In this document: in pieces, positions 1-64,000 of the stretch | Numbering within the stretch: the stretch's first letter is position 1 | Layout: each line of letters starts with the position of its first letter | NCBI GenBank assembly: GCA_024614665.1 | Contig: GCA_024614665.1_4861.1 | Strand: one strand, 5' to 3' | From: a phage | Length of the DNA stretch: 64,000 nucleotides | Made by a program: the position numbers and the translations under genes | The notes under the pieces: model-generated | Database searches by the model: none | What the model saw: the letters and a program-made list of their open reading frames with translations, nothing else | What the model was told of the DNA's origin: nothing

Positions 1-426
1 CTTCACTGCGCGCATATCGATACGTTTCAGATAGTACGCCCAGTAATCCCGCGCGCCGATAGTTTCACGAGTACGGAAAGCGTACTGTTTACGTTGCTCA
101 TCAGATAAGTCATTATCCAATGTACGCAGTACCAATGGAACGCGCGAGAACATCCCTGACGTAATCGGGGATTTCGCGACAGGAACAACGTCTGCCACAA
201 CATCAGACTGATCAACAATGTGTCCGCGATTGCCTACGCACATGTATCCTAAATGCGGGCGTGTAGCGCCATCGGGCACTTTCGAGGTCATGAGTTTATA
301 AAACTCGTTCATCGTGGATTTCTGTGGGTACTGCACGTCAGCGCCTGTCAATAACGCGGTCGTAAGTCGCATCGCGTTAAGAGTCACTGTTGACAGTTTA
401 CCATCGTAAACTTTGGTGTTAGCCAT
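1..426 (-). CDS. hypothetical protein, 5' portion only (gene continues beyond window start)
   Basis: ATG at 426-424 on minus strand opens a frame with no stop down to position 1 (MANTKVYDGKLSTVTLNAMRL...); absent from ORF track because incomplete. Confidence 0.45.
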   Translation of the reverse strand, partial: MANTKVYDGKLSTVTLNAMRLTTALLTGADVQYPQKSTMNEFYKLMTSKVPDGATRPHLGYMCVGNRGHIVDQSDVVADVVPVAKSPITSGMFSRVPLVLRTLDNDLSDEQRKQYAFRTRETIGARDYWAYYLKRIDMRAVK

Positions 427-946
427 TTAAAAATTCTCCTGGGCGAAACCCGTCGAGTGCCCGTTTAGTTACCAGCTGCGCCAGCTTACGGGGAGTTGGG
501 TCAACAAAAGTAATCGCAATCGTGCCTTTGAAAGATAGATGGTGCGGGATTAAGCGCGCCTCATACGATTCCATTTCTGGGGTAATCGGTTCAACCATGA
601 TATCGTAGGTGTCGAGCTGGAGACCCAGCTCATCGACAATATACGGAACTAATTCATGGCTCCATTCCACCGCACCTTTCGGGACTTCAACCGTTACGTC
701 TTTAAGTAACTTGTTTAAGTCCGCACGAGTCAGGTAAAACTCTTGGGTGCCGTGTACTCCATTTACAAAGCGCGCCGCAACTTTAGACTCCACGCCTTTA
801 GCGCGTCGCTCTGCTTGGGTCAGCGGCCACACCCCACGTGGGTTAAACTCGTAGTTATTTTCACTATACGATAACTTAAAAACGTAATTGATTCTCTCAA
901 CCAGAATCTGTTTCGGGGTTTTTGATAAATCTATACGGTATCCCAT
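419..946 (-). CDS. hypothetical protein (175 aa)
   Basis: ORF track; ATG start at 946; 3' end overlaps start of next minus-strand gene by 8 nt. Confidence 0.55.
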   Translation of the reverse strand: MGYRIDLSKTPKQILVERINYVFKLSYSENNYEFNPRGVWPLTQAERRAKGVESKVAARFVNGVHGTQEFYLTRADLNKLLKDVTVEVPKGAVEWSHELVPYIVDELGLQLDTYDIMVEPITPEMESYEARLIPHHLSFKGTIAITFVDPTPRKLAQLVTKRALDGFRPGEFLNG

Positions 947-953
947 AAGTCAC

Positions 954-3137
954 TCACTTTGGTAATTGGTCTAGCCGGAAGCCATCCATGTCACGGTCGG
1001 CCACGCGCTCGGCAAGCGTCCACTCCTCAAATGACGTCCGCACACGGACAACGTCGATAGGCGGCTGTACCATATCGACCACAACATCCTGCTCGACCTT
1101 CACACGGATACCAGGGTAGACATTCATCCGCAACTTAATACGTTGCGGGATTGCCATTTCCTTTATCACGGGAGCGACAGGGATGGGCTTATCCGTCGTC
1201 ATGAATGAACTACGGCTCACACGCTGCACGTCTGTCAGAGGGTAAATGATATTTGTTGTATCGGCAGCCTCTGTGAGAATATCATCCAGAATCGGGATGA
1301 CTGGGTCGGTGACATCGTAGGTGTCAGAACCCATACGTGCGGCAAAATGGACAGTATACGACGAGAGTTTCGTCATTAACCGCACCATCGCGCGTTGTAT
1401 TTCAGCTTGTGAGACAGACGCACGTGTTTCCAGATTAGTGGCCACGTTTAGAGCGTCGGTGGCGATGTCCTGCCAGGTTTCCGCGGAGACTAACTCGTAA
1501 TCAAAACCAAACGTTTTAAAGAACTCGTCGTAATCGCGGTAAGGTAGGTCAAGATCGCACTTATAGTCACGGTAATGGTAGGTAAACAGCATTGTGCCGG
1601 CAGCACGGTCGGCTAGCTTGTGTCGATTATACGAGTAACGGTAACGACGACGCTTCTGCACCATGATTTCGCTAATTTCATCGTACAACTCATCTGCAGA
1701 CATCAAATTACCGATAACTTCATGATGCGTGTCCGTGTAATAGTTAATCAACGCATTAAAACGGCCGGGCCATGAACTTGGCAGATGCTGTTCCATCTCA
1801 TCAAAACCAACCCAGCGTTTGATTAGCACACCAAACACATTCCACACCGGGATTTTATCCAGTGCTACGCCAGAATAACCTTTGAAGCTCGCATACAAGA
1901 ACAGTGCCAGCAGCTCTTTTGAAGTGAGCTTTAGCGTGTCCCCGTTCGTTGGGTTAAGAATTTCGTGGTAAATGTTGTACTGTCCACGTGCCACGATATG
2001 CATCCACTCGTTGAACAAGCCATGCATAAATTCCCAACGTTCGATGGCCTCTGGGTCAATCGCCGTTACCTCAACTAACTTCGTTGGCAGGTTCGGATAC
2101 TGCGTCAAGCTCAAACGCCGATCGAGGTCTTCCTGATAGTCAGGTTCGTGCACTGGGTTATTGTACGCCAGATTGATTTCTTTCTGGATGATGTCAGTTG
2201 TGCTAACAATGTCCAGGTCACGGCCCGAGTCACGTTCAGTATAGTTAAGCGACGACTGGTAGCCGATCGGGAGTGGTGTCAGGTCATCGTCGCTGCCCGT
2301 CGTCGGGTCGTGAATCTGCTGGGCGACCTTATATCCAACAGCAGGCATACCCCAACCTGTCAGCAGGGTGTCAATCATCCAAGTAAAGATTTCTTCCTTA
2401 CCAGAGTTACGTTCCCAGTAACGGATATTGCGATACAGTGTGAATTTCTGCTTGAGGGTCAGGTACGGCATGAACTCGTGCAGTTCTTGGTGCGAAGCCA
2501 AGAACTCGGTCACGTAGTAGGAGTGCGTTTCGGTCGTAAACTGTAATCGTTTGCGGATGTACATGATAAGCCCCGGCCACACCGGGTACTGCTGCATGTA
2601 AAAGGCCAGTACGAAACAGTCGTTGTGAACTTTCCAGCCATCGGCCATGAAACGTACATGTGCCGCACGAATAAAGTTCTCAATATGTGTAATTAACGAC
2701 GTCTCCTGCGGTTCAACTAAAGCAGGATCGTAATACAAAATTGAGCAGTCATCGACACGTATCGCGTATGCAACATCAATCGGATTGAAAGTGCCGCGAA
2801 TGTATACTGCGTAGTCCGGATACTCGGCGATTAAGTCATCGATATACTCCGGGTTAGAACGATATACGTTTGAGGTCTTTTTATGACGGGAGAGGTTCTG
2901 CGTCGTTAACTCTATCTGCTCTTGCGTGTCGAGTGACGTAATGTATATCGGCTTGTCGATTGCATGTCGTTTACCTGCTAAGTGTAGGTAATACCGCCAC
3001 GTCTCACGGTTCTCGGAAACGAAACCGCCGTTTTTGGTTATTGCCAGGTTCATCTGTTGGGCGATGCTCTCTGATTTGACAATCAGGGATTTCGCTAACT
3101 GGATAGCCTGGTCACGAAAAATGTTAAATCTCTGCAT
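954..3137 (-). CDS. hypothetical protein (about 727 aa)
   Basis: Long ORF; track start at 3149 is a non-ATG codon, first ATG is 3137; head-to-head with plus gene starting 3149. Confidence 0.6.
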   Translation of the reverse strand: MQRFNIFRDQAIQLAKSLIVKSESIAQQMNLAITKNGGFVSENRETWRYYLHLAGKRHAIDKPIYITSLDTQEQIELTTQNLSRHKKTSNVYRSNPEYIDDLIAEYPDYAVYIRGTFNPIDVAYAIRVDDCSILYYDPALVEPQETSLITHIENFIRAAHVRFMADGWKVHNDCFVLAFYMQQYPVWPGLIMYIRKRLQFTTETHSYYVTEFLASHQELHEFMPYLTLKQKFTLYRNIRYWERNSGKEEIFTWMIDTLLTGWGMPAVGYKVAQQIHDPTTGSDDDLTPLPIGYQSSLNYTERDSGRDLDIVSTTDIIQKEINLAYNNPVHEPDYQEDLDRRLSLTQYPNLPTKLVEVTAIDPEAIERWEFMHGLFNEWMHIVARGQYNIYHEILNPTNGDTLKLTSKELLALFLYASFKGYSGVALDKIPVWNVFGVLIKRWVGFDEMEQHLPSSWPGRFNALINYYTDTHHEVIGNLMSADELYDEISEIMVQKRRRYRYSYNRHKLADRAAGTMLFTYHYRDYKCDLDLPYRDYDEFFKTFGFDYELVSAETWQDIATDALNVATNLETRASVSQAEIQRAMVRLMTKLSSYTVHFAARMGSDTYDVTDPVIPILDDILTEAADTTNIIYPLTDVQRVSRSSFMTTDKPIPVAPVIKEMAIPQRIKLRMNVYPGIRVKVEQDVVVDMVQPPIDVVRVRTSFEEWTLAERVADRDMDGFRLDQLPK

Positions 3138-3148
3138 CGGAGACCCCA

Positions 3149-5890
3149 ATGGAAGATATTAGTAAATTAACGGGCGACCCCGCGGTAGCTGCCATACTGC
3201 GTAAGTCCACGAGCCCGTCGGCTCAGCAGCAACGCGGTAAGCGTGAAGATGGCGGTGTTACACCAACCCGTACAGAACTCACAGGTATCGCGAGTAGCCG
3301 CATTCGCACCGTTAAAAATGCCGAACGTATCTTTGATGCGCTCCCTGAGTTAGAGGTCATTGTTACCATCGCGACCTCCTCGCTCCTGTCCACAAAAGAT
3401 TTGATTAACACCACGCTGATTTACGACAACGTGGCGGATATCCCGATCGACCTGCGTCAACAGTTGTTAGAACCCGTGCGTGATTTCCATGACCACACGC
3501 GCCAGTTGCCCAACAAACTGTATCAGTGGATTTACGATGCACTGAAATCCAAAGGTGCGAGCCCAGTGTTGCTGATTTCAGATACCGGATTCGATGAACT
3601 CTTCGGCTTAAAGCCGTCTGTTGCAACCGAATCACTGCGCCGGAGCCAATCTGACTTCTTTGAACGTCAGTTGGGTATTCTAGGCAAGATTGGCGGTGAG
3701 AACAAACCGAAGGTTGGTGTAGAAAGTATTCTGGGCCGTGCACGTGGCGCTGACAAGCCCACCAAGCCACAAACCATTAAACTTAACTTTGCATCAGCCC
3801 CTAACAGTCCGTTTAAAGCAGACGGTATGTTAGCTTCCCTGGATATCGTTATCACCGACAACCCGCGTATTACCCTGTTACCAGAGGCTTATCGCCGTGT
3901 GGCACAGGAGAATGCTCGTACCGGCCTGTTCGGGCAGTTAGAGCAGTACGCATATGAACAACCTTCTACACCGACAGGTGCGTCAGCGTATAACGCTGAC
4001 CAGTTCACCGACAGCGAACAAGAGAAGGCAAAACTCGGTTTAATCAACATTGGCGACCTCAACGAAGCGTACCAGAAAACGCCTGAGCAAAAGCTTTACG
4101 GCGAAGTACCGAAGATGAGTTTCTCCGATGCTAACAAAATCGAATACACGGAACGATTACTGCCAGCAGAGTCCACACTCCCGCTCGTTATCGGCGACGA
4201 TGTTCGTAACCCCATAGGTTATCTGGCCATCGTTGACGAAATGGGTAACTTCATTAACTCGCGCTCCACACTTTACGGTGATGCGAACTTCATGAACTAC
4301 CTGAACAACGACGGTATGGTGGATTCAACAATCAACCGTGCAAATCTGGGGATGGGCAACACAACCCGAATCACACCAGACATTGCTAACCGCTTAACAG
4401 CGCGTTATGGTGAGATTGCTGAAGATCAGCTGACAAAAGCGTTGGGTGAGGCGTTGGGGGGTGCTGAGATTAGCATGACGGTAACCGAAACGTTCAGCCG
4501 TATCATGTTAGCGCGCCATCTGGCAAAACGTCATACGCAGGTTATTTATATTCCTGCGGAAAACCTTTGCTACTTCGCCACGGACTTTGATGAAGATGGC
4601 ATCGGTGTATCTATTACCGAACGTTCGTTCGTTATCTCTACTGTCCGTATGGCACTGTTGTTCGCTACCATGAACTCTGCGGTGTTAAACTCTGCGCGTC
4701 ACATGCAGTACGACATTGAGTTGGCACCAGATGACATGAACGGTCAGAAAACAATTGACCAGTTGAAAACAGACATCATGAACTCCTATAACCGTCGTCA
4801 ACCGATGTGGGGGGACATGAACGACACCTGGGCAATGACGACAAACGCAGGTATTGCGTTCAACGTTATCGGTAACGACTACTACGGTAGTACCAAAGTG
4901 TCTGTGTCGGATACCACGCCGGATTATAAATATCCGGATAAGGATTTCGACGAAGGTCTGTTACGCCGTACTTGCCATATCGCTGGTGTTGACCCTGACC
5001 TGGTAATGACCCCGGAGAACATCGAATTCGCTTCACAGATTTTCTCTAAATCGTTGCTGGTCACGCAACAAGTTGTTAAGAAGCAAGAGATTCTCTCTAA
5101 GCCACTGACGCGTTATGTAGTCAATGGGATGTTGGCCTCCCCGTCGTTACAATCAGCGATGATTAAAATCATTGCAGAGTATATCAATGCTAACGGCAAT
5201 GGGATGACTACTGACCAGGTTACGAAAAAGGTCTCTGAGTATCTGGCTGCCTTCATCAACGGTATGAAAGTAACCTTACCACCACCAGACACCTCAGCAG
5301 CAGCTTCGCAGATGGAGTTGTTCGATAAACGTACTGAGTTCTTTGAGAAGCTGGCTGATCTGGTTGTAACGGATGACATTGCTGCGCAACTTCAGCAGGA
5401 AGGCATCTCGATGGACCCGAACGATCTGAAGACGATGATCAAATCCTTCTATACGCGCAACTGGCTGCGTAAACAAGGCATTGAAACCGACTTCTTCGAT
5501 CTGGTTTACGACGATAAATCTCGTCAAGACAACATTACCATGATGACTGATGAAGCGATGGCTGCTTCGAAGACGCTGATTCAACTGGCGAAACGCTTTA
5601 CAGGTCGTCTGGAAACGTTGGCGAAAAATGCTGACCTTGACCCTAACGAATCTGCTGGCGGATTCAGTGGTGGTTTTGATGCGGGCGGTGACACCGGTGG
5701 CGGTGAAGGAGATCTCGGTGGTGGGGGTGACGATGATTTAGACCTCGATCTCGATACGGATGACGGAACCGACGGGGATAGTACAGGGGAAACGACTGAG
5801 TCGACCGAAACCACGGATACAACCACCGAGGGAACGGAAGGCACAGAAGACGAAGGGACTACCGACGACAACCCAGACAACGTCCTCTAA
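3149..5890 (+). CDS. hypothetical protein (913 aa) with acidic Gly/Asp/Thr-rich C-terminal tail
   Basis: ATG with GGAGA about 9 nt upstream; ORF ends immediately before a canonical intrinsic terminator. Confidence 0.65.
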   Translation: MEDISKLTGDPAVAAILRKSTSPSAQQQRGKREDGGVTPTRTELTGIASSRIRTVKNAERIFDALPELEVIVTIATSSLLSTKDLINTTLIYDNVADIPIDLRQQLLEPVRDFHDHTRQLPNKLYQWIYDALKSKGASPVLLISDTGFDELFGLKPSVATESLRRSQSDFFERQLGILGKIGGENKPKVGVESILGRARGADKPTKPQTIKLNFASAPNSPFKADGMLASLDIVITDNPRITLLPEAYRRVAQENARTGLFGQLEQYAYEQPSTPTGASAYNADQFTDSEQEKAKLGLINIGDLNEAYQKTPEQKLYGEVPKMSFSDANKIEYTERLLPAESTLPLVIGDDVRNPIGYLAIVDEMGNFINSRSTLYGDANFMNYLNNDGMVDSTINRANLGMGNTTRITPDIANRLTARYGEIAEDQLTKALGEALGGAEISMTVTETFSRIMLARHLAKRHTQVIYIPAENLCYFATDFDEDGIGVSITERSFVISTVRMALLFATMNSAVLNSARHMQYDIELAPDDMNGQKTIDQLKTDIMNSYNRRQPMWGDMNDTWAMTTNAGIAFNVIGNDYYGSTKVSVSDTTPDYKYPDKDFDEGLLRRTCHIAGVDPDLVMTPENIEFASQIFSKSLLVTQQVVKKQEILSKPLTRYVVNGMLASPSLQSAMIKIIAEYINANGNGMTTDQVTKKVSEYLAAFINGMKVTLPPPDTSAAASQMELFDKRTEFFEKLADLVVTDDIAAQLQQEGISMDPNDLKTMIKSFYTRNWLRKQGIETDFFDLVYDDKSRQDNITMMTDEAMAASKTLIQLAKRFTGRLETLAKNADLDPNESAGGFSGGFDAGGDTGGGEGDLGGGGDDDLDLDLDTDDGTDGDSTGETTESTETTDTTTEGTEGTEDEGTTDDNPDNVL

Positions 5891-5955
5891 ACAAAAAAAA
5901 GAAAAAGAAATAAGGTTTACCTCTCCCTTCGGGGAGAGGTACCTTTTCTTTTTTT
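5891..5955. terminator. bidirectional intrinsic terminator
   Basis: A-tract (5891-5910), stem acctctccc/gggagaggt with TTCG loop (about 5918-5941), T-tract (5943-5955); between convergent genes. Confidence 0.7.
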
Positions 5956-6256
5956 AATCTTCTGTAGCAGCTTTAGGTTTATTAACCAGTTCGTCGAGCA
6001 TGATACCAATCGCCAGAGGGTCGTTCTGGAAAGGTTCTAGCTTTTCCAATACCTTTGTATCCTTTGCTGCTTTTAACGCCTTCAGGAGGCCTTTACGGGC
6101 GTTATAGAAGATTTGCCAGCGACGCCCATGACTGATCGCGGTTTTGGCTTTGTGGAAGTCGGCTAAGAAAGCTTCAGTCGCTTTGTTTTCAGGTAACTCA
6201 AAGCGAAAACGCACACTACGCTCAAAATCCATGTTGACAACAATGAACTTTACCAT
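5954..6256 (-). CDS. hypothetical protein (100 aa)
   Basis: ORF track; ATG 6256 with GAGGT RBS. Confidence 0.5.
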   Translation of the reverse strand: MVKFIVVNMDFERSVRFRFELPENKATEAFLADFHKAKTAISHGRRWQIFYNARKGLLKALKAAKDTKVLEKLEPFQNDPLAIGIMLDELVNKPKAATED

Positions 6257-6268
6257 GCTCGAACCTCA

Positions 6269-6287
6269 TTATAGAGCTACTCTATAA
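6269..6287. repeat. perfect inverted repeat TTATAGAG-cta-CTCTATAA
   Basis: 8-bp arms, 3-bp spacer, in the 34-bp gap upstream of gene 5954..6256; half-site recurs near 19081-19132. Confidence 0.5.
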
Positions 6288-6290
6288 TAA

Positions 6291-6557
6291 TTACGCCAGT
6301 GTAATGTGGTACTTATCAATGTCAGGGAATCGCTCTTTGATCATCCCGCAGAACATATCTAGCACCGGATCAGTTTTTGCGGCCTTCTCCATCTCAGGAA
6401 AAACGCTACGCAGTGGCACGCCAGGGTTCTGCCCTGCCGTTTTCTTAAGCTCTTCTTTATACTTTGCCAACAGAGATTTAACCCCAGCTGTCTTCGGGAA
6501 GCCACACCCTGCGACCCCATCGTTTTCAAAATAGATTACTGCTTCAACACTAGACAT
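6291..6557 (-). CDS. hypothetical protein (88 aa)
   Basis: ATG at 6557 preceded by AAGGAG; track ORF extends to 6575. Confidence 0.5.
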   Translation of the reverse strand: MSSVEAVIYFENDGVAGCGFPKTAGVKSLLAKYKEELKKTAGQNPGVPLRSVFPEMEKAAKTDPVLDMFCGMIKERFPDIDKYHITLA

Positions 6558-6571
6558 TTTAATACTCCTTT

Positions 6572-6615
6572 TCATGATAAAATAAAAAATAATAATAGGA
6601 GACCCGAAGGTCTCC
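6572..6615 (-). terminator. intrinsic terminator (minus strand)
   Basis: Stem ggagacc/ggtctcc with CGAA loop (UUCG in minus RNA), then A-tract on plus strand = U-tract in transcript; follows stop of gene 6623..8299. Confidence 0.6.
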
Positions 6616-6622
6616 GTATTAC

Positions 6623-8299
6623 TTAGTACAACACTGGTGCAGTTTTCTCACCATTGCTCAGAAGCAAGTAAGTGTGCTGCGGCAGCTGCATCAATACAAT
6701 TGCATGTGGCACGTTTTCCTGTACTGCTTCGTAGATAGACACAACCGGGTCTGCGGTATTGCCCAGAGACGCTACCGTAACTACGTCGTGTTTATCAACA
6801 GAATGGTACATGCCTGGAATCACGATGGTGAACTGGCTCTGAATCAGATTAACCACCTTGCCAGAATCGCTCAGCTTGATAGTCAGTTTGCGCAGAGAGT
6901 TTGCTACCATCAGGAACAGGTCACGGAACCAGTCTTCATATTCACTTACGCCGTTGTCGCCAGCGGTTGCTGTGAACAGATCTTTTACGAAGAAATCAAT
7001 ATCGCTGATTTTCCGTTCGAAATCGATAGCTTTGAACTTCGGCACATCTTTACCACGCTTAGTGCCCAGCGACAGCGCGTTGTGTACCAGGAAAGTGATA
7101 TTCGCCAGGTACGCATTAGCAAAGCGAGAAATTTCACTGATAACCACTTCTGCTTCGCTGCTGTTCGCAATCGCATATTCGTGCAGTTCTTTCGTGTTCT
7201 TACGCAGTTCATCGATCGTGCGTTTCACCTTAGCCATGATAGTTTCAACATCTTCTACCAACGCCAAGTTGTCGAGATCGGATTTCAGTGCGTCGTGCTT
7301 AGCAACGAATTGTTTCATGCGTTCGCACATGTCAGTGTTAACACCGACCAGATACGCGCGATAGCTATCCCGTGCACGCACAATCAGGTCAGCCCCGTCG
7401 TAGAAAACAACCTCTTCATTACCGTTAAAGATATCTTGCAACGGTGTAGCCCAATCACGCGTTTCCGCGTAAACAGATTGCTTAATGCGACTGTTAGCTT
7501 CCTTCGCTGGAATCGACATTTTAAGCTCGGGGGTTTTCAGCTCGTGAAGTGCGTAGTCTTCCATCAAATCAATCTCCTGCAGAATGTTGTTAATTGGGCC
7601 ATTGGTAGTGTCCTTCTCGGTTTCTTCTGTTGCGCCGAGTGGGGAAAGCACTGGGTTATTAACTGTAGCGTTAGACACCGGCATTGGTTGTACAGGCACC
7701 TGTGCTGGTTCAGGCTGGGGCTGTTGTGCTGTGGCTGGGACTACTTGCGCCGGTTGTGGGTTCAGGATAGGATCACTAACCAGGTTAAGACCTGCACCGC
7801 CAGCAATCACGGTTAGTGCCGCATCTGTGTTACCAATCTTAACACCGCCGGATGGCGCAGAAGACATGGTCAGGCCATCAGTAACACGGACACCGCCAGA
7901 ACTGTTACCGCCCAGTAACCCGCCTGCGTTGCTACCACCACCTAAACCACCACTGCCACCCAAACCGCCGGACTGCTGAGAACGAATTTCGGCAAGAATC
8001 TTACCGACTTGTTCCCAAGCATTAACCAGTTTGGTGTGACGATCGTCGTTATACGCGTCGCCCGCGTTATGCACCTGCTGATAGGCAGCTGCTTTATACG
8101 CGTCGACCGCATATGCGATAACCTGTGCTTCACTACCCCCTTTGGATGCTGCCCATGCCGCAACATACGTCGCAATCTTTAACGCCTGATCTGGCGGAAT
8201 GCTACGACTACGCATCACGTTATTCAACTGCGACAGTACCGCGTCCTGATCGAGGTGTTTAACGATGACGTTTTTGATTTGTTCAACAGTAATGCTCAT
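6623..8299 (-). CDS. hypothetical protein (558 aa) with internal Gly-rich and Pro/Gln-rich linker
   Basis: ORF track; ATG with GGAG RBS; low-complexity stretch SGGLGGSGGLGGGSNAGG. Confidence 0.6.
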   Translation of the reverse strand: MSITVEQIKNVIVKHLDQDAVLSQLNNVMRSRSIPPDQALKIATYVAAWAASKGGSEAQVIAYAVDAYKAAAYQQVHNAGDAYNDDRHTKLVNAWEQVGKILAEIRSQQSGGLGGSGGLGGGSNAGGLLGGNSSGGVRVTDGLTMSSAPSGGVKIGNTDAALTVIAGGAGLNLVSDPILNPQPAQVVPATAQQPQPEPAQVPVQPMPVSNATVNNPVLSPLGATEETEKDTTNGPINNILQEIDLMEDYALHELKTPELKMSIPAKEANSRIKQSVYAETRDWATPLQDIFNGNEEVVFYDGADLIVRARDSYRAYLVGVNTDMCERMKQFVAKHDALKSDLDNLALVEDVETIMAKVKRTIDELRKNTKELHEYAIANSSEAEVVISEISRFANAYLANITFLVHNALSLGTKRGKDVPKFKAIDFERKISDIDFFVKDLFTATAGDNGVSEYEDWFRDLFLMVANSLRKLTIKLSDSGKVVNLIQSQFTIVIPGMYHSVDKHDVVTVASLGNTADPVVSIYEAVQENVPHAIVLMQLPQHTYLLLSNGEKTAPVLY

Positions 8300-8330
8300 T
8301 GTAAATAATACTCCTTAAGAGATGTAATAA

Positions 8331-10109
8331 TTAGCGGCCGATTTTAGCAATGTCTTCTTCGGTCGGTCTGATGTACGGGTCCAGTTTAGGATTCCGCATC
8401 ATTACCAAACTTGGGTTGGTCTTCATGTACGGGTTGAGGATGTTTGCCTTAAACGGTGCCGACTTAGGAATATAGTAGACGTTACCGCATTCCAGATGCG
8501 ACGCGGATGCGTGCTTAGTACGGTCGTTCAAGTTAACGGTCTTGCCTCCTTTCTTCGAACGCTTAGCATCGGTTTCGGTTTGACCGATGGCGTGCGTAGA
8601 CACTGCCAATACCATTGATTCTGTAGAGGCATTGAAGAAACTGATACCGCCGTTGCTCGTAATGGTGCGCATCACCAGATTGAGCACGATCTGTTTGTTC
8701 AGTGCGTCTCGAATAGACTTCGCCGCTGTCTCTGGAGTCCGATGTTCCAACTGCCCCAGCTTCCAACGTATTTTCGAGATCGTTGTGGTAAAGCCACGTT
8801 GACCCAACAGTAGGTAATCGGTTACCGTGAGACGTTTTCCGTACATAGACGGAATATCATCTTGCTTGGTAAGTCGAGTGCGTACCATCAGCTGCGTGGT
8901 ATACCAGAGGAAATCAAACATATCCAAATCATCAGGGATGGACGGATCGTTTGCCATCAGCTCACCACGGAAGGTGCTGTTGACATAGCGTTCACATTCC
9001 TGGAAGTGGCTGTCCATACTGCGACTCAGTTCGATATCCGAAGGCTTCAGTCCGCGAATACTGCGGCCCAACACTTCACGCCAAGACGCTGCAGAGTTGA
9101 GGTTTGCAATATCTTCGTCCATTGCCATTTCATTAATCTGTGTAAACAGCCCCGGTAGTGTTGGTGCACGACCGTTCTTACTGTTCTGTTTACCTGCGTA
9201 GTAGTGCGCTGCTTTGAAGAACGCAGCAGTCGCTACCAGCAACAGATGTTCGTTTTGATCCCAACGCCCTGCATCGGTGTTAGGCATATCTTCACGTTTA
9301 ACCAACAATACGTACTGGATGGTCTTCGCGAGTTGTGGCTCACCAGATTGAATCACCACATACTTCGTTAAGTCCACATCACGCACTTTAATCGCTGGCC
9401 AAATCGCCACATCAACGCCCGCATAACGCTTCACGGCTTGTTTAAAGCCATAACGCCCAAAGAGCCAATACATCAGTGGCTTCTCATCTGTGTCGTGTCC
9501 AATCTGTCCAGTGGAGACAAACAGATTCGATGTACCCGGCAAGAACAGCTGCTCAGGGCGACCATTCACCAGAATCTTCGTTGGTTTCTTACAGAACTTG
9601 ATAGACACCTTGCGAGTGAAGTCAAAGTTAATAAAGATACCGCCGTGCTCACGACATATACCAGGTTGATGGATTACAGGTGCTACGTGGTACGTTGTAC
9701 CATAGTAGTTCATTAAGCCGCCACGACGAATAAACGGCAGGCTCATTGGTCGTTGCACCGGGCGAGGATCACCTGGAACTCGGAACGAGGCCATTACCAT
9801 ATACGTGTCAGTGGATGAGATGTTAATAATTGACCGGCCACGATTATTTCGTGAATTGTTATCCGACTTCGATAACTTAAAGATAAAAGCTTCAAACGGC
9901 GACATTTGGCGACAACCTAATACCGTTAACCCTTCTGGTAATTTCGGGTTATCGATTTCATCATACGTCAACTCACGACGTAGAATGGTTGCCACACGAT
10001 CATGTATCCCATCTTTAGCTTGTGTGTACCCAACTCCTTCTGCAATTGCACGATTAAAAGGCACTATTTCGCCTGCCTCTTTAATCTTCCTAATCGCATC
10101 TTTAAACAC
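8331..10109 (-). CDS. hypothetical protein (592 aa)
   Basis: Long uninterrupted ORF on the dominant coding strand. Confidence 0.6.
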   Translation of the reverse strand: MFKDAIRKIKEAGEIVPFNRAIAEGVGYTQAKDGIHDRVATILRRELTYDEIDNPKLPEGLTVLGCRQMSPFEAFIFKLSKSDNNSRNNRGRSIINISSTDTYMVMASFRVPGDPRPVQRPMSLPFIRRGGLMNYYGTTYHVAPVIHQPGICREHGGIFINFDFTRKVSIKFCKKPTKILVNGRPEQLFLPGTSNLFVSTGQIGHDTDEKPLMYWLFGRYGFKQAVKRYAGVDVAIWPAIKVRDVDLTKYVVIQSGEPQLAKTIQYVLLVKREDMPNTDAGRWDQNEHLLLVATAAFFKAAHYYAGKQNSKNGRAPTLPGLFTQINEMAMDEDIANLNSAASWREVLGRSIRGLKPSDIELSRSMDSHFQECERYVNSTFRGELMANDPSIPDDLDMFDFLWYTTQLMVRTRLTKQDDIPSMYGKRLTVTDYLLLGQRGFTTTISKIRWKLGQLEHRTPETAAKSIRDALNKQIVLNLVMRTITSNGGISFFNASTESMVLAVSTHAIGQTETDAKRSKKGGKTVNLNDRTKHASASHLECGNVYYIPKSAPFKANILNPYMKTNPSLVMMRNPKLDPYIRPTEEDIAKIGR

Positions 10110-10120
10110 ACCGGCCTCCC

Positions 10121-11125
10121 TCAGAGAATCATCCCAACGAGTGCTACCCCTGCAGCCAAATACGCGGGAATGGATTTCAAGAACTCCGAGCTATCTTTTC
10201 GCTGATAAGCTCGGGACTCGTATTGGTCTTTACGAACATCGGAACGCAACTTAAGCTCATTCGTCTGGATTGCGTTAAGGGTGTTAATCCTCTCCTTCTC
10301 CAGCGCCAGATTATTAAGTTGCGTACGATAATCGAGGTCTTGCCGATTCTTTTTCTCATCGAGATCTTGCAACTTGGCCTGATACGTGGCTTCCAGCTTC
10401 GCACGAACATCTCGCAACTCTGGAATGTTATCGAGCCACCGATAACGCCTCGCTTCTTCTTCAGATGCAAACGCCCGGAACGGGGACATCGGGTCATCGA
10501 AAGCGTACATTATCATTTTACCCCCTTCGACACACTCCGCACCACCGATTACCATGTAAATACCCTCGTCGTAATACTTCGATCGAATCGGTTCGACTTC
10601 CAACATCGTTGTATAGAACCTCAGCCACTTTAAAGGTGCTGGGTCTTCGTACTTCTGCACAACTACCACGCCCAAGGCAAATTCTTTACGATCCCCTCCT
10701 GGCTTACCAATAACCTCAGAATCGAGTTTTACTGGTTGAGTAGAGAAAGCCATTCCTAGCTTTTTCAACACCACCAAGTCGCCTCGCATTAACGCACCGA
10801 TATCATCAACTACATACATCAGCGTTGTTTCGCCGTTCGTAGTTAATTCCTTACATATCTGCGCATACTGCTTTGGCGAATGTGCGTCGCGCAAACCAGA
10901 TAGGTTAGCACCGTTCGCAAACACCGTATAGGTCACGTAAATCACAATCCCAAATTCCGCCGCTGTGGTGGACGACGGGGCTAAAACAAAATGCCCGCCA
11001 CTGAGTTCAGTGACGTAAATGGGAAACCCGGTATTATTTTCGTACGTGATAGTCTTCGACACGGCACCACGGTGCATGGGCCGCTGGGTTAGCGTTGGCT
11101 GAACGTCTAAATCATAACGGTTCAT
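10121..11125 (-). CDS. hypothetical protein (about 334 aa)
   Basis: Track ORF 10121..11149; in-frame ATG at 11125 (MNRYDL...) sits about 40 nt downstream of the promoter-like element. Confidence 0.55.
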   Translation of the reverse strand: MNRYDLDVQPTLTQRPMHRGAVSKTITYENNTGFPIYVTELSGGHFVLAPSSTTAAEFGIVIYVTYTVFANGANLSGLRDAHSPKQYAQICKELTTNGETTLMYVVDDIGALMRGDLVVLKKLGMAFSTQPVKLDSEVIGKPGGDRKEFALGVVVVQKYEDPAPLKWLRFYTTMLEVEPIRSKYYDEGIYMVIGGAECVEGGKMIMYAFDDPMSPFRAFASEEEARRYRWLDNIPELRDVRAKLEATYQAKLQDLDEKKNRQDLDYRTQLNNLALEKERINTLNAIQTNELKLRSDVRKDQYESRAYQRKDSSEFLKSIPAYLAAGVALVGMIL

Positions 11126-11164
11126 TGAGCATCCCAGTAATAATACCAAAAGAATTATTCACGT

Positions 11165-11179
11165 AGATAATATCTATCT
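11165..11179 (-). promoter_or_regulatory. promoter-like 15-bp element, type A (plus strand AGATAATATCTATCT)
   Basis: Exact 15-mer shared by 5 sites; about 40 nt upstream of ATG 11125. Confidence 0.5.
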
Positions 11180-11230
11180 CAGATTACTTTGGGCACGGGT
11201 TCATACCCAGTGCCCGTAACGTAAAAAACT

Positions 11231-11929
11231 TTAGGGTATTAGGCGTTGGGCTATTTCGCGGAGTTGGTCGCGGGTTAAATCAGCCAACTTCTGGTCGCCG
11301 AAGCCCAACTTCAGACCCAGCTCGTACCCAGCTTGCGGATACGTGTTCGTGTTTGCTACTGAGAGGAGTGCATCGGCTATCTTTACCATCGTTAACTCGA
11401 GAGACGCATACGGGGCGGGGATCGGCTGATTCACGATTTGGTAATTATAACGCACTGCGGCGTTATCGTAGTCAAACTCCATCCTTCTGCCGAGAACGTT
11501 AAACGACTCCGCAGAATAACTACCAAATGGGTGATTGGCTTTTTCCCACAAATCTTTCCGTTCAGTAAACCCAGTCGCGAAGTTCTGACGTATGGTGTCG
11601 AATATTTGCGTTGCCTGGCTAGGGTGTATATTTTTCAGCTCATTGTAGTCGTAGTCGGCGATGGAATATAGAGTGAACACAACACCGTTTATATTTAACT
11701 GCGGATAATCCATCCGCAGACTGTCATCACCTTGTAAATGAAGTTCCCACATCCTTACCCACTGCAATATCGCGCTTACCGCATCGTGACTGAGATAAAA
11801 ATTAGTAGGTTCTTCAGGATTTTCACGGAAGGGAACAGAGCATTCCGATACAAAAAAGCCGGCTGCCATAAATCCTCTGCCGTCGAACATAGGCGCAACT
11901 AATCTTGATTTTTCTAAATTGATTACCAT
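11231..11929 (-). CDS. hypothetical protein (232 aa)
   Basis: ORF track; ATG 11929; promoter-like element 41 nt upstream. Confidence 0.55.
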   Translation of the reverse strand: MVINLEKSRLVAPMFDGRGFMAAGFFVSECSVPFRENPEEPTNFYLSHDAVSAILQWVRMWELHLQGDDSLRMDYPQLNINGVVFTLYSIADYDYNELKNIHPSQATQIFDTIRQNFATGFTERKDLWEKANHPFGSYSAESFNVLGRRMEFDYDNAAVRYNYQIVNQPIPAPYASLELTMVKIADALLSVANTNTYPQAGYELGLKLGFGDQKLADLTRDQLREIAQRLIP

Positions 11930-11969
11930 TACTGTCTCCTTAAGTTAAAACCGAACGACTCTCTCCCTA

Positions 11970-11984
11970 AGATAATATCTATCT
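11970..11984 (-). promoter_or_regulatory. promoter-like 15-bp element, type A
   Basis: Exact copy AGATAATATCTATCT immediately downstream (minus sense) of a terminator and 41 nt upstream of ATG 11929. Confidence 0.5.
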
Positions 11985-11988
11985 ATAA

Positions 11989-12033
11989 ATTTTTAGAAAA
12001 AAAGAAAAAGCTTACTCCCCGAAGGGAGTAAGC
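11989..12033 (-). terminator. intrinsic terminator (minus strand)
   Basis: Stem cttactccc/gggagtaag, then plus-strand A-tract = U-tract after hairpin in minus transcript; follows stop of gene 12065..14365. Confidence 0.6.
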
Positions 12034-12064
12034 TAATCTTAGGCAACGTAATCCTTACGGATTA

Positions 12065-14365
12065 TTAGCCGCCAGCGCCTTCACCGCCAGTACCTGGCTG
12101 GGTAGCACCGCCGCCAACATCACCAGCATTACCACCGTCAGTACCGCCGGTGCCGTTGGAAGTAGTAGTGACGTTGAACGCCAGTTTCTCTTCCACGAAC
12201 TTGGTGATACCTTTAATCCAGATCAGACCAGTGATCGGGCAGTGGCAGATGTGCGCGTTACGAGGCTGTACTGCCAGCTCTTTGCTGGTAGCGCCGTTAC
12301 GCTGGATGTTGATGTTGGTTACCATGATCGGAGACCAGAAGTGGTTACCCCAGTTCAGAACACAGTAAGAACCATCATCAGCGGTTGGAACTTTCAGAAC
12401 CCACTGCAGGCGGCGAGTCCAGCTGCCGTCAGCTTCGTTCTTCACACGCCAGCGGTCATCGTTGGTGGTGATAACTTCGTACTCGTAGCGATCGCCCAGC
12501 AGACGCTGGTCGCCCTGAACCAGCAGCAGCATTGCAGCAGTCGGTTCGTCAGTTGCGATAACAACTTTCGGCAGTGCGTTCGGGTCCGCAGTCAGCAGGC
12601 GCAGAGCCGGCATGAAGCGAGAGTCCTGGATAGCACGAGTTACCTGGTCACCGATACGCTGTACCAGACCCTGACGGGCGTTGATGAGCGCATCTTTGGT
12701 ATCCAGAGACTGGATCACTTTGTCCACTTCGTAGTCGCTTTCGCTGTACCACGGAGCAACCCAGTGACGGCCCAGGCCGCGGATAGCAGGTTTGTCCCAC
12801 GGAGTGATCATGGACGCAGCTGCGTTCTTAACCGCTTCGGTGTAAGACAGAGTCTGAGTGATAGCCAGCATTTCGTTACGGATGTTAACCGCAGAAACGA
12901 GGTCGTCCAGACGTTCGGTGTCGTCGTATTCAACGCCAACCGGAGATTTGGTCATGATCGGAGAACCGTACTGCAGTTTGTAGTTCTCTTGTTCCCAAAT
13001 CGGGTCGAGCAGAAGGCCCTGGGTTCTCCGGTTCTCGTTGGTACGAGTACCGTCGAAGCGCCAGCCCAGCAGCTCCAGTTTCAGGTTGTCGATGATGACT
13101 TTGCCGGTGCCGCTTTCGATATCAACAGCAGTACCAGTTGCATCGTACAGACCTTCGATTTCCAGAGACGGTGCAGTCACGTCAACACGACCAGAGAACT
13201 GACCGTTGGTGAACAGAGACATGCTGATGTTCATGGAATAACGAATGGTGTAATCGTTCTGTGCCAGAGCGGCCAGTGCCGGGATTTCAGCACCTTTCCA
13301 GTCCAGAGACTTGGCGTTCAGGGAGAACACAGTGCGACGGAACTGCAGGACCAGCTCACGACCATCACCTTCAGGAGGACGCTGGAAGGTAGCGAACTGC
13401 ATGTCGCGTACGTTCAGTTTGATCAGCGCACCATCTTTCGCTTCTTCGCTCGGCTTACGCACAGACAGCAGCAGGCTACCCAGCGCTGCACCCGGTGCGA
13501 TTTCGTCGGTTTCATCGTAACCTTCCTGCACGATACCCGGATGGGCAGACAGCTGGAACAGGTTCAGACGACGCTCAGAGAAGCTCAGGTAGTTGGTCGG
13601 ATACGCCGGCACACGACCCAGCTGAACGTTTTCGTTTTCGATGATGTCTTCGGATACGAAGAACTTCGCGTTCTCACCGGTTTCCATCACGTAAGGTACG
13701 ATACGGATAGCATCGTCCTGCAGGACTTTGTGGTTAGACAGCGCGTTATGCAGCGGCTGACGGTTGTCTTCAACCACGTCTTTGGTCAGCAGGGCGTTCA
13801 GGATACCACGAGTTACAGTAGTAACTTTGGTACGAACGGTGATGCCGACGTCGTTGGTGTCCACAGTGATGGTCGGGAACAGGGTTTCTGCAAACTTGGA
13901 TTGAGTTTCCAGAGCACGCACGTTCAGCGTCCAGGTCAGACCCAGGTTTTTGTCCAGGTCTTTGTTGGTGTAGTATTCGGTTGCGACCAGCGGAGTTTTA
14001 CCGTAGTCAGCAGCCAGGGATGCTGCACCAGAAATAGCGATCGGCATATAGCTGGCGTATTCCGGCTTCGCGCTCTCAGCAGCAACACGGGTCATGAAGT
14101 CATCTTCGTGACCGGCAGCAGCCAGAATCATCGCAGAAGCAACCTGAGCAGCGTGGCTCATGGTTTTGCCAGGGTTTACAGCTTCGTAGTGCTGCTGAGC
14201 AGTGTCACGCAGGTTGGTGAAGCCGGCAGCATTTTTACGTACAGATTCGCCAACGGCTACGGTTTGCCATACGTCATTAGCGGAAGAGCCTGCCTTGGCA
14301 GCAGCGACCAGAGCATTGCCCTGCTGAACCAGCTGGTCCAGACTAGCGATACGGGTATCTTTCAT
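12065..14365 (-). CDS. candidate major virion structural protein (possibly major capsid protein), 766 aa
   Basis: Strongly biased codon usage typical of a very highly expressed gene, flanked by terminator; size in the range I recall for phiKZ-type major capsid proteins; no motif-level proof. Confidence 0.35.
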   Translation of the reverse strand: MKDTRIASLDQLVQQGNALVAAAKAGSSANDVWQTVAVGESVRKNAAGFTNLRDTAQQHYEAVNPGKTMSHAAQVASAMILAAAGHEDDFMTRVAAESAKPEYASYMPIAISGAASLAADYGKTPLVATEYYTNKDLDKNLGLTWTLNVRALETQSKFAETLFPTITVDTNDVGITVRTKVTTVTRGILNALLTKDVVEDNRQPLHNALSNHKVLQDDAIRIVPYVMETGENAKFFVSEDIIENENVQLGRVPAYPTNYLSFSERRLNLFQLSAHPGIVQEGYDETDEIAPGAALGSLLLSVRKPSEEAKDGALIKLNVRDMQFATFQRPPEGDGRELVLQFRRTVFSLNAKSLDWKGAEIPALAALAQNDYTIRYSMNISMSLFTNGQFSGRVDVTAPSLEIEGLYDATGTAVDIESGTGKVIIDNLKLELLGWRFDGTRTNENRRTQGLLLDPIWEQENYKLQYGSPIMTKSPVGVEYDDTERLDDLVSAVNIRNEMLAITQTLSYTEAVKNAAASMITPWDKPAIRGLGRHWVAPWYSESDYEVDKVIQSLDTKDALINARQGLVQRIGDQVTRAIQDSRFMPALRLLTADPNALPKVVIATDEPTAAMLLLVQGDQRLLGDRYEYEVITTNDDRWRVKNEADGSWTRRLQWVLKVPTADDGSYCVLNWGNHFWSPIMVTNINIQRNGATSKELAVQPRNAHICHCPITGLIWIKGITKFVEEKLAFNVTTTSNGTGGTDGGNAGDVGGGATQPGTGGEGAGG

Positions 14366-14377
14366 TTCAAGTTTACC

Positions 14378-14902
14378 TTATTTAGATAAATGACATGCGT
14401 ACAACTGCGTCAGCACTTCGTGCGCAGCAAACTGCGTCGACGTACTGAACGTATCATCCACGACACGAGTCTTGGGACGCATATATTTAAAAAGTTCTGC
14501 GCAGAACATCTTTTTCGCAGCGTGGTCTTCACTTAAAGAAAAACCCGGTCCGGATTTAGCTTCTGCAAAAGACGCCACAACAACATCGCCACGTTGTGAG
14601 AACACCCAACGTAAACGACCGTCGAATGATTCCCCATATAAATCAGCAAGGGTTTCATTCGTACCTTTCTCAACCAGGTTTAAGACCTGGTCATAATAAA
14701 GAGTCGGAAGTGCAGGTGGTGCCATAATCGATTTATAAATCGAAATAGGGTCACTCACTGGCAGTATGATGGAACTAAAGCCCGACGAGCAGTCATATAA
14801 CCAGTTAAAGAAGCTTGCTTGGAGTTCCTCCAACTTTTTAACGCCAGCCCCTTTATCTATGTTAGATTGAACTTCCCACGGTGGACTAAAACGAATTTGC
14901 AT
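14378..14902 (-). CDS. hypothetical protein (about 174 aa)
   Basis: Track ORF 14378..14956; in-frame ATG at 14902 avoids overlap with divergent plus gene; 12-nt gap to downstream gene suggests co-transcription. Confidence 0.5.
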   Translation of the reverse strand: MQIRFSPPWEVQSNIDKGAGVKKLEELQASFFNWLYDCSSGFSSIILPVSDPISIYKSIMAPPALPTLYYDQVLNLVEKGTNETLADLYGESFDGRLRWVFSQRGDVVVASFAEAKSGPGFSLSEDHAAKKMFCAELFKYMRPKTRVVDDTFSTSTQFAAHEVLTQLYACHLSK

Positions 14903-14916
14903 TTTAAGGATGCTCC

Positions 14917-16479
14917 ATGAATAGTAAAATGATGTTGATAACCGCCTTAGCCGCACTGTATACAGAATCTATGCTGACGGACCCTAGCAAGGATCATGAT
15001 GTCATAAGAAAAGTTCTGATGCAGATCAAGCTTCCGGAATATGCGGAAGATGGCGAAGAGCGCTTTGCACTCATCGAGATCAAGGACATTATCACATCTA
15101 TCATAGACGGCGGCATGGAATACGACCACGCGAGCGTTATGAAGCGCTTGAAGCTGGCCACCACTCAAGTACGTCCTCTATACGATACGATTACCAAATT
15201 CCTCGAAGACGATTTGCCCGAGGAAGAAGACAAACGTACCGAGCATCTTAATCGACAACTGTCTCAATATTATTTCCAATTACGTCAATGTTTACAGAGC
15301 GTCGAACTCAAAACAAAAATGGGTCGCGCGTTCGGAGCATTGAATGGAACTGAGACACGTGTTGATCTGAACACCGCAGTGCTCGAACTCAAAGAGGCGC
15401 TATCTACGTTCGGTGAACGCTCTCATAATAAGATTCCATCACTGGTCGGTGAGCTGGTTACAGATAATCGGGCTCCGTTTGTTAAAGTGTTCGACTCGAT
15501 TAACAAGAAAGCAGCAGGTAATGGTTTGCAGACGGGCTGGAAAGCCATTAACCAAATGCTCGGTTGTAACAAAGGGATTACCGAAGAACTGTGGCTAATG
15601 CCGGCGTTACCTTTTAACTGTAAGTCTTTGTTCAGTCTCTTGCTGAGCTTATCGATTCCTATCTTCAACACGCCTGAGAAAGTAATGGCGGATGTGAAGG
15701 GCACACTGCAACCAATTATTCTTGACTTGAGTTTAGAAAACGAACTCGACGTTAACTTAGCTTACGGCTATCAAGCTCTGTACGGTCATTTTGAAGGACA
15801 AGTTCCACAGATGACCATTTCACAGGATGCAACCGCTGAAGAGAAGTTAGCACACACAACAGCAATGTCTGATTACCTCTGTGGTAAGATTCGCGCAAAC
15901 GGTTGGGACTACGTTTTCCAAAAGCACACCAACTCCGATTTTAAAGTGCACTACATCAACGACCTTATTCTCGACTTACGTCGTCGCGGTTATCATGTTG
16001 TTGGCATTCGCGCAGACTACTTAGGCACAATCAGCAAAGCAGGACACGGCAACGGTATTGCCGGGAGTGATATCAAAGAAATTTATCGTATTGCTCGTAA
16101 CATTCAAGTGGTGCGCAACCGTGGGTTCTTAATTGCCCCACACCAGATTTCCCCAGAAGGTAAGCGCTTAAAAGCGTTAGACCCGGTAGGTTTCTGTAAG
16201 AACTTACCTGGTCGTGGTCTTTACGATAGTTGTTCGAGCCTTGATAACGAGGCCGATGGTGAAATGTATTTTAACAAGCGTGTGGTCAACGGCCATAGCT
16301 TCTTAGAAGTTCAACGCGGTAAGCACCGCACCATTATCGATACTAAAGAATCTTATCACTACACAGTGATACCTTTCCAGGATGTTGGCATCCTGCCTTG
16401 GGATTGTGATAAAGAAGAAACCGTAACAGCGTCGTCTATCAACTTCTTCACCGGTGGAATGGGTGATGATTTGTTCTAA
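14917..16479 (+). CDS. hypothetical protein (520 aa)
   Basis: Long ORF with AAGGA RBS; minus strand over the same span has only short ORFs. Confidence 0.6.
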   Translation: MNSKMMLITALAALYTESMLTDPSKDHDVIRKVLMQIKLPEYAEDGEERFALIEIKDIITSIIDGGMEYDHASVMKRLKLATTQVRPLYDTITKFLEDDLPEEEDKRTEHLNRQLSQYYFQLRQCLQSVELKTKMGRAFGALNGTETRVDLNTAVLELKEALSTFGERSHNKIPSLVGELVTDNRAPFVKVFDSINKKAAGNGLQTGWKAINQMLGCNKGITEELWLMPALPFNCKSLFSLLLSLSIPIFNTPEKVMADVKGTLQPIILDLSLENELDVNLAYGYQALYGHFEGQVPQMTISQDATAEEKLAHTTAMSDYLCGKIRANGWDYVFQKHTNSDFKVHYINDLILDLRRRGYHVVGIRADYLGTISKAGHGNGIAGSDIKEIYRIARNIQVVRNRGFLIAPHQISPEGKRLKALDPVGFCKNLPGRGLYDSCSSLDNEADGEMYFNKRVVNGHSFLEVQRGKHRTIIDTKESYHYTVIPFQDVGILPWDCDKEETVTASSINFFTGGMGDDLF

Positions 16480-16488
16480 CGAACACTG

Positions 16489-16506
16489 GGGAGCTTAGGC
16501 TCCCCT
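16489..16506 (+). terminator. hairpin after plus gene (weak terminator candidate)
   Basis: Stem ggggagc/gctcccc 10 nt after stop of 14917..16479; U-tract weak. Confidence 0.35.
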
Positions 16507-16536
16507 ACGGGCAGTTTATGCGTCCTGCCAAGATCA

Positions 16537-16599
16537 AAAAAAAAATACGACGAACTATTTATATGCATGGAATTACCCGAGTGTTCCAGCACTCGGGTA
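16537..16599 (-). terminator. hairpin plus distal U-tract after small gene (terminator candidate)
   Basis: Stem tacccgagtg/cactcgggta (16574-16599), then plus-strand A10 run (16537-16546). Confidence 0.35.
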
Positions 16600-16613
16600 A
16601 GAGTTATTTCATG

Positions 16614-16760
16614 TTAACTTTTGTTTAGTAGTATTTCACCTCCTAAACCCTTGATACGACGAACAGTGTTCTGCTTGGGCGCAGTCAACTGTTGTACACG
16701 TTGGTTGAATTGGGTTTGCTTAACGTAATAGTTAAGTATTTGCGAACGTAGTTGTTCCAT
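16614..16760 (-). CDS. small protein, 48 aa (tandem paralogue 1: MEQLRSQILNYYVKQTQFNQRVQQLTAPKQNTVRRIKGLGGEILLNKS)
   Basis: ATG preceded by AAGGAGG; ungapped similarity to neighbouring 48-aa ORF including C-terminal IKGLGG(D/E)I motif. Confidence 0.45.
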   Translation of the reverse strand: MEQLRSQILNYYVKQTQFNQRVQQLTAPKQNTVRRIKGLGGEILLNKS

Positions 16761-16872
16761 GTAGTGCCTCCTTAGGCAGGTTGTTAATATATCGCTGCGC
16801 TGTGGTGGTACACAATGCACCGATATACTGTCACGGGAGTTAAAAGGGGTGCTCGAACACCCCTGGTTAGTG

Positions 16873-17019
16873 TTACTTCTTATTGAAGATGATGTCACCT
16901 CCTAGTCCTTTAATGGTACGGGTGGAAGTCTGCGGTTGGCGGGTAACCTCTTGCAGACGTTGTTGAAAAGCGACATGTTTCAGCTGTTGCTGACGCAGTT
17001 GTTGCATAAAGGTATTCAT
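16873..17019 (-). CDS. small protein, 48 aa (tandem paralogue 2: MNTFMQQLRQQQLKHVAFQQRLQEVTRQPQTSTRTIKGLGGDIIFNKK)
   Basis: ATG with AGAGG RBS; paralogue of 16614..16760; below ORF-track length cut-off. Confidence 0.45.
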   Translation of the reverse strand: MNTFMQQLRQQQLKHVAFQQRLQEVTRQPQTSTRTIKGLGGDIIFNKK

Positions 17020-17045
17020 GTTAACCTCTAAGTGGATGTGAATAA

Positions 17046-17085
17046 GCTCTCTCCTTCGGGAGAGAGCGCCTTTTATTTTCTTTTC
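17046..17085 (+). terminator. intrinsic terminator (plus orientation)
   Basis: Stem gctctctcc/ggagagagc with TTCG loop followed by ttttattttcttttc. Confidence 0.55.
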
Positions 17086-17126
17086 GGAAAATAAATATAA
17101 AACCCTCTTACCCGAAGGTAAGAGGG
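17086..17126 (-). terminator. intrinsic terminator (minus orientation)
   Basis: Stem ccctcttacc/ggtaagaggg with CGAA loop, U/A-rich tract in minus sense; follows stop of gene 17133..17993. Confidence 0.55.
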
Positions 17127-17132
17127 ATACTA

Positions 17133-17993
17133 CTACGGTTTATAATCAACTTCGTTGATCTTACCGCAAGCCGGACAAGCAATGTTCATTGTCTGCGAAG
17201 TGTAGCGATGTGTTCTCGGTACCGTTGCGACATGATTGCGGTTACAGCCGGAACACGTCCAACCGACCACTGGTGCCTTCGATTGTTTCGGGGCAGGAGT
17301 GTCTTCTTTTAACAATGCGACTACCGCGTGAAATTTACGAAGTTCTGCGTTAACATGCGCTTCCCAGTCGGCGTCCAAACGCGCCGTGAACCAACGTTGA
17401 ATCTTCTGGCCAAGGCCGTCTTGATTTTCTTCTTCATGGGACATCACAAACTTGAGATTTGCGCGACCCCACTGCACAACGTTCTCTACTTTAATCCCGT
17501 CTACGGTGTCGCTGATTGGCGTATAGTTAAAAGTTGGATAGGTGAGATAACAAGCTTCAGCTGTTGCAAAGACCGTATTGCCTTCAAACAGCGCCATGGC
17601 CTCATCGCCCTTAGCATCCTTCTGTGCGGCTTCCAATCGTGGGCAATGGAAACCTTCAAGTTGCTGGATTTTGGTCGTTAGCGCATTGATACCCTGCAGC
17701 ACAGCGATACGCTTTTTGCTGTCTGTAATGGTTGCCATTACCTTGCACAACGCGCGCGAGATAGCGCTATACATTGACGTTTTGCGGTTTTCATCGAGGA
17801 AACGCTCTTGCTGCTCCAGGTCGTAAGAAGACAGGCCGTAGCTCTGCCCTTCGACCAACACGACGTAAGTACGACGTTTGTCGCGGTCCAGCTGGACAAT
17901 GGCCGCATCGGTTAACGGATCGCTAGCCAATACTTCGTGGTCGGGAGGTAGGGGGAAATCTGAACTTTTGATGAAATCAGTAATGCTGTACAT
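17133..17993 (-). CDS. hypothetical protein (286 aa) with C-terminal CxxC...CxxC zinc-ribbon
   Basis: ORF track; C-terminus WTCSGCNRNH...ACPACGKINEVDYKP. Confidence 0.55.
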   Translation of the reverse strand: MYSITDFIKSSDFPLPPDHEVLASDPLTDAAIVQLDRDKRRTYVVLVEGQSYGLSSYDLEQQERFLDENRKTSMYSAISRALCKVMATITDSKKRIAVLQGINALTTKIQQLEGFHCPRLEAAQKDAKGDEAMALFEGNTVFATAEACYLTYPTFNYTPISDTVDGIKVENVVQWGRANLKFVMSHEEENQDGLGQKIQRWFTARLDADWEAHVNAELRKFHAVVALLKEDTPAPKQSKAPVVGWTCSGCNRNHVATVPRTHRYTSQTMNIACPACGKINEVDYKP

Positions 17994-17995
17994 TT

Positions 17996-18418
17996 TTAGT
18001 CCTTAAGAGAGTTAATAAAGTCATCTAAACTAATATCACGGAATGGGAAGTAAACACCTTCAAGCGGAATCGTGTAGTGTTCACTAATGGCACGTTGCCA
18101 ATCCAGAACAGTTGCAGGGTAGTTCACAACCTCAAAGTTAGGATGCGTAATTGGCGGAATTGCGTTGTAAACATAGCCGTTAATATTTTTCGATGGGAAC
18201 GCTGCACGGAACTTCGGCTCCATGTAGAACATTTCCTCTTTTACTTCCTGGCCTTCCCAGAAACGATAACCGCCCTTACCGTCAGGAATATAAATCGCCT
18301 TGTCACGGGGTATAGGGGAATCCTTGGATAGCGGAACAAATCGTCCGTACTGGTCAAGGACCATCCAGTCGGTGTCATTCTTTAAATACTTTTGGAGCTT
18401 CTCATTAATCATTTTCAT
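17996..18418 (-). CDS. hypothetical protein (about 141 aa)
   Basis: Track ORF 17996..18493; in-frame ATG 18418 preceded by TAAGGAAC and placed after an upstream terminator. Confidence 0.5.
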   Translation of the reverse strand: MKMINEKLQKYLKNDTDWMVLDQYGRFVPLSKDSPIPRDKAIYIPDGKGGYRFWEGQEVKEEMFYMEPKFRAAFPSKNINGYVYNAIPPITHPNFEVVNYPATVLDWQRAISEHYTIPLEGVYFPFRDISLDDFINSLKD

Positions 18419-18428
18419 GTTCCTTAGG

Positions 18429-18458
18429 CAAAAAATAATACCACCCGTAGGTGGTATT
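18429..18458 (-). terminator. intrinsic terminator (minus strand)
   Basis: Stem aataccacc/ggtggtatt with CGTA loop, then plus-strand A-tract. Confidence 0.5.
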
Positions 18459-18470
18459 AAATTAGCTATA

Positions 18471-18659
18471 CTACTTCTTCCCGAGTTCCCCACGGAACTT
18501 CGCCAGCTCTTCTTTCCAGTCCGGCTTCGGTAGTGCGCTTTTCGGCCCCACGATAAACGTACGTTCTGAGGTTTGCGGATTCACCTCTACCGTTTCGTTA
18601 TCTTCCACTTCGCGAAGCATGATTCCGTTTTTACCATCGTAATTAACTAAAACACCCAT
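18471..18659 (-). CDS. hypothetical small protein (62 aa)
   Basis: ORF track; start overlaps stop of upstream gene. Confidence 0.35.
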   Translation of the reverse strand: MGVLVNYDGKNGIMLREVEDNETVEVNPQTSERTFIVGPKSALPKPDWKEELAKFRGELGKK

Positions 18660-18841
18660 TAGTAAATCTCCTGCTGCATTGGAAATACATTACCTGTCGG
18701 TGAGACAAGTAAAACTTGCGCGGTAACGTGAACGATTTCTTCTTCGTCCTGACGACGAACACTGTTAGTGAGATTATCCCACTCACGTTTAACACGCGGG
18801 TGAGATAAGAACTCGGCAAACTGCGCATCAGAAAAGTCCAT
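18659..18841 (-). CDS. hypothetical small protein (about 60 aa)
   Basis: Track ORF 18659..18859; ATG at 18841 overlaps the stop of the upstream small gene (TAATG). Confidence 0.35.
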   Translation of the reverse strand: MDFSDAQFAEFLSHPRVKREWDNLTNSVRRQDEEEIVHVTAQVLLVSPTGNVFPMQQEIY

Positions 18842-18984
18842 TAGCCGCGACCTGTACACATGGCAACAGAGTTACCGTTATCGATGCACTTATTGTAATC
18901 TTGAGTTACAGTGATAGACAGTACCGCGAAAGCAACAACAGCAACGATGGCAAAGATGGCACGTTTATGGTTACGAGTTAACAT
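18841..18984 (-). CDS. small predicted membrane protein (47 aa: MLTRNHKRAIFAIVAVVAFAVLSITVTQDYNKCIDNGNSVAMCTGRG)
   Basis: ATG preceded by AAGGAG at ideal spacing; one hydrophobic helix; first gene after promoter-like element type B; below ORF-track cut-off. Confidence 0.4.
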   Translation of the reverse strand: MLTRNHKRAIFAIVAVVAFAVLSITVTQDYNKCIDNGNSVAMCTGRG

Positions 18985-19041
18985 GGCAATACTCCTTTAG
19001 ATTAATAGTCGATTGAGTTGATAGATTGTCTTCTATCACCT

Positions 19042-19056
19042 AGGTAATATATATCT
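19042..19056 (-). promoter_or_regulatory. promoter-like 15-bp element, type B (plus strand AGGTAATATATATCT; within 26-bp exact repeat 19036-19061)
   Basis: 26-mer identical to 27539-27564; 13/15 match to type A on the coding strand; 58 nt upstream of ATG 18984. Confidence 0.5.
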
Positions 19057-19080
19057 GAAATTATTTTTATTCAGAGTACA

Positions 19081-19132
19081 CCCTCTATAACGCTCTCAAA
19101 CGCGTTTTGAGAGCTTTTATCACTATAGAGGG
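19081..19132. other. nested inverted repeats (candidate structured RNA or protein-binding site)
   Basis: Outer arms ccctctata/tatagaggg enclose inner hairpin gctctcaaa-cgcgt-tttgagagc; lies in a 242-bp intergenic region. Confidence 0.35.
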
Positions 19133-19180
19133 TCGTTCTACCGTTAGAGTGGCTTTAGAAGGTTGTGAGTGCGTTTAGAG
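19124..19180. repeat. four direct repeats of TAGAG-like half-sites (T[T/A]AGA[G/A])
   Basis: tatagaggg / ttagagtgg / ttagaaggt / ttagagggc at about 19126, 19145, 19156, 19176. Confidence 0.3.
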
Positions 19181-19181
19181 G

Positions 19182-19219
19182 GCTAAAATAAAGAGACCTG
19201 GTCTCACAAGGAGACCAGG
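19182..19219 (-). terminator. intrinsic terminator (minus strand)
   Basis: Stem cctggtctc/gagaccagg preceded on plus strand by A-rich tract; follows stop of gene 19227..20024. Confidence 0.55.
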
Positions 19220-19226
19220 CACACAT

Positions 19227-20024
19227 TTACATCAAATCCAGGCTCTGTGAGACCGCAACTTCCGGTTCACTGATGCCGCTGGTCACTGACAATGTAAAGC
19301 GACGATCGTTAATCACTTCAACTGCTTCGCTCGCACGCAGTGAATACTTGTCGGCGATTGGCAGTACACTGTTATCGTTCTGCGGCGGCAGAATCTGTGC
19401 CGGGAACGGAATGTACGAGTTGAAAGTGATATACGGACCGACTTGCATCATCGGGAACACTTCGTTCACGTTATTCGACATCCCTTCATCCGAAGAGATA
19501 ACGGAGTGACGCAGACAGGCACGCAGGCCAACGGTGTACTCCGGATCGCGCGATTCGCCGATCAGTGCGAAACGGAACACATTGAAATCGTAGTCGTCTG
19601 CAGCGAAGTGCTCTGGCAGGATACGCTGTACGTATTCAGGGTAAGTGGTCACGTCACCCGGAATAACATTCACGGCGAGTTTCTGTGCCAGGAAATACGC
19701 ATTCGCGAAACCGTACTGACCCGCCAGCGCAGCTGAAATCGGTGCAGTGGTTACGCAGTGCAGGAACAAGTGATAACCCAGCCCGCCTTTATCTTCGATT
19801 GCCAGGTCCTTCTTACTCTGCACACCGTCAGCAGTATAAATAACTGCCACTGTCTTATCCAACGTCGATGCCATGACAAAATCCAACTGCACCTCACCGC
19901 TCTGCGGTAGTACCTTAACCAGGCGATCCCAGAGCTTGGTCGGTTTGGTGAAGTTAGCGGCTTCGTACGCATCAATGTCGAGAACAGTTTGGCCGGTCAT
20001 GCGAAAGGTGTGAATCGCTTTCAT
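19227..20024 (-). CDS. hypothetical protein (265 aa)
   Basis: ORF track. Confidence 0.55.
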   Translation of the reverse strand: MKAIHTFRMTGQTVLDIDAYEAANFTKPTKLWDRLVKVLPQSGEVQLDFVMASTLDKTVAVIYTADGVQSKKDLAIEDKGGLGYHLFLHCVTTAPISAALAGQYGFANAYFLAQKLAVNVIPGDVTTYPEYVQRILPEHFAADDYDFNVFRFALIGESRDPEYTVGLRACLRHSVISSDEGMSNNVNEVFPMMQVGPYITFNSYIPFPAQILPPQNDNSVLPIADKYSLRASEAVEVINDRRFTLSVTSGISEPEVAVSQSLDLM

Positions 20025-20067
20025 TGCAATATTTTCCTTAAGGTTACTTACGGGTCATACTAGATGA

Positions 20068-21381
20068 CTAAGCTGTAAATTTTTCATCTTTGAGCCAAAG
20101 ACTCAGTTGTGATTGGGTGTTATAGCGTCCTGATGCCATCGTTTGACCGTCGACAGCGGACTGGAACACTTCACCCACCAACGTGCCGTAGCGGGTATAG
20201 ACCCCATACTCGTTGGCAAAAACGTATTTTACTGGCATACCGGGATATAGGATGCCGTGCGTTGAACGGTTCCAGGTTGTTTGCACAATCGTACCCAGAC
20301 CCATCTCCAGTTTAGACCGCTGCGGTTTATCAGTATCACTAAAGTGTTTATCAGGATCGATTGGTGCGTTAACCACGCCGCCTGGATACGCAGCAGGGTC
20401 GGCCTGCGCCACAAACTTATCAGGTGTGGTCATACTGATGTCGCCAGGCGTAAATGAACTACTACGCCCATCCAACACACGTACAGACCCTACCCGGTAA
20501 CCCGTACCGTGGTTAAGCGCGGCCTGGTCACGGTATTCCAAACTACTGGTGTCGCCGCCACAAATCAGATAGATAACATTACCCGCAATATCGGTGGTGC
20601 GGTCAATGTGAGCAGCCTGTTCACGAGGCAGATTATAGATGACCAGTTTAGGCTTCGTTGTGTTATTAAACTTCAACGAGTCCCAAGGTCGATACAGATA
20701 CCATCGTTGTAGGTATTGGAAGACCCCAATACCTTTGCTGTAAACACCGTAATGGTTCTGCAGATAATCAAACACGCTTAAGAAGTCTTCGGAGTCTGGT
20801 ATAACGATGTCCCGATATGCCTGCTGTTCTTCTTCATCGTATTCAATCCCTTTCAACTGCCCCTCTGCAGCCACCCCTTCCGGCAACGTATCCGCCAGTA
20901 TCGAGCGTGCCACTGTTAACCCATCTGTTTCGTGGTAGATGCCGCCCACTTGACGATTACGCAGGAACCACATCGACTCATCCATCAGCTCCAATGTTAC
21001 CAAAGCGATAGATTTCTCATCAGACTGACTCAAGAACATCGTCGGTGTTTCCGCGTTGTGGTCGCGGTTATTTATCACGATGCCGCGGTAGTTAAAGACC
21101 CCCGCGATTTTCTGTCCACGACGCAATAACAGCTTTACCTTCAAATCCCCTTCTGCGGACGACGTGATCATTCGCATGTGGCTGTAGGGTATAGCCAAGG
21201 TGAGATGTGTCAATAAACAGATATCACGCGTAAAGTGACCGGTGTGAATGATAGACAGCATCTTCAACACCGTCACTGGGGCACCGTGTACCGTGAGGAA
21301 TATCCCGTAGTCGATAGCCGGTAACCCCCGAGCATTAGCGATGTGACCGTTCGCCATCTGTTGTAACCGACCAAACGACAT
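20068..21381 (-). CDS. hypothetical protein (437 aa)
   Basis: ORF track; AAGGA RBS region. Confidence 0.55.
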   Translation of the reverse strand: MSFGRLQQMANGHIANARGLPAIDYGIFLTVHGAPVTVLKMLSIIHTGHFTRDICLLTHLTLAIPYSHMRMITSSAEGDLKVKLLLRRGQKIAGVFNYRGIVINNRDHNAETPTMFLSQSDEKSIALVTLELMDESMWFLRNRQVGGIYHETDGLTVARSILADTLPEGVAAEGQLKGIEYDEEEQQAYRDIVIPDSEDFLSVFDYLQNHYGVYSKGIGVFQYLQRWYLYRPWDSLKFNNTTKPKLVIYNLPREQAAHIDRTTDIAGNVIYLICGGDTSSLEYRDQAALNHGTGYRVGSVRVLDGRSSSFTPGDISMTTPDKFVAQADPAAYPGGVVNAPIDPDKHFSDTDKPQRSKLEMGLGTIVQTTWNRSTHGILYPGMPVKYVFANEYGVYTRYGTLVGEVFQSAVDGQTMASGRYNTQSQLSLWLKDEKFTA

Positions 21382-21920
21382 TAGCGACCTCCTCGGGCTC
21401 TATAAGCGTACTCAATACGTTTCATAATCGTATCATTAAAACGGTGGAGTTTAGACTCCAGGCGGACCTGCCCAAATAACGACTGAACACAGTCCGCCAT
21501 CGTTGCCGTGGGTTTCTTGAAATACCCGTAGCGGTTAGCCACAGGAAACAGTTTCGAAGCCAGCACATTGAACTGACGCAACCCTTCGATAGGGACTTCC
21601 CGGTAAATCAGCGTCGGGTTCTCCAGATAGTTCAGCCAGTCCGCAAGGTGTTCCATAATCCACCCGTACACTTTAATCCCGTCATGCGGGTCGTGTACAT
21701 CTAACGCACCACCGGTCGCTAAATACTCAGCAGCTTCTGAGGGGTGCAGATAGATAGGCTTCATGTTCAGTAACAACGCTTGTCGTTTCTTCGGGTCTTC
21801 TGGCAAGAACAATCCGTGTTCCTGACTGGCGTAGGTTGTGATGGTTGCGTATTCCGGTACCCGGAAGAACACCCACGCTTTAAACAGCATAAATGCTGCA
21901 CTGCGCTTCTTCTCCGACAT
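21381..21920 (-). CDS. hypothetical protein (179 aa)
   Basis: ORF track; start/stop overlap with neighbours indicates operon. Confidence 0.5.
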   Translation of the reverse strand: MSEKKRSAAFMLFKAWVFFRVPEYATITTYASQEHGLFLPEDPKKRQALLLNMKPIYLHPSEAAEYLATGGALDVHDPHDGIKVYGWIMEHLADWLNYLENPTLIYREVPIEGLRQFNVLASKLFPVANRYGYFKKPTATMADCVQSLFGQVRLESKLHRFNDTIMKRIEYAYRARGGR

Positions 21921-21922
21921 TA

Positions 21923-23278
21923 CTACCTCGCGTATTTCAAAATCACGTAGACCATCGGGACGTAATAGAACTGACTGTCCTTCGGTAAAGCCAGCACCAA
22001 TTCTGCTAAACGCGCAGCCACTTCACTAGGTACCGGTTGTTTGTTCAGATACAGGTACAAACAATGCTCCAGAACCGAGCTGTACGAGCCGCTATAGAAC
22101 GTTTCGCTTAACAGGTAGGGTTTATACGTCAACGGCAGAAAAGCCACCATATCCTCGCCTGCGTTGCCCTGATACTCAGGGAACATAACCGGTTCAAATG
22201 CTTCGAACTCTGGCCATTCCCCATCGTACGTTGCCAACTGACGAATCTGTGATGTAAAGAAGCGCGTTGAACTGAACTGTGACCACGCGATGGTGTTGCG
22301 GGTCTGCATCGTTCTGAAAGTGCGCGGGTTAACTGCGCTGCATTCTTTCTCGACGTACGGTAGTAGTCCTGGCTGTTGATTTAACAACACCGTGAACAGC
22401 GTTTCGATATCTTGCACAGGTTTCGGCGGGTGTGGGTAAATACGGATATCTTTACCAACGGTTCGAAGGCCGATAGCCTTCACAAACATCGCCAAGAAGA
22501 CGTCGTAGTAGCCGCCTGCCTTTAACCCGTCGAGTTTCCAGTCGTGTGGATAAGCAAGAGTTTCTAAACTGGTATCGTAGAAGCGACGGACAAACGTCGT
22601 CTCAATGTCCTTAATGCGGTCTCCCAGCTCCAGGAACGTACGATACTCGTTGGGGGTCAGTAAGGTATCACCACCGGTCCACGCACGCTCACGGACGTAA
22701 TGGAGCGTTCTGACGGTACACAGACGAATCGTCTCTGCAATCTGCGGTGTAATCTCGTACAACATCGTGTAACGTATCTGGTACGTTGCAATTTTGTTGT
22801 TCGACATTCGGGTAACGGCAGTGATGTTAAACAGTCCGTGTCGATGGTCGCCTATCGGCGCAACAAAGAAGTCACCCTCGTTCGGTGTAATCGATGCTAC
22901 CAGGGTCGACGTCCCGGTCAGTTCGAAAGTCTTACGTTGTTCGTCCTGCGTACGGTCGAGCGGTGCGTTAACACGTAATGACAGATTAACAATCTTAAGC
23001 AGCTGTTGCGTAGGGCTGTCATTCTGAGTATCGAACATCGTCTTCGGATCGTTGCGACCCGACAACGCGTGATAAAAATCAACCGGCCATTCAGAACCTT
23101 CGTTGTATTGCAGGAGATACTGTTTCGGAATCCTGTCGAAGTCCGTTACCGTGGTGCGGGTTGGAATCGTTACCAAGTTGCTGGCTTCTTTTACCCCGTC
23201 CTGCGGTTTATTGATAATCGGAATCTCAGGTTCAACAGGAACGAATTTAGTATCACCCCTCTTGTTCGCCTTGAGCAT
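21923..23278 (-). CDS. hypothetical protein (451 aa)
   Basis: ORF track. Confidence 0.55.
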   Translation of the reverse strand: MLKANKRGDTKFVPVEPEIPIINKPQDGVKEASNLVTIPTRTTVTDFDRIPKQYLLQYNEGSEWPVDFYHALSGRNDPKTMFDTQNDSPTQQLLKIVNLSLRVNAPLDRTQDEQRKTFELTGTSTLVASITPNEGDFFVAPIGDHRHGLFNITAVTRMSNNKIATYQIRYTMLYEITPQIAETIRLCTVRTLHYVRERAWTGGDTLLTPNEYRTFLELGDRIKDIETTFVRRFYDTSLETLAYPHDWKLDGLKAGGYYDVFLAMFVKAIGLRTVGKDIRIYPHPPKPVQDIETLFTVLLNQQPGLLPYVEKECSAVNPRTFRTMQTRNTIAWSQFSSTRFFTSQIRQLATYDGEWPEFEAFEPVMFPEYQGNAGEDMVAFLPLTYKPYLLSETFYSGSYSSVLEHCLYLYLNKQPVPSEVAARLAELVLALPKDSQFYYVPMVYVILKYAR

Positions 23279-24755
23279 TATCGGCTCCTCTGATGGCTAT
23301 AATCGTGGTATTAAATTGCGTCAACAGGACACGGCGATAGAACTTCGTGATTTCATCAATCACACTTGGTGGTAACACAGGTTTATCCCACCACCAATCC
23401 GGGCAATCCCAATCTGGGAATAACCACTCAATAAGCACTTTTGCCGCTTTTGGATAAAGATGCAGTGGCCATAAGTCCAGATTACGCCAGTCGTGTATTG
23501 CCGACTCTGTTAAGTAGTACGCTTTCTCGACATGAACTTCACGGTTACGTAGCGAGAAAACACCGTTCTCCCAATGATAGAAACGCGGTTCAATAATTTG
23601 ACCGTTCTCGAACAATTCCATACGGATAATGCCCGTCTGACCTGTCGGGTCTATCGTGCGACAGTGCTCGATATAAGGAACCACGTCGGCATTCCAGACA
23701 TACGGTAAATCATCGATACTACAAACCTCAGGGTCGATCATGTTTTCTTCACCGAAGGCTACATCGGTGCCGAACACATGCAGAAGCTTTGCTTTTAGCG
23801 GCGAGTGTGTACGTTCGAACTGTTCTGTCGGTGACAGCAGATACGGTAGGCGTAAGAACTGGCGAGATTCATTAATCCACCAAGTGCCGTCGAGGTTCTT
23901 TTGCTGTTGGTGACGTTGCACACCCTCTTCATTACTCACAAACGGTGGGTCTATCTCAGGCCACCATTCATCAGGCAACGGTGTTTGGTTGATGATGTAC
24001 GGGTAGGTAATCACCACCTCTTCGGGTCGCTGATACGAGAAGCGTATAACGAAGCTGGTCTCGTAATGGTTTTCGTCGTTATCCCAGGTAGGAGAGATAA
24101 CATCGTAAACCGTCTCGATACGGGTTGGTGCATAACGCACCGCTAAGACATTCTGGCCACCGGCGACATTGCCTGTGGTGAAAACGTCGGGTGTGAAATG
24201 TGCCTTTAGATAGGCTTTAAAGTCATCGTATTTCGGCACACGGGTCCCTGCGGCAATATAGCATTCGTTCAATAGCTTAAGCGCAGGTTTTGGAATCAAG
24301 TAATACGCTTCGGATTCCGTCATGGTCGAATAGCGACCCATGTCGATAAGTGAATCCAGGCGGTTCGCCCAACGTAACAATTCGTCGCGTGATGGGCCGA
24401 CACGCCGGAGCGTGATGGTCACGTTATACATTACGCGGACAGGAGCAGCGCGTACTTGGTCTTCGGGGTTATGGAAGAATGGAATCTCTGCCGCTAACCC
24501 AACTTGACGGTTAATGCGTGCACGTTCATCACGTTCTTCTTCCACTTCGACGTAGACACGGTTCGGTGCTGAATAGTCCACCGGTGTCTCATCGCCGAGC
24601 GTAGAGCCTGGCTGATGGGCGGTGTTGAAGCTATCCGTGAAAACAACACTGGCACGTTCAATACCAGATTCGTTTAGCACACGTTCTACGACGCCGTCGA
24701 CCACAGCTTTGCGCATGGTCTTGTCCAACGATGGAATTTCAAAATACTGTTGCAT
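23253..24755 (-). CDS. hypothetical protein (500 aa)
   Basis: ORF track. Confidence 0.55.
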   Translation of the reverse strand: MQQYFEIPSLDKTMRKAVVDGVVERVLNESGIERASVVFTDSFNTAHQPGSTLGDETPVDYSAPNRVYVEVEEERDERARINRQVGLAAEIPFFHNPEDQVRAAPVRVMYNVTITLRRVGPSRDELLRWANRLDSLIDMGRYSTMTESEAYYLIPKPALKLLNECYIAAGTRVPKYDDFKAYLKAHFTPDVFTTGNVAGGQNVLAVRYAPTRIETVYDVISPTWDNDENHYETSFVIRFSYQRPEEVVITYPYIINQTPLPDEWWPEIDPPFVSNEEGVQRHQQQKNLDGTWWINESRQFLRLPYLLSPTEQFERTHSPLKAKLLHVFGTDVAFGEENMIDPEVCSIDDLPYVWNADVVPYIEHCRTIDPTGQTGIIRMELFENGQIIEPRFYHWENGVFSLRNREVHVEKAYYLTESAIHDWRNLDLWPLHLYPKAAKVLIEWLFPDWDCPDWWWDKPVLPPSVIDEITKFYRRVLLTQFNTTIIAIRGADNAQGEQEG

Positions 24756-24793
24756 TAGCTGTCCCTCGTTGTAGTCATATCACTGGCCTAAAA

Positions 24794-24826
24794 CGCAAAA
24801 AAAAGAAAGGGAGCCGAAACTCCCTT
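24794..24826 (-). terminator. intrinsic terminator (minus strand)
   Basis: Plus-strand A-tract then stem aagggag/ctccctt; follows stop of gene 24833..25162. Confidence 0.6.
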
Positions 24827-24832
24827 CGTGTT

Positions 24833-25162
24833 TTAGTGGGCCAGCCAAGCCAGCTGCCACTTCTTACATTTTATTCCGCTGTGTCCAACCGGATTGCGGA
24901 TAATGTCCATCGTTTGCCCGACAACGAATTCAATCATCTTGTCTGATAACCTTTTACCCATCGCGATAGAGAGGGCTGTAACTTGATCAGGGTCATCGAT
25001 GTTCGCATAGACCGGCTCATTACTGCCGAAGATAAGATAGAAGGAACCCTCGCACGCCACGATTGAGGTCAGTGGCACGATACACCCGGTATACTCTCTC
25101 GCCAGTTCAGCCGCATTTGGGGTTACTTCCATTACGTAACCTTTAACAGATTTCTTTTCCAC
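24833..25162 (-). CDS. hypothetical protein (109 aa)
   Basis: ORF track; immediately downstream of DHFR gene. Confidence 0.45.
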   Translation of the reverse strand: MEKKSVKGYVMEVTPNAAELAREYTGCIVPLTSIVACEGSFYLIFGSNEPVYANIDDPDQVTALSIAMGKRLSDKMIEFVVGQTMDIIRNPVGHSGIKCKKWQLAWLAH

Positions 25163-25163
25163 T

Positions 25164-25715
25164 TTAAACTCCAGCGATACGATTTAAAATTTGATACGTC
25201 CAACGGTGCGTGTGTTTCTGGCCGTCGGGTAAATGAGTCATGGTGTAGTCGACTTGAAAAACATCTCTGTCGATTTCTGGGAAGAATGCATCTGCACCTT
25301 CAACAGCAATGTCAATACGCGATAGATAAATACGATCCGCACGAGCGAGGGTTTGTTGATAAACTGATGCGCCGCCAATAATCATCACCTCTTGCTCTTT
25401 TCCGGTATCTTTCTCGATACGTTCCAGAGCTTTGATGGCTAAATCAATACTCGTGTGAAACGTCACCAAACGCATGTCGGTGTGTTCTTCCCGGCCATTG
25501 ATGTACCCTTCTGGGTTACGAGTAACAATTAAGTTACCGCGGTTAGGCAAAGGACGACAACCTAACGATTCCCAGGTCTTACTACCCATGATAACGTTCT
25601 TCCCTGTGGTAATTGCCTTAAAGTTAGCCAGGTCGGCAGGCAGACGCCACGGCAGTTCATTGTTTTTACCGATGGCGTTGTTGCGGTCCATCGCGACGAT
25701 AATAGAGAGTTTCAC
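25164..25715 (-). CDS. folA: dihydrofolate reductase
   Basis: Translation matches DHFR hallmarks: N-terminal ...AMDRNNAIGKNNELPWRLPADLANFK..., VIMGSKTWESLGCRPLPNRGNLIVTRN, IIGGASVYQQ; length 183 aa. Confidence 0.9.
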   Translation of the reverse strand: MKLSIIVAMDRNNAIGKNNELPWRLPADLANFKAITTGKNVIMGSKTWESLGCRPLPNRGNLIVTRNPEGYINGREEHTDMRLVTFHTSIDLAIKALERIEKDTGKEQEVMIIGGASVYQQTLARADRIYLSRIDIAVEGADAFFPEIDRDVFQVDYTMTHLPDGQKHTHRWTYQILNRIAGV

Positions 25716-26086
25716 GGTTTGCTCCTACGGGCTTTAGATAATTCTTTCATTGCGTGGCGTAAATGGCGACTAAATTCAAGACGGCTATACGAGAATGTCA
25801 CCGGATAGTCCAGAATCACCGACAGTGATACCGTTCTGGCATCCACTTCGACCAACAGACTGTTCGTACAGCAACCTGCAAACATCCCACTACCAACCAA
25901 CGGCCTCTTAAGCCTAATAGTTAGCGTACCAAGCCATTCCCTGTCGCCGAGCAGCAACAAGGCCTCTGCCAGGTCTTCTTCAACTACCGCTAGACAGTAT
26001 TCGACATCTCGTACACGGAGGCGAATCTGCGGTTCTACGTTTGCGATTTCTGGCGTCATCTCAAATTTAAATTTATCGGTCATCAA
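25712..26086 (-). CDS. hypothetical protein (124 aa)
   Basis: ORF track; 4-nt overlap with DHFR start. Confidence 0.45.
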   Translation of the reverse strand: MMTDKFKFEMTPEIANVEPQIRLRVRDVEYCLAVVEEDLAEALLLLGDREWLGTLTIRLKRPLVGSGMFAGCCTNSLLVEVDARTVSLSVILDYPVTFSYSRLEFSRHLRHAMKELSKARRSKP

Positions 26087-26092
26087 ACAATC

Positions 26093-26124
26093 CCAAAAAA
26101 GAAGGTGGCATGTTAGGCCACCTT
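26093..26124 (-). terminator. intrinsic terminator (minus strand)
   Basis: Plus-strand A-tract then stem aaggtggc/gccacctt; follows stop of gene 26131..26676. Confidence 0.6.
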
Positions 26125-26130
26125 ATTAAA

Positions 26131-26676
26131 TCATTGAACCATACGCTGCGCGTCGTAAGACGGTGCGAGGTTCACAACACGACCATGTAGAGTTTGCTCT
26201 GCTTCGTCTAACAGGTCATCGCGTACGAGCGTCTGGCGAATGTAAAGCGTTGCACGTATCCCCTCAGCGCTGTAAGGCGCGGTGACCATTTTGGTCTGGT
26301 AACCATCAATCGTCACCGGAACACGCTCACCGTTACGACGAACAAAATGCTCCAACTTACCGTAATCGTGACTACAGACTTTAGACATGTCGGACAATCC
26401 CGCATCGATTAAGTATTTCCAAAGACCGATGATGCTCTCCGAGCAATGTTTGTTAAGTTCACCTTCGACGACAAACTCGTACCCACCGTACGTTAGAATG
26501 TGCGTGCCTGCTGCACGACGATCACATTCTAAAATGAATACGCCCAGACCAATCATAACTGGACGCGGGATTGTCATGACACTGGTACTAAATTGCAGCG
26601 TAGTAACCTCATCCCAAAGGGGCGATGATTTATCGTTACTTACGCTAATAATATCTTTAAGATTGACACGTTTCAT
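26131..26676 (-). CDS. hypothetical protein (181 aa)
   Basis: ORF track; AAGGAG RBS; degenerate promoter-like sequence (plus gtaatatttac, about 26728-26738) 52 nt upstream. Confidence 0.5.
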   Translation of the reverse strand: MKRVNLKDIISVSNDKSSPLWDEVTTLQFSTSVMTIPRPVMIGLGVFILECDRRAAGTHILTYGGYEFVVEGELNKHCSESIIGLWKYLIDAGLSDMSKVCSHDYGKLEHFVRRNGERVPVTIDGYQTKMVTAPYSAEGIRATLYIRQTLVRDDLLDEAEQTLHGRVVNLAPSYDAQRMVQ

Positions 26677-26734
26677 TATAAATACTCCTTAAGATTAATG
26701 GTCGATTACATACGGTTTCAGGCTAACGTAATAT

Positions 26735-27496
26735 TTACGCTGCTGGTTCTTCAGCGGTTTTCACTTCAACTGGTTTCATCAGCGAGTTCGCACAGTCGAA
26801 GATAGCATCCAGGAAACCACGGAACGGCTTCATGGCTTCACGCTGGGCGTTCTGACGTTCTTCTTCAATTGCTTCTTCTTGCGCCTGAATTTCTTCAGCA
26901 GTCAGCTCCGGGTGTTCCGTCATGCTTTCTGCCAGGGTCATCACTTTCGGCTGCGCATTCCGAATCGGAATACGGCGGATGACCTTGGTGATATTCCCGA
27001 GCTTCATGCCACCCAGCGCGGTTTCGAACAGCGTACCGAAATCTTGCAGTGGGTCTTCGCTGATTTCCAGTACCGCCGGAGTCGCAACCAGACCAAAGGC
27101 AATGACCAATTCAACAGCAGTGTCAGTGACGTGCACAGCGAACGGGGTGTCTTCCATCTGCAGGTAATTGTTACCATTATAGGTCACCGGAATGAATTTG
27201 ATTTCTTCCCCTTTCTTCAGGCGCAGTGTGTCGACTGCGGCTTTGTACTGAACTTCGTACAGTTCCGGTTTAACACCGTCAACGTTATCCAGTGTAAAGA
27301 GCAGGTCGCCAACCGCCATACGGCGCGGCAGTTTGCGTTTGTTGATTTCGCGCAGCCAGACTTGTAAGCCGGTGAATTGAATTGGGGACAGTATAATTTT
27401 AAAGCCGTTGGTTGCTTGCAGGATAGCACCGTCGTCTTCGCTACGTTCGATAGAGCCATTAGCCAGAGTAAGCAGATTGATAGTTTTCATTTTCAT
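26735..27496 (-). CDS. hypothetical protein (253 aa)
   Basis: ORF track; AAGGA RBS; promoter-like element type B about 49 nt upstream. Confidence 0.55.
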   Translation of the reverse strand: MKMKTINLLTLANGSIERSEDDGAILQATNGFKIILSPIQFTGLQVWLREINKRKLPRRMAVGDLLFTLDNVDGVKPELYEVQYKAAVDTLRLKKGEEIKFIPVTYNGNNYLQMEDTPFAVHVTDTAVELVIAFGLVATPAVLEISEDPLQDFGTLFETALGGMKLGNITKVIRRIPIRNAQPKVMTLAESMTEHPELTAEEIQAQEEAIEEERQNAQREAMKPFRGFLDAIFDCANSLMKPVEVKTAEEPAA

Positions 27497-27544
27497 ATTC
27501 CTTAAGTGATAGTCGGTTAAAAGATTACCAATGCAATCTCACCT

Positions 27545-27559
27545 AGGTAATATATATCT
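27545..27559 (-). promoter_or_regulatory. promoter-like 15-bp element, type B (within 26-bp exact repeat 27539-27564)
   Basis: Identical 26-mer to 19036-19061; sits between an upstream terminator and ATG 27496. Confidence 0.5.
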
Positions 27560-27579
27560 GAAATCTTTTCTAATCTGAG

Positions 27580-27621
27580 ACAAAAAAAGAAAGGGTAAAT
27601 CCCCCACCGAAGTGGGGGATT
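27580..27621 (-). terminator. intrinsic terminator (minus strand)
   Basis: Plus-strand A-tract then stem aatcccccac/gtgggggatt with CGAA loop; follows stop of gene 27633..28892. Confidence 0.65.
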
Positions 27622-27632
27622 CGCCAGTCTAA

Positions 27633-28892
27633 TTACTTAGACTTTTCGTACGCACCGATACCGGCGCTGATGTAGCCGTTAACGCCGGCGATCAGGTTTT
27701 TCTGGCCAGTTGCAACGCAACGTTCGGTCCAGGAGATGTACTGGTTCGCAACGGTGATTGCACGACGTGCAACACGGACGTTGGAAGTCAGTTCAGCGTT
27801 GTCGTCGATCTTCACGCCGTCGATACGTTTCAGCAGCGCCTCAATAGCCCGCTCGTACGATTCTTGAGCCTGGTTATTTTTGTGGTACGCTTTCACGTTC
27901 TCTTCGACTGCTTTACCCAGCTGGTTGAAGAACGCAACCAGAGAAGACAGCGTCTGAGCAGACGGAGTAGAAACAGATTTTTCTACGCTGCCTTCAGCAT
28001 CGATAACGGTGAAGGAAGCTTCCAGGTCATCCCCGTTCACTTTCACGTCAGCTTTACCGATCTGGTTACCCAGCAGTTGAACTTCGCCCGCTTTGCCTGC
28101 AGTGGCTTTGTTAACCGCTGCTGCGAAGCCGCTGTTCAGTTTCCCGCCTTCAACTGCGCTGACCATGCTGGTTGCAGCTTTGACCACTGCATCCTGCTCG
28201 CCGTAGATGCTGCCGATAGTAGACAGAACACCTTTCAGGACGTTGATGTCGTTACCGACGAACTTACCACCGGTGGTCAGGTTCTTAATGAACCCACCGC
28301 TAACGGTGTCTTTCTTCTGCTTGCCCAGGCCACGCAGAGCCGCGTCATATTTCTTAGCGCGCGCCTGAATGGATTTACCCTGGTTGCTGAACTTGAGCCA
28401 GCGATCTTTGATTTTACGGCCTTGTTCTTTCAGCCAGTCGAAGATACGCTGCAGGAACGCTTTGATGTCGTCCCACAGTGATTCACGAGCAACCTGACGG
28501 CGTTTACGTGCGCCGTAAGATTCCTGCGCAACGCTTACGCGGTGATCGAATGCCCAACGTTTACGGATAGATTCCTGCGCAACGTCCAGCTGCTCAGCAG
28601 CTTCGTCAGGCATATCTTCTTCCACTTCCATTGGCTCTTCGCCATCTTCGCCTTCGCCGTCAGCAGCGGCTTCAGCAGCATCAACTGCATCCAGCTGTGC
28701 ATCAGTTTCGTCACCGTCTTCTGCCAGCACGTCTGCTTCTGCGTCCAGCTGGTCGATCGGTTTGGTGTCATGCTCGATGTCGGCCAGGGTACCTTCCACG
28801 GACTCAGCCGGCAGCTCGATGCCATCTGGAACGACAGTGCCTGCGCCTTCGACAGATTCACGAGCGAGTTTACTTTTTACAAAGTTAGCCAT
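27633..28892 (-). CDS. hypothetical protein with acidic N-terminal region, tandem paralogue A (419 aa)
   Basis: Shares N-terminus MANFVKSKLARESVE, internal VAQESIRKRWA and LGKQKK..SGGFI, and C-terminus NGYI(S/G)AGIGAYEKSK with neighbouring gene. Confidence 0.6.
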   Translation of the reverse strand: MANFVKSKLARESVEGAGTVVPDGIELPAESVEGTLADIEHDTKPIDQLDAEADVLAEDGDETDAQLDAVDAAEAAADGEGEDGEEPMEVEEDMPDEAAEQLDVAQESIRKRWAFDHRVSVAQESYGARKRRQVARESLWDDIKAFLQRIFDWLKEQGRKIKDRWLKFSNQGKSIQARAKKYDAALRGLGKQKKDTVSGGFIKNLTTGGKFVGNDINVLKGVLSTIGSIYGEQDAVVKAATSMVSAVEGGKLNSGFAAAVNKATAGKAGEVQLLGNQIGKADVKVNGDDLEASFTVIDAEGSVEKSVSTPSAQTLSSLVAFFNQLGKAVEENVKAYHKNNQAQESYERAIEALLKRIDGVKIDDNAELTSNVRVARRAITVANQYISWTERCVATGQKNLIAGVNGYISAGIGAYEKSK

Positions 28893-28969
28893 CTTTTTCT
28901 ATCCTCTAGGCGGTACGCCGTGTACCGCCATTAATGATTTGTCAACTGACGTTCAGTACGTAAAGCGGA

Positions 28970-30247
28970 TTAAGCTTTAGACTTTTCGTACGCGCCAATA
29001 CCAGCGCCGATGTAGCCGTTCAGGCCGCTGATAACAGTGTTACCAACGTGAGCCACAGCACGGTTCAGAGTCTGGTAGTTACGCACAGCCTGGTCAGCTG
29101 CAGTGCGTGCATTACGCAGCGCTTCCCACTCGCCTTCGTCGTTGGATTTTTTCAGAGCGGCAGCAGCTTTGGCAGCAGCCTCTTCCAGTTTCTCAACGTC
29201 AGCATCGTAGCTGCGGAAGTCTTGCAGGACTTTCTCGAAGCCTTTACCGATAACGTCCAGGGCAGACGCAGCAGATGCCAGTGCAGAAATAGCCGGAGTA
29301 GCGATTTCTTTCGTTTCAGAAACGTCACCCGTCGACAGGAAGGCCACTGCGGTGAATTCCTGACCGCCTGCCAGAGTTTTGGTGCCGGTCTGTACATAGG
29401 CGTTGCCTGGCAGTGCCAGAACTTTCTGACCGCCTTCGCCGTCTTCGAATTGCGGCAGTGCGCGCAGTTTCTTCGCAGCGGTACCAAACAGGGCAACGTC
29501 AACAGCGCCTTTAGCAGCGGTTGCGGTACCGTCTGAAGTTTTGGTGATCGCTACAGCAGAGTCAGCCGCCTGAGAGGACAGCTTGTTGATAGCATCTTTC
29601 GCTTTACCGCCGGTCAGCTCTTTCGCGATAGCGATAGAGTTGGCCACATCGAATTCACCTTCGATAGACAGTTTGCTAATAAAGCCACCAGAAATGTTTT
29701 CTTTCTTCTGTTTGCCGAGCTTACGCAGCATCTCCTGGTAAGCTTTCGCACGTTTCTGCGCGGACTTACCAACGTTGATGTACTTCAGTTTCAGCTCTTT
29801 CGCTTTCGCGATAACTGCTTTACACAGTTCAACGAAGCGTTCGAACAGATCTTTCAGGGTTTCTTTCCAGCCTTCCTGAGCTGCTTTGGTCATGCCACGG
29901 CCACGGCGATAAGATTCGCGTGCCAGTTTGGTACGATCGATAGCCCAACGTTTACGGATAGATTCCTGCGCCACTTCGGTGTGAGCGATGGCTTCTTCAG
30001 GCATCTCTTCACCGTTTTCGATTTTTTCGTCAGCAGCGTCGATAGCAGCTTCGGTACGCTCGGTATCAGCAGCCAGAGTTTCCTGGTCACCATCGAGCTG
30101 TTCCAGCTGACCGTCGATAGACGCAACTTCTGCCAGCTGAACGTCGATGTTCTCTTCTGCCGGTTCAACGTTGCTCAGACCGTCGATTACGTCGCCGGTA
30201 GCTTCAACGGACTCGCGGGCGAGTTTACTTTTTACAAAGTTTGCCAT
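28970..30247 (-). CDS. hypothetical protein with acidic N-terminal region, tandem paralogue B (425 aa)
   Basis: Paralogue of 27633..28892; first about 14 codons and last about 20 codons nearly identical at nucleotide level. Confidence 0.6.
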   Translation of the reverse strand: MANFVKSKLARESVEATGDVIDGLSNVEPAEENIDVQLAEVASIDGQLEQLDGDQETLAADTERTEAAIDAADEKIENGEEMPEEAIAHTEVAQESIRKRWAIDRTKLARESYRRGRGMTKAAQEGWKETLKDLFERFVELCKAVIAKAKELKLKYINVGKSAQKRAKAYQEMLRKLGKQKKENISGGFISKLSIEGEFDVANSIAIAKELTGGKAKDAINKLSSQAADSAVAITKTSDGTATAAKGAVDVALFGTAAKKLRALPQFEDGEGGQKVLALPGNAYVQTGTKTLAGGQEFTAVAFLSTGDVSETKEIATPAISALASAASALDVIGKGFEKVLQDFRSYDADVEKLEEAAAKAAAALKKSNDEGEWEALRNARTAADQAVRNYQTLNRAVAHVGNTVISGLNGYIGAGIGAYEKSKA

Positions 30248-30303
30248 TTGTTTCGGTTCCTTTGGTTATAACCCAATTACACGCCCCTAGATAAGGGGCC
30301 CCC

Positions 30304-30861
30304 TTAGGGACGTGCGATTTTTAAAAACACTGCTAACGACGAGATCATATCGGATAACCCGTTCGGACGTGTCAACCAACGTGCCAGCAGTTCGTGGTCT
30401 GCATAAGATAATAGACGCCGGTCAGGCGTGTACGTCTGATGCGCAGTTCCCATTTGGCGAACTTGCCCACTACGGCCGTAAGCCGCAGCAAGAAGTCGTG
30501 AGCCCAGGGAACCGGTTCGCTCTACTTGCTTGGTAGAGTGGATATCGTTCATGTACGATACCAGAAGAACGGACCACTGTCCTGTTGACACTGTACGGCG
30601 TTTACCGTCAAGTATGAACGATGCAGTTTCGTTATAGAACGTATTAAACGTAAAACCGACCTGCGGATATTCGTCATATAATACTTGTTGGACAGAGTCA
30701 GCGCCCATCATGCGGAAATACGGCAGCACGACGGCTGCAGCTTCCAGGGTTTCATGTATCAGTTCGTCGTCATGAACCAGCACGGGGTTTTGGGTCAGTT
30801 TCGCCATGTAGTTTTTAATCAACTTCTCGGCGAGGTTAAAATTCTGGTCATTGTCAAACAT
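30304..30861 (-). CDS. hypothetical protein (185 aa)
   Basis: ORF track. Confidence 0.5.
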   Translation of the reverse strand: MFDNDQNFNLAEKLIKNYMAKLTQNPVLVHDDELIHETLEAAAVVLPYFRMMGADSVQQVLYDEYPQVGFTFNTFYNETASFILDGKRRTVSTGQWSVLLVSYMNDIHSTKQVERTGSLGSRLLAAAYGRSGQVRQMGTAHQTYTPDRRLLSYADHELLARWLTRPNGLSDMISSLAVFLKIARP

Positions 30862-30884
30862 GAGACTCTCCTGATAATACGGCC

Positions 30885-31817
30885 TTAAACCAGACCGTAT
30901 TTTTTCTCCAGACGTTCACGTTTGTACTTGAGTTCCATCAAGCGCTTTTCGTGCGCTTCGATGAGTTTCTCAATGTGCACGTCCCCTTCACCGGCAGCCA
31001 GTTGTTTCTTGTACAACAGAATACGCAGTTCAGTCGCTTTCGCGGCTTCCACGCACTCGTCATAACGATCCATTTGCCATTCTGCAATATTCAGACGCAC
31101 GCGGTAGACGATCGACAGCGGGAACGGGACGGAGGACATGCCCAGCGGGTCAGTGGTGTTCGAACCGAACTGCTGAACCAATTGGCTATATGTCTCTTCG
31201 TCAAACACCGCTTCGGGTATCTCAGCGTAGTCTGCTTTCAGTTTGGTAATGGGGGTTGCCAGGACGCGCACCGCAATACAGAAAGACGTCTTACGAGTTT
31301 GCAGATACTGAAGGTCTTTCGGACCGATTCCCTTCACTGCAATGTTCGAGTCTTGTACAGCGGCAATCTCTTCGGCCGTGATGTAGTTAATCAGGGTGCT
31401 AGCGTAACCGACGAAGAATTCGATCATATCCAGCAACTGCAACACGGTTTGTTTGTTGAACGTTAGAGATGATGTCACCAACGTCTTCCCGATGTCACGG
31501 TCGATACACTGCTCCAGGAAAGGTCGCAGCGCCTGTACGTTCTGCATAGACGCGATGACGTACTCCAGCATACTTGCGTTACGTAACCCTTTAACTTCCA
31601 AACCGGAGCTATGCAGGTACTTAACGATTTCAGTAGAAAGGTCTGCAACAGGCTTCGCTTTAAATGGCTTACCCTGGATACTTCCTACCAGTTCCTGGAG
31701 GTTCTGGAACTGTGGCTCTAACGCAGCAATCGAGTCGCAGTTAGATGACAGTTGATTTTTTAAGTTGGTGGCTTCGAAGCTCGGCAGCAACATCGCCAAC
31801 ATATTCGGAATCGGCAT
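30885..31817 (-). CDS. hypothetical protein (about 310 aa)
   Basis: Track ORF 30885..31862; in-frame ATG 31817 preceded by AAGGGG avoids 35-nt overlap with upstream gene. Confidence 0.5.
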   Translation of the reverse strand: MPIPNMLAMLLPSFEATNLKNQLSSNCDSIAALEPQFQNLQELVGSIQGKPFKAKPVADLSTEIVKYLHSSGLEVKGLRNASMLEYVIASMQNVQALRPFLEQCIDRDIGKTLVTSSLTFNKQTVLQLLDMIEFFVGYASTLINYITAEEIAAVQDSNIAVKGIGPKDLQYLQTRKTSFCIAVRVLATPITKLKADYAEIPEAVFDEETYSQLVQQFGSNTTDPLGMSSVPFPLSIVYRVRLNIAEWQMDRYDECVEAAKATELRILLYKKQLAAGEGDVHIEKLIEAHEKRLMELKYKRERLEKKYGLV

Positions 31818-31827
31818 TCTTTTCCCC

Positions 31828-32946
31828 TTACAGTACCGGATTCGCGCCAGCGCGATAGGCATCGATGATTTTGTTTACATCGCCGCTACCGGACTTCGCC
31901 TTGCTAAAGTCTGATTTGTCGAGTTCCTGAGACCCGGTCTGACCACGCGTATAAATGGTTACACGGTTCCAGGTCTGGTCGACAACCACGTAGTAAACAG
32001 TCAGGGTGTCTTTGAACACACGCTGGCGGATATTGTAATCATCGAAGTCACCGCCCAGCTGAGCAGTCAGATCGTCGATAGTTTCTTGAGAAACCACCAT
32101 AACCGAAGACGCGTTGTTGATGGATGGGCTCAGTGTCAGCAGGCCAGACAGCCAGTTGGCGTTTTTCTTTTCCATCATCTTGCGGTAATAACCGGACTTA
32201 TCACGGAAGCGGTTCTTACGGTATTCTTCGATGAGGTCATTACACAGCGCGATATCTTTCGCATAGCTGAGAGAGCCTACCTTCGCACGCAGTACGCGTT
32301 CCCAGAATGTTTTGGTCTGATCGCTGAACGCAATCAGTGTCTTCATTTCATCGGTCGGCAGAGACTTCACATCAAGACGCAGACGCATCGGCAGCTCGAC
32401 TTTATTACCGTCACGTTCGAAGGTAACAGAGAACACTTTACCGTTGGACAGACCTTCTTGATCATGCAGGAGCTTCAGCGTGTTGTTCGGCAGCACAGAA
32501 CCTGCGGACGATTCAGTCGCTACTTTGTTATCGGATTTCTGGCGACGGGATTCACCGACCGCAAGCCCGATTTTATCGTATGACGGCAGCGCGTGACGGG
32601 AGGACTCGCCGATAGCGAAAGACGCTAAGCGAGAACCCGAACGTGCAGCCGCGTCGAGGGCATTACGACGGGTGCTAACCTGGTCAAGCGTACCAAGGAT
32701 ATCAACCTCAGGAACACCTACCAGAATTGAGATGGCGGTAAGTTGGTTGCCCGCGAGCAGGATTTGGATTTTCTCCAGAATACCTGGCAGGTAATCTAAG
32801 CCCAACAGACTTTGTTCAACCAGCGTGGTGTGCTCGTTGTACAGCACAGAGTTGAATTCTTCCGTCGATTCCGCCCGCTGGCGAAGCAGCATGGGAAACT
32901 TAGAAAGAAAGGAGACGAGCGATGTCTCAAATGTTTTTTCTGCCAT
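31828..32946 (-). CDS. hypothetical protein (372 aa)
   Basis: ORF track; ATG 32946; head-to-head with plus gene. Confidence 0.55.
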   Translation of the reverse strand: MAEKTFETSLVSFLSKFPMLLRQRAESTEEFNSVLYNEHTTLVEQSLLGLDYLPGILEKIQILLAGNQLTAISILVGVPEVDILGTLDQVSTRRNALDAAARSGSRLASFAIGESSRHALPSYDKIGLAVGESRRQKSDNKVATESSAGSVLPNNTLKLLHDQEGLSNGKVFSVTFERDGNKVELPMRLRLDVKSLPTDEMKTLIAFSDQTKTFWERVLRAKVGSLSYAKDIALCNDLIEEYRKNRFRDKSGYYRKMMEKKNANWLSGLLTLSPSINNASSVMVVSQETIDDLTAQLGGDFDDYNIRQRVFKDTLTVYYVVVDQTWNRVTIYTRGQTGSQELDKSDFSKAKSGSGDVNKIIDAYRAGANPVL

Positions 32947-32968
32947 TTTTAACTAAACTCCGGAGTTA

Positions 32969-34231
32969 ATGATGAGTAACGAGACCGATAAGAACGATCC
33001 GGGGTATGACCCGAATACCGACTACGACAATTCGTATCAAAACCCGAATAATATCGATGCAGTACCATCGGTCGCCGACTACTTTGACCGTCGACTGTCC
33101 GATGCGAAACCCACCACGGCGTACAACGTTAATGATGAGTTATCGGGTTGGAATGACCGTATCCGTCTTACGTTAGGTTTGGGTCTGGCTGCGCAGCGTG
33201 TGACCAACCCCTACATGGGGTTCAACCATATGATGGCGTCGAACCCGACGCCTGTTAACCGTGAGTACGGTGGCCTAACCTTCATTACCCGCCCTGACTT
33301 CAACTTGTGCTTTGACAACATTGCCAACTCGCGCAAGATGTCGAACATGGCTTCTCAGCCGAAATCGTCACTCGACTATTCCATTCTGGCAGCGTTAGAC
33401 CCAGATTTTGAATTGGGGTTCTCTGATTCACCGATGGAAGATGGGCGAAGAAAGAACCGTTTGGGCACGCCATTCATGAAGGACATTATGTTTGACAATC
33501 TTCAGGCATTCATACCATTGCTGAGTACGCAGATGCTGAGCCTCTCGGGGATGCCTGACCAGTCTGTCGATAACTGGATGTCTGAAGAAGGTTTAATGCG
33601 CGAACAGTGGGGTATGGTTGACTCCACACATGAAATCAATAACCAGTACAGCATGTCAATGTCGCTGAACAACCCATACGGCAACCCCATCATGCGAATG
33701 ATGGGCGTGTGGCTGGAATATATGTCCGGCATTAAGATGGGTAAGTTCAAACCGAAGATGCGTAATTCCATCCAGCGTCGCATTGACTACCAGTCGAGGA
33801 TGTACGGGTTTAAATACGATGCGCTCGGAAACATCACTCGTTTCTGGACAGCGTGTGTTTGTTGGCCAATGAACGATAACGCCGGTCAAATGGCGAATGT
33901 CGATAACACCAAGCCTCAATTAAATGACGACACCACAATTAACCTCAACTGGCAATGCATCGGGGCGCGCTTCGATGACCCATTGTACATGGAGATGTTC
34001 AACTTGACGGTGTCTATGTTTAACCCGGATATGATGCCGCAACCAGGGAGCGTTGCAGCGGGCAACTTTATCCCGATTGCTGAAGACCAGCTTGTGCCGA
34101 TTGCACCACAGCTACTACCGCTGTTCAACTACTACGGCTATCCGCACATCGACTCCCTGCGTCGTAAACTGACCTGGTATGTTTATCAGGCAGATTACCA
34201 ATTCATCCTTAAACGAGCGGGCTTACTGTAA
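32969..34231 (+). CDS. hypothetical protein (about 420 aa)
   Basis: ORF track; tandem ATGs 32969/32972 with GGAG RBS; stop overlaps next start (TAATG). Confidence 0.55.
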   Translation: MMSNETDKNDPGYDPNTDYDNSYQNPNNIDAVPSVADYFDRRLSDAKPTTAYNVNDELSGWNDRIRLTLGLGLAAQRVTNPYMGFNHMMASNPTPVNREYGGLTFITRPDFNLCFDNIANSRKMSNMASQPKSSLDYSILAALDPDFELGFSDSPMEDGRRKNRLGTPFMKDIMFDNLQAFIPLLSTQMLSLSGMPDQSVDNWMSEEGLMREQWGMVDSTHEINNQYSMSMSLNNPYGNPIMRMMGVWLEYMSGIKMGKFKPKMRNSIQRRIDYQSRMYGFKYDALGNITRFWTACVCWPMNDNAGQMANVDNTKPQLNDDTTINLNWQCIGARFDDPLYMEMFNLTVSMFNPDMMPQPGSVAAGNFIPIAEDQLVPIAPQLLPLFNYYGYPHIDSLRRKLTWYVYQADYQFILKRAGLL

Positions 34232-37191
34232 TGACTACGAAAACGTACGACGCATTATCGAAAGACTTGCTACTGATGGCACATAACCCATCAGCAATGC
34301 AGTCGTTAATGCTGAACCAGCTCCAAGACGTGCAGGACGCCGACGGGCAAATCCTGCTACGTGACCCGACCGACCCGGTGGTCTACATGACCGAAGTCGG
34401 AATTACGATGGGCCACACGATTATCCAGGGCGATCGGGACACCATTCCGAAAATGTTCCCCTCTATGGCACAAACTCACGATGATCTGTTCCGCCACATG
34501 TCTGACGTGGATTATGTCGATGTTTTTGCCCAGCCATCACAAGCGACCTTACTGCTGCTTCTAGATGTCGACTCTCTATTAGCGAAGGCGATGCCATTAA
34601 ACGTGGCAGGTATTCGTAAAGTCGTGATTCCACGGGATACCGTCTTTACTGTTTCAGGTTACAACTTTGCCATTCAGTATCCCATCGAAATTCGAGTGCT
34701 GCCGTATGGTACCGTTGATAATCCAGCTTTCCAAGTCTTGTGGATTACCGAAACCCAGTCACCGATATCGCCCGTAACCACTAACGCGTTGGACTGGGAA
34801 CTGACAAGTGTTCCCAGCACACCGTCGCAGATACTGGCTATCCGTATTCCGGTGATGCAGTACAGTGTAAAGGACGAGAACGATACGTTGTTGGGGCAGA
34901 ACACGTTTGTGATGACGCGCACGTTCACCAACAAGTTCTTCTACGCACGGGTGTGGAATAAACCGTCCAATTCAAACACCTGGACAGAAATCCATCACAC
35001 GCACAGTCGTGACGTTTACGATCCAAACACACCTACGGCGCTGATTCAAGTCGTTAACCAGTCCATTCGCTGTACGATACCGTCTATCTACATGGCGAAG
35101 AACCTGGTAAGTGGTGAAATCCGCATGGACGTATATACGACCATCGGGCCACTCGACCTCGACGTTTCTGCATTTCCGGCGGACGAGTACACCTTCTCAT
35201 TGCGCGACTTGAACGGTGAATACGATGCGGGATACATCAACCCGTTGAAATCATTCTCCATCAAAATGTTGGTTGCGGAAGAAGGCAGTTACGCCACTGG
35301 GGGGCGTACACAACTTTCGTTTGATGAGTTGCGTGACCGTGTGGTAAACAATGCAGTGGGGATTCGCAAACTGCCAGTAACAGAGAAACAGTTAGAAGCC
35401 ACAGTATCGGATTACGGCCTGACCTTGTCCAAGCCGAACGATTACGTAACTGGGCGTACTTACTTCCTGACTGCGCCGATGCCGGAGTCCACGTTATCTA
35501 AAGTGAGTTCCCCTATCGGGACCATCACCGCCCCGCTGTACTTTAGCTGGGATGAACTGGTGAAACTGCCGACGGTCCGTATTAACGGCAACCGTTTGAC
35601 GATTGAGCCGGATACGCTGTATCGCTTTACGGATACCAGTCTGCAAATCGATGCGGAGATGACCATCCTTGCGAAGACCATGCGTAAAGAAGATTTGGTT
35701 AACGCGGGTAACACTAACCGTTACCTGTTCACACCGTTCCATTACGTGGTGGACATTAACAACAAATCTTGCGATGTTCGTATTTACCAACTCGATAAAC
35801 CGCAGTTGAACTCAAAACGTTTCGTTAGCACCAACGTGACAACGGAGCTGAGTGTTGTCACTGCAGATTATCAGATTGAGAAAACGAGCGAAGGTTATAT
35901 CCTGCGCACTGTGACTAAGTCAGAACCGCCATACCAGGCGTTAAGTGATGACCAAGTCTTTGCGCAGATTTCCTTCTCGCCACGCAACGCAGACGGTAAG
36001 TTGGCGTACATCAACGGCACCTTAGTGGGTCGTCAAGGTTCGGAGCGTGTATGGGAATTCTTGTTGAAAACCAATCTCGATGTTGACCGTAACGATGAGC
36101 TGATTATCAACAACACCCGAATCACCACCGAAGTGGATGTGGACACACCTGCACCGTTGTTAACCGAGTATAACGTGTTCTACGGCTGTACGGGTTACTA
36201 CCCCGGTAATTACGAACGCGCTGAAATGGATACAATGATTGTACCGCCTGCGCGCGATGGTATTGGGATTACTCATGAGATTTTCAAAATCGAGCTGGGT
36301 AAAGCCATGTCCTATTACTGGCGAAAAGCACGTGCAGTAACGGACAGCATCAACTACGAATACTACCAGAAGGACGTTCTGGCGTATTGGGAAAAGGATG
36401 TTATTAAAACCAAAGAAGATGGTGTAACGCCTGAGTATACGTACGACCCTAATGCTGTTCCACCGTTGCAAATCACGTACCTGCATCGCAAAGGCGATCC
36501 GAAAATAGACCCGGTCACCGGTGAACAAGAAATCGCACACCACGTTGGGGAGCAAATCTTCGACGGGAACGGTCAGCCTATTATTGCGAAACCGCGCAGT
36601 ATTAAGTTCCGTAGTGAAATGGCTGTCTTTGATGCCCGTTATAAGTTCGCAACCTCGAAGGCGGTTAAAACGTACCTTGATAGCGTAATTGACAACATCA
36701 TCAACTATGTTACGGTGGTACTGCCTAATCTGAAACCGCTGCTGTTGGAGCAAACTGAAGGCTTCTTTGTTCCTATCACCACGATGGGTTATATCGACGT
36801 ACGTACCGAAGACGGGGTTGTGTCACCACTGCCTGCTGAAAACCAGTTCACTGTCAAATATTACCTCACGGCAGCGAACCGCGCAAACAGCGAGCTTCTG
36901 GCACAAATCCGGAAACGGACTTCGCAAGTCATTAACGATTATCTGTCAACACATCTGACCGTTTCAGCAACCGAGATTGGTAATGCGCTACGCACCACGC
37001 TTAACGATGCCATTATCGGTGTTGAACTCGACGACATGGGGCCAGATAAAGACCTGCGACTGTTCACTGTCATTACCGAAGCGGCACGTGCCACGATTGG
37101 TAAGAAGCTCGATATCGAAGCCAATGGCGACATCGGTTTGAAAGATGACATCGTACTGTCGTACAACCGTCACGATACCGAAAAAGAATAA
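34231..37191 (+). CDS. hypothetical protein (986 aa)
   Basis: Long ORF translationally coupled to upstream gene; ends at a canonical terminator. Confidence 0.6.
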   Translation: MTTKTYDALSKDLLLMAHNPSAMQSLMLNQLQDVQDADGQILLRDPTDPVVYMTEVGITMGHTIIQGDRDTIPKMFPSMAQTHDDLFRHMSDVDYVDVFAQPSQATLLLLLDVDSLLAKAMPLNVAGIRKVVIPRDTVFTVSGYNFAIQYPIEIRVLPYGTVDNPAFQVLWITETQSPISPVTTNALDWELTSVPSTPSQILAIRIPVMQYSVKDENDTLLGQNTFVMTRTFTNKFFYARVWNKPSNSNTWTEIHHTHSRDVYDPNTPTALIQVVNQSIRCTIPSIYMAKNLVSGEIRMDVYTTIGPLDLDVSAFPADEYTFSLRDLNGEYDAGYINPLKSFSIKMLVAEEGSYATGGRTQLSFDELRDRVVNNAVGIRKLPVTEKQLEATVSDYGLTLSKPNDYVTGRTYFLTAPMPESTLSKVSSPIGTITAPLYFSWDELVKLPTVRINGNRLTIEPDTLYRFTDTSLQIDAEMTILAKTMRKEDLVNAGNTNRYLFTPFHYVVDINNKSCDVRIYQLDKPQLNSKRFVSTNVTTELSVVTADYQIEKTSEGYILRTVTKSEPPYQALSDDQVFAQISFSPRNADGKLAYINGTLVGRQGSERVWEFLLKTNLDVDRNDELIINNTRITTEVDVDTPAPLLTEYNVFYGCTGYYPGNYERAEMDTMIVPPARDGIGITHEIFKIELGKAMSYYWRKARAVTDSINYEYYQKDVLAYWEKDVIKTKEDGVTPEYTYDPNAVPPLQITYLHRKGDPKIDPVTGEQEIAHHVGEQIFDGNGQPIIAKPRSIKFRSEMAVFDARYKFATSKAVKTYLDSVIDNIINYVTVVLPNLKPLLLEQTEGFFVPITTMGYIDVRTEDGVVSPLPAENQFTVKYYLTAANRANSELLAQIRKRTSQVINDYLSTHLTVSATEIGNALRTTLNDAIIGVELDDMGPDKDLRLFTVITEAARATIGKKLDIEANGDIGLKDDIVLSYNRHDTEKE

Positions 37192-37237
37192 AAAGCACTA
37201 CCCTCTCCCGAAGGAGAGGGTAGCCTTTTATTTTATT
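37181..37237. terminator. bidirectional intrinsic terminator
   Basis: A-tract, stem ctaccctctcc/ggagagggtag with CGAA loop, T-tract ccttttattttatt; between convergent genes. Confidence 0.7.
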
Positions 37238-38966
37238 CGCCGTCAAGCATATTTTTGCGATTATTGCCTTTCACCAACGGGTTACGTTTGGCCAGGTTCA
37301 GTATCGTCTGCAGTGTAGCGGCAGCACCGCAACAACGCCGCACCAAAGACAGGTTACGTCGCAAGCCGACGAAGAGGTCTTCATCCCCGTCTGGGGAGAA
37401 TAACACCATCGAGAGTTCACGACCGTCGGTACGCAGGCCAGAAGGCTGATTAAGCTCATTCATGATGACTTCGCTAATCAGGTTAACGTATTCAACGTTA
37501 TCCTTGGTTGCTTTCTGGAACTGCTCCAACACTTTAATCGTGTTGTTAACCGCCTTATCCAGTGCACTGTAACGATTCAGGTTAGTCGCAGCGGTGTCGT
37601 TGGTAAAGCCTTGTTTACCTAACGTTACCACTACAGCCAGCAACTCACGTTCGTCACCAACCGATAACGTGCCTGCCTGACGCATTTGCTCTAAGCACTC
37701 GCGTCCCAAGAACGCAGATGCTTGTGCGTTGACCAATACCTTACCAGGCACGAAGTCCACACCATCGTCATGACCCACCAAACCACGAACTTTGTTTTCT
37801 GGGATAACGACCAAAGGTGCAGTAGCGTATTCGAATCCTTTGCGGGAAACGTCGCTGATGATGAAGTTCATCGTGGTGTTCAGCTGCGCTAACGCCTGAC
37901 CGAAAATAAGCGCGGTGTCGTGTGCTGCTTTGTTAACTTGCTTACCGTTGTGCGTGGTGGTTGAACCTTGCTGATTCTTAAAACCTTCGGCGACGCTTGG
38001 GTCAATCATCGCTTTAAAGGCACTCTGGAGCGAGCCAAAGTAACCGATAAGTTCGCTGGCAACATTCGACATCTGATGGAAGTTCAACAGGTTCGGAATA
38101 CGCACACCGGCTTCGCGAGCAGACTTCGGTAACGCCTGCCAGGCTTTCTTACCCACTTCAATCGGGTAGATACCGTACGTCACGTTGTGTTGTAACAGGG
38201 TGTCTAACAGATCGTGAATAACCTGCTGGCTTGACTGACGTTTCTTAGTGTAGCCTTTGAACAACTCAGTGAACGGCGAACGACCCAGCGCGCTGCTCAA
38301 GTCGTTCAGATACTCTTCCGCGTTCATGTTCGTAAACACTTCGTCGGCCATCGCGATAGCCAAGTTCAGGTTTTCCAGATCACGACCTTTCAGACCCTTA
38401 GAGGCTTCGATGTATGCATCTTTCACTGCGCTGATTTTCAACTGACCGATGATAGTGTTTTCGGTCTGGGAGAAACTCTCTGCTTTTTCGCCGACTTTCT
38501 CAGCGTAACCTTCGCCGTCGAATTCGCCATTACCAGCAAACCCGTTACCGTTGCTGATAATCCAACCGATGATTTTGATAATCGCGGTCATGATCAACAC
38601 AACCAATCCCACTTTACCTGCATTTGCCCAGGATTCGAGCGCAACAATAGTCTCTTTCTGGTGCGTGCGGGTATAGTTCGAAGTCAGGATTTTGCGAACG
38701 GCTTCGGGAATTGTACCTGGGCGAGAAGATTCAACAGCGACAGCGACATCTTTCGACAGACCTGCGCGACGCACTTCGTCAAGAATCGCGTCAATTTGCA
38801 GAATCAGTCGAGAGCCGTAGATTAAGTCAGCTTCGTTGCGTTGCATGTACAGATTGAGCTGGTTGACAGAATCAATACGCTCGGTCATACGTGAACGCAG
38901 GACTTCACCGATCTCCCCCAAACGCCATTTGGGGTGGGTGGCGTTACCTGTCATTTCCATGCTCAT
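37233..38966 (-). CDS. hypothetical protein (577 aa) with one predicted transmembrane segment
   Basis: ORF track; hydrophobic stretch VGLVVLIMTAIIKIIGWII. Confidence 0.55.
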   Translation of the reverse strand: MSMEMTGNATHPKWRLGEIGEVLRSRMTERIDSVNQLNLYMQRNEADLIYGSRLILQIDAILDEVRRAGLSKDVAVAVESSRPGTIPEAVRKILTSNYTRTHQKETIVALESWANAGKVGLVVLIMTAIIKIIGWIISNGNGFAGNGEFDGEGYAEKVGEKAESFSQTENTIIGQLKISAVKDAYIEASKGLKGRDLENLNLAIAMADEVFTNMNAEEYLNDLSSALGRSPFTELFKGYTKKRQSSQQVIHDLLDTLLQHNVTYGIYPIEVGKKAWQALPKSAREAGVRIPNLLNFHQMSNVASELIGYFGSLQSAFKAMIDPSVAEGFKNQQGSTTTHNGKQVNKAAHDTALIFGQALAQLNTTMNFIISDVSRKGFEYATAPLVVIPENKVRGLVGHDDGVDFVPGKVLVNAQASAFLGRECLEQMRQAGTLSVGDERELLAVVVTLGKQGFTNDTAATNLNRYSALDKAVNNTIKVLEQFQKATKDNVEYVNLISEVIMNELNQPSGLRTDGRELSMVLFSPDGDEDLFVGLRRNLSLVRRCCGAAATLQTILNLAKRNPLVKGNNRKNMLDGE

Positions 38967-39406
38967 GAAATTTGCCCTTTCAGTTCTGCCATGTAGAAAC
39001 CAACCACTTCCATAAAGCGGCTAATCCACAAACCGACGGTTTCCCAGATATCTTCACCGAGCGCCTGGTTGAAGATTTCACGAACAGAGAAACTTTCCAG
39101 GGCTTTAGCGCCGCCATACACGTTGCAGTAACGATTGCAGTACAGACCCACGGTCATGTCCTCAATCACGCCTAAATCAACACAGTACAGCTCGTTAACG
39201 TCGGAGACGATATTACGCATTACCGGACGTAAAAACGTCCCAGCGGCCTCTGCAGCGCCATATTGGCCATTATCAGCCAGTACCGCGTTATACGCCAGTG
39301 AGAAAGCAACCAGACCAGTCAAAGCACGCTGGGCGTGTACGCCTTTCCCTTCGTTGGTACGTTTGAAATCCAGTACCAGGTTATTTAAAGAAACTTTGTG
39401 CGTCAT
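38963..39406 (-). CDS. hypothetical protein (147 aa)
   Basis: ORF track; 4-nt overlap with downstream gene. Confidence 0.45.
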   Translation of the reverse strand: MTHKVSLNNLVLDFKRTNEGKGVHAQRALTGLVAFSLAYNAVLADNGQYGAAEAAGTFLRPVMRNIVSDVNELYCVDLGVIEDMTVGLYCNRYCNVYGGAKALESFSVREIFNQALGEDIWETVGLWISRFMEVVGFYMAELKGQIS

Positions 39407-39421
39407 GTTAAGTACCCTTAC

Positions 39422-40774
39422 TTAGGAAGAAGTCGCCTGACTAAGCTTCGCAGAAGCCACACGCAGGTCATTAGAAAGATAGCGCTCCATCGTACGCTGA
39501 TAATCCACCCCAGCACGCTCACGGCGACCGCCAGGGGTCAGCGTTTTCATGATGAAGCTAAAGACGTTGTCTTTGTCTTTCACGGTTTTCAGTAGTTCGT
39601 CGATAGACGCAATGCCCTGCAGAATACGTTTACGATGTTCGTTCGCTTCTTTCGTGGTGCTGCCTTTTAAGGTGTTCAGCTCCTCCACTAAGTTACGGCG
39701 CATCGTCTCAAAACGTTCCTGCGGCGGATCGTAGATGGTGTTGCGTGGGTCGTTCACAATCAGGCCGAACGCGACTGAGATAGTCGTGAAGAACAGACCA
39801 ACTGGATTAGTCGAAGCCACAATCAGCAGCGAAACGTTAAGCATCTCCAGCATCAGATGTACACCGTAGTTCATGTACGACGCGTTCCGGCAGAGATAGA
39901 ATTGGGACGTTTCGATTTTGTACAAGGCTGACGCCAGGTACGGGGCTGCACCAAAGCGAGCTGCGAAGTCATCTGCAGCACGTTCCCAGGTACGGTTAGC
40001 GAACCCTTCCGAACCGGTAACAAACGGACGCTCAAGCAGAATGTCTGTCACCAGATGCATGTAGATGTTCTCTTTAGACATCTCTTTGCAGATAGTTTCC
40101 GGCTGATTCACTTTGGTGTTCAGCATACGTTCAACGTCTTTTACGACTTTTAAACGCACTGTCGGGTCTTCTGTTTGCATCATGCGGTTCGCTGCAGCAT
40201 CCGCAATCAGGTTCGTTACCACCGTACGCATCAAGGTACGGAAATAGTAATAGACGTGACCGACTTCATGTAGAATAATCGCCGCGACTTCTAAATCCGT
40301 TAACTCGATACCTGTCAGTAGTTTCGGGGTCAGCCAAAGTGGGGACGGCACCTTGCTGAGTTCGCCTGAAAGCTTCGCATTTTTATCGTCGAACTCGCCG
40401 TTCAGCTCGTTCTCTTTTAAGAACTTACTGTAGACATCCAGGTCGGTGTTACCCTGCACCATCTTGCGTTGCAGGTCGGCGATGATTGGGTTGTTCGCGT
40501 CGAGCTTCGGTGGCTCCACACCCGCAAACACAACGTCCGCCACACCTAAGTCGGACCCGTTACGAGGCAGGACTGTAATACCGTTGTTGTCAAAGACCCA
40601 GGCAGCAATACCAGAACTCTGATAACCCGCTGGCGAGAAGTCGCCCGCATCACGGAACTTACGTACCACTTCCGCCAAAGAGGCGAGTTTCTTTTTATCT
40701 TGGAATCCGATGGACTCCGAGGCCACGGCTTTCGCGTCGGCCAACGAGGTTATGTGCTTTTGCCAGTGTCCCAT
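39422..40774 (-). CDS. putative zinc metallopeptidase (HExxH, M48-like)
   Basis: HEVGH motif (AIILHEVGHVYYYF) followed downstream by TWERAADDFAARFG resembling the M48-family E-x-x-A-D third-ligand motif; hydrophobic segment after it. Confidence 0.45.
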   Translation of the reverse strand: MGHWQKHITSLADAKAVASESIGFQDKKKLASLAEVVRKFRDAGDFSPAGYQSSGIAAWVFDNNGITVLPRNGSDLGVADVVFAGVEPPKLDANNPIIADLQRKMVQGNTDLDVYSKFLKENELNGEFDDKNAKLSGELSKVPSPLWLTPKLLTGIELTDLEVAAIILHEVGHVYYYFRTLMRTVVTNLIADAAANRMMQTEDPTVRLKVVKDVERMLNTKVNQPETICKEMSKENIYMHLVTDILLERPFVTGSEGFANRTWERAADDFAARFGAAPYLASALYKIETSQFYLCRNASYMNYGVHLMLEMLNVSLLIVASTNPVGLFFTTISVAFGLIVNDPRNTIYDPPQERFETMRRNLVEELNTLKGSTTKEANEHRKRILQGIASIDELLKTVKDKDNVFSFIMKTLTPGGRRERAGVDYQRTMERYLSNDLRVASAKLSQATSS

Positions 40775-40844
40775 TTAGACGTTCCTTTTAGAAAATACGT
40801 TACCCACAAATCAGTATAGCAGACACCATATTTGAGAGTAGACC

Positions 40845-42629
40845 ATGGAAATCAATACCTATTACGCACCCGAGGATGTCATCGCTAAAGAGTGCAAGCA
40901 CGTCGCTTATGCGACGGACGAAGAAAAAGAAAATGACTTTGTCCTCATCAAAGAGGTCATCCATACTAAGGATGGCAGGCTTATCCCGCGCTTGGTAATG
41001 CGTGAGAATTTAAAGCGTCCGGTGTACGTTACCCGTGAAGAATATCGTAACCACCAGGAGAAAAAGGAGTTCGAAGAAAAAGGAAAATGTCAAGAACTCT
41101 GGACTACTGATGCGCAGATGGCGAAGACGTTGCAGATGGGTTTAGGTGCACGTTTCCCTGACCCGAAAAAGAACCTGAGGCGTGTTTGTACTAGCCCGTA
41201 CGTTTATTGGGCCGACTTACCGATTACCAGCTGGATTAAACAGAAATACTTAAAGCGTTGGCCAAACAACATCAGTCCTAACCGTCTTTGTGTATACGAC
41301 GTAGAGACCAACGAAATGGACGGCACGAAGGAACCGTGGATCGTGTCATTTATCTTAGACGACGAAATCCATTTCTTTGGTGCTAAGAACTACATGGACC
41401 GCATCGGTAAAAACGCGGAAGAAGTCATTCTCAAAAAAGCGCAGGAACTCTTAAGCAAAATCGAATTCGATGAGAAAGACAAAAAGACTGGCGAAAAGGT
41501 GACAAAGACCAAAGACATTATCAGTGGTTATAAAATCTTCACCTATACCTGCGCTACAGCAGGGCAGTGCATCGTCAGGATGTTCGAAGAAATTCATCCG
41601 CGTCTTCCTGATTTGCTGGTCGCATGGAACCACCAGTTCGATATTTCACGCATGTTAGAAACCTTGCAGAAAGAAGGCATCGATCCACTGGGCGTCTTTA
41701 ACCATCCGGATGTGCCGGAGAAATACCGTCGTCTGTGGTTTAAAGAAGACCAGGCGAACAAAAAGACAGAATCCAAGTCACTCACCAAAGCACCGTCACA
41801 ACAGTGGCACGTACTCTACTGTACTGCGTCTTTCTACTGTGTGGATGCCATGGTGTTATTCCGTTCGTTGCGTGTCCACGAAGGCCAACGTCCTTCGTAC
41901 AAGTTATCTGCCATACTGTACACCGAACTCGGTTTACACAAACTCGACATTCCTGGCCTGCCGTATGAAGATAACCTGCAATGGCACATAAAAGCACAAC
42001 GGGACTACCCTGCCGAATACGCCGTATACAACATGATGGATAACTTGTTAATTGTGTTGTTGGATAAGAAGACGAACGACTTGTCTTCAGCAATATCCAT
42101 TCTGGCAGGTTTCTCGATGTACGATATCTTCCCGTCGCTACCAAAACGTATCTGTGTGGCCTTTACCTATTATCTGTATGACAAAGGATACGTCATCGGC
42201 TCCGTAGGATCTGCAATGCGTAACGATTACGATGAAGAGGTTATCGGTACAGACGGTTGGATTGTTACCCTGACAGCATGTATGAATGCTGAGAACGGTC
42301 TGAATAACATTCTGGAGGAGATTGACGAATATTACTCTGCGTTCCGTGGTCAAACTGCGGATGCGGACTTAACCCAGGCCTACCCTTCGGCCACAAACAT
42401 GATGAACCAGTCTCGTGAGACCACACTCATTGAACTGCTGTCCATCAATGGGGTTAGTGAAGAGATTCGACGTCGCACGGGCGTCAACTTAACTGCTGGG
42501 CGAGTTAATGCCATGGAAATAGCGACAGACTTCTTCTGCTTACCGGACAAAGACACTGTCCTGTCTACGTTCTTACGTAAGCAAGGGGAAGTAGTGACAG
42601 AGCCTATGGAGTACATCTGCGGGTTCTAA
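40845..42629 (+). CDS. DEDD-type 3'-5' exonuclease domain protein (possible DNA polymerase fragment), 594 aa
   Basis: Exo I-like CVYDVETNEMDG, Exo II-like AWNHQFDISRML, Exo III-like YNMMD in correct order; no clear polymerase motifs seen. Confidence 0.4.
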   Translation: MEINTYYAPEDVIAKECKHVAYATDEEKENDFVLIKEVIHTKDGRLIPRLVMRENLKRPVYVTREEYRNHQEKKEFEEKGKCQELWTTDAQMAKTLQMGLGARFPDPKKNLRRVCTSPYVYWADLPITSWIKQKYLKRWPNNISPNRLCVYDVETNEMDGTKEPWIVSFILDDEIHFFGAKNYMDRIGKNAEEVILKKAQELLSKIEFDEKDKKTGEKVTKTKDIISGYKIFTYTCATAGQCIVRMFEEIHPRLPDLLVAWNHQFDISRMLETLQKEGIDPLGVFNHPDVPEKYRRLWFKEDQANKKTESKSLTKAPSQQWHVLYCTASFYCVDAMVLFRSLRVHEGQRPSYKLSAILYTELGLHKLDIPGLPYEDNLQWHIKAQRDYPAEYAVYNMMDNLLIVLLDKKTNDLSSAISILAGFSMYDIFPSLPKRICVAFTYYLYDKGYVIGSVGSAMRNDYDEEVIGTDGWIVTLTACMNAENGLNNILEEIDEYYSAFRGQTADADLTQAYPSATNMMNQSRETTLIELLSINGVSEEIRRRTGVNLTAGRVNAMEIATDFFCLPDKDTVLSTFLRKQGEVVTEPMEYICGF

Positions 42630-42680
42630 AACAAAAAAAGAAAGGCCTCTCTACCCTAGGGTAGAGAGGTACTTTTATTT
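42629..42680. terminator. bidirectional intrinsic terminator
   Basis: A-tract, stem cctctctaccc/ggtagagagg, T-tract tacttttattt; between convergent genes. Confidence 0.65.
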
Positions 42681-43179
42681 AGCCGCCAAAGGCGTGCATA
42701 ACCAGCGAACGGAGGTCCGGGTCGTTCAAGCGACGGGCCAGACGGTCAACATCGTTGGTATCACGGAAACGACCTTTATCGGCGCAGCGTGCGTAACGAA
42801 TCAGCATGTTAATAAAGATAACGAAGACTTCACGCTCGTCACGATTCGGGAAGTTCTCACTGATACGGTTATTAGCAGCCGGTGCGTAGAAAATACCGTT
42901 ACGGTGCTTATTAGCCGCTTCTACAAAGGCGTAGAAACCATCCAGGAAGGCCTGACCGCGCAGTTTAAACAGCTCACGGAAAGAGTGATGCAGCTTATTA
43001 TACGCATCTTTCTCAGCCTGGGTACCAGATGCTTTACGTGGGCCGGCGTTGTTACCTGCTTCATCGAGCATCGTGGTGATCAGTTTAACACGATATTGGT
43101 CGTCGTTGCTGTAAGAAGCGCTATCACGGACCACGCCTTCTGTACGCGGGTCAAGGGTAGTAGTGTCTTTCTTAGTCAT
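42679..43179 (-). CDS. hypothetical protein (about 166 aa)
   Basis: Track ORF 42679..43254; in-frame ATG 43179 preceded by AAGGA. Confidence 0.45.
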   Translation of the reverse strand: MTKKDTTTLDPRTEGVVRDSASYSNDDQYRVKLITTMLDEAGNNAGPRKASGTQAEKDAYNKLHHSFRELFKLRGQAFLDGFYAFVEAANKHRNGIFYAPAANNRISENFPNRDEREVFVIFINMLIRYARCADKGRFRDTNDVDRLARRLNDPDLRSLVMHAFGG

Positions 43180-43192
43180 GAGGAAACAATCC

Positions 43193-44491
43193 TTAGGTGA
43201 TGTGGAATTTAGGGATGTACTCTTTAACCACGGTTTCACGACCGTGCATCGCACCCATTGCAGTGGTCATAACGTTCGAGAAGCCGGATGAGATATCCGC
43301 AGCGATTGCCCGTGGCTCTTCTGCTTTGTGTGCAGAGGCGCACGCCGCACAACAGTCTACGTGACCTTGCTGACATAAGATGGGTCGGCGGAGTCGAACA
43401 ACTTTACCGAATTGCGTTTTCAAATACTCTTCGGTGAGTTGGGTAACTTTACCGTTAATCATCGCGTTCATGCCAACATAACGCTTGTAGTTATACTGGT
43501 TAATTACAAGTGCATGAGTCAGTTTTGTCCCGCAATCTCCAGGCACGATTTTGTGGTTCTGGAAGATCATCTGGATGATACGTACCTGCTCACCACCCTT
43601 AGCGGTTTCTGCACCACGCATGAAGGAACCTTCACGAGTGTCATTGAACTTCTCTACCAGGTACTTCATCCCGGTCTGATCAACTTCCATCAGACTCGTT
43701 GGGATTAAGGTAAAATCTGCACCTTCTTTAAAAGCGGTCTGAATACCATACATCAGCATCAGCTTACGGCGACGCATACGCGCTTTAGGCGAGCTGTAGA
43801 ACTCAACGGACTGGTCGCCACTCAACCACTCTTTATCAAGTTCGTCGAGAGCTTTTTCAATCATAACGATAACCGCAGGGTTATCCAGTTCGTCTTTGTG
43901 CTTCAACAGCAACGCATCACGTACCTTATACGCGTCAGGATGCGTTGTAAGGCTTCTAATTGTTCCTGTTGGGGCAATCCCACGACACAACGGAGCAAGC
44001 TCGTGTAGACCCCCTACAAAGCGTCCTATCATGTATGGCCGAATCGCGTCTTCGTTGTCTGGATCGGTGTCATCGTATTCCACACATCGTTCGTACATCT
44101 CCTTACGGTAGGCTAGCGGGTCACGGGACTCTGCCAGATACGGGAGACGGGTACCGAATGCGTAATAGATAGCAATCCAGTTAAAGACATAGCGACCCAC
44201 GGTAGTCGGAATGGGACCAGCTAGACCTGGGTACATCTCAGGACGCAATTCAAACTGCTCTTCCGGCACGAACAGCTCTTCATCTTTTTTGCACCCTTCA
44301 ATCGGCACCCATTTAATTTCTTCGTTTTCCCAGTAGTGGGGCAAGCCGTCAATGTAGTTCAGGTCGTATTGCTCAGGTGGCTCACCTTTTTCATTAAAGA
44401 TTGCCACGTTGAAAACCGCAATACGCCACACCAGTCTACGCCAAGCTTCTGCTTTACACGCAGCGACCAGATAATCAATCTTGTTCATCAT
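43193..44491 (-). CDS. hypothetical protein (432 aa) with C-terminal cysteine cluster
   Basis: ORF track; tandem ATGs with GGAGGTAG RBS; C-terminal CQQGHVDCCAACASAH. Confidence 0.55.
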   Translation of the reverse strand: MMNKIDYLVAACKAEAWRRLVWRIAVFNVAIFNEKGEPPEQYDLNYIDGLPHYWENEEIKWVPIEGCKKDEELFVPEEQFELRPEMYPGLAGPIPTTVGRYVFNWIAIYYAFGTRLPYLAESRDPLAYRKEMYERCVEYDDTDPDNEDAIRPYMIGRFVGGLHELAPLCRGIAPTGTIRSLTTHPDAYKVRDALLLKHKDELDNPAVIVMIEKALDELDKEWLSGDQSVEFYSSPKARMRRRKLMLMYGIQTAFKEGADFTLIPTSLMEVDQTGMKYLVEKFNDTREGSFMRGAETAKGGEQVRIIQMIFQNHKIVPGDCGTKLTHALVINQYNYKRYVGMNAMINGKVTQLTEEYLKTQFGKVVRLRRPILCQQGHVDCCAACASAHKAEEPRAIAADISSGFSNVMTTAMGAMHGRETVVKEYIPKFHIT

Positions 44492-45359
44492 CTACCTCCG
44501 CGTCCCCACTAGCGTATATGACTTTCAACGCTTCCAATCCTTTCCGCAAGATTTCTCCAGGCGGGACGTTGTCGACGTTCAACAGGGCAAGGTTCTTTTC
44601 TAAGTCACCGTAAGCCCCATCAAACTCCGCATGAGGAATAATCGATAAGCCCACCGCATACATCGTCAGCAAATCAATTTCGCTAACATCTTCTACGCGA
44701 AACTCTAACGACTGCTGCACCACCGTTAAGTCTGGCTCAGCAGGCAGATTCATAAAGACAAACGCTGACGGGTTCTCAGGGAACAACCGCAAGTAAGCGA
44801 CGATACGCTCTTGGCGCTCATCGTCGCTGTTTCGTTTCTGGCTTTCCAACGACTCTGCTGCTAAGAAGTTTTCCATCACGGTAAGCACGCGTGGGCTGAC
44901 AACAGTAATCAGGTCTTCGAAGTGCAGGTTTTCGTCACCGTAAACATAACGACACATGTTCTCCAGGATATACTCTGGTGTCTCACCAGAGGAGACAATC
45001 CCGTAAAGGGCATCACTGTCTTCGAACTCCTCGAAGGCTTCCAACACACCGTGAAGGATACGTACGGTTTCTTTCGGTTTCTGGAAGACGATTTGTGGAT
45101 TAAGTCCGATACCGAGGCGGTTGCCTAATCCAACCGCTACCTTCACGATAATGGATTCCAGACGGACAGTTTCGTCCGCGTGGTCAGACAACGGGTTGCT
45201 ATAAACATCGGATAACGCCACATCGTAACCGTAATCCATACCGAGCGTCACTAAATCTAGCATCGGTGCTGCACGACCTTCGTGACGGTTGACTGTCAAT
45301 ACAGCCGCATAGTCGGTATAAATATCAATCATGGCTCTGTTCCATAGTGAAAAGGGCAT
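44475..45359 (-). CDS. hypothetical protein (294 aa)
   Basis: ORF track. Confidence 0.5.
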   Translation of the reverse strand: MPFSLWNRAMIDIYTDYAAVLTVNRHEGRAAPMLDLVTLGMDYGYDVALSDVYSNPLSDHADETVRLESIIVKVAVGLGNRLGIGLNPQIVFQKPKETVRILHGVLEAFEEFEDSDALYGIVSSGETPEYILENMCRYVYGDENLHFEDLITVVSPRVLTVMENFLAAESLESQKRNSDDERQERIVAYLRLFPENPSAFVFMNLPAEPDLTVVQQSLEFRVEDVSEIDLLTMYAVGLSIIPHAEFDGAYGDLEKNLALLNVDNVPPGEILRKGLEALKVIYASGDAEVDDEQD

Positions 45360-45373
45360 TCATACCAAGGCGA

Positions 45374-45405
45374 ATAAAAAAAAAGAAAACGGGGCCGAAG
45401 CCCCG
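45374..45405 (-). terminator. intrinsic terminator (minus strand)
   Basis: Plus-strand A9 tract then stem cggggc/gccccg with CGAA loop; follows stop of gene 45414..45785. Confidence 0.6.
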
Positions 45406-45413
45406 AATTTCTA

Positions 45414-45785
45414 TTAATGTCCCGTCAGATCTTTCTCCAGCTCTTTTAGCGCACGTTCACCTGCCACCTGTTCGCCGGCTTTGGCGATAATCGCTTTGCG
45501 ACGACGGATATTGTCGAGCATCAGCAGTATCTGCCAGCGGGGGCGGTCGAGGAACTCGTCTATCGACATCCGGTAGTTTTCACCGACCTCTTCACGTAAG
45601 TAAGTGGCGTACCAGATATCGTAAAGACTACCGTATACCGGGTTTTCAAAATCCGACAATCCTACCTGATGGTCGCCGGTATTAAGAGCCAGTGTACGGT
45701 CATACGCTTCCAGAAGCTCGTTATGGGCTTCCTGATACGTAATAGGACGTGTGCTACGCTGCTTGAAGAGAGAGGTGGTATCCAT
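45414..45785 (-). CDS. hypothetical protein (123 aa)
   Basis: ORF track. Confidence 0.45.
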   Translation of the reverse strand: MDTTSLFKQRSTRPITYQEAHNELLEAYDRTLALNTGDHQVGLSDFENPVYGSLYDIWYATYLREEVGENYRMSIDEFLDRPRWQILLMLDNIRRRKAIIAKAGEQVAGERALKELEKDLTGH

Positions 45786-45829
45786 CTTGAGCGTTGTAAT
45801 GATTTGCTCGGACGGAACGTCTTCCTGGT

Positions 45830-47800
45830 CTAGCCAATATCGGCGTATTGATCCAGCAAGAATTTCTGAATCTCGGACACCACTCGAGAGAGCACGAAAA
45901 AAACCCTGTCCGGACTGATGGTAACAATACCACGATACAGACCGTCTTTCTCGCCGTGTGTTTTACCACACGCCGGGCAGCGTTTACCCATGTAACCGAA
46001 TACCGCTAAACGTGTACGTTCGTTGTATTCAGCAATCGCGTTTTCAAACTGACCAACGTAGATACGGTCGGAAGACAGCTCTTCCAACATCTCAACGATT
46101 TTCGCTGTGTCGGTTTCAGTTTGTGGGATAACCTGCATTTCACCGTTTACTTCACGTTGCTCATTAACGGTGATAGATTTCACCATGTGAGCGTAACGCG
46201 TTAAGCGACGGGCTTCTGCAGTTAAACGCATATGGGATTCACGTTCACGCTCGGTAGCAAATTCAGACAGCGCTGCCGTAGTTGACGCGTTAACGTCTTC
46301 AATCCACTTCTCGGTGGAGTCAAAGAAGCTACCCAGGGTAGAACGGCCAAATTCAACACGCACGTCGTGGTATTCAAATACCGAAGATGGGTCAACCTGA
46401 TGCGCCGCGATATATTCGCGCTGTTCTGCAATAGAAATCACTGGACGCTCAGTACCGCGTTGACGTGCCCACAATTGTTTCTGCAGGTCGCTAAACAGAC
46501 CGGAACCGAAACGGATACAGCGTGCGATATTCAGCTTCACATCTTCCTGCTGAGTACAACCGTCCTCACCACACATCAGCGTCCAAGGAATACCAGACGG
46601 CCACTTCGCCTGCAACGGACCCAGAATAACCAACCAGTAGTCAGCCAGATCAATGGTATCCAACAGCACCGTACGCAGATCGTTTCCCGCACAATCGATG
46701 GTTGCTTCGGTAACAAACTGAAGTGCGAATTCAACCATGTGGCGCATGTACACGCCAGACGACGACGACAGCATCAATCCGTAGGTCTGCATACCGATGG
46801 TCGCAGTTTCCAGCGTTAGACGCATGTCGAAGTCACAAAGGTCGCGTTCATGCGGTGCGCGGAAGCCCACGTAGATACCTGTGGCCGGCAACCAAACCAT
46901 GTTCGGAATACCCGATTTACGTACACGACGCAAAGCAGCCAGCGCGCCAGTGTGCATATTGTCACGCGGTGCAATAGCACCAGATGCCTTGCCGTCCGGC
47001 AACATCACGCGCTGTTCCCAAGCGGTATCACCACGGTCCAGTGCACCCGCGAATGCCGGTACGCCGTCCTGTAGACGTGGCGGGGTCATGTTCAAAGCAC
47101 GATAGATGTCGTCGTAAACCTGTTGCTGTTCAGGGCTTTCGAATAGCAGCCGGCCGTCTTTCGGTGAACGTTTAATATTACCGAGGAACTTTTGCAGGGA
47201 GTCTGCAATGATGTTAGGGTCTTGTTTCAGACCAATCAACATCTTCGACTGTGTCAGAATACGATCGGCTTCATCTTCACCCATTTCGGCGGTTTCAGCT
47301 AAATGGGTATTACCGAAGTCAATCTCACGCATCTGTTGTTGTTCCGGAACCTTCGGTGCTGCATCTTCCATTTCTTTTACAGCCGGCTGTGCCGGTGCAA
47401 CCGCTTCTGGAGCTTTTGGCTGCGGAGCAGGTTCTACCGCAGGCGCTTTCTCTACCACCGGTTCCGGGGCACGATGCAAGTGCTCCTGCACCTGTTCAGA
47501 GAAAGTCTGAGCTGCCGGTGATACAGGAGCAGCAGGTTCAGGCAACGCCTCTTCTACAAACGTCGGACGCTCAAGCTTAGGCTCCGGACGATGGTAGTGT
47601 TGGTGATAAACTTCTTCTGCACGGGCAAAAGAAAAATCGGGATTGGCTTGTTTAATAGCCATGATGATTGCATCCGAGGTCGCGTCATCAGGCACGGTCG
47701 GAAGAATCATCTCTTGTTGGGTAGCAGCCGCCACAGGGGCTGGCTGGTCGGGATTAGGGCGACGGGCATTACCCGGACGCTGATCTTGGATCTCAGACAT
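45830..47800 (-). CDS. hypothetical protein (656 aa) with Pro/Ala-rich N-terminal linker
   Basis: ORF track; low-complexity PEPAAPVSPAA...APAVEPAPQPKAPEAVAPAQPA; C-terminal CPACGKT. Confidence 0.55.
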   Translation of the reverse strand: MSEIQDQRPGNARRPNPDQPAPVAAATQQEMILPTVPDDATSDAIIMAIKQANPDFSFARAEEVYHQHYHRPEPKLERPTFVEEALPEPAAPVSPAAQTFSEQVQEHLHRAPEPVVEKAPAVEPAPQPKAPEAVAPAQPAVKEMEDAAPKVPEQQQMREIDFGNTHLAETAEMGEDEADRILTQSKMLIGLKQDPNIIADSLQKFLGNIKRSPKDGRLLFESPEQQQVYDDIYRALNMTPPRLQDGVPAFAGALDRGDTAWEQRVMLPDGKASGAIAPRDNMHTGALAALRRVRKSGIPNMVWLPATGIYVGFRAPHERDLCDFDMRLTLETATIGMQTYGLMLSSSSGVYMRHMVEFALQFVTEATIDCAGNDLRTVLLDTIDLADYWLVILGPLQAKWPSGIPWTLMCGEDGCTQQEDVKLNIARCIRFGSGLFSDLQKQLWARQRGTERPVISIAEQREYIAAHQVDPSSVFEYHDVRVEFGRSTLGSFFDSTEKWIEDVNASTTAALSEFATERERESHMRLTAEARRLTRYAHMVKSITVNEQREVNGEMQVIPQTETDTAKIVEMLEELSSDRIYVGQFENAIAEYNERTRLAVFGYMGKRCPACGKTHGEKDGLYRGIVTISPDRVFFVLSRVVSEIQKFLLDQYADIG

Positions 47801-48455
47801 TGGCCGCTTCCTCGGTTTCTACTACAACGTCGTTGTGATCGACGATGGCGTTTTTAGGGAGTTCTTTCGAATTATTAGCCAGAGCTTCAGCCAACAGAAC
47901 CTCGGCTTGTTCCACGGTATGACCGTTATTCAGCGCCTGCTTCACGAACTTCACTTTCGCGTTATACGTGGAGAAGATTTCGATACTGGTGCCCTGAATA
48001 TCCATCGCAAGCATGTTTGTCTGCTGGTCAATCAGGGACAGTTCGGTGTGGTCGACGTGGAACTGGTCTTTGATTTCTTTCCACGTTTTGCTGTTATCGT
48101 TCAGCATGTCAAACACCGGCACAGCCTTAGCATCTGCCTCAACAATCAGTTTACCGAACAGCTCTTTGCCTTGCTGACACATGCCAAGGAAAGCCGCCTG
48201 TGCTTCATCCAGCGCTTTCAACGTAAAGGCTTTCAGCTCTTCGTGCGTAATGGCTTCAGTTACTTCACGCTCCCGATCAATTTTGCCTGACAGGAATTCG
48301 GTACTTTCGATAAACACAGCTTGTTTTTTCAACACAGACTGCATCATAGCCTTGACGAAATCGCGGGCGTCTTTACGTGGGTTATAAGCGGGTTTCTTTT
48401 TGCGACGACTCATCGTAATAATCCTTTTGAAATTAGGGGTTGGGTGTATACACAA
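47793..48455 (-). CDS. hypothetical protein (220 aa), basic N-terminus
   Basis: ORF track. Confidence 0.5.
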   Translation of the reverse strand: MCIHPTPNFKRIITMSRRKKKPAYNPRKDARDFVKAMMQSVLKKQAVFIESTEFLSGKIDREREVTEAITHEELKAFTLKALDEAQAAFLGMCQQGKELFGKLIVEADAKAVPVFDMLNDNSKTWKEIKDQFHVDHTELSLIDQQTNMLAMDIQGTSIEIFSTYNAKVKFVKQALNNGHTVEQAEVLLAEALANNSKELPKNAIVDHNDVVVETEEAANV

Positions 48456-48473
48456 TATACACCCAAAACGTGA

Positions 48474-48857
48474 TTAACTTGCATCGTGTGGAACAGTCAC
48501 CCAATCGTGCCATTTTTCAGAGTAAAGACGATAAGCCATCTTTGGATTCTGATCGACACTACCGGCCGGGTTCTCATTCCACAACACGTACGTATATAAC
48601 TCGTACGACGAAGTGTTACGGATACTTGACGTGCGGGTGACGTAGTACGTCAACCCGCGTTGGTTAAGGAACAGGCCGCTGTAATGTTCAGTGACCATGT
48701 AGTAGTGAAACGCCTGGTTGATAGTGGCGTCGGTACAGAGTTTCTTAGCGACGTCTTCTACGCCGGGATACGCCTTTAGAATGTTTTCGAGAAAACTTGC
48801 TAAAGTCATTCCGATGTAGGGTGGCAGCGGCTCTGCTGGACGCGGCGGAGTGAGCAT
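48474..48857 (-). CDS. hypothetical protein (127 aa)
   Basis: ATG 48857 preceded by AAGGAAATCA; overlaps 3' end of helicase ORF out of frame. Confidence 0.45.
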   Translation of the reverse strand: MLTPPRPAEPLPPYIGMTLASFLENILKAYPGVEDVAKKLCTDATINQAFHYYMVTEHYSGLFLNQRGLTYYVTRTSSIRNTSSYELYTYVLWNENPAGSVDQNPKMAYRLYSEKWHDWVTVPHDAS

Positions 48858-50451
48858 GTGATTTCCTTACAACGTAGGGGGATGTCGCGATACGGAACGA
48901 CAATACGACATCCTTGAGTGATTTCTGGCGGGCATTCAGGTAATTGCAATGCTTCGGTACGTTATACGCATGGAATAACCACACCGTTGGGTCTATTTCA
49001 CCCCATTCGTTGTGGAGAATCTTACGTGGACGACCGGCCATCTGTTCGTTCAGTTGCTGGTCTTCTACCGGGGTTGAAATGTACATGTGTACCAACCCAG
49101 GTTTATCGACCGCAGTCCCCGCTTTCCCCGGTGTGGAGATAGAGAAGTCTGCTTGGATAAAGTCGTCATACGAATCGCCTGCATTATATTTCGCCACCAT
49201 CAACGGATGGAATACAGGGTCACGCGATAACTTATCTTTCACATACTCGGTAAAGAACTCACACATCGCTACCGTAGCAAAGAGTATCAAACATTTTTGG
49301 CCAGGTTGATACCGTTTAAGGAACGATTTCTCAACCACATCCCAGATCATGTTTGCGTATTCTAAATGCATGTTCTCTTTAATCAGCTTCCCTTCGAAGA
49401 GTTTGTGGTTATACGGCGTCATCTTCGATGCCCACCACGCAAACTTCTTATCATCCAGTCGATAGTACAACGCCTTCACGTCAACTACCGGAACGATAGG
49501 GATACTGATACGGCACTCCATTGGGAAACGCTCCATGTACCGTTCGGCGATAAACGCTTTACTGGAGCCAGGAGTTAACGTTGCCGACATTTCAATGCTT
49601 GGCGGCGGGTTAAGCATTACACCTGCCATGTAGACCAGGTGGAAATGCTCATGTACCTCATCCATTCCCAACAACCCGATACCCAGCACGTCGTAAAACG
49701 TATCCAGGTCCACAGGGTTAGTTGCAGCTGTGTTGATATACTCCTTCAAGAAACGTTGTAGCGTCACCGTAGGGAGGATTATCAGCTTAATCCCACGTCT
49801 ATCCAACTCACCCGATTTACCCATCTCCAGGGCCTCGTAGATGGCCTGTACGCCGGTACAAACCAGCACGCCATCGCGAGATTCCCTTAAGCCAGTCGGG
49901 TCATCAGTGGTATCGAATATCCACTTCGGAACATAGGTCGGTCGAATGATAAGACCTGTCCTAACGCCCTTCTTAACAACCACTTTCATGAAGCTCTTAG
50001 ATTTCCCGGCTCCGGTCTGGATGGCAAATATCGTCTGTTGTCGACCTGGGGTCATCGCCGCTTCGCTAACTTCGTTCTGATAATAGAAACGTGAGTTAGG
50101 ATCGGTGACCTCGAGGTCGAATCCGTAATTATCAAACGTGCACTTATAAGGTGTTCCTCGTACAGGATGGTGCTCTGTTAGCTTGTACTGAAAAGCGTAT
50201 TCAATTGCTGCTCGTTGGAGGATATGTTTAATCTTCTCAGCGAACACTTTATGGAAAATGAACGTCCTTAAAGACGGAATGTGAGCGTAGTACGCGTCAC
50301 CGCGTTCCGTAGTTATTCGTCCATGTTGCTTGCCCATCTTTGGGGCGTGCATATTCTCTTCGGCCCACGCGAGTATGGCCCTTTCAGCCTGGCGGATAGG
50401 GACTTCAACCCGTACCCCCATACTCGTGTAAGTCATTTGAATTTCTACCAT
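48745..50451 (-). CDS. SF2 helicase (DExH-box)
   Basis: Walker A QTGAGKS, motif II LLGMDEVHE, motif III SAT, motif VI QMAGRPRK; track ORF extends to 50508 by reading through the upstream terminator, ATG at 50451. Confidence 0.6.
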   Translation of the reverse strand: MVEIQMTYTSMGVRVEVPIRQAERAILAWAEENMHAPKMGKQHGRITTERGDAYYAHIPSLRTFIFHKVFAEKIKHILQRAAIEYAFQYKLTEHHPVRGTPYKCTFDNYGFDLEVTDPNSRFYYQNEVSEAAMTPGRQQTIFAIQTGAGKSKSFMKVVVKKGVRTGLIIRPTYVPKWIFDTTDDPTGLRESRDGVLVCTGVQAIYEALEMGKSGELDRRGIKLIILPTVTLQRFLKEYINTAATNPVDLDTFYDVLGIGLLGMDEVHEHFHLVYMAGVMLNPPPSIEMSATLTPGSSKAFIAERYMERFPMECRISIPIVPVVDVKALYYRLDDKKFAWWASKMTPYNHKLFEGKLIKENMHLEYANMIWDVVEKSFLKRYQPGQKCLILFATVAMCEFFTEYVKDKLSRDPVFHPLMVAKYNAGDSYDDFIQADFSISTPGKAGTAVDKPGLVHMYISTPVEDQQLNEQMAGRPRKILHNEWGEIDPTVWLFHAYNVPKHCNYLNARQKSLKDVVLSFRIATSPYVVRKSHAHSAASSRAAATLHRNDFSKFSRKHSKGVSRRRRRR

Positions 50452-50467
50452 GCTGCCCCTCTTCGCA

Positions 50468-50494
50468 CAAAAAAAGAGGGGCGCAAGGCCCCTC
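50468..50494 (-). terminator. intrinsic terminator / attenuator (minus strand)
   Basis: Plus-strand A-tract then stem gaggggc/gcccctc; follows stop of beta'-like gene and overlaps RBS region of helicase gene. Confidence 0.5.
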
Positions 50495-50497
50495 GGT

Positions 50498-52603
50498 TTA
50501 CAACTCAATTACCACAGCGGCTCCTAGGTCATCGTACAACGATGCCGGGATTTTGTACTCGGTATAAAAACCAACGCGATCGATATTCCCCTGCTGTCCT
50601 TCAAACAACAACATCGGAATTGCCGAGCGCAAACTAATGAGCGTGTTGTGATCGACAAACCGTTTCCCGGTGGCATTAGTAGAATCCTCACTGTCAAATC
50701 CTACTGCCGGGAACGGGTTGGTTGGTGACTCTACACGAGATATCGCCAACATAATCGCAATATGCGTCATCGGTATACCACTCAGCTTACGCTGGATATA
50801 CTTAAACGTGTCCATCAATGCATAAGTACACTGTTTCTCTGTAGCACCACCCATTTCAACCAACGTTACCGGTTTCACACGACCTTGTTTCTTGTTCAGC
50901 TTCACAGTCGAGGCTGTGTTGATGATTTCCACAATGTCTTCGTTCTTATCGGCAGCAATCGAACGGAGCTTGGTTTCTAAGCCGGCTACGAACTCTGCCA
51001 TCGATTCAGAACGGTTGGTGTAGACCAGGACCGGGTGTTTCGGGTTCCATCCTTTTAAGGGGATTTCTACCGTCTTCTTCTCGATACGAATGTTCGCTCG
51101 TTGTTTCAAGAAGTAGTGCAGGAACGGTTTAGAGAAGTTCCCACAAACACCCATTCGCACATCGATAGAATCCGCAGCGATTATCTGCCCATCTTCTAAA
51201 CGACGTTGGAAAGTTAAGTCGGTGATTTCTGGTAATGCCGTTTCATCAATTGCATCGAGATCTTCATGATACGCAATCTGGCTCAGCTCCGAATAAACTT
51301 TGTCGGTAACAACCAACTCGTATTCTGACCAATTCCCACGCTGTGGTTTTGGCAGCAAGCACAACCCTTTCAGAGAGTTATGTTTGTATTCGGTCATATA
51401 CTCACGCATACGTGGGGTGAGTACCAGGTTGAGCAGATAACGCAAGAAGTCAAGGTGCTTGGTAGAGAGAATTCCCTGTGTACCCTTTTCCGAGATGGAC
51501 GTGGATGCCAGGTGACCTGGTGACGTACCTTCAGAGAGGTTATAAATCAAATCCCCCATACAGGTCGCACAGATGGACTGATTCGCCATCTCTTTACAGG
51601 TCATGGCACTACGGAAGACCAGCGGTTTACCAACCAGGTCAGCGTATCCACCTTTCTCAAATCGCAACCACGGACCGTTATCGCCCTCTAAACGATAACG
51701 CATTCCCACCATCGCTTTATAGGCACGCTCATCCAGCTGCGTATCCTTAAACGTGTAGCGGTGTGCGTGTGTTGTACCGCAGTCGTCGTACGTGAAATAC
51801 ATCAGTACGTTTGCTGCCAGCTGCAGTTTACGTGAGGCGTATTCTGCTTCGGCAATCTTGTCAGTGTTGTACAAGTGGGAACGTGAAGTTGCACCGGATT
51901 CTTTCAAACGCGAAATAACCGAATGCATCCCGGTAAAGAAGCCTTCCCACACCTGATTGGTGTATACGCGCGAGTCAATTTCTGACGTTTTACCACGCAC
52001 GAAGGCTTGCAGTACCTGGTTCATCTTCACGGTACCGTCCAGTACCGACATTACGACTGGGTTATACCGCAGCGCAGGGTCTTTGAAGATTTTCTCGATA
52101 AGCTTATACGCTTCTTCAACCATATCCTGACCATCTTCATCGTAGCCAGTAGGATACTGCACTTCCCACTGACGGATGAGTTCGAAGTTCGGGTGGTCGT
52201 AGATCTCCATCATCGTATCAAAGTCGATTGTCGTACAATAGGACAGCAAGTTCTTCACTGTCATGTTGAACGCATCGGCGTAGACATGTTGACTCAGGAT
52301 ATAACGCGTTTCAGCAAGGTCGACACCTGCTTTACGGGCCAGTACCGCTGCTTCCGACATAAAGTCCAGATGCAGGTCATCTGTTGCTACCTGACCTGGA
52401 CGATACGCCATGGTCGATGGAGTGGGCACCTGCGGATACAGACGCGACACACCCCAATACGGCCAGCTGAGTTTGATGTGGCGACTAGACATTTCCAACG
52501 ACTTACCATCGTCGAAAGTCACGTAATAACGCCCGCGTAGTTTCCACACCTGATCAGAGTTAAGCATACGCAAATCACGTACGTGTACAGAACGACCCGC
52601 CAT
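50498..52603 (-). CDS. RNA polymerase beta'-like subunit fragment (C-terminal portion)
   Basis: Segment CATCMGDLIYNLSEGTSPGHLASTSISEKGTQGILSTKH resembles the bacterial beta' region CAHCYGRDL...AAQSIGEPGTQLTMRTFH; immediately follows the beta-like gene. Confidence 0.5.
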   Translation of the reverse strand: MAGRSVHVRDLRMLNSDQVWKLRGRYYVTFDDGKSLEMSSRHIKLSWPYWGVSRLYPQVPTPSTMAYRPGQVATDDLHLDFMSEAAVLARKAGVDLAETRYILSQHVYADAFNMTVKNLLSYCTTIDFDTMMEIYDHPNFELIRQWEVQYPTGYDEDGQDMVEEAYKLIEKIFKDPALRYNPVVMSVLDGTVKMNQVLQAFVRGKTSEIDSRVYTNQVWEGFFTGMHSVISRLKESGATSRSHLYNTDKIAEAEYASRKLQLAANVLMYFTYDDCGTTHAHRYTFKDTQLDERAYKAMVGMRYRLEGDNGPWLRFEKGGYADLVGKPLVFRSAMTCKEMANQSICATCMGDLIYNLSEGTSPGHLASTSISEKGTQGILSTKHLDFLRYLLNLVLTPRMREYMTEYKHNSLKGLCLLPKPQRGNWSEYELVVTDKVYSELSQIAYHEDLDAIDETALPEITDLTFQRRLEDGQIIAADSIDVRMGVCGNFSKPFLHYFLKQRANIRIEKKTVEIPLKGWNPKHPVLVYTNRSESMAEFVAGLETKLRSIAADKNEDIVEIINTASTVKLNKKQGRVKPVTLVEMGGATEKQCTYALMDTFKYIQRKLSGIPMTHIAIMLAISRVESPTNPFPAVGFDSEDSTNATGKRFVDHNTLISLRSAIPMLLFEGQQGNIDRVGFYTEYKIPASLYDDLGAAVVIEL

Positions 52604-54840
52604 TATTTATCCTCCCGAATTGGACGCACTAATTCAAAACCTTCACAGCGATGGATGTTGCGTATCATCCTGTCAATCTGCGAATCACCCATTGGTAGTT
52701 TCTTACGATCGACCAGCACCCCTGGATTGGTTGGTGTTGGCGAGTTATACAGCCCCGTTACGATCGCACGGTGTACCGCAGGGTTATTAGCGCGGTCATG
52801 AGTTTCGGGGAAGTTGCCCGGACCAAAGCCGTCGGTAAGACGCTGCTCGGAAGGACCACCCCACTTCAACCCTTTCAGGTTAATCGGATATGAACCACGT
52901 CCTTGGTTGGATGCATCAATACAACCCAAATAGTTCGTGTACATCGACGAGATACTGGAGAACTCACGACCGGTTTTATCCAGGCGCAGAGTCTCTACCA
53001 TGCCGACGTAGAACTGGTTCTTCGTCCACTCTTTCTCACCCTGATAGTTAGTAATCAGTAGCTTAGACTTGCGTGGTGCATACTCGCCTAGAGCACGGCA
53101 GATTTCTACCTGGGTAGCATTCAATTCGTGGGGAAGCCAGATACGAATCGTGAAGTCGTAAATCTCTTTAAAGAGTTCCAGACGTGACCCAGTATCCGGG
53201 TGACTGGCATTGAGATAGAATGTCCAGCGTGGGTTATAGCGATCGATATAGTCCATCAGGATTTCCCAGGCTTCATCAACCTGGTTGGCGGCAAGTAAAG
53301 GTTTCAACCGCATCTTCAACTGCTCGGATGCAGCAGACCAATACATGTGGAACAGCGCAGCATAAGTCGAACGACGAATTACGGCGTTCATGGAACGAAT
53401 GACATGCACACGTTCTCCGAACTCGTTAATCGGCATTTCTTCATCAGGCCGCACTGCACCCACGATACCTTTTGTACCTGAACGGTCGGTGATTTTCGAT
53501 GAGACGGTAACTGGGATTGGATAACGTACCACGATGCGTATCGTGTAACTACCGATTGGGTCCCAGAGACCACGCTGAACCGGCTGCGCCAGTTTGTTTA
53601 ACACGTTCTTATCAGCAGAACGGTTATACTCGCCTTTGCGCATGGCTTCATCGTATTCACGACCAATCTCTTCACGGAAGTCGTTATAGACTTCATACGT
53701 CTCAGAACAGAACGCCTTGTCAAGAATCTCAAACGCTTTCGGTGACCAGACAATGTTCTTGTCTTTGGACATCGCAAAATAGAACCGTACGATATCATTG
53801 TAAAAACGTTTCAAAGCGTTCGCGTAGTGATCTAACTCGCGTTTGTTCTCTTCGGTACATGCGATATTGTTAACACCACGATCGCATTTGGTTTCGTCCC
53901 GCCATACCTGAATATCAACGACACGTGAACCGGTACGTTCCATCTTTTCAAAGTCGCCAGCCAGTCGCGCTTTGTAATGCTCAGGGTCAGCATCAACATA
54001 CTCACAACGGTCGAAGTGCGGAGAGACATGTTGTGTTTCACCTACGTGCGAGTCAATGGCTGCCCATAGCTTATCGAAACGGCGCGCGGCAATAACCAAC
54101 CCATCATCACGAATTGCCTGTCCTTTATTGGGCAGGTACTGTGGTCGACGAACGCCATCAATACCCGTTGTCCCATACGTGTCAAGCAGGTACTCGTCGT
54201 CACGCAAGGTAAAGTCAATTGCACGTAAACCATAAGCGTGCATCGCTTTCGCTGCAGTTTCGGAGATGGTGTACGAGTCCTCGATAATGTCCGGGTGCGA
54301 CATTGTCACAGTGTGCAGATTGACCCCATCGACAAACTCACCGTCTTTCTGTGCCGGCAGTACGGTAAGCATTTCATCTTTTTCCAGGTGCTGCGTCTGC
54401 CCGCGCAGCAACGCCTGAAGTTTCCCAGTAGCCTCTTTCTTAGACGAGAAAATGTTATCGTGGTTGGTGTAATACTTAATATCGATTACATCAATCATCA
54501 CTTTGCGCTGGTTGGTTAAATCTGCGCGCGTGAAGAAGATAACATGCTGGAGCGGTTCGTGATCCCCTTCACGACCATAGCGTGCAAAAACAGCTGCACG
54601 AGTAACACCTTCTTTGGTTGTGTAACTGCACACAGTACCACTATCTTCCACGATATCGTTAAAACAATAATCGTGGTAGTTCACATCAGCGCCGGTAAAA
54701 TGGATAGTCGGGTCTGGATTGTCCAGTGGTACCGCCGACTTCATATGTCCACCCACCATTGAGGCACGTGCCCCAGATACGCCAGTGATATTCACCTCAC
54801 GGTCAGCAACGCTTGACATGAGTTCGACTGGTGTTTTCAT
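52603..54840 (-). CDS. RNA polymerase beta-like subunit fragment (C-terminal portion)
   Basis: ITDRSGTKGIVGAVRPDEEMPINEFGERVHVIRSMNAV matches the beta catalytic-region signature GRHGNKGV...EDMP...NPLGVPSRMN; upstream HPDIIEDSYTISE resembles NFEDSILVSE; downstream YVGMVETLRLDK resembles VGYMYMLKLNHLVDDK. Confidence 0.7.
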   Translation of the reverse strand: MKTPVELMSSVADREVNITGVSGARASMVGGHMKSAVPLDNPDPTIHFTGADVNYHDYCFNDIVEDSGTVCSYTTKEGVTRAAVFARYGREGDHEPLQHVIFFTRADLTNQRKVMIDVIDIKYYTNHDNIFSSKKEATGKLQALLRGQTQHLEKDEMLTVLPAQKDGEFVDGVNLHTVTMSHPDIIEDSYTISETAAKAMHAYGLRAIDFTLRDDEYLLDTYGTTGIDGVRRPQYLPNKGQAIRDDGLVIAARRFDKLWAAIDSHVGETQHVSPHFDRCEYVDADPEHYKARLAGDFEKMERTGSRVVDIQVWRDETKCDRGVNNIACTEENKRELDHYANALKRFYNDIVRFYFAMSKDKNIVWSPKAFEILDKAFCSETYEVYNDFREEIGREYDEAMRKGEYNRSADKNVLNKLAQPVQRGLWDPIGSYTIRIVVRYPIPVTVSSKITDRSGTKGIVGAVRPDEEMPINEFGERVHVIRSMNAVIRRSTYAALFHMYWSAASEQLKMRLKPLLAANQVDEAWEILMDYIDRYNPRWTFYLNASHPDTGSRLELFKEIYDFTIRIWLPHELNATQVEICRALGEYAPRKSKLLITNYQGEKEWTKNQFYVGMVETLRLDKTGREFSSISSMYTNYLGCIDASNQGRGSYPINLKGLKWGGPSEQRLTDGFGPGNFPETHDRANNPAVHRAIVTGLYNSPTPTNPGVLVDRKKLPMGDSQIDRMIRNIHRCEGFELVRPIREDK

Positions 54841-54870
54841 TCGTAAATGCTCCTTTTGGTTACCTCGGTA

Positions 54871-54885
54871 AGATAATATCTATCT
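54871..54885 (-). promoter_or_regulatory. promoter-like 15-bp element, type A
   Basis: Exact AGATAATATCTATCT 31 nt upstream of the beta-like gene ATG (54840); also 22 nt upstream of divergent plus gene 54907. Confidence 0.5.
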
Positions 54886-54906
54886 GTTTTATTTTAAGGA
54901 GAGACG

Positions 54907-55230
54907 ATGCTAGATAAATTTGCTACCTTATCCGAAATAATACCTTCGCCTGATTCGACCAAGTATAAGGTGTTGCATGACTATACAGACTTCCTTCGCA
55001 AACACCCAGATACTACAGAAGAAGTTGTTGACCCAAAATATGCCTACCCAGAGGTACACAGTTTCTACGCGTACTGTCGTCTCAAACAGTACGATAATAG
55101 TATTATTTATCCGATGATGTTAATGAACGGAATTTCTACTCCGTTTGATTTCACGCCAGAGATAAGAACCTTATTGGTTCCTAGTGTCGGTGTGGTAAGT
55201 AACATCTTATCGACTATCGTAGAATCTTGA
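54907..55230 (+). CDS. hypothetical protein (107 aa)
   Basis: ORF track; AAGGAGAG RBS. Confidence 0.45.
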   Translation: MLDKFATLSEIIPSPDSTKYKVLHDYTDFLRKHPDTTEEVVDPKYAYPEVHSFYAYCRLKQYDNSIIYPMMLMNGISTPFDFTPEIRTLLVPSVGVVSNILSTIVES

Positions 55231-55260
55231 AAAAAAGAAGGGACGCCCAGTCCCTTCTTT
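55229..55260. terminator. bidirectional intrinsic terminator
   Basis: A-tract, stem gaagggac/gtcccttc, short T-tract; between convergent genes. Confidence 0.55.
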
Positions 55261-55267
55261 CTAACGC

Positions 55268-56635
55268 TTAACGTAAATTAGCTGATGAGAATGGTAGGTT
55301 GCCTAAACTGCTGCCACTTCCGCCACCTAAACCACCCAGACCACCTAACACGTCACTGCTCCCTCCTAAGAGGTTGGTGCTACCGCCGCCCAACTGCGTG
55401 CTACCCCCCAAGAGATTATTACTACTTCCCAGCAAACCAGAACCCAGGCCACTTTCTTTCGTCACCGCATTACCACGCAGCGCTTCACCGAGAGACAGTT
55501 CTTTAATTGTCCCTTTCGGTAAATGGCCGTTGTTCTCACGCAGCGCTTCCTGAATCTTCGGTGCTAACGCATTGAAGCTATTAGCCGAAGACGCCTGTTG
55601 CGCTTTCTTCGCACGGAAATAGTTTACCGGATCGTTGAGATCAAGATTTTCCTGCGGAGCTTGTTGAGAAGCTAAAGCAACGACCGGCTTTGTACCGGCA
55701 GGTGTACGCCCGATACGGAAATCCGTTGCGGTGGTGTCTGTTGCCTGATCGTTACGTGGGCCGGTATTATACGGCAGAGTTTGGATAACGTTATCATAAA
55801 CGCTCATGTTATCCAGTTGGCCAATCCATTCTTCTTCTAACGGACGCAGTGGAGTGTGGTCACGCAGACCACGAACCACTTGATTGTAGTTGGTCACGTA
55901 TTGTGCCCAACCGCGTGCCAAAGAACCGAAGTACGGACGCGGATCGTTAGAACCCGTAACCGAAGGATACCAACCAAACACTGCAGTTAGCAGGTTAAAG
56001 ATAATGACCTTATCCTGCTTACGCTGGAGCTTGGCACCGAAGAATGTTGCCGTACCATCCAGTGACTCTTCTTCAAACATGTGTTTGTAGTTCGCCACGC
56101 GGATATACTTGATACCTTCAATGGTCATATCGCTGGAGATGAAGATACTGGTGATCTTTGTCTTTTTATCTTCTTCCAGCAAACCGTAAACGTAGTTCTT
56201 CACCGCTTGCCAGCTCTGAACCAGTTTCTTATCCATCGTCGGATCTTTCAGGTCAGCACAAACCACATCGCTTAAAAACTTCTTGTACGCTGCCAGACGG
56301 ATATTTTTTCCTTCGGCTGCTGTTTCCAAAATCGCATCGATTAGCTCGAAGCTTTTCAGGAAGAGGTTCGCGTTGATGGCTTTCTTCAGGAAGCGAATCG
56401 TTCCAGATTCGCCAGCCAGTACCGATTCACACAGTGGGTGGAACGCATGACATTCACTACCTTCATCGTCTTCCAACCCACGCTTAATCATCGCTGCAGT
56501 TGGAAGCACCAAGCGGCGCTTCACTTTGTTGTAGGTGAACATTGCCGGATGACCATCATCGATAGTCAACATGTCACCTTCGAATCCGTATCCGAGAGAG
56601 GTCAGAAACGAACGGTAGAATTCAATCAATTTCAT
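55268..56635 (-). CDS. hypothetical protein (455 aa) with Gly/Leu/Ser-rich C-terminal tail
   Basis: ORF track; C-terminal about 60 aa of LGG/GGS repeats. Confidence 0.55.
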   Translation of the reverse strand: MKLIEFYRSFLTSLGYGFEGDMLTIDDGHPAMFTYNKVKRRLVLPTAAMIKRGLEDDEGSECHAFHPLCESVLAGESGTIRFLKKAINANLFLKSFELIDAILETAAEGKNIRLAAYKKFLSDVVCADLKDPTMDKKLVQSWQAVKNYVYGLLEEDKKTKITSIFISSDMTIEGIKYIRVANYKHMFEEESLDGTATFFGAKLQRKQDKVIIFNLLTAVFGWYPSVTGSNDPRPYFGSLARGWAQYVTNYNQVVRGLRDHTPLRPLEEEWIGQLDNMSVYDNVIQTLPYNTGPRNDQATDTTATDFRIGRTPAGTKPVVALASQQAPQENLDLNDPVNYFRAKKAQQASSANSFNALAPKIQEALRENNGHLPKGTIKELSLGEALRGNAVTKESGLGSGLLGSSNNLLGGSTQLGGGSTNLLGGSSDVLGGLGGLGGGSGSSLGNLPFSSANLR

Positions 56636-56647
56636 GGTTAATAATCC

Positions 56648-64000: not shown

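Follow-up and report, generated by a model that had tools for sequence, protein, structure and literature searches.

The stretch of DNA analysed here, which we call the window, is 64 kb long and comes from a phage. In megablast, its segment 40000–43500 aligns with 99.2% nucleotide identity to the opposite strand of the record of Salmonella phage SPN3US (JN641803 / NC_027402.1), and the window as a whole corresponds approximately to 19.9–83.9 kb of the SPN3US record. The source phage is a Salmonella jumbo phage of the SPN3US type (Seoulvirus, PhiKZ-related). The open reading frame (ORF) of interest is found at 40845..42629 on the plus strand, with an ATG start and 594 codons plus a stop in the ORF list, exactly as an earlier note on this DNA had claimed. 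Its product is SPN3US gp44 (YP_009153338.1), with 100% amino-acid identity and zero differences, and the product name given in RefSeq is "DNA polymerase". The PHROGs family phrog_3011, which is also named 'DNA polymerase', matches the 594-aa protein over its full length (E=4e-251), and no match to the protein was obtained in Pfam, NCBIfam or the PDB by single-sequence search. The plus-strand genes of the window had been counted as six in the earlier note, and the SPN3US RefSeq annotation gives exactly six coding sequences (CDSs) on this strand. The features of the locus are the following, with the type of evidence in brackets:

40845..42629, plus strand: CDS of the probable polymerase subunit DNAP-N (ORF list, phrog_3011, megablast, RefSeq)
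40845..42209, plus strand: residues 1–455, predicted family-B polymerase (PolB) N-terminal domain and 3'-5' exonuclease domain (AF2, Foldseek)
41292..41315, plus strand: Exo I motif VYDVETNE, residues 150–157, with D152 and E154 (conservation, alignments with RB69 and PhiKZ gp82)
41625..41654, plus strand: Exo II motif WNHQFDISRM, residues 261–270, with N262 and D266 (conservation, alignment with WNVESFDIPYV of RB69)
42018..42050, plus strand: Exo III motif YAVYNMMDNLL, residues 392–402, with Y395 and D399 (conservation, alignment with YISYNIIDVYR of RB69)
42294..42425, plus strand: predicted first palm segment, residues 484–527 (alignment with RB69 388–431, conservation)
42447..42626, plus strand: C-terminal helical segment, residues 535–594, predicted part of the palm-insertion domain (alignment with PhiKZ gp82 589–638)
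42645..42670, both strands: bidirectional hairpin resembling an intrinsic terminator (consensus match only)

The hairpin was strong in a scan of both strands, having an 11-bp stem preceded by an A-run and followed by a T-run, and it sits between the convergent genes of gp44 (plus strand) and gp43 (minus strand). SPN3US-type phages use their own RNA polymerases, so it was to be expected that a scan upstream of gp44 would find no sigma-70 promoter. The gene adjoins that of the vRNAP beta subunit and genes for virion structural proteins. Another 'polymerase' ORF of the window, encoding 592 aa at 8331–10109 on the minus strand, was considered as a piece of the DNA polymerase and rejected, since it is the ortholog of PHIKZ123, a subunit of the non-virion RNA polymerase.

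The conservation of gp44 was studied in a family alignment of 62 members with 22–76% identity to the query. The Exo I, Exo II and Exo III motifs, whose patterns are DxE, Nx2-3[F/Y]D and Yx3D, follow one another in the order that had been read from the single sequence, and their residues are invariant or nearly so (n = 62). D152, E154, Y395 and D399 are present in all 62 homologs, whereas N262 and D266 are each kept in 61 of them. The motifs had been placed in the N-terminal half of the protein, but they actually span residues 150–402, approximately its first two thirds. In RB69 gp43 the aligned positions are D114/E116, D222 and Y323/D327. A PDB search with the 62-sequence profile retrieves this polymerase (E=5.4e-9), the match being made up of three blocks in collinear order that cover Exo I/II, Exo III and motif A. 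In addition, hhalign against a small alignment of T4-type PolB pairs gp44 20–575 with RB69 3–516 at a probability of 98.9% and E=2.6e-17. Judged on the sequences, the strength of the alignment of the exonuclease motifs to RB69 gp43 is far beyond chance.

Modelling of the protein gives a similar picture. The AF2 model has a pLDDT above 90 across residues 1–455, and each of its best 50 Foldseek matches in the PDB is a family-B polymerase, with a probability of 1.00. RB69 gp43 is matched over ~470 columns with E=2.9e-12, and T4 gp43, Pol epsilon and archaeal PolB are found as well. From profiles and model, the exonuclease domain of gp44 is of the PolB type, and of its DEDDy kind in view of Y395 and D399 in Exo III. 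It is joined to a PolB N-terminal domain, and is not of the RNase D/T or family-A type.

Besides these domains, gp44 contains a segment of the palm, formed by a strand preceding motif A, NGLxxIxExP (similar to GAFVKEP of RB69), and then by motif A itself, ADADLTQAYPSATNMMNQSRETT. The earlier note had seen no clear polymerase palm motifs, but this family-B motif A, at residues 505–527 (window 42357–42425) and aligned to RB69 404–431, was overlooked in it. D506-x-D508-LTQAYPS of gp44 aligns to D411-LTSLYPS of RB69 gp43, the core D508-LTQAYPS being residues 508–515. D506, D508, Y513, P514 and N521 are kept in 61 of the 61 ungapped homologs, so that the conservation of motif A in the family is on a par with that of the exonuclease residues. 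D508 is the predicted catalytic aspartate, equivalent to RB69 D411, and Y513 takes the predicted position of the steric-gate tyrosine (RB69 Y416). Two residues ahead of D508, D506 is an extra invariant aspartate. Motif A alone makes a weak HMMER block (i-E-value ~130), and its assignment is therefore based on collinearity, on the hhalign alignment and on conservation.

The chain of gp44 continues after motif A into a tail, of which residues 535–584 align to PhiKZ gp82 589–638, a stretch that was assigned to the palm-insertion domain in a cryo-EM study (PMC13648687). The AF2 model of the isolated gp44 chain has helices in 535–594 with low or moderate pLDDT. The pLDDT of the whole C-terminal 135 residues (460–594, the motif A region and the tail) is low in the monomer, as expected for a segment that would fold only against a partner. 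Motif B (KxxxNSxYG), motif C (DTD), KxY and the thumb are absent from the 594 aa of gp44 and are present in another SPN3US protein, gp18. Thus, gp44 would be a subunit and not a complete PolB.

It had been suggested in the earlier note that the rest of the genome be searched for an ORF with a polymerase domain but no exonuclease domain, and gp18 is such an ORF. It is the second SPN3US CDS annotated as 'DNA polymerase' (record 11544–13823, 759 aa), and it matches the Pfam family PF20286 (divDNApol, 'Divergent Family B DNA polymerase') with E=5e-284. The gene lies 27.4 kb from that of gp44, on the opposite strand and just outside the window, and tblastn with gp18 and PhiKZ gp50 as queries gave no match across the 64 kb. 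Invariant among its homologs (n = 60) are the motif B residues K157, N160, N161, S164 and G165 (K157xxNNxxSG), the stretch S418-D-T-D-S422 with motif C (D419-T-D421), and K497/Y499 of KxY. The gp18 profile matches yeast Pol zeta 1019–1098, which is the stretch from right after motif A through motif B. The AF2 model of gp18 has a pLDDT of 87 and is matched by Foldseek to RB69/T4 gp43 over ~500 columns; the hhalign match of the gp18 family to a 4-sequence T4-type alignment is weak (probability 14–29%). The assignment of gp18 as the partner is based on PF20286, on the motifs, on Foldseek and on its likeness to PhiKZ gp50 (blastp E=5e-149).

When the two proteins are read one after the other, from gp44 to gp18, the motifs run Exo I–III and A, then B, C and KxY, which is the canonical PolB order. 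The break between them corresponds to RB69 positions ~431 to ~455, where, with respect to RB69, gp44 is extended at its C-terminus by ~65 residues and gp18 at its N-terminus by ~95. In seven cases, homologs of the two subunits have the same value for the length of their longest contig (239534, 190185, 111454, 60784, 59664, 209130 and 55797), and this identity of sizes suggests that the homologs of gp44 and gp18 co-occur on the same contigs. At E<=1e-30, an exhaustive profile search for the gp44 family, with clustering at 50% identity, retrieved 745 representatives, and among the top 150 of these almost every protein is 550–620 aa long. A fused 'Rosetta stone' relative was sought among these best 150 of 745 matches, and none proved to be a fusion. 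The only long match among them, P0215 (894 aa), was rejected as such, because its C-terminal extension is unrelated to the C-terminal subunit, DNAP-C. The architecture with DNAP-N as a separate gene is stable across the gp44 family.

The closest system of known structure is that of phage PhiKZ, a split family-B polymerase of the chimalliviruses, described by Basu et al. in a bioRxiv preprint (version 1, 1 October 2026; PMC13648687). There, the 1:1 complex of DNAP-N (gp82) with DNAP-C (gp50) is stable and its two chains are interdigitated; it was solved by cryo-EM at 2.14 Å, and the split falls within a large palm insertion. In the polymerase site, DNAP-N provides D562 from motif A and DNAP-C provides D426 from motif C, and the exonuclease site is made of D151/E153/D251/D452 of gp82 (PMC13648687). 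The mutation D562A in gp82 led to loss of the polymerase activity, and D151A/E153A to loss of primer degradation. A third PhiKZ protein, Rhc, formed by an RNase H and a clamp-like domain, boosts synthesis (PMC13648687). With Rhc (PhiKZ gp155) as the query, tblastn gave no significant match in either the window or record 1–36000; the Rhc of SPN3US may be encoded elsewhere in the genome, or it may be too divergent for BLAST.

The match between gp44 and gp82 is clear by blastp (E=5e-53 and E=1e-39, 32–37% identity). D151, E153, D251, D452 and D562 of gp82 correspond to the identical residues D152, E154, D266, D399 and D508 of gp44, and D426 of gp50 to the identical residue D421 of gp18. The domain order is also the same in both proteins (N-terminal domain, exonuclease, palm segment with motif A, palm-insertion tail), and the neighbourhood is similar, with genes for the vRNAP beta subunit and for virion structural proteins. 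Differences exist as well. With 638 aa, gp82 is longer than gp44 (594 aa), and a 'little finger' insert (350–415) is present only in gp82, where gp44 has a gap; this insert is confined to a Pseudomonas-infecting subset of phages (PMC13648687). The partner gene of PhiKZ is on the same strand and ~35 kb away, whereas that of SPN3US is on the opposite strand at 27 kb. Moreover, the PhiKZ enzyme is known from structure and biochemistry, while gp44 and gp18 of SPN3US are known from sequence and single-chain models.

We think that the best explanation for the locus, with a probability of about 0.93, is that gp44 is DNAP-N, the N-terminal subunit of a family-B replicative DNA polymerase made of two polypeptides, which would form with gp18 a 1:1 heterodimer having a composite active site. 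To this enzyme, gp44 would contribute the PolB N-terminal domain and a DEDDy 3'-5' exonuclease for proofreading (D152, E154, D266, Y395 and D399). It would also give the initial segment of the palm, including motif A (D508 and Y513), and a C-terminal helical tail (~535–594). The rest of the palm (D419-T-D421 and K497-x-Y499), the fingers (K157xxNNxxSG) and the thumb would be provided by gp18. The association of both chains would be non-covalent, with the motif A aspartate of the polymerase site coming from DNAP-N and the motif C aspartates from DNAP-C. The split would lie inside a helical palm-insertion domain specific to the lineage, built from the DNAP-N tail, DNAP-C ~1–94 and DNAP-C ~203–414. 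For SPN3US, it is by analogy with the PhiKZ orthologs, at 32–37% identity, that we propose the assembly of the complex, its activity and its composite active site. As gp44 holds D508 of motif A and palm segments, the polymerase active site could not form without it, and with a composite site neither gp44 nor gp18 alone would encode a functional polymerase.

This explanation has to be weighed against the alternative that gp44 is an independent 3'-5' exonuclease, either similar to DnaQ, RNase D or RNase T or acting in trans as a proofreader like Pol III epsilon, and bound to the polymerase loosely or not at all. The DEDDy motifs, present and conserved, would serve such an enzyme equally, and the lack of a Pfam or NCBIfam match for gp44 is compatible with it. 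However, the fold resembles that of a PolB N-terminal domain plus exonuclease over ~470 columns, RNase D/T and DnaQ are missing from the best 50 Foldseek matches, and neither RNase_T nor DNA_pol_A_exo1 was matched in gp44 in Pfam. Moreover, gp44 has a conserved motif A aligned to RB69 D411-LTSLYPS, and the alignment of gp18 begins only past this motif. In PhiKZ, the equivalent of D508 is gp82 D562, a catalytic residue of the polymerase that belongs to the N subunit of the interdigitated complex, with its 1:1 stoichiometry (PMC13648687). An independent exonuclease is thus very improbable. The earlier note had left the choice open between such an enzyme and the proofreading part of a split polymerase; the latter proposal stands, in agreement with the publication on SPN3US (PMC5694885) and with the 1:1 complex of PhiKZ (PMC13648687), and the former does not.

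Two other explanations concern the fate of the separate chains, and we consider both of them extremely unlikely. The halves of the Nanoarchaeum PolB are joined by split-intein trans-splicing, and a split intein could likewise join gp44 and gp18 after translation into a single mature chain. Split PolB genes accompanied by inteins or homing endonucleases are known in other phages, as in Aes508, where gp43A is followed by a homing endonuclease and gp43B has an intein, and in phage MIJ3, with an intein-containing split PolB. Nevertheless, no intein/Hint domain was matched by Pfam in gp44 or gp18, and the two genes, on opposite strands, are separated by 27 kb in which no homing endonuclease is encoded. 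Besides, the gp44 C-terminus and the gp18 N-terminus align to PhiKZ segments that were resolved as separate chains in the palm-insertion domain (PMC13648687). The domain content of gp44, that of a partial polymerase, could also be taken as the mark of a functionless pseudogene fragment, decaying from a once intact polymerase. Against this, the ORF is kept at full length across more than 700 clusters (50% identity), among which its length is constant and the catalytic residues do not vary. The gene is also equipped with a start and a predicted terminator of its own, and the PhiKZ ortholog gp82 is an active subunit (PMC13648687).

Within the two-subunit polymerase itself, a further question is the role of the palm-insertion domain. 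Several residues are invariant in the families and have no counterpart in RB69, namely Y285, D288 and N296 of gp18 and D506 of gp44. No recognisable primase is present in phages of the SPN3US/PhiKZ type, and the idea of a 'primpol' has been raised (PMC7824862). The palm-insertion domain could be more than a structural clasp and hold a second functional site, e.g., for primer synthesis or handover, or one through which the proofreading subunit is exchanged in a regulated way, but we regard this as very unlikely.

Part of the above was already in the literature. PhiKZ-like phages were reported in 2011 to have divergent PolB genes with the exonuclease on a separate ORF (PMC3201878), and gp18 and gp44 of SPN3US were published in 2017 as a family-B DNA polymerase with split subunits (PMC5694885). 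In a survey from 2021, the exonuclease was taken to be a stand-alone protein that probably associates with the polymerase (PMC7824862). That gp44 is a subunit of a split polymerase is already known, with publication at the family level in 2011–2012. For phage EL, both catalytic aspartates were placed in the polymerase subunit in the 2011 analysis of Kazlauskas and Venclovas, in which D229 was named as the motif A aspartate (PMC3201878). We suspect, as an unverified guess, that D229 corresponds to the invariant GD288xYHLAKYN of gp18. This segment comes after motif B, is helical in the AF2 model and is located inside the palm insertion.

For the SPN3US phage family, gp44 is an ordinary replication component, and the correction to be made is a small one, on domain content. 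The description of gp44 in the earlier note as a 'stand-alone DEDD exonuclease-domain protein' was too narrow, as the protein also has a PolB N-terminal domain, a palm segment with motif A and a palm-insertion tail. We think that a fitting annotation would be 'DNA polymerase subunit N (N-terminal domain, exonuclease and motif A palm segment)' and not 'exonuclease'. This is relevant to annotation pipelines, since Pfam and NCBIfam are without a model for the DNAP-N subunit, and also to work that aims to engineer or knock down the replication of SPN3US-type phages.

A comparison with other polymerases places the SPN3US enzyme among known arrangements. RB69/T4 gp43, a single chain, has the same N-terminal domain, DEDDy exonuclease and motif A in profile and fold. 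All the canonical motifs (Exo I–III, A, B, C and KxY) are shared when gp44 and gp18 are taken together. Unlike SPN3US, which has two polypeptides, the RB69/T4 polymerase has one, and RB69 lacks the large helical insertion that holds the break, while the extra invariant aspartate of D506-x-D508 belongs to gp44. To our knowledge, there is no ring clamp of the gp45 type in phages of the SPN3US/PhiKZ type. In place of the gp45 ring clamp of T4-type phages, PhiKZ uses Rhc (PMC13648687).

In T4-related Aeromonas phages such as Aes508, the polymerase (gp43A/gp43B) is also split between motifs A and B, and its N chain likewise contains the exonuclease and motif A. Its split, however, maps to the finger tip, near RB69 residue 512, whereas that of SPN3US is in the palm. 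The Aes508 genes are adjacent, with a homing-endonuclease gene between them, and both an intron and an intein are present in gp43B. The Aes508 arrangement marks a recent mobile-element insertion, while the split of SPN3US/PhiKZ is ancient, family-wide and with the genes at distant loci; evidently, the two splits are separate and independent events. In Pol III alpha/epsilon, proofreading and most of the polymerase are found on different polypeptides, as in SPN3US. Epsilon, however, is a self-contained DnaQ that adds nothing to the polymerase site, whereas gp44 is predicted to supply motif A and part of the palm.

In the family-B polymerase subunit DNAP-N (594 aa, 40845-42629, plus strand; identical to SPN3US gp44), the part of motif A at residues 505–508 (window 42357-42368) contains D506-x-D508, with an additional invariant aspartate, D506, two residues ahead of the catalytic one. 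The DNAP-N of PhiKZ (gp82) carries the equivalent pair D560-x-D562, whereas the single-chain polymerase of RB69 has Ser-Phe-Asp at this place. The other subunit, DNAP-C, is encoded outside the window:

11544-13823 of the SPN3US record NC_027402.1: gp18 (DNAP-C)

This partner contains an invariant block, FVYxGD288xYHLAKYN296, which bears a superficial likeness to motif A. The block lies within the helical palm insertion, C-terminal to motif B, and it may have been the source of the motif A aspartate assignment in the 2011 analysis of phage EL (PMC3201878).

A polymerase of this kind has also been divided elsewhere, in a T4-type phage of Aeromonas:

NC_019543.1 19948-25277: split polymerase of phage Aes508, formed by gp43A, a homing endonuclease gene and gp43B

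Here gp43A comprises 498 aa and ends at about RB69 residue 512, while gp43B contains a group I intron and an intein. This split of PolB, located between motifs A and B, is an independent event. Among the homologs of DNAP-N collected in the family searches, one member of 894 aa (P0215) continues for some 330 residues beyond the usual C-terminus, and this extra part was found by hhalign to be unrelated to DNAP-C (probability 0.4%). Several records of SPFM Salmonella phages encode versions of both subunits that have high HMMER scores but BLAST coverage of only 3–11% of the query (homologs P0039-P0042, P0050, P0052 and P0053, together with P0186 and P0213); it looks as if the genes were called with frameshifts or other errors in these assemblies.

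Three further genes of the window deserve comment:

8331-10109, minus strand: 592-aa ORF labelled no more than "polymerase" (RefSeq, phrog_2943)
14917-16479, plus strand: divergent DnaB-like replicative helicase (Pfam PF20307 divDNAB, E=1e-124; phrog_3213)
42679-43254, minus strand: 191-aa ORF 3' of the DNAP-N gene, with a GTG start, called mechanically

The 592-aa ORF gave no match in a Pfam search, and it resembles PHIKZ123, a subunit of the non-virion RNA polymerase of PhiKZ (PDB 7OGP chain E, E=3e-20). Because of this match, its product is identified as an RNA polymerase subunit, and we rejected the ORF as a DNA polymerase fragment. The helicase gene, one of the six plus-strand genes, provides a second replisome component in the window. 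As for the downstream ORF, the RefSeq CDS is shorter (166 aa, record 40674-41174), and since the match of the 191-aa version to phrog_7825 (unknown function) begins at residue 26, the sequence comparison favours the RefSeq start over the GTG.

Follow-up and report, generated by a model that had tools for sequence, protein, structure and literature searches.

The helicase-gp37 junction

The genes considered here all lie on the minus strand of the window, which is the whole 64,000-nt stretch of phage DNA analysed (assembly GCA_024614665.1). The window shares 99.1% identity with Salmonella phage SPN3US (genus Seoulvirus), where the equivalent genes are gp36 (helicase, ACQ60_gp230), gp37 (ACQ60_gp229), gp38, and gp39, located 3' of two RNA polymerase subunit genes, gp34 and gp35. 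The features of the junction are listed below.

48745..50451, minus strand: helicase gene (SPN3US gp36 / ACQ60_gp230), 568 aa, SF2-type; from the open reading frame (ORF), the annotated SPN3US start, and PHROG 16
48474..48857, minus strand: gp37 (ACQ60_gp229), 127 aa; from the ORF, PHROG 9835, mass spectrometry, and an AlphaFold2 model
48745..48857, minus strand: out-of-frame overlap of 113 nt, with the gp37 frame at +1 relative to the helicase frame
48863..48868, minus strand: gp37 Shine-Dalgarno sequence AAGGAA, within helicase codons V528-R529-K530 and 5 nt upstream of the ATG
48862..48882, minus strand: ancestral helicase C-terminus '...TSPYVVRK' (last residue K530), from alignment; outgroup helicases end here
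48801..48854, minus strand: overlap, proximal half (gp37 codons 2-19); here the helicase reading is a passenger free of constraint, forming a Ser/Ala-rich linker
48748..48800, minus strand: overlap, distal half (gp37 codons 20-37); helicase tail SKFSRKHSKGVSRRRRRR, with purifying selection on both frames
48748..48765, minus strand: six consecutive Arg codons CGG CGT AGA AGA CGT CGC, an alternate-frame reading of gp37 codons P31-A37
48745..48747, minus strand: helicase stop TAA, made by gp37 codons GCT AAG (A37-K38); its position is homologous wherever the extension occurs

The gp37 start ATG occupies 48857..48855 on the minus strand, and its frame is closed by a TAA at 48869..48867, 12 nt 5' of that ATG. 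An earlier note on this DNA had reported a 113-nt out-of-frame overlap between the helicase and the next gene, and this proved exact, the shared bases being 48745..48857. The note had also considered overlaps of such length unusual in this genome. That impression is correct: of the roughly 50 junctions annotated in SPN3US (19.8-69.7 kb), none but this one overlaps by more than 26 nt, the size of the second largest. The helicase tail, SHAHSAASSRAAATLHRNDFSKFSRKHSKGVSRRRRRR, comprises 38 residues (S531-R568) with 12 K/R against 1 D/E. Its proximal half reads HAHSAASSRAAATLHRND in the helicase frame, and its end, as predicted from the ORF, includes ...FSKFSRKHSKGVSRRRRRR. The distal 18 codons, SKFSRKHSKGVSRRRRRR, hold 10 K/R; in gp37, the same half makes up helix 1, a loop, and the start of helix 2, including AYPGVEDVA. 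With so many K/R residues, the tail would be cut into small pieces by trypsin.

The helicase gene and its core

Residues 5-529 of the 568-residue helicase match PHROG 16 'DNA helicase' with E=1.5e-56, and a Walker A motif, GAGKS, is found at residues 147-151. Both marks of an SF2 DNA helicase, a significant profile match and Walker A, are therefore present, with no Pfam-A match at E<=0.01 and no PDB sequence match. The suggestion that the frame runs on past recognisable helicase sequence was borne out, as the PHROG match covers the 568-residue protein only up to residue 529, where distant orthologs end. A mechanically assigned helicase start, TTG 50508, was rejected as spurious because it lies 5' of both the RNA polymerase gene stop and a terminator-like hairpin. 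The start is ATG 50451 (568 aa), as annotated in SPN3US. The strong hairpin, GAGGGGC-cttgc-GCCCCTC followed by T7, is located at 50469..50494 on the minus strand, with the RNA polymerase beta' stop (50498) on one side and the helicase ATG (50451), itself preceded by GAGGGG, on the other.

Several relatives carry insertions within the helicase gene. In EC001 (L002, 1650-4394), an in-frame insert of 346 residues interrupts the Walker A P-loop between GAGK and S/T, at a site corresponding to window position ~50001 on the minus strand, after helicase K150. The insert begins with Cys, ends with His-Asn, and contains Hint and LAGLIDADG domains, and is therefore an intein with a homing endonuclease. 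Judging from match length, Lh1B, JN03, SPLA3, and SPLA5c apparently have a similar helicase insert. The Kwan helicase also contains a LAGLIDADG insert, and the window and SPN3US represent the empty site.

The core is homologous to that of the 'RAD2/SF2 helicase' of nucleus-forming jumbo phages, namely phiKZ gp075, PhiPA3 gp068, 201phi2-1 gp131, and EL gp40, with 25-35% identity over the C-terminal 200 residues. These orthologs belong to the same PHROG family and likewise adjoin an RNA polymerase beta/beta' gene. However, they end at the K530 position without a basic tail, unlike the helicase of the window. In several records the helicase ortholog is called 'terminase large subunit', and elsewhere 'DarB-like antirestriction' or 'transcript termination protein' (records with such names: OR413581 and OR413585, i.e. 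SPLA3 and SPLA5c; pEt-SU, pTD1, phiKT1028, ZPAH34, and Vibrio phage 2 TSL-2019). These names are probably misannotations, carried from record to record, of the phiKZ gp075-type SF2 helicase.

The gp37 protein

The gene downstream specifies a small conserved protein that is always encoded directly 3' of the helicase. Mass spectrometry of two SPN3US particle preparations identified the 127-aa gp37 by 6 spectra apiece (Thomas et al. 2016, PMC5105663 Table 5), and it is therefore translated. Neither tailless particles nor gene-241 amber mutant particles, the latter being without virion RNA polymerase subunits, yielded the protein (PMC5105663).

In the AlphaFold2 model of gp37 (pLDDT 80, pTM 0.76), residues 1-18 form a disordered Pro-rich N-terminus, residues 19-56 form three helices, and a beta-sheet follows. 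In this model, the passenger half of the overlap falls in the disordered N-terminus, and the dually constrained half covers helix 1, the loop, and helix 2. When the PDB was searched by fold, no solved structure matched significantly, and profile and sequence searches found no family annotation beyond PHROG 9835. T4 UvsW.1 is a small protein encoded beside the UvsW helicase. As an analogue of gp37 it was rejected, there being no significant PDB sequence or fold match and UvsW.1 being absent among the listed matches. Additionally, a tblastn search of phage records with gp37 gave no match to the genes downstream of phiKZ gp075-type helicases. A search of a large protein collection recovered only 22 gp37 clusters.

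Conservation of the overlap among related phages

Eighteen related phage loci were compared, the helicase stop and the opening of the small-gene frame being located mechanically in each. Sixteen belong to enterobacterial-phage genomes of five genera (Seoulvirus, Erskinevirus, Machinavirus, Wellingtonvirus, and Derbicusvirus), and the other two are from Vibrio phages. Among the 16 genomes, identity over the helicase C-terminus falls to ~52%. The homologous gp37 ATG lies 113 or 116 nt inside the helicase ORF in all of them (16/16). The helicases end in SRRRRRR, SRGRRRR, SRRRKRR, RRRGRRR or GRRGRRR, with a homologous stop position. The gp37 Shine-Dalgarno sequence gtAAGGAAa is present in 14/16; the two Wellingtonvirus members have AGGAG (Kwan) and a weak match (pEa11).

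Four metagenomic lineages for which DNA was available (L027-L030) all show 113/116-nt overlaps together with basic helicase ends, in this case PRRRKRRR, SRRFRRRK, PRRRNRR, and PRNRNRRR. Their gp37 motifs differ (PDVENVVDK, PDVLDVVNR, PDAETAVKK, and PEIETVAVK). AAGGAA precedes gp37 in three of the four, and L028 has only GAGGA.

The earlier note had offered a genuine overlapping-gene arrangement as one option and a sequence error with an artefactual tail as another, proposing a comparison of helicase C-termini in related phages and regarding recurrence of the overlap with a conserved Arg-rich tail as the mark of a real feature. Both recur across the 16 genomes and the four metagenomic lineages, so the first option is upheld and the second falls. 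A sequencing or assembly indel that artificially lengthens the helicase ORF would be hinted at only by the low-complexity look of the tail. Against it, the same frame relation, stop, and tail occur in at least 20 independently sequenced genomes or contigs spanning ~50-100% helicase identity, and the probability of such an error is practically negligible. Real sequencing errors look different. In SPFM1, SPFM5-10, SPFM12, SPFM14, SPFM15, and SPFM20 (LR535901, LR535903-LR535908, LR535911-LR535913, and LR535917), the 2.3-kb query was matched only as 23-29 short pieces, and many 'hypothetical protein' calls are split. This fragmentation indicates indel-ridden assemblies, in contrast with the clean overlap of the window.

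The annotation of gp37 varies widely. The 113-nt overlap is already annotated in SPN3US, EC001, STsAS, and Stratton. In 8/18 relative records inspected, gp37 has been dropped (SPFM4, MET_P1_082_240, and pEa_SNUABM_29) or shortened so that the overlap is avoided (pEa_SNUABM_11, Phobos, CR5, pSal-SNUABM-04, and pEa_SNUABM_8). In a further 4/18 (Asesino, ChrisDB, Kwan, and Machina), it is annotated from non-conserved downstream codons. The gp37 N-terminus is conserved as M-(L/I)-x-P-P-x-P-x-x-P-x-P-P-Y, and the divergence of codons 2-16 falls mostly at wobble positions (s1 0.32, s2 0.23, s3 0.61). On sequence comparison, the true start of gp37 is the conserved ATG within the helicase gene.

Origin of the helicase extension

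Outgroup helicases end in '...YV(V/I)RK' and adjoin the gp37 start where gp37 is present, the junction being either a 7-nt gap or a 4-nt ATGA. The gap is found in Vibrio phages pVa-21 and pVp-JHP1101, which have a gp37 homolog (~33% identity) directly 3' of the helicase. Their helicase end '...SKFIIK*' aligns with '...SPYVVRK' of the window (K530), and gp37 starts 7 nt on. The ATGA overlap is found in the metagenomic sister lineage L025/L026, in which the helicase has 532 aa and ends in '...PYVIRRNK*', and gp37 is ~60% identical. Their gp37 homolog lies at 3001-3381, and the gene order RNA polymerase, helicase, gp37, gp38-like, gp39-like is conserved. L025/L026 represent an undescribed relative of the SPN3US-like phages, and their ATGA junction is likely the ancestral-like state. 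In RTH11, Goslar, and PhiPA3 (gp068, annotated as similar to phiKZ gp075), the helicase also ends at the residue-530 equivalent. The 38 residues S531-R568 are a derived extension because the outgroups end at ~530 and the PHROG match ends at 529.

The overlap junction differs from the ATGA junction by a single nucleotide in spacer length. From the conserved AGG codon to the ATG, the spacer measures 7 nt (AAATCAC) in the window and 8 nt (AGAAATAA) in L025. The 8-nt spacer makes the helicase frame run AAT AAA TGA, which ends it, whereas the 7-nt spacer gives TCA CAT GCT... and carries it on in the -1 frame of gp37 to the TAA contributed by GCT AAG. A 1-nt change is therefore sufficient to create the overlap. 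Throughout the clade of SPN3US, Erskinevirus, Machinavirus, Wellingtonvirus, and Derbicusvirus, the spacer has one nucleotide fewer than that of the ATGA lineage, and the helicase frame thus runs 38 codons further, to the TAA at A37-K38.

In a neighbour-joining (NJ) tree with the Vibrio phages as outgroup, L025/L026 are sister to all lineages with the extension, a topology that agrees with a single origin. The monophyly of the extension clade receives only 54% bootstrap support, and a single origin is therefore not firmly shown. The ancestral non-overlap state is kept in the outgroups, with a polarity that rests on this NJ tree and its 54% support. That the overlap is real and derived can be held with high confidence. 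There is also good reason to regard it as a genuine same-strand, out-of-phase overlap in which the helicase lost its original termination point and was extended into the 5' part of gp37. In the proposed course of events, the extension would have arisen once, by a 1-nt deletion or an equivalent stop loss. The alternate frame would by chance have been open and Arg-rich, as the gp37 G-V-E-D-V-A codons start with G, and the basic tail would then have been retained by selection.

Translation across the junction

The canonical 4-nt ATGA overlap for translational coupling is present at this very junction in L025/L026. In the window, by contrast, the helicase frame does not stop until 113 nt beyond the gp37 start. 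This precludes termination-reinitiation coupling, and gp37 must initiate at its own Shine-Dalgarno sequence. Thus gp37 would be translated through independent internal initiation, with helicase-translating ribosomes crossing its start site.

A programmed frameshift was another option raised by the earlier note; as gp37 is in the +1 frame, a +1 shift within the overlap would instead fuse both proteins. That frame is open from 12 nt 5' of the gp37 ATG, and the window has a tandem AGA AGA shortly before the helicase stop. In E. coli, +1 shifting can be triggered by rare Arg codons in tandem. However, AGA AGA is variable, being replaced by CGA AGA, AGA AAG, AGA GGA, and CGA GGA in other lineages, and no X_XXY_YYZ heptamer occurs in the last 50 helicase codons of any of nine lineages tested (9/9). 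Neither a conserved slippery sequence nor a stimulatory RNA structure was thus found, no stable structure being predicted over 48725-48880 (fold z=-0.41). Moreover, every lineage preserves an ATG for gp37 itself, most of them together with a Shine-Dalgarno sequence, and gp37 is a separate gene in the outgroups and was published as a 127-aa product (PMC5105663). Such a frameshift is thus very improbable, and the option was discarded.

Selection on the two reading frames

Selection was analysed with nine lineage representatives, the control being the same alternate frame read through non-overlapping parts of gp37 and the helicase. Codon-position divergence within the overlap tracks the gp37 frame (s1 0.24, s2 0.22, s3 0.43 across the nine lineages), and gp37 is therefore the dominant constraint. 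The wobble divergence of gp37 is 0.43 inside the overlap versus 0.56 outside. Over the whole tail, alternate-frame identity is 0.488, compared with 0.354 +/- 0.028 in controls (maximum 0.419 in 66 windows of comparable primary-frame identity).

The two halves of the overlap behave differently. In the proximal half, alternate-frame identity is 0.340 against a predicted 0.347 (z=-0.1), and the wobble positions of gp37 codons 2-16 are as free (divergence 0.607) as those outside the overlap. The proximal ~19 extension codons drift as a passenger of the Pro-rich N-terminus of gp37, without selection. In the distal half, alternate-frame identity reaches 0.637 against a predicted 0.369 (z=5.0), exceeding the maximum (0.505) of 83 control windows. 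The distal 18 codons are under purifying selection in both frames, a state not found in the proximal 18 codons.

The basic residues were further evaluated by simulating synonymous codon choice with the gp37 protein and local codon usage of each lineage held fixed. The last 7 helicase codons contain 5-6 Arg (6 in the window) versus ~2.1 simulated, in 9/9 lineages with P=0.001-0.024 each. In the four metagenomic lineages, the last 8 codons contain 5-7 R+K versus 1.7-3.0 simulated (P=0.0006-0.008). The per-lineage P values are not independent because the lineages share ancestry. Over gp37 codons 29-37, helicase-frame divergence is h1 0.30, h2 0.025, and h3 0.22, the pattern left by conserved Arg codons. 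The helicase codons here are of the form NGN because the gp37 G-V-E-D-V-A codons all begin with G. Arg survives the substitutions seen. Changes from CGG to AGG and from AGA to CGA leave both proteins unaltered, and CGT to CGC occurs via V/A or G/A swaps in gp37.

Two further candidates were set aside during this analysis. The lack of alternate-frame stops looked suggestive as evidence of selection, given a control stop frequency of 5-6.6%, but with the Pro/Ala-rich sequence of gp37 the frame is open by chance with P=0.3-0.7 per lineage in the simulation. RNA structure as the cause of wobble conservation was likewise dismissed (z=-0.41 for folding of 48725-48880).

The codons GTA GAA GAC GTC (gp37 V-E-D-V, codons 33-36, window 48753..48764) are identical, including wobble positions, in pVa-21 and pVp-JHP1101. 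As these Vibrio phages (L014/L015) have no overlap, the wobble conservation may partly have another cause, and the match may reflect chance or a nucleotide-level constraint.

Possible role of the basic tail

The tail might be translated and yet be a functionless by-product of stop loss, its conservation coming from gp37 amino-acid constraints and from 5' nucleotide constraints such as codon choice, initiation, and GC. The proximal half behaves exactly like such a passenger, and divergence in the overlap as a whole follows gp37. The chance openness of the alternate frame and the VEDV codons shared with overlap-free Vibrio phages also agree with this neutral account. It does not explain, however, why distal alternate-frame identity stands above all control windows, or why Arg/Lys is kept in 13 lineages, four of them with a different gp37 motif and each well above simulation. 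Furthermore, the substitutions seen preserve Arg (CGN to AGR at h1; CGT to CGC via V/A swaps), and there is no notable RNA structure. On balance, neutral read-through is unlikely.

A functional basic tail is the more probable case, despite the absence of selection in the proximal half of the extension, which speaks against it. From its composition, the tail most plausibly serves the helicase as a disordered appendage with a nucleic-acid-binding or electrostatic role. Arg-rich basic tails are known from nucleic-acid-binding proteins, and the helicase resembles them in its terminal 5-6 Arg and its 10 K/R in 18 residues, borne on a DNA helicase. The likeness is one of composition only, there being no common sequence family. 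A more far-reaching proposal, to which roughly even chances may be given, is that a single-nucleotide frame change gave rise de novo to the tail as a functional peptide module, in which poly-Arg was recruited (e.g. for DNA binding or helicase targeting) and now constrains the evolution of the helix 1-loop-helix 2 region of gp37.

Relation to known systems and significance

Overlaps formed by stop-codon loss between contiguous genes in different frames are known as class 'a' of Delaye et al. (2008, PMC2268670), and viral overprinting has been reviewed in PMC8227390. As in such cases, the two genes lie on the same strand in different frames, and the terminus of the upstream gene has moved downstream into its neighbour. 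The new stretch is of low complexity, biased, and basic, the outgroups retain the ancestral state, and both frames are partly constrained. Unlike classic overprinted viral genes, the new sequence is short, being only a 38-residue C-terminal appendage, rather than an entire protein, of which half is without selection. The arrangement fits the established stop-loss class and is an ordinary example of a known route to overlaps.

The overlap itself is not new, having been in GenBank annotation since the SPN3US record; literature searches found no discussion of it or of its dual-coding constraint. The main value of the analysis is for annotation, as sequence comparison places the gp37 start at the conserved ATG and the helicase end at the Arg-rich tail across the clade. 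It also provides a small, clean example of dual coding in which ancestral-like and derived states are extant, although it opens no major question. A single base change, synonymous in gp37, would remove the tail, making this a testable peptide born of a frame change in a model giant phage. If the de novo origin proposed above is true, the junction would offer a clean and experimentally tractable case of a functional peptide arising de novo, in a jumbo phage open to genetic manipulation and with the gap, ATGA, and 113/116-nt states all extant.

Follow-up and report, generated by a model that had tools for sequence, protein, structure and literature searches.

Two adjacent genes of an SPN3US-like jumbo phage, very probably for the C-terminal beta and beta-prime halves of a split phiKZ-type RNA polymerase, behind a candidate early promoter

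The window, by which we mean the whole 64,000-nucleotide stretch of phage DNA that was analysed, shares about 98% nucleotide identity with SPN3US and relatives, and belongs to an SPN3US-like (Seoulvirus) Salmonella jumbo phage. Two neighbouring open reading frames of 745 and 701 aa are present on the minus strand exactly where the initial annotation had placed them (Table 1). The overlap of the two genes by one base (TAATG) suggests a translationally coupled bicistronic unit, and the Shine-Dalgarno sequence of the second gene, GGAGGA, sits inside the 3' end of the first. Split, host-independent multisubunit RNA polymerases (RNAPs) are among the features that define nucleus-forming jumbo phages. 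The non-virion enzyme (nvRNAP) owes its name to subunits which do not occur in virions and are produced after infection. Of its five genes, four were found in the window, together with one gene of the virion-packaged polymerase (vRNAP); no alpha or omega subunit was found there.

Table 1. Coordinates of the features in the window, with predicted identities
Feature	Position	Strand	Counterpart or context
nvRNAP beta C-terminal half (beta-C), 745 aa	52603..54840	-	SPN3US gp34 / phiKZ gp71-73 orthologue
nvRNAP beta-prime C-terminal half (beta-prime-C), 701 aa; bridge helix, Zn site, trigger loop	50498..52603	-	SPN3US gp35 / phiKZ gp74 orthologue
nvRNAP beta N-terminal half (beta-N), 592 aa	8331..10109	-	SPN3US gp77 / phiKZ gp123 orthologue
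Sigma-like fifth nvRNAP subunit, 544 aa	58361..59995	-	SPN3US gp30 / phiKZ gp68 orthologue
vRNAP beta-prime middle fragment, 432 aa, part of the other, packaged polymerase	43193..44491	-	SPN3US gp42 / phiKZ gp80 orthologue
AT-rich 15-nt motif AGATAGATATTATCT, putative vRNAP early promoter	54871..54885	-	30 nt upstream of beta-C ATG
Exact motif copy	60030..60044	-	35 nt upstream of gp30-orthologue ATG
Exact motif copy	11165..11179	-	upstream of gp76-gp77 (beta-N) gene block
Intragenic motif copy, conserved	58614-58628		inside sigma-like subunit gene
Shine-Dalgarno AAGGAG, 9 nt 5' of beta-C start codon	54850..54855	-	sequence reading
Terminator-like hairpin (7-bp stem, 6 GC), then T-run	50476..50494	-	short gap between beta-prime-C stop codon and helicase gene

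The 745-aa protein matches phrog_3295 over its full length (E 4e-268) and is 99.7% identical in amino acids to SPN3US gp34. Its best match among solved structures (phmmer) is gp71-73 of the phiKZ nvRNAP (7ogp_C, E 2e-29). The catalytic-region signature of bacterial beta that the initial annotation had read in this protein was recovered: Pfam RNA_pol_Rpb2_6 (PF00562) passes its gathering score (24.3 vs 23.4 bits), and the active-site block SSKITDRSGTKG (residues 447-458) aligns with residues 1063-1074 of E. coli beta, where K1065, R1069 and K1073 are kept as K449, R453 and K457. The acidic pair E813/D814 of E. coli beta corresponds to E187/D188. Rpb2 domain 6, the active-site lysines and the ED pair indicate that the protein belongs to the beta/Rpb2 family. 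In Smith-Waterman alignments to E. coli beta, no unambiguous placement was obtained for the C-terminal beta motifs or for the NMQRQAVP-like motif; for the N-terminus, residues 699-728 were chosen and not the NMQRQAVP block, which we take to be the expected counterpart. At the C-terminus the alignment had no meaning, and we put forward no residue-level claims for those regions.

The 701-aa protein matches phrog_3015 over its full length (E 6e-241), is 99.9% identical to SPN3US gp35, and finds its best solved structure (phmmer) in gp74 of the phiKZ nvRNAP (7ogp_D, E 9e-39, residues 8-548). Its family profile aligns with residues 718-938 of E. coli beta-prime (28.9 bits, E 5e-11 in a two-sequence search), a stretch which spans the bridge helix, the Zn cysteines and the N-arm of the trigger loop, in accordance with the beta-prime-like trigger-loop segment noticed initially. 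The four Zn cysteines are C275, C336, C345 and C348, and the trigger-loop histidine H383 corresponds to H936 of E. coli beta-prime. The match to Pfam Rpb1_5 (PF04998) stays below threshold (17 vs 28.5 bits). The bridge helix and trigger loop, in the region of Rpb1 domain 5, point to membership of the beta-prime/Rpb1 family. The comparison with RpoB/RpoC and with phiKZ-type subunits that the initial annotation had suggested thus matched the two proteins to both.

That annotation had also placed the N-terminal fragments outside the window. For beta this was wrong: the beta-N protein matches phrog_2943 (E 8e-188) and phiKZ gp123 (chain E of 7OGP, E 3e-20), gp123 is also its best match in phiKZ, and it is 100% identical to SPN3US gp77, which has been named the nvRNAP beta N-terminal fragment of that phage (PMC5105663). 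Outside the window there is only the beta-prime N fragment (SPN3US gp23), at a distance of about 0.5 kb from the right edge. SPN3US gp23, tested as a near-identical stand-in, matches 7ogp_A (E 5e-39) and carries an NGDFDGD Mg site at residue 457. None of the six reading frames of the window contains the Mg-binding aspartate triad, as NADFDGD or as NGDFDGD, which is to be expected of a motif that belongs to this fragment; its absence concerns the completeness of the window, not the membership of the enzyme. The complete set of beta N, beta C, beta-prime N, beta-prime C and a gp68-like subunit thus appears to be encoded, the one gene outside the window being judged on SPN3US gp23.

Two further RNAP genes of the window, for the sigma-like fifth subunit and for a vRNAP fragment, had been missed in the initial annotation. 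The gp30 orthologue matches phiKZ gp68 (blastp E 4e-12; family profile E 4e-19) and 7ogp_B (E 2e-6), its gene is syntenic with that of gp68, and gp30 is listed as an ORF068 homologue in Table S1 of Thomas et al. (2016). The gp42 orthologue matches phrog_2962 (E 4e-175) and phiKZ gp80 (blastp E 3e-40), the latter being annotated as a structural head protein; SPN3US gp42 was labelled beta-prime M by virion proteomics (PMC5105663). Its presence suggests that the genome holds a second, paralogous set of vRNAP genes. Pfam gave no matches for the beta-N fragment or the gp42 and gp30 orthologues, and their identities rest on the PHROG, PDB and phiKZ comparisons.

When the nvRNAP proteins were searched against phiKZ (tblastn, 1-250 kb), the best matches were only gp71/73, gp74, gp123 and gp68, and gp34 did not match the virion beta paralogues gp149 and gp178. 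Gene by gene, the block of the window is syntenic with phiKZ gp65-gp82. By synteny the gp31 orthologue may correspond to phiKZ gp69 (PicA/Imp1), with which it reached only E 0.008 in a 16-sequence search. These comparisons identify the beta C-half as the probable orthologue of phiKZ gp71-73, and the beta-prime C-half as that of gp74. The adjacent beta-C and beta-prime-C genes of a phiKZ-type split nvRNAP, as originally proposed, are thus what PHROGs, 7OGP, phiKZ, synteny and the literature all point to.

The promoter-like element reported ahead of the beta gene is present as AGATAGATATTATCT; the early role in vRNAP transcription that was attached to it is consistent with our findings and may be correct. 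The window holds five exact and two near copies, all seven on the gene-sense strand. At up to three mismatches there are nine matches against 0.97 expected, a number reached in none of 100 shuffles. Six of the seven copies stand 30-57 nt ahead of a start codon, some directly after terminator-like T-runs, and every nvRNAP gene of the window stands behind a motif of this type. Its core reads ATA[G/T]AT[A/G]TTATC, and its position is kept, with diverging flanks, in Seoulvirus, Erskinevirus, Machinavirus and Derbicusvirus, including Erwinia and Cronobacter relatives. In phiKZ and AR9, nvRNAP genes are early, and the vRNAP reads them from motifs that are rich in AT and about 10 nt long; early promoters of jumbo phages are highly conserved and centred near -10, and according to a review such motifs have been predicted for every RNAP-encoding jumbo phage. 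The recurrence of AGATAGATATTATCT, its confinement to the gene-sense strand, its spacing and its retention across genera agree with an early promoter, and by analogy it may be one read by the vRNAP. Transcription of the beta-C gene by the host RNAP was rejected, because sigma-70 sites are not enriched in the window (18 found, 18.5 expected) and that gene has no such site at a suitable position.

The explanation that we hold with high confidence is that the two genes encode the beta and beta-prime C-halves of a split five-subunit nvRNAP of the phiKZ type, and stand behind a candidate early promoter. For assembly, timing and the polymerase that reads the motif, we draw on the work on phiKZ and AR9. 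The packaged RNAP, with gp42 as one of its pieces, would be injected along with the DNA and would recognise AGATAGATATTATCT as an early promoter, leading to transcription of the nvRNAP genes. Beta-C and beta-prime-C would then join beta-N, the sigma-like subunit and beta-prime-N in a five-subunit polymerase which, as in phiKZ, would have no alpha or omega subunit and would be insensitive to rifampicin. The new enzyme would go on to transcribe the middle and late genes.

Both polymerases of jumbo phages are assembled from fragments of beta and beta-prime, and the 701-aa protein does weakly match the vRNAP fragment family (phrog_2962, E 2e-6; phiKZ gp80, E 1e-3). That the pair belongs to the packaged enzyme is nevertheless highly improbable. 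In phiKZ (1-250 kb) the nvRNAP subunits lead the matches by over 30 orders of magnitude (gp74 at E 2e-39 vs gp80 for the 701-aa protein), the block is syntenic with the nvRNAP block, and the window has a separate orthologue (gp42) of the virion fragment gp80. Virion proteomics of SPN3US moreover counts gp42, gp218, gp240, gp241 and gp244 as parts of the vRNAP, and gp35 as part of the nvRNAP (PMC5105663). We consider it just as implausible that the genes derive from an RNAP and that their products have lost catalysis or taken on another role, such as that of a structural or regulatory protein. Such a fate would be in keeping with the very low identity to cellular beta and beta-prime, the degeneration of several cellular motifs near the beta C-terminus and the sub-threshold Pfam match of beta-prime. 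However, the equivalents of beta K1065/R1069/K1073 and E813/D814, the Zn cysteines of beta-prime and the trigger-loop histidine are all kept, the phiKZ orthologues, which are no less divergent, make up an active polymerase with a solved structure (7OGP), and the proteins are 55-92% identical across four genera.

The core of the motif, GATA-T-TATC, is a near-palindrome, so that a protein-binding operator is possible in principle, and one copy lies within a coding region. A literature search found neither transcription-start data for this phage group nor an experimental mapping of the motif. The nvRNAP might read the motif as a promoter of a different temporal class, or a dimeric regulator might bind it, and in either case it would not be a vRNAP early promoter. 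We regard this as unlikely in view of the uniform gene-sense orientation, the spacing to start codons, the agreement with the published early promoters, the position held in four genera despite diverging flanks, and the placement ahead of all nvRNAP genes of the window, a class of genes that is early in phiKZ and AR9. The intragenic copy is followed by gp31 and gp32, syntenic with phiKZ gp69 and gp70. It is tempting to speculate that AGATAGATATTATCT is the vRNAP early promoter of the Seoulvirus group and that this copy gives gp31 and gp32 an early transcript of their own, a proposal for and against which we see about equal reason.

The two genes and their RNAP roles are already known. Gp34 and gp35 have been annotated since the SPN3US genome of 2011, the subunits received their roles in a study of 2016, which calls gp35 the beta-prime subunit of the nvRNAP (Thomas et al., 2016; PMC5105663), and the structure of the orthologous phiKZ enzyme has been solved (PDB 7OGP). 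In GenBank, SPN3US gp34 is called 'beta subunit 2'; explicit published statements of role were found for gp35, gp77 and gp30 only, and none for gp34. Split RNAPs of jumbo phages are of real interest for the mechanism and evolution of transcription, and this locus adds nothing new to them. The use of the analysis lies in corrections and context, with four nvRNAP genes and one vRNAP gene in the window, not two genes, and in the common 15-nt motif as a concrete promoter candidate for Seoulvirus-group phages.

The nearest known system is SPN3US itself (GenBank JN641803). Its gp34 and gp35 genes are 98.4% identical in nucleotides to the pair described here and do not differ from it in length, neighbours, one-base overlap or upstream motif, and the proteins differ by a few amino-acid substitutions only. 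SPN3US lacks about 607 nt found in the window, with a 232-aa open reading frame between the capsid gene and gp76. The phiKZ nvRNAP (gp55, gp68, gp71-73, gp74 and gp123; PDB 7OGP/7OGR) has the five-subunit set and the split points of beta and beta-prime in common with the predicted enzyme; the local gene order gp68-69-70-71/73-74-75 (helicase) matches, and the catalytic residues are kept. By contrast, amino-acid identity is only about 22-27%, the phiKZ beta-C gene is annotated as gp71 and gp73, on either side of an insert with gp72, where the window has an uninterrupted frame, a small divergent gene (gp33 orthologue) lies upstream in the window, unlike in phiKZ, and the candidate early-promoter motif is specific to the phage group.

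The nvRNAP of Bacillus phage AR9 (PDB 7S00/7S01/7UM0) likewise has split beta and beta-prime subunits and a fifth subunit for promoter specificity. Its matches are weak but significant (7s00_C to the 745-aa protein, E 2e-8; 7s00_d/7s01_d to SPN3US gp23), and the solved-structure search found none for the 701-aa protein. AR9 is much more distant: it has uracil-containing DNA, lies outside Chimalliviridae, and its polymerase recognises a uracil-dependent promoter in the template strand. With bacterial RpoB the beta C-half shares the Rpb2_6 region, the GxKG lysines and the ED pair, and with RpoC the beta-prime C-half shares the bridge helix, the Zn2 site and the trigger loop. The divergence from the bacterial enzyme is extreme, with Pfam scores at or below threshold, and the specificity subunit of the phage has no sequence similarity to sigma. 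RpoB and RpoC are unsplit, whereas the phage subunits each come in two polypeptides.

The two adjacent ORFs of 745 and 701 amino acids described in the initial annotation were recovered with identical boundaries. They overlap by one base in the sequence TAATG, the stop of the former and the start of the latter, and the 3'-terminal part of the upstream gene contains a GGAGGA Shine-Dalgarno sequence, an arrangement suggestive of translational coupling. A megablast search with the locus matched 47 jumbo-phage records, 34 of them at 95% identity or more, including the Salmonella phages SPN3US (98.4%) and SaP7 (98.9%). The window corresponds to approximately 19.85-83.85 kb of SPN3US, reverse-complemented, with its right end falling within the gp24 orthologue (gp numbers refer to SPN3US unless phiKZ is named). 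The proteins share 99.7% and 99.9% identity with SPN3US gp34 (beta-C) and gp35 (beta-prime-C), respectively.

Both proteins matched PHROGs families over their full length: phrog_3295 for the 745-aa protein (E 4e-268) and phrog_3015 for the 701-aa protein (E 6e-241), each annotated as RNA polymerase beta subunit. The Pfam scores were low, with RNA_pol_Rpb2_6 at 24.3 bits on the 745-aa protein, barely over the gathering score of 23.4, and RNA_pol_Rpb1_5 at 17 bits on the 701-aa protein, under its gathering score of 28.5. Among solved structures, the 745-aa protein matched phiKZ gp71-73 (7ogp_C, E 2e-29), more weakly the beta-C subunit of the AR9 non-virion RNA polymerase (7s00_C, E 2e-8), and also bacterial beta; the 701-aa protein matched phiKZ gp74 over residues 8-548 (7ogp_D, E 9e-39). 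Small family profiles, built from the window phage and four relatives, were aligned to the E. coli subunits and covered beta 1060-1135 and beta-prime 718-938. The 745-aa protein retains the E. coli beta residues K1065, R1069 and K1073 as K449, R453 and K457, and the pair E813/D814 as E187/D188. The 701-aa protein contains the bridge-helix region, the zinc cysteines C275, C336, C345 and C348 (E. coli C814, C888, C895 and C898) and the trigger-loop arm GTQGILSTKH, in which H383 corresponds to E. coli H936. The family, structure and residue matches therefore uphold both original observations, a beta catalytic region in the first protein and a beta-prime-like trigger-loop segment in the second.

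Since these phages encode two multisubunit polymerases, the non-virion (nvRNAP) and the virion-packaged (vRNAP) enzyme, orthology to individual phiKZ subunits matters. The window proteins were used as tblastn queries against 250 kb of phiKZ. The sole matches of the 745-aa protein were gp73 (E 1e-20) and gp71 (E 2e-10); the best match of the 701-aa protein was gp74 (E 2e-39), with the vRNAP fragment gp80 a distant second (E 1e-3). Gene order around the nvRNAP block is conserved one for one: phiKZ gp65 (SbcD), gp66, gp67, gp68, gp69, gp70, gp71/73, gp74, gp75 (helicase) ... gp79, gp80, gp81 and gp82 (DNA polymerase) parallel SPN3US gp27, 28, 29, 30, 31, 32, (33), 34, 35, 36 ... 41, 42, 43 and 44, most positions being backed by pairwise similarity. 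The five chains of the solved phiKZ nvRNAP (7OGP) are gp55, gp68, gp71-73, gp74 and gp123. In SPN3US, gp35 has been identified as the nvRNAP beta-prime subunit and gp77 as the nvRNAP beta N-terminal fragment, and virion proteomics assigned gp42, gp218, gp240, gp241 and gp244 to the vRNAP (Thomas et al., 2016; PMC5105663). On these combined grounds the assignment of both proteins to the nvRNAP is solid, and the proposal of a split, phage-encoded polymerase of the phiKZ non-virion type is borne out.

Features of the window related to the polymerase genes and the promoter-like motif
Feature	Coordinates	Strand	Remarks
745-aa ORF (beta-C)	52603-54840	minus	gp34 orthologue
701-aa ORF (beta-prime-C)	50498-52603	minus	gp35 orthologue
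Hairpin and T-run	50476-50494		good; after beta-prime-C stop codon
nvRNAP beta N-half	8331-10109	minus	592 aa; 100% identity to SPN3US gp77
gp30 orthologue	58361-59995	minus	phiKZ gp68 counterpart by similarity and synteny
vRNAP beta-prime middle fragment	43193-44491	minus	gp42 orthologue; orthologous to phiKZ gp80
gp31 orthologue	56648-58348	minus	
gp32 orthologue	55268-56635	minus	
gp33 orthologue	54907-55230	plus	107 aa; phrog_3455
232-aa ORF	11231-11929	minus	phrog_15414, unknown function
gp55 orthologue	26735-27496		
Exact motif	54871-54885	minus	30 nt before beta-C ATG
Exact motif	60030-60044	minus	35 nt before gp30-orthologue ATG
Exact motif	58614-58628	minus	within gp30 orthologue, 266 nt before next gene
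Exact motif (two copies)	11970-11984; 11165-11179	minus	ahead of gp76-gp77 block
Variant motif (two copies)	19042-19056; 27545-27559	minus	
11-mer AAAAAAAGAAA	5894, 11997, 24798, 27582, 42633, 45378	plus-strand coordinates	
11-mer AAAAAAAGAAA	5955	minus	

The N-terminal fragments had been thought to lie outside the window. This is true of beta-prime, whose N-half (SPN3US gp23; 7ogp_A, E 5e-39; NGDFDGD at residue 457) is the sole nvRNAP piece missing from it, no NGDFDGD-type motif being found in any frame of the window; it is incorrect for beta, whose N-half (phrog_2943) is present and matches phiKZ gp123 (7ogp_E, E 3e-20). The initial annotation had also overlooked the gp42 orthologue, a vRNAP fragment, and the gp30 orthologue. 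The latter is equivalent to the sigma-like promoter-specificity subunit of phiKZ, gp68, to which it is related by synteny and by similarity (blastp E 4e-12; family profile E 4e-19; structure match 7ogp_B, E 2e-6). Elsewhere in the cluster, the gp32 orthologue matched phiKZ gp70 (E 6e-12), and the gp31 orthologue occupies the position of phiKZ gp69, the nuclear import factor PicA/Imp1, with marginal similarity (E 0.008 in a tiny database). Both carry long Gly/Leu/Ser-rich low-complexity tails (e.g. ...GGLDPLGGLDLGGGLGGIGGNGLGNGLID). The gp33 orthologue and the beta-C gene are transcribed away from each other, with 66 nt of intergenic sequence between them. Because Table S1 of PMC5105663 lists gp33 and a small virion protein of phiKZ/201phi2-1 as homologues, this is presumably a late structural gene embedded in the polymerase cluster.

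The promoter-like element noted ahead of the beta-like gene is a 15-nt AT-rich motif. A k-mer count of the window found five exact copies of AGATAGATATTATCT, all on the minus, gene-sense strand, and two near copies, AGATATATATTACCT. Allowing up to three mismatches gave 9 matches against 0.97 expected, a number reached in none of 100 shuffles; sigma-70-like promoters were not enriched in the window (18 versus 18.5 expected). From the positions of the exact copies, each nvRNAP gene in the window lies downstream of one. In the Erwinia phages pEa_SNUABM_29, Asesino and Caitlin and the Cronobacter phage CR5, where beta-C protein identity is as low as 55%, the core ATA(G/T)AT(A/G)TTATC is kept at an unchanged distance from the start codon in all four, with diverged flanks. 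Published jumbo-phage early promoters are AT-rich, highly conserved, about 10 nt long, located near -10 and read by the injected vRNAP, and nvRNAP genes belong to the early class in phiKZ and AR9. The motif agrees with this description, and we infer that it is a candidate vRNAP early promoter. A literature search found no transcription-start data for it in this phage. The core GATATTATC (e.g. 54873-54881) is a near-palindrome, GATA-T-TATC, yet has a single orientation in all copies; this might reflect the recognition mode of the polymerase or of a factor. At the site equivalent to the intragenic copy, the core is kept in three relatives (L005, L006 and L008), and this suggests that transcription of the gp31 and gp32 orthologues may start from a promoter inside the gp30 orthologue. 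One variant copy precedes a series of tiny ORFs, the gp66-68 orthologues, and the other precedes the gp55 orthologue; both probably belong to the same putative promoter class.

An 11-mer, AAAAAAAGAAA (gene strand TTTCTTTTTTT), occurs seven times in the window, directly upstream of a motif copy at 11997 and 27582. Hairpin-like sequence precedes the copy at 11997; 11-mer and motif together resemble the T-tract of a terminator with a promoter behind it. In the intergenic region 11126-12064, which separates the major capsid gene from the gp76 orthologue, the window carries about 607 nt more than SPN3US, and this extra DNA encodes a 232-aa ORF. Two exact motif copies, 805 nt apart here versus 198 nt in SPN3US, flank the 232-aa ORF, which had no Pfam match and looks like a variable accessory gene driven by a putative early promoter. 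SEGD1 seems to share this ORF, because it matches the insert region over its full length at 99.3% identity.

What the analysis shows is homology and orthology, the retention of catalytic residues, the layout of the operon and the conservation of the motif. If the phage behaves like phiKZ and AR9, the injected vRNAP would read the nvRNAP genes from the 15-nt motif, and the five nvRNAP proteins would assemble without alpha or omega, with promoter specificity provided by the gp68-like subunit; the enzyme would then transcribe middle and late genes inside the phage nucleus. The polymerase finding itself is not novel: the homologies gp23-ORF055, gp30-ORF068 and gp32-ORF070 appear in Table S1, and the subunit roles in the text and figures, of PMC5105663, and the structure of the phiKZ enzyme has been solved. 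What remains is of modest value, an explicit promoter candidate and a corrected inventory of the RNAP genes in the window. The phiKZ beta-C gene (13275-16595 in the phiKZ sequence, L003) is annotated in two pieces, gp71 and gp73, separated by about 1.2 kb with gp72, an insert that we take to be an intron with a homing endonuclease, whereas its orthologue in the window is a single uninterrupted ORF.
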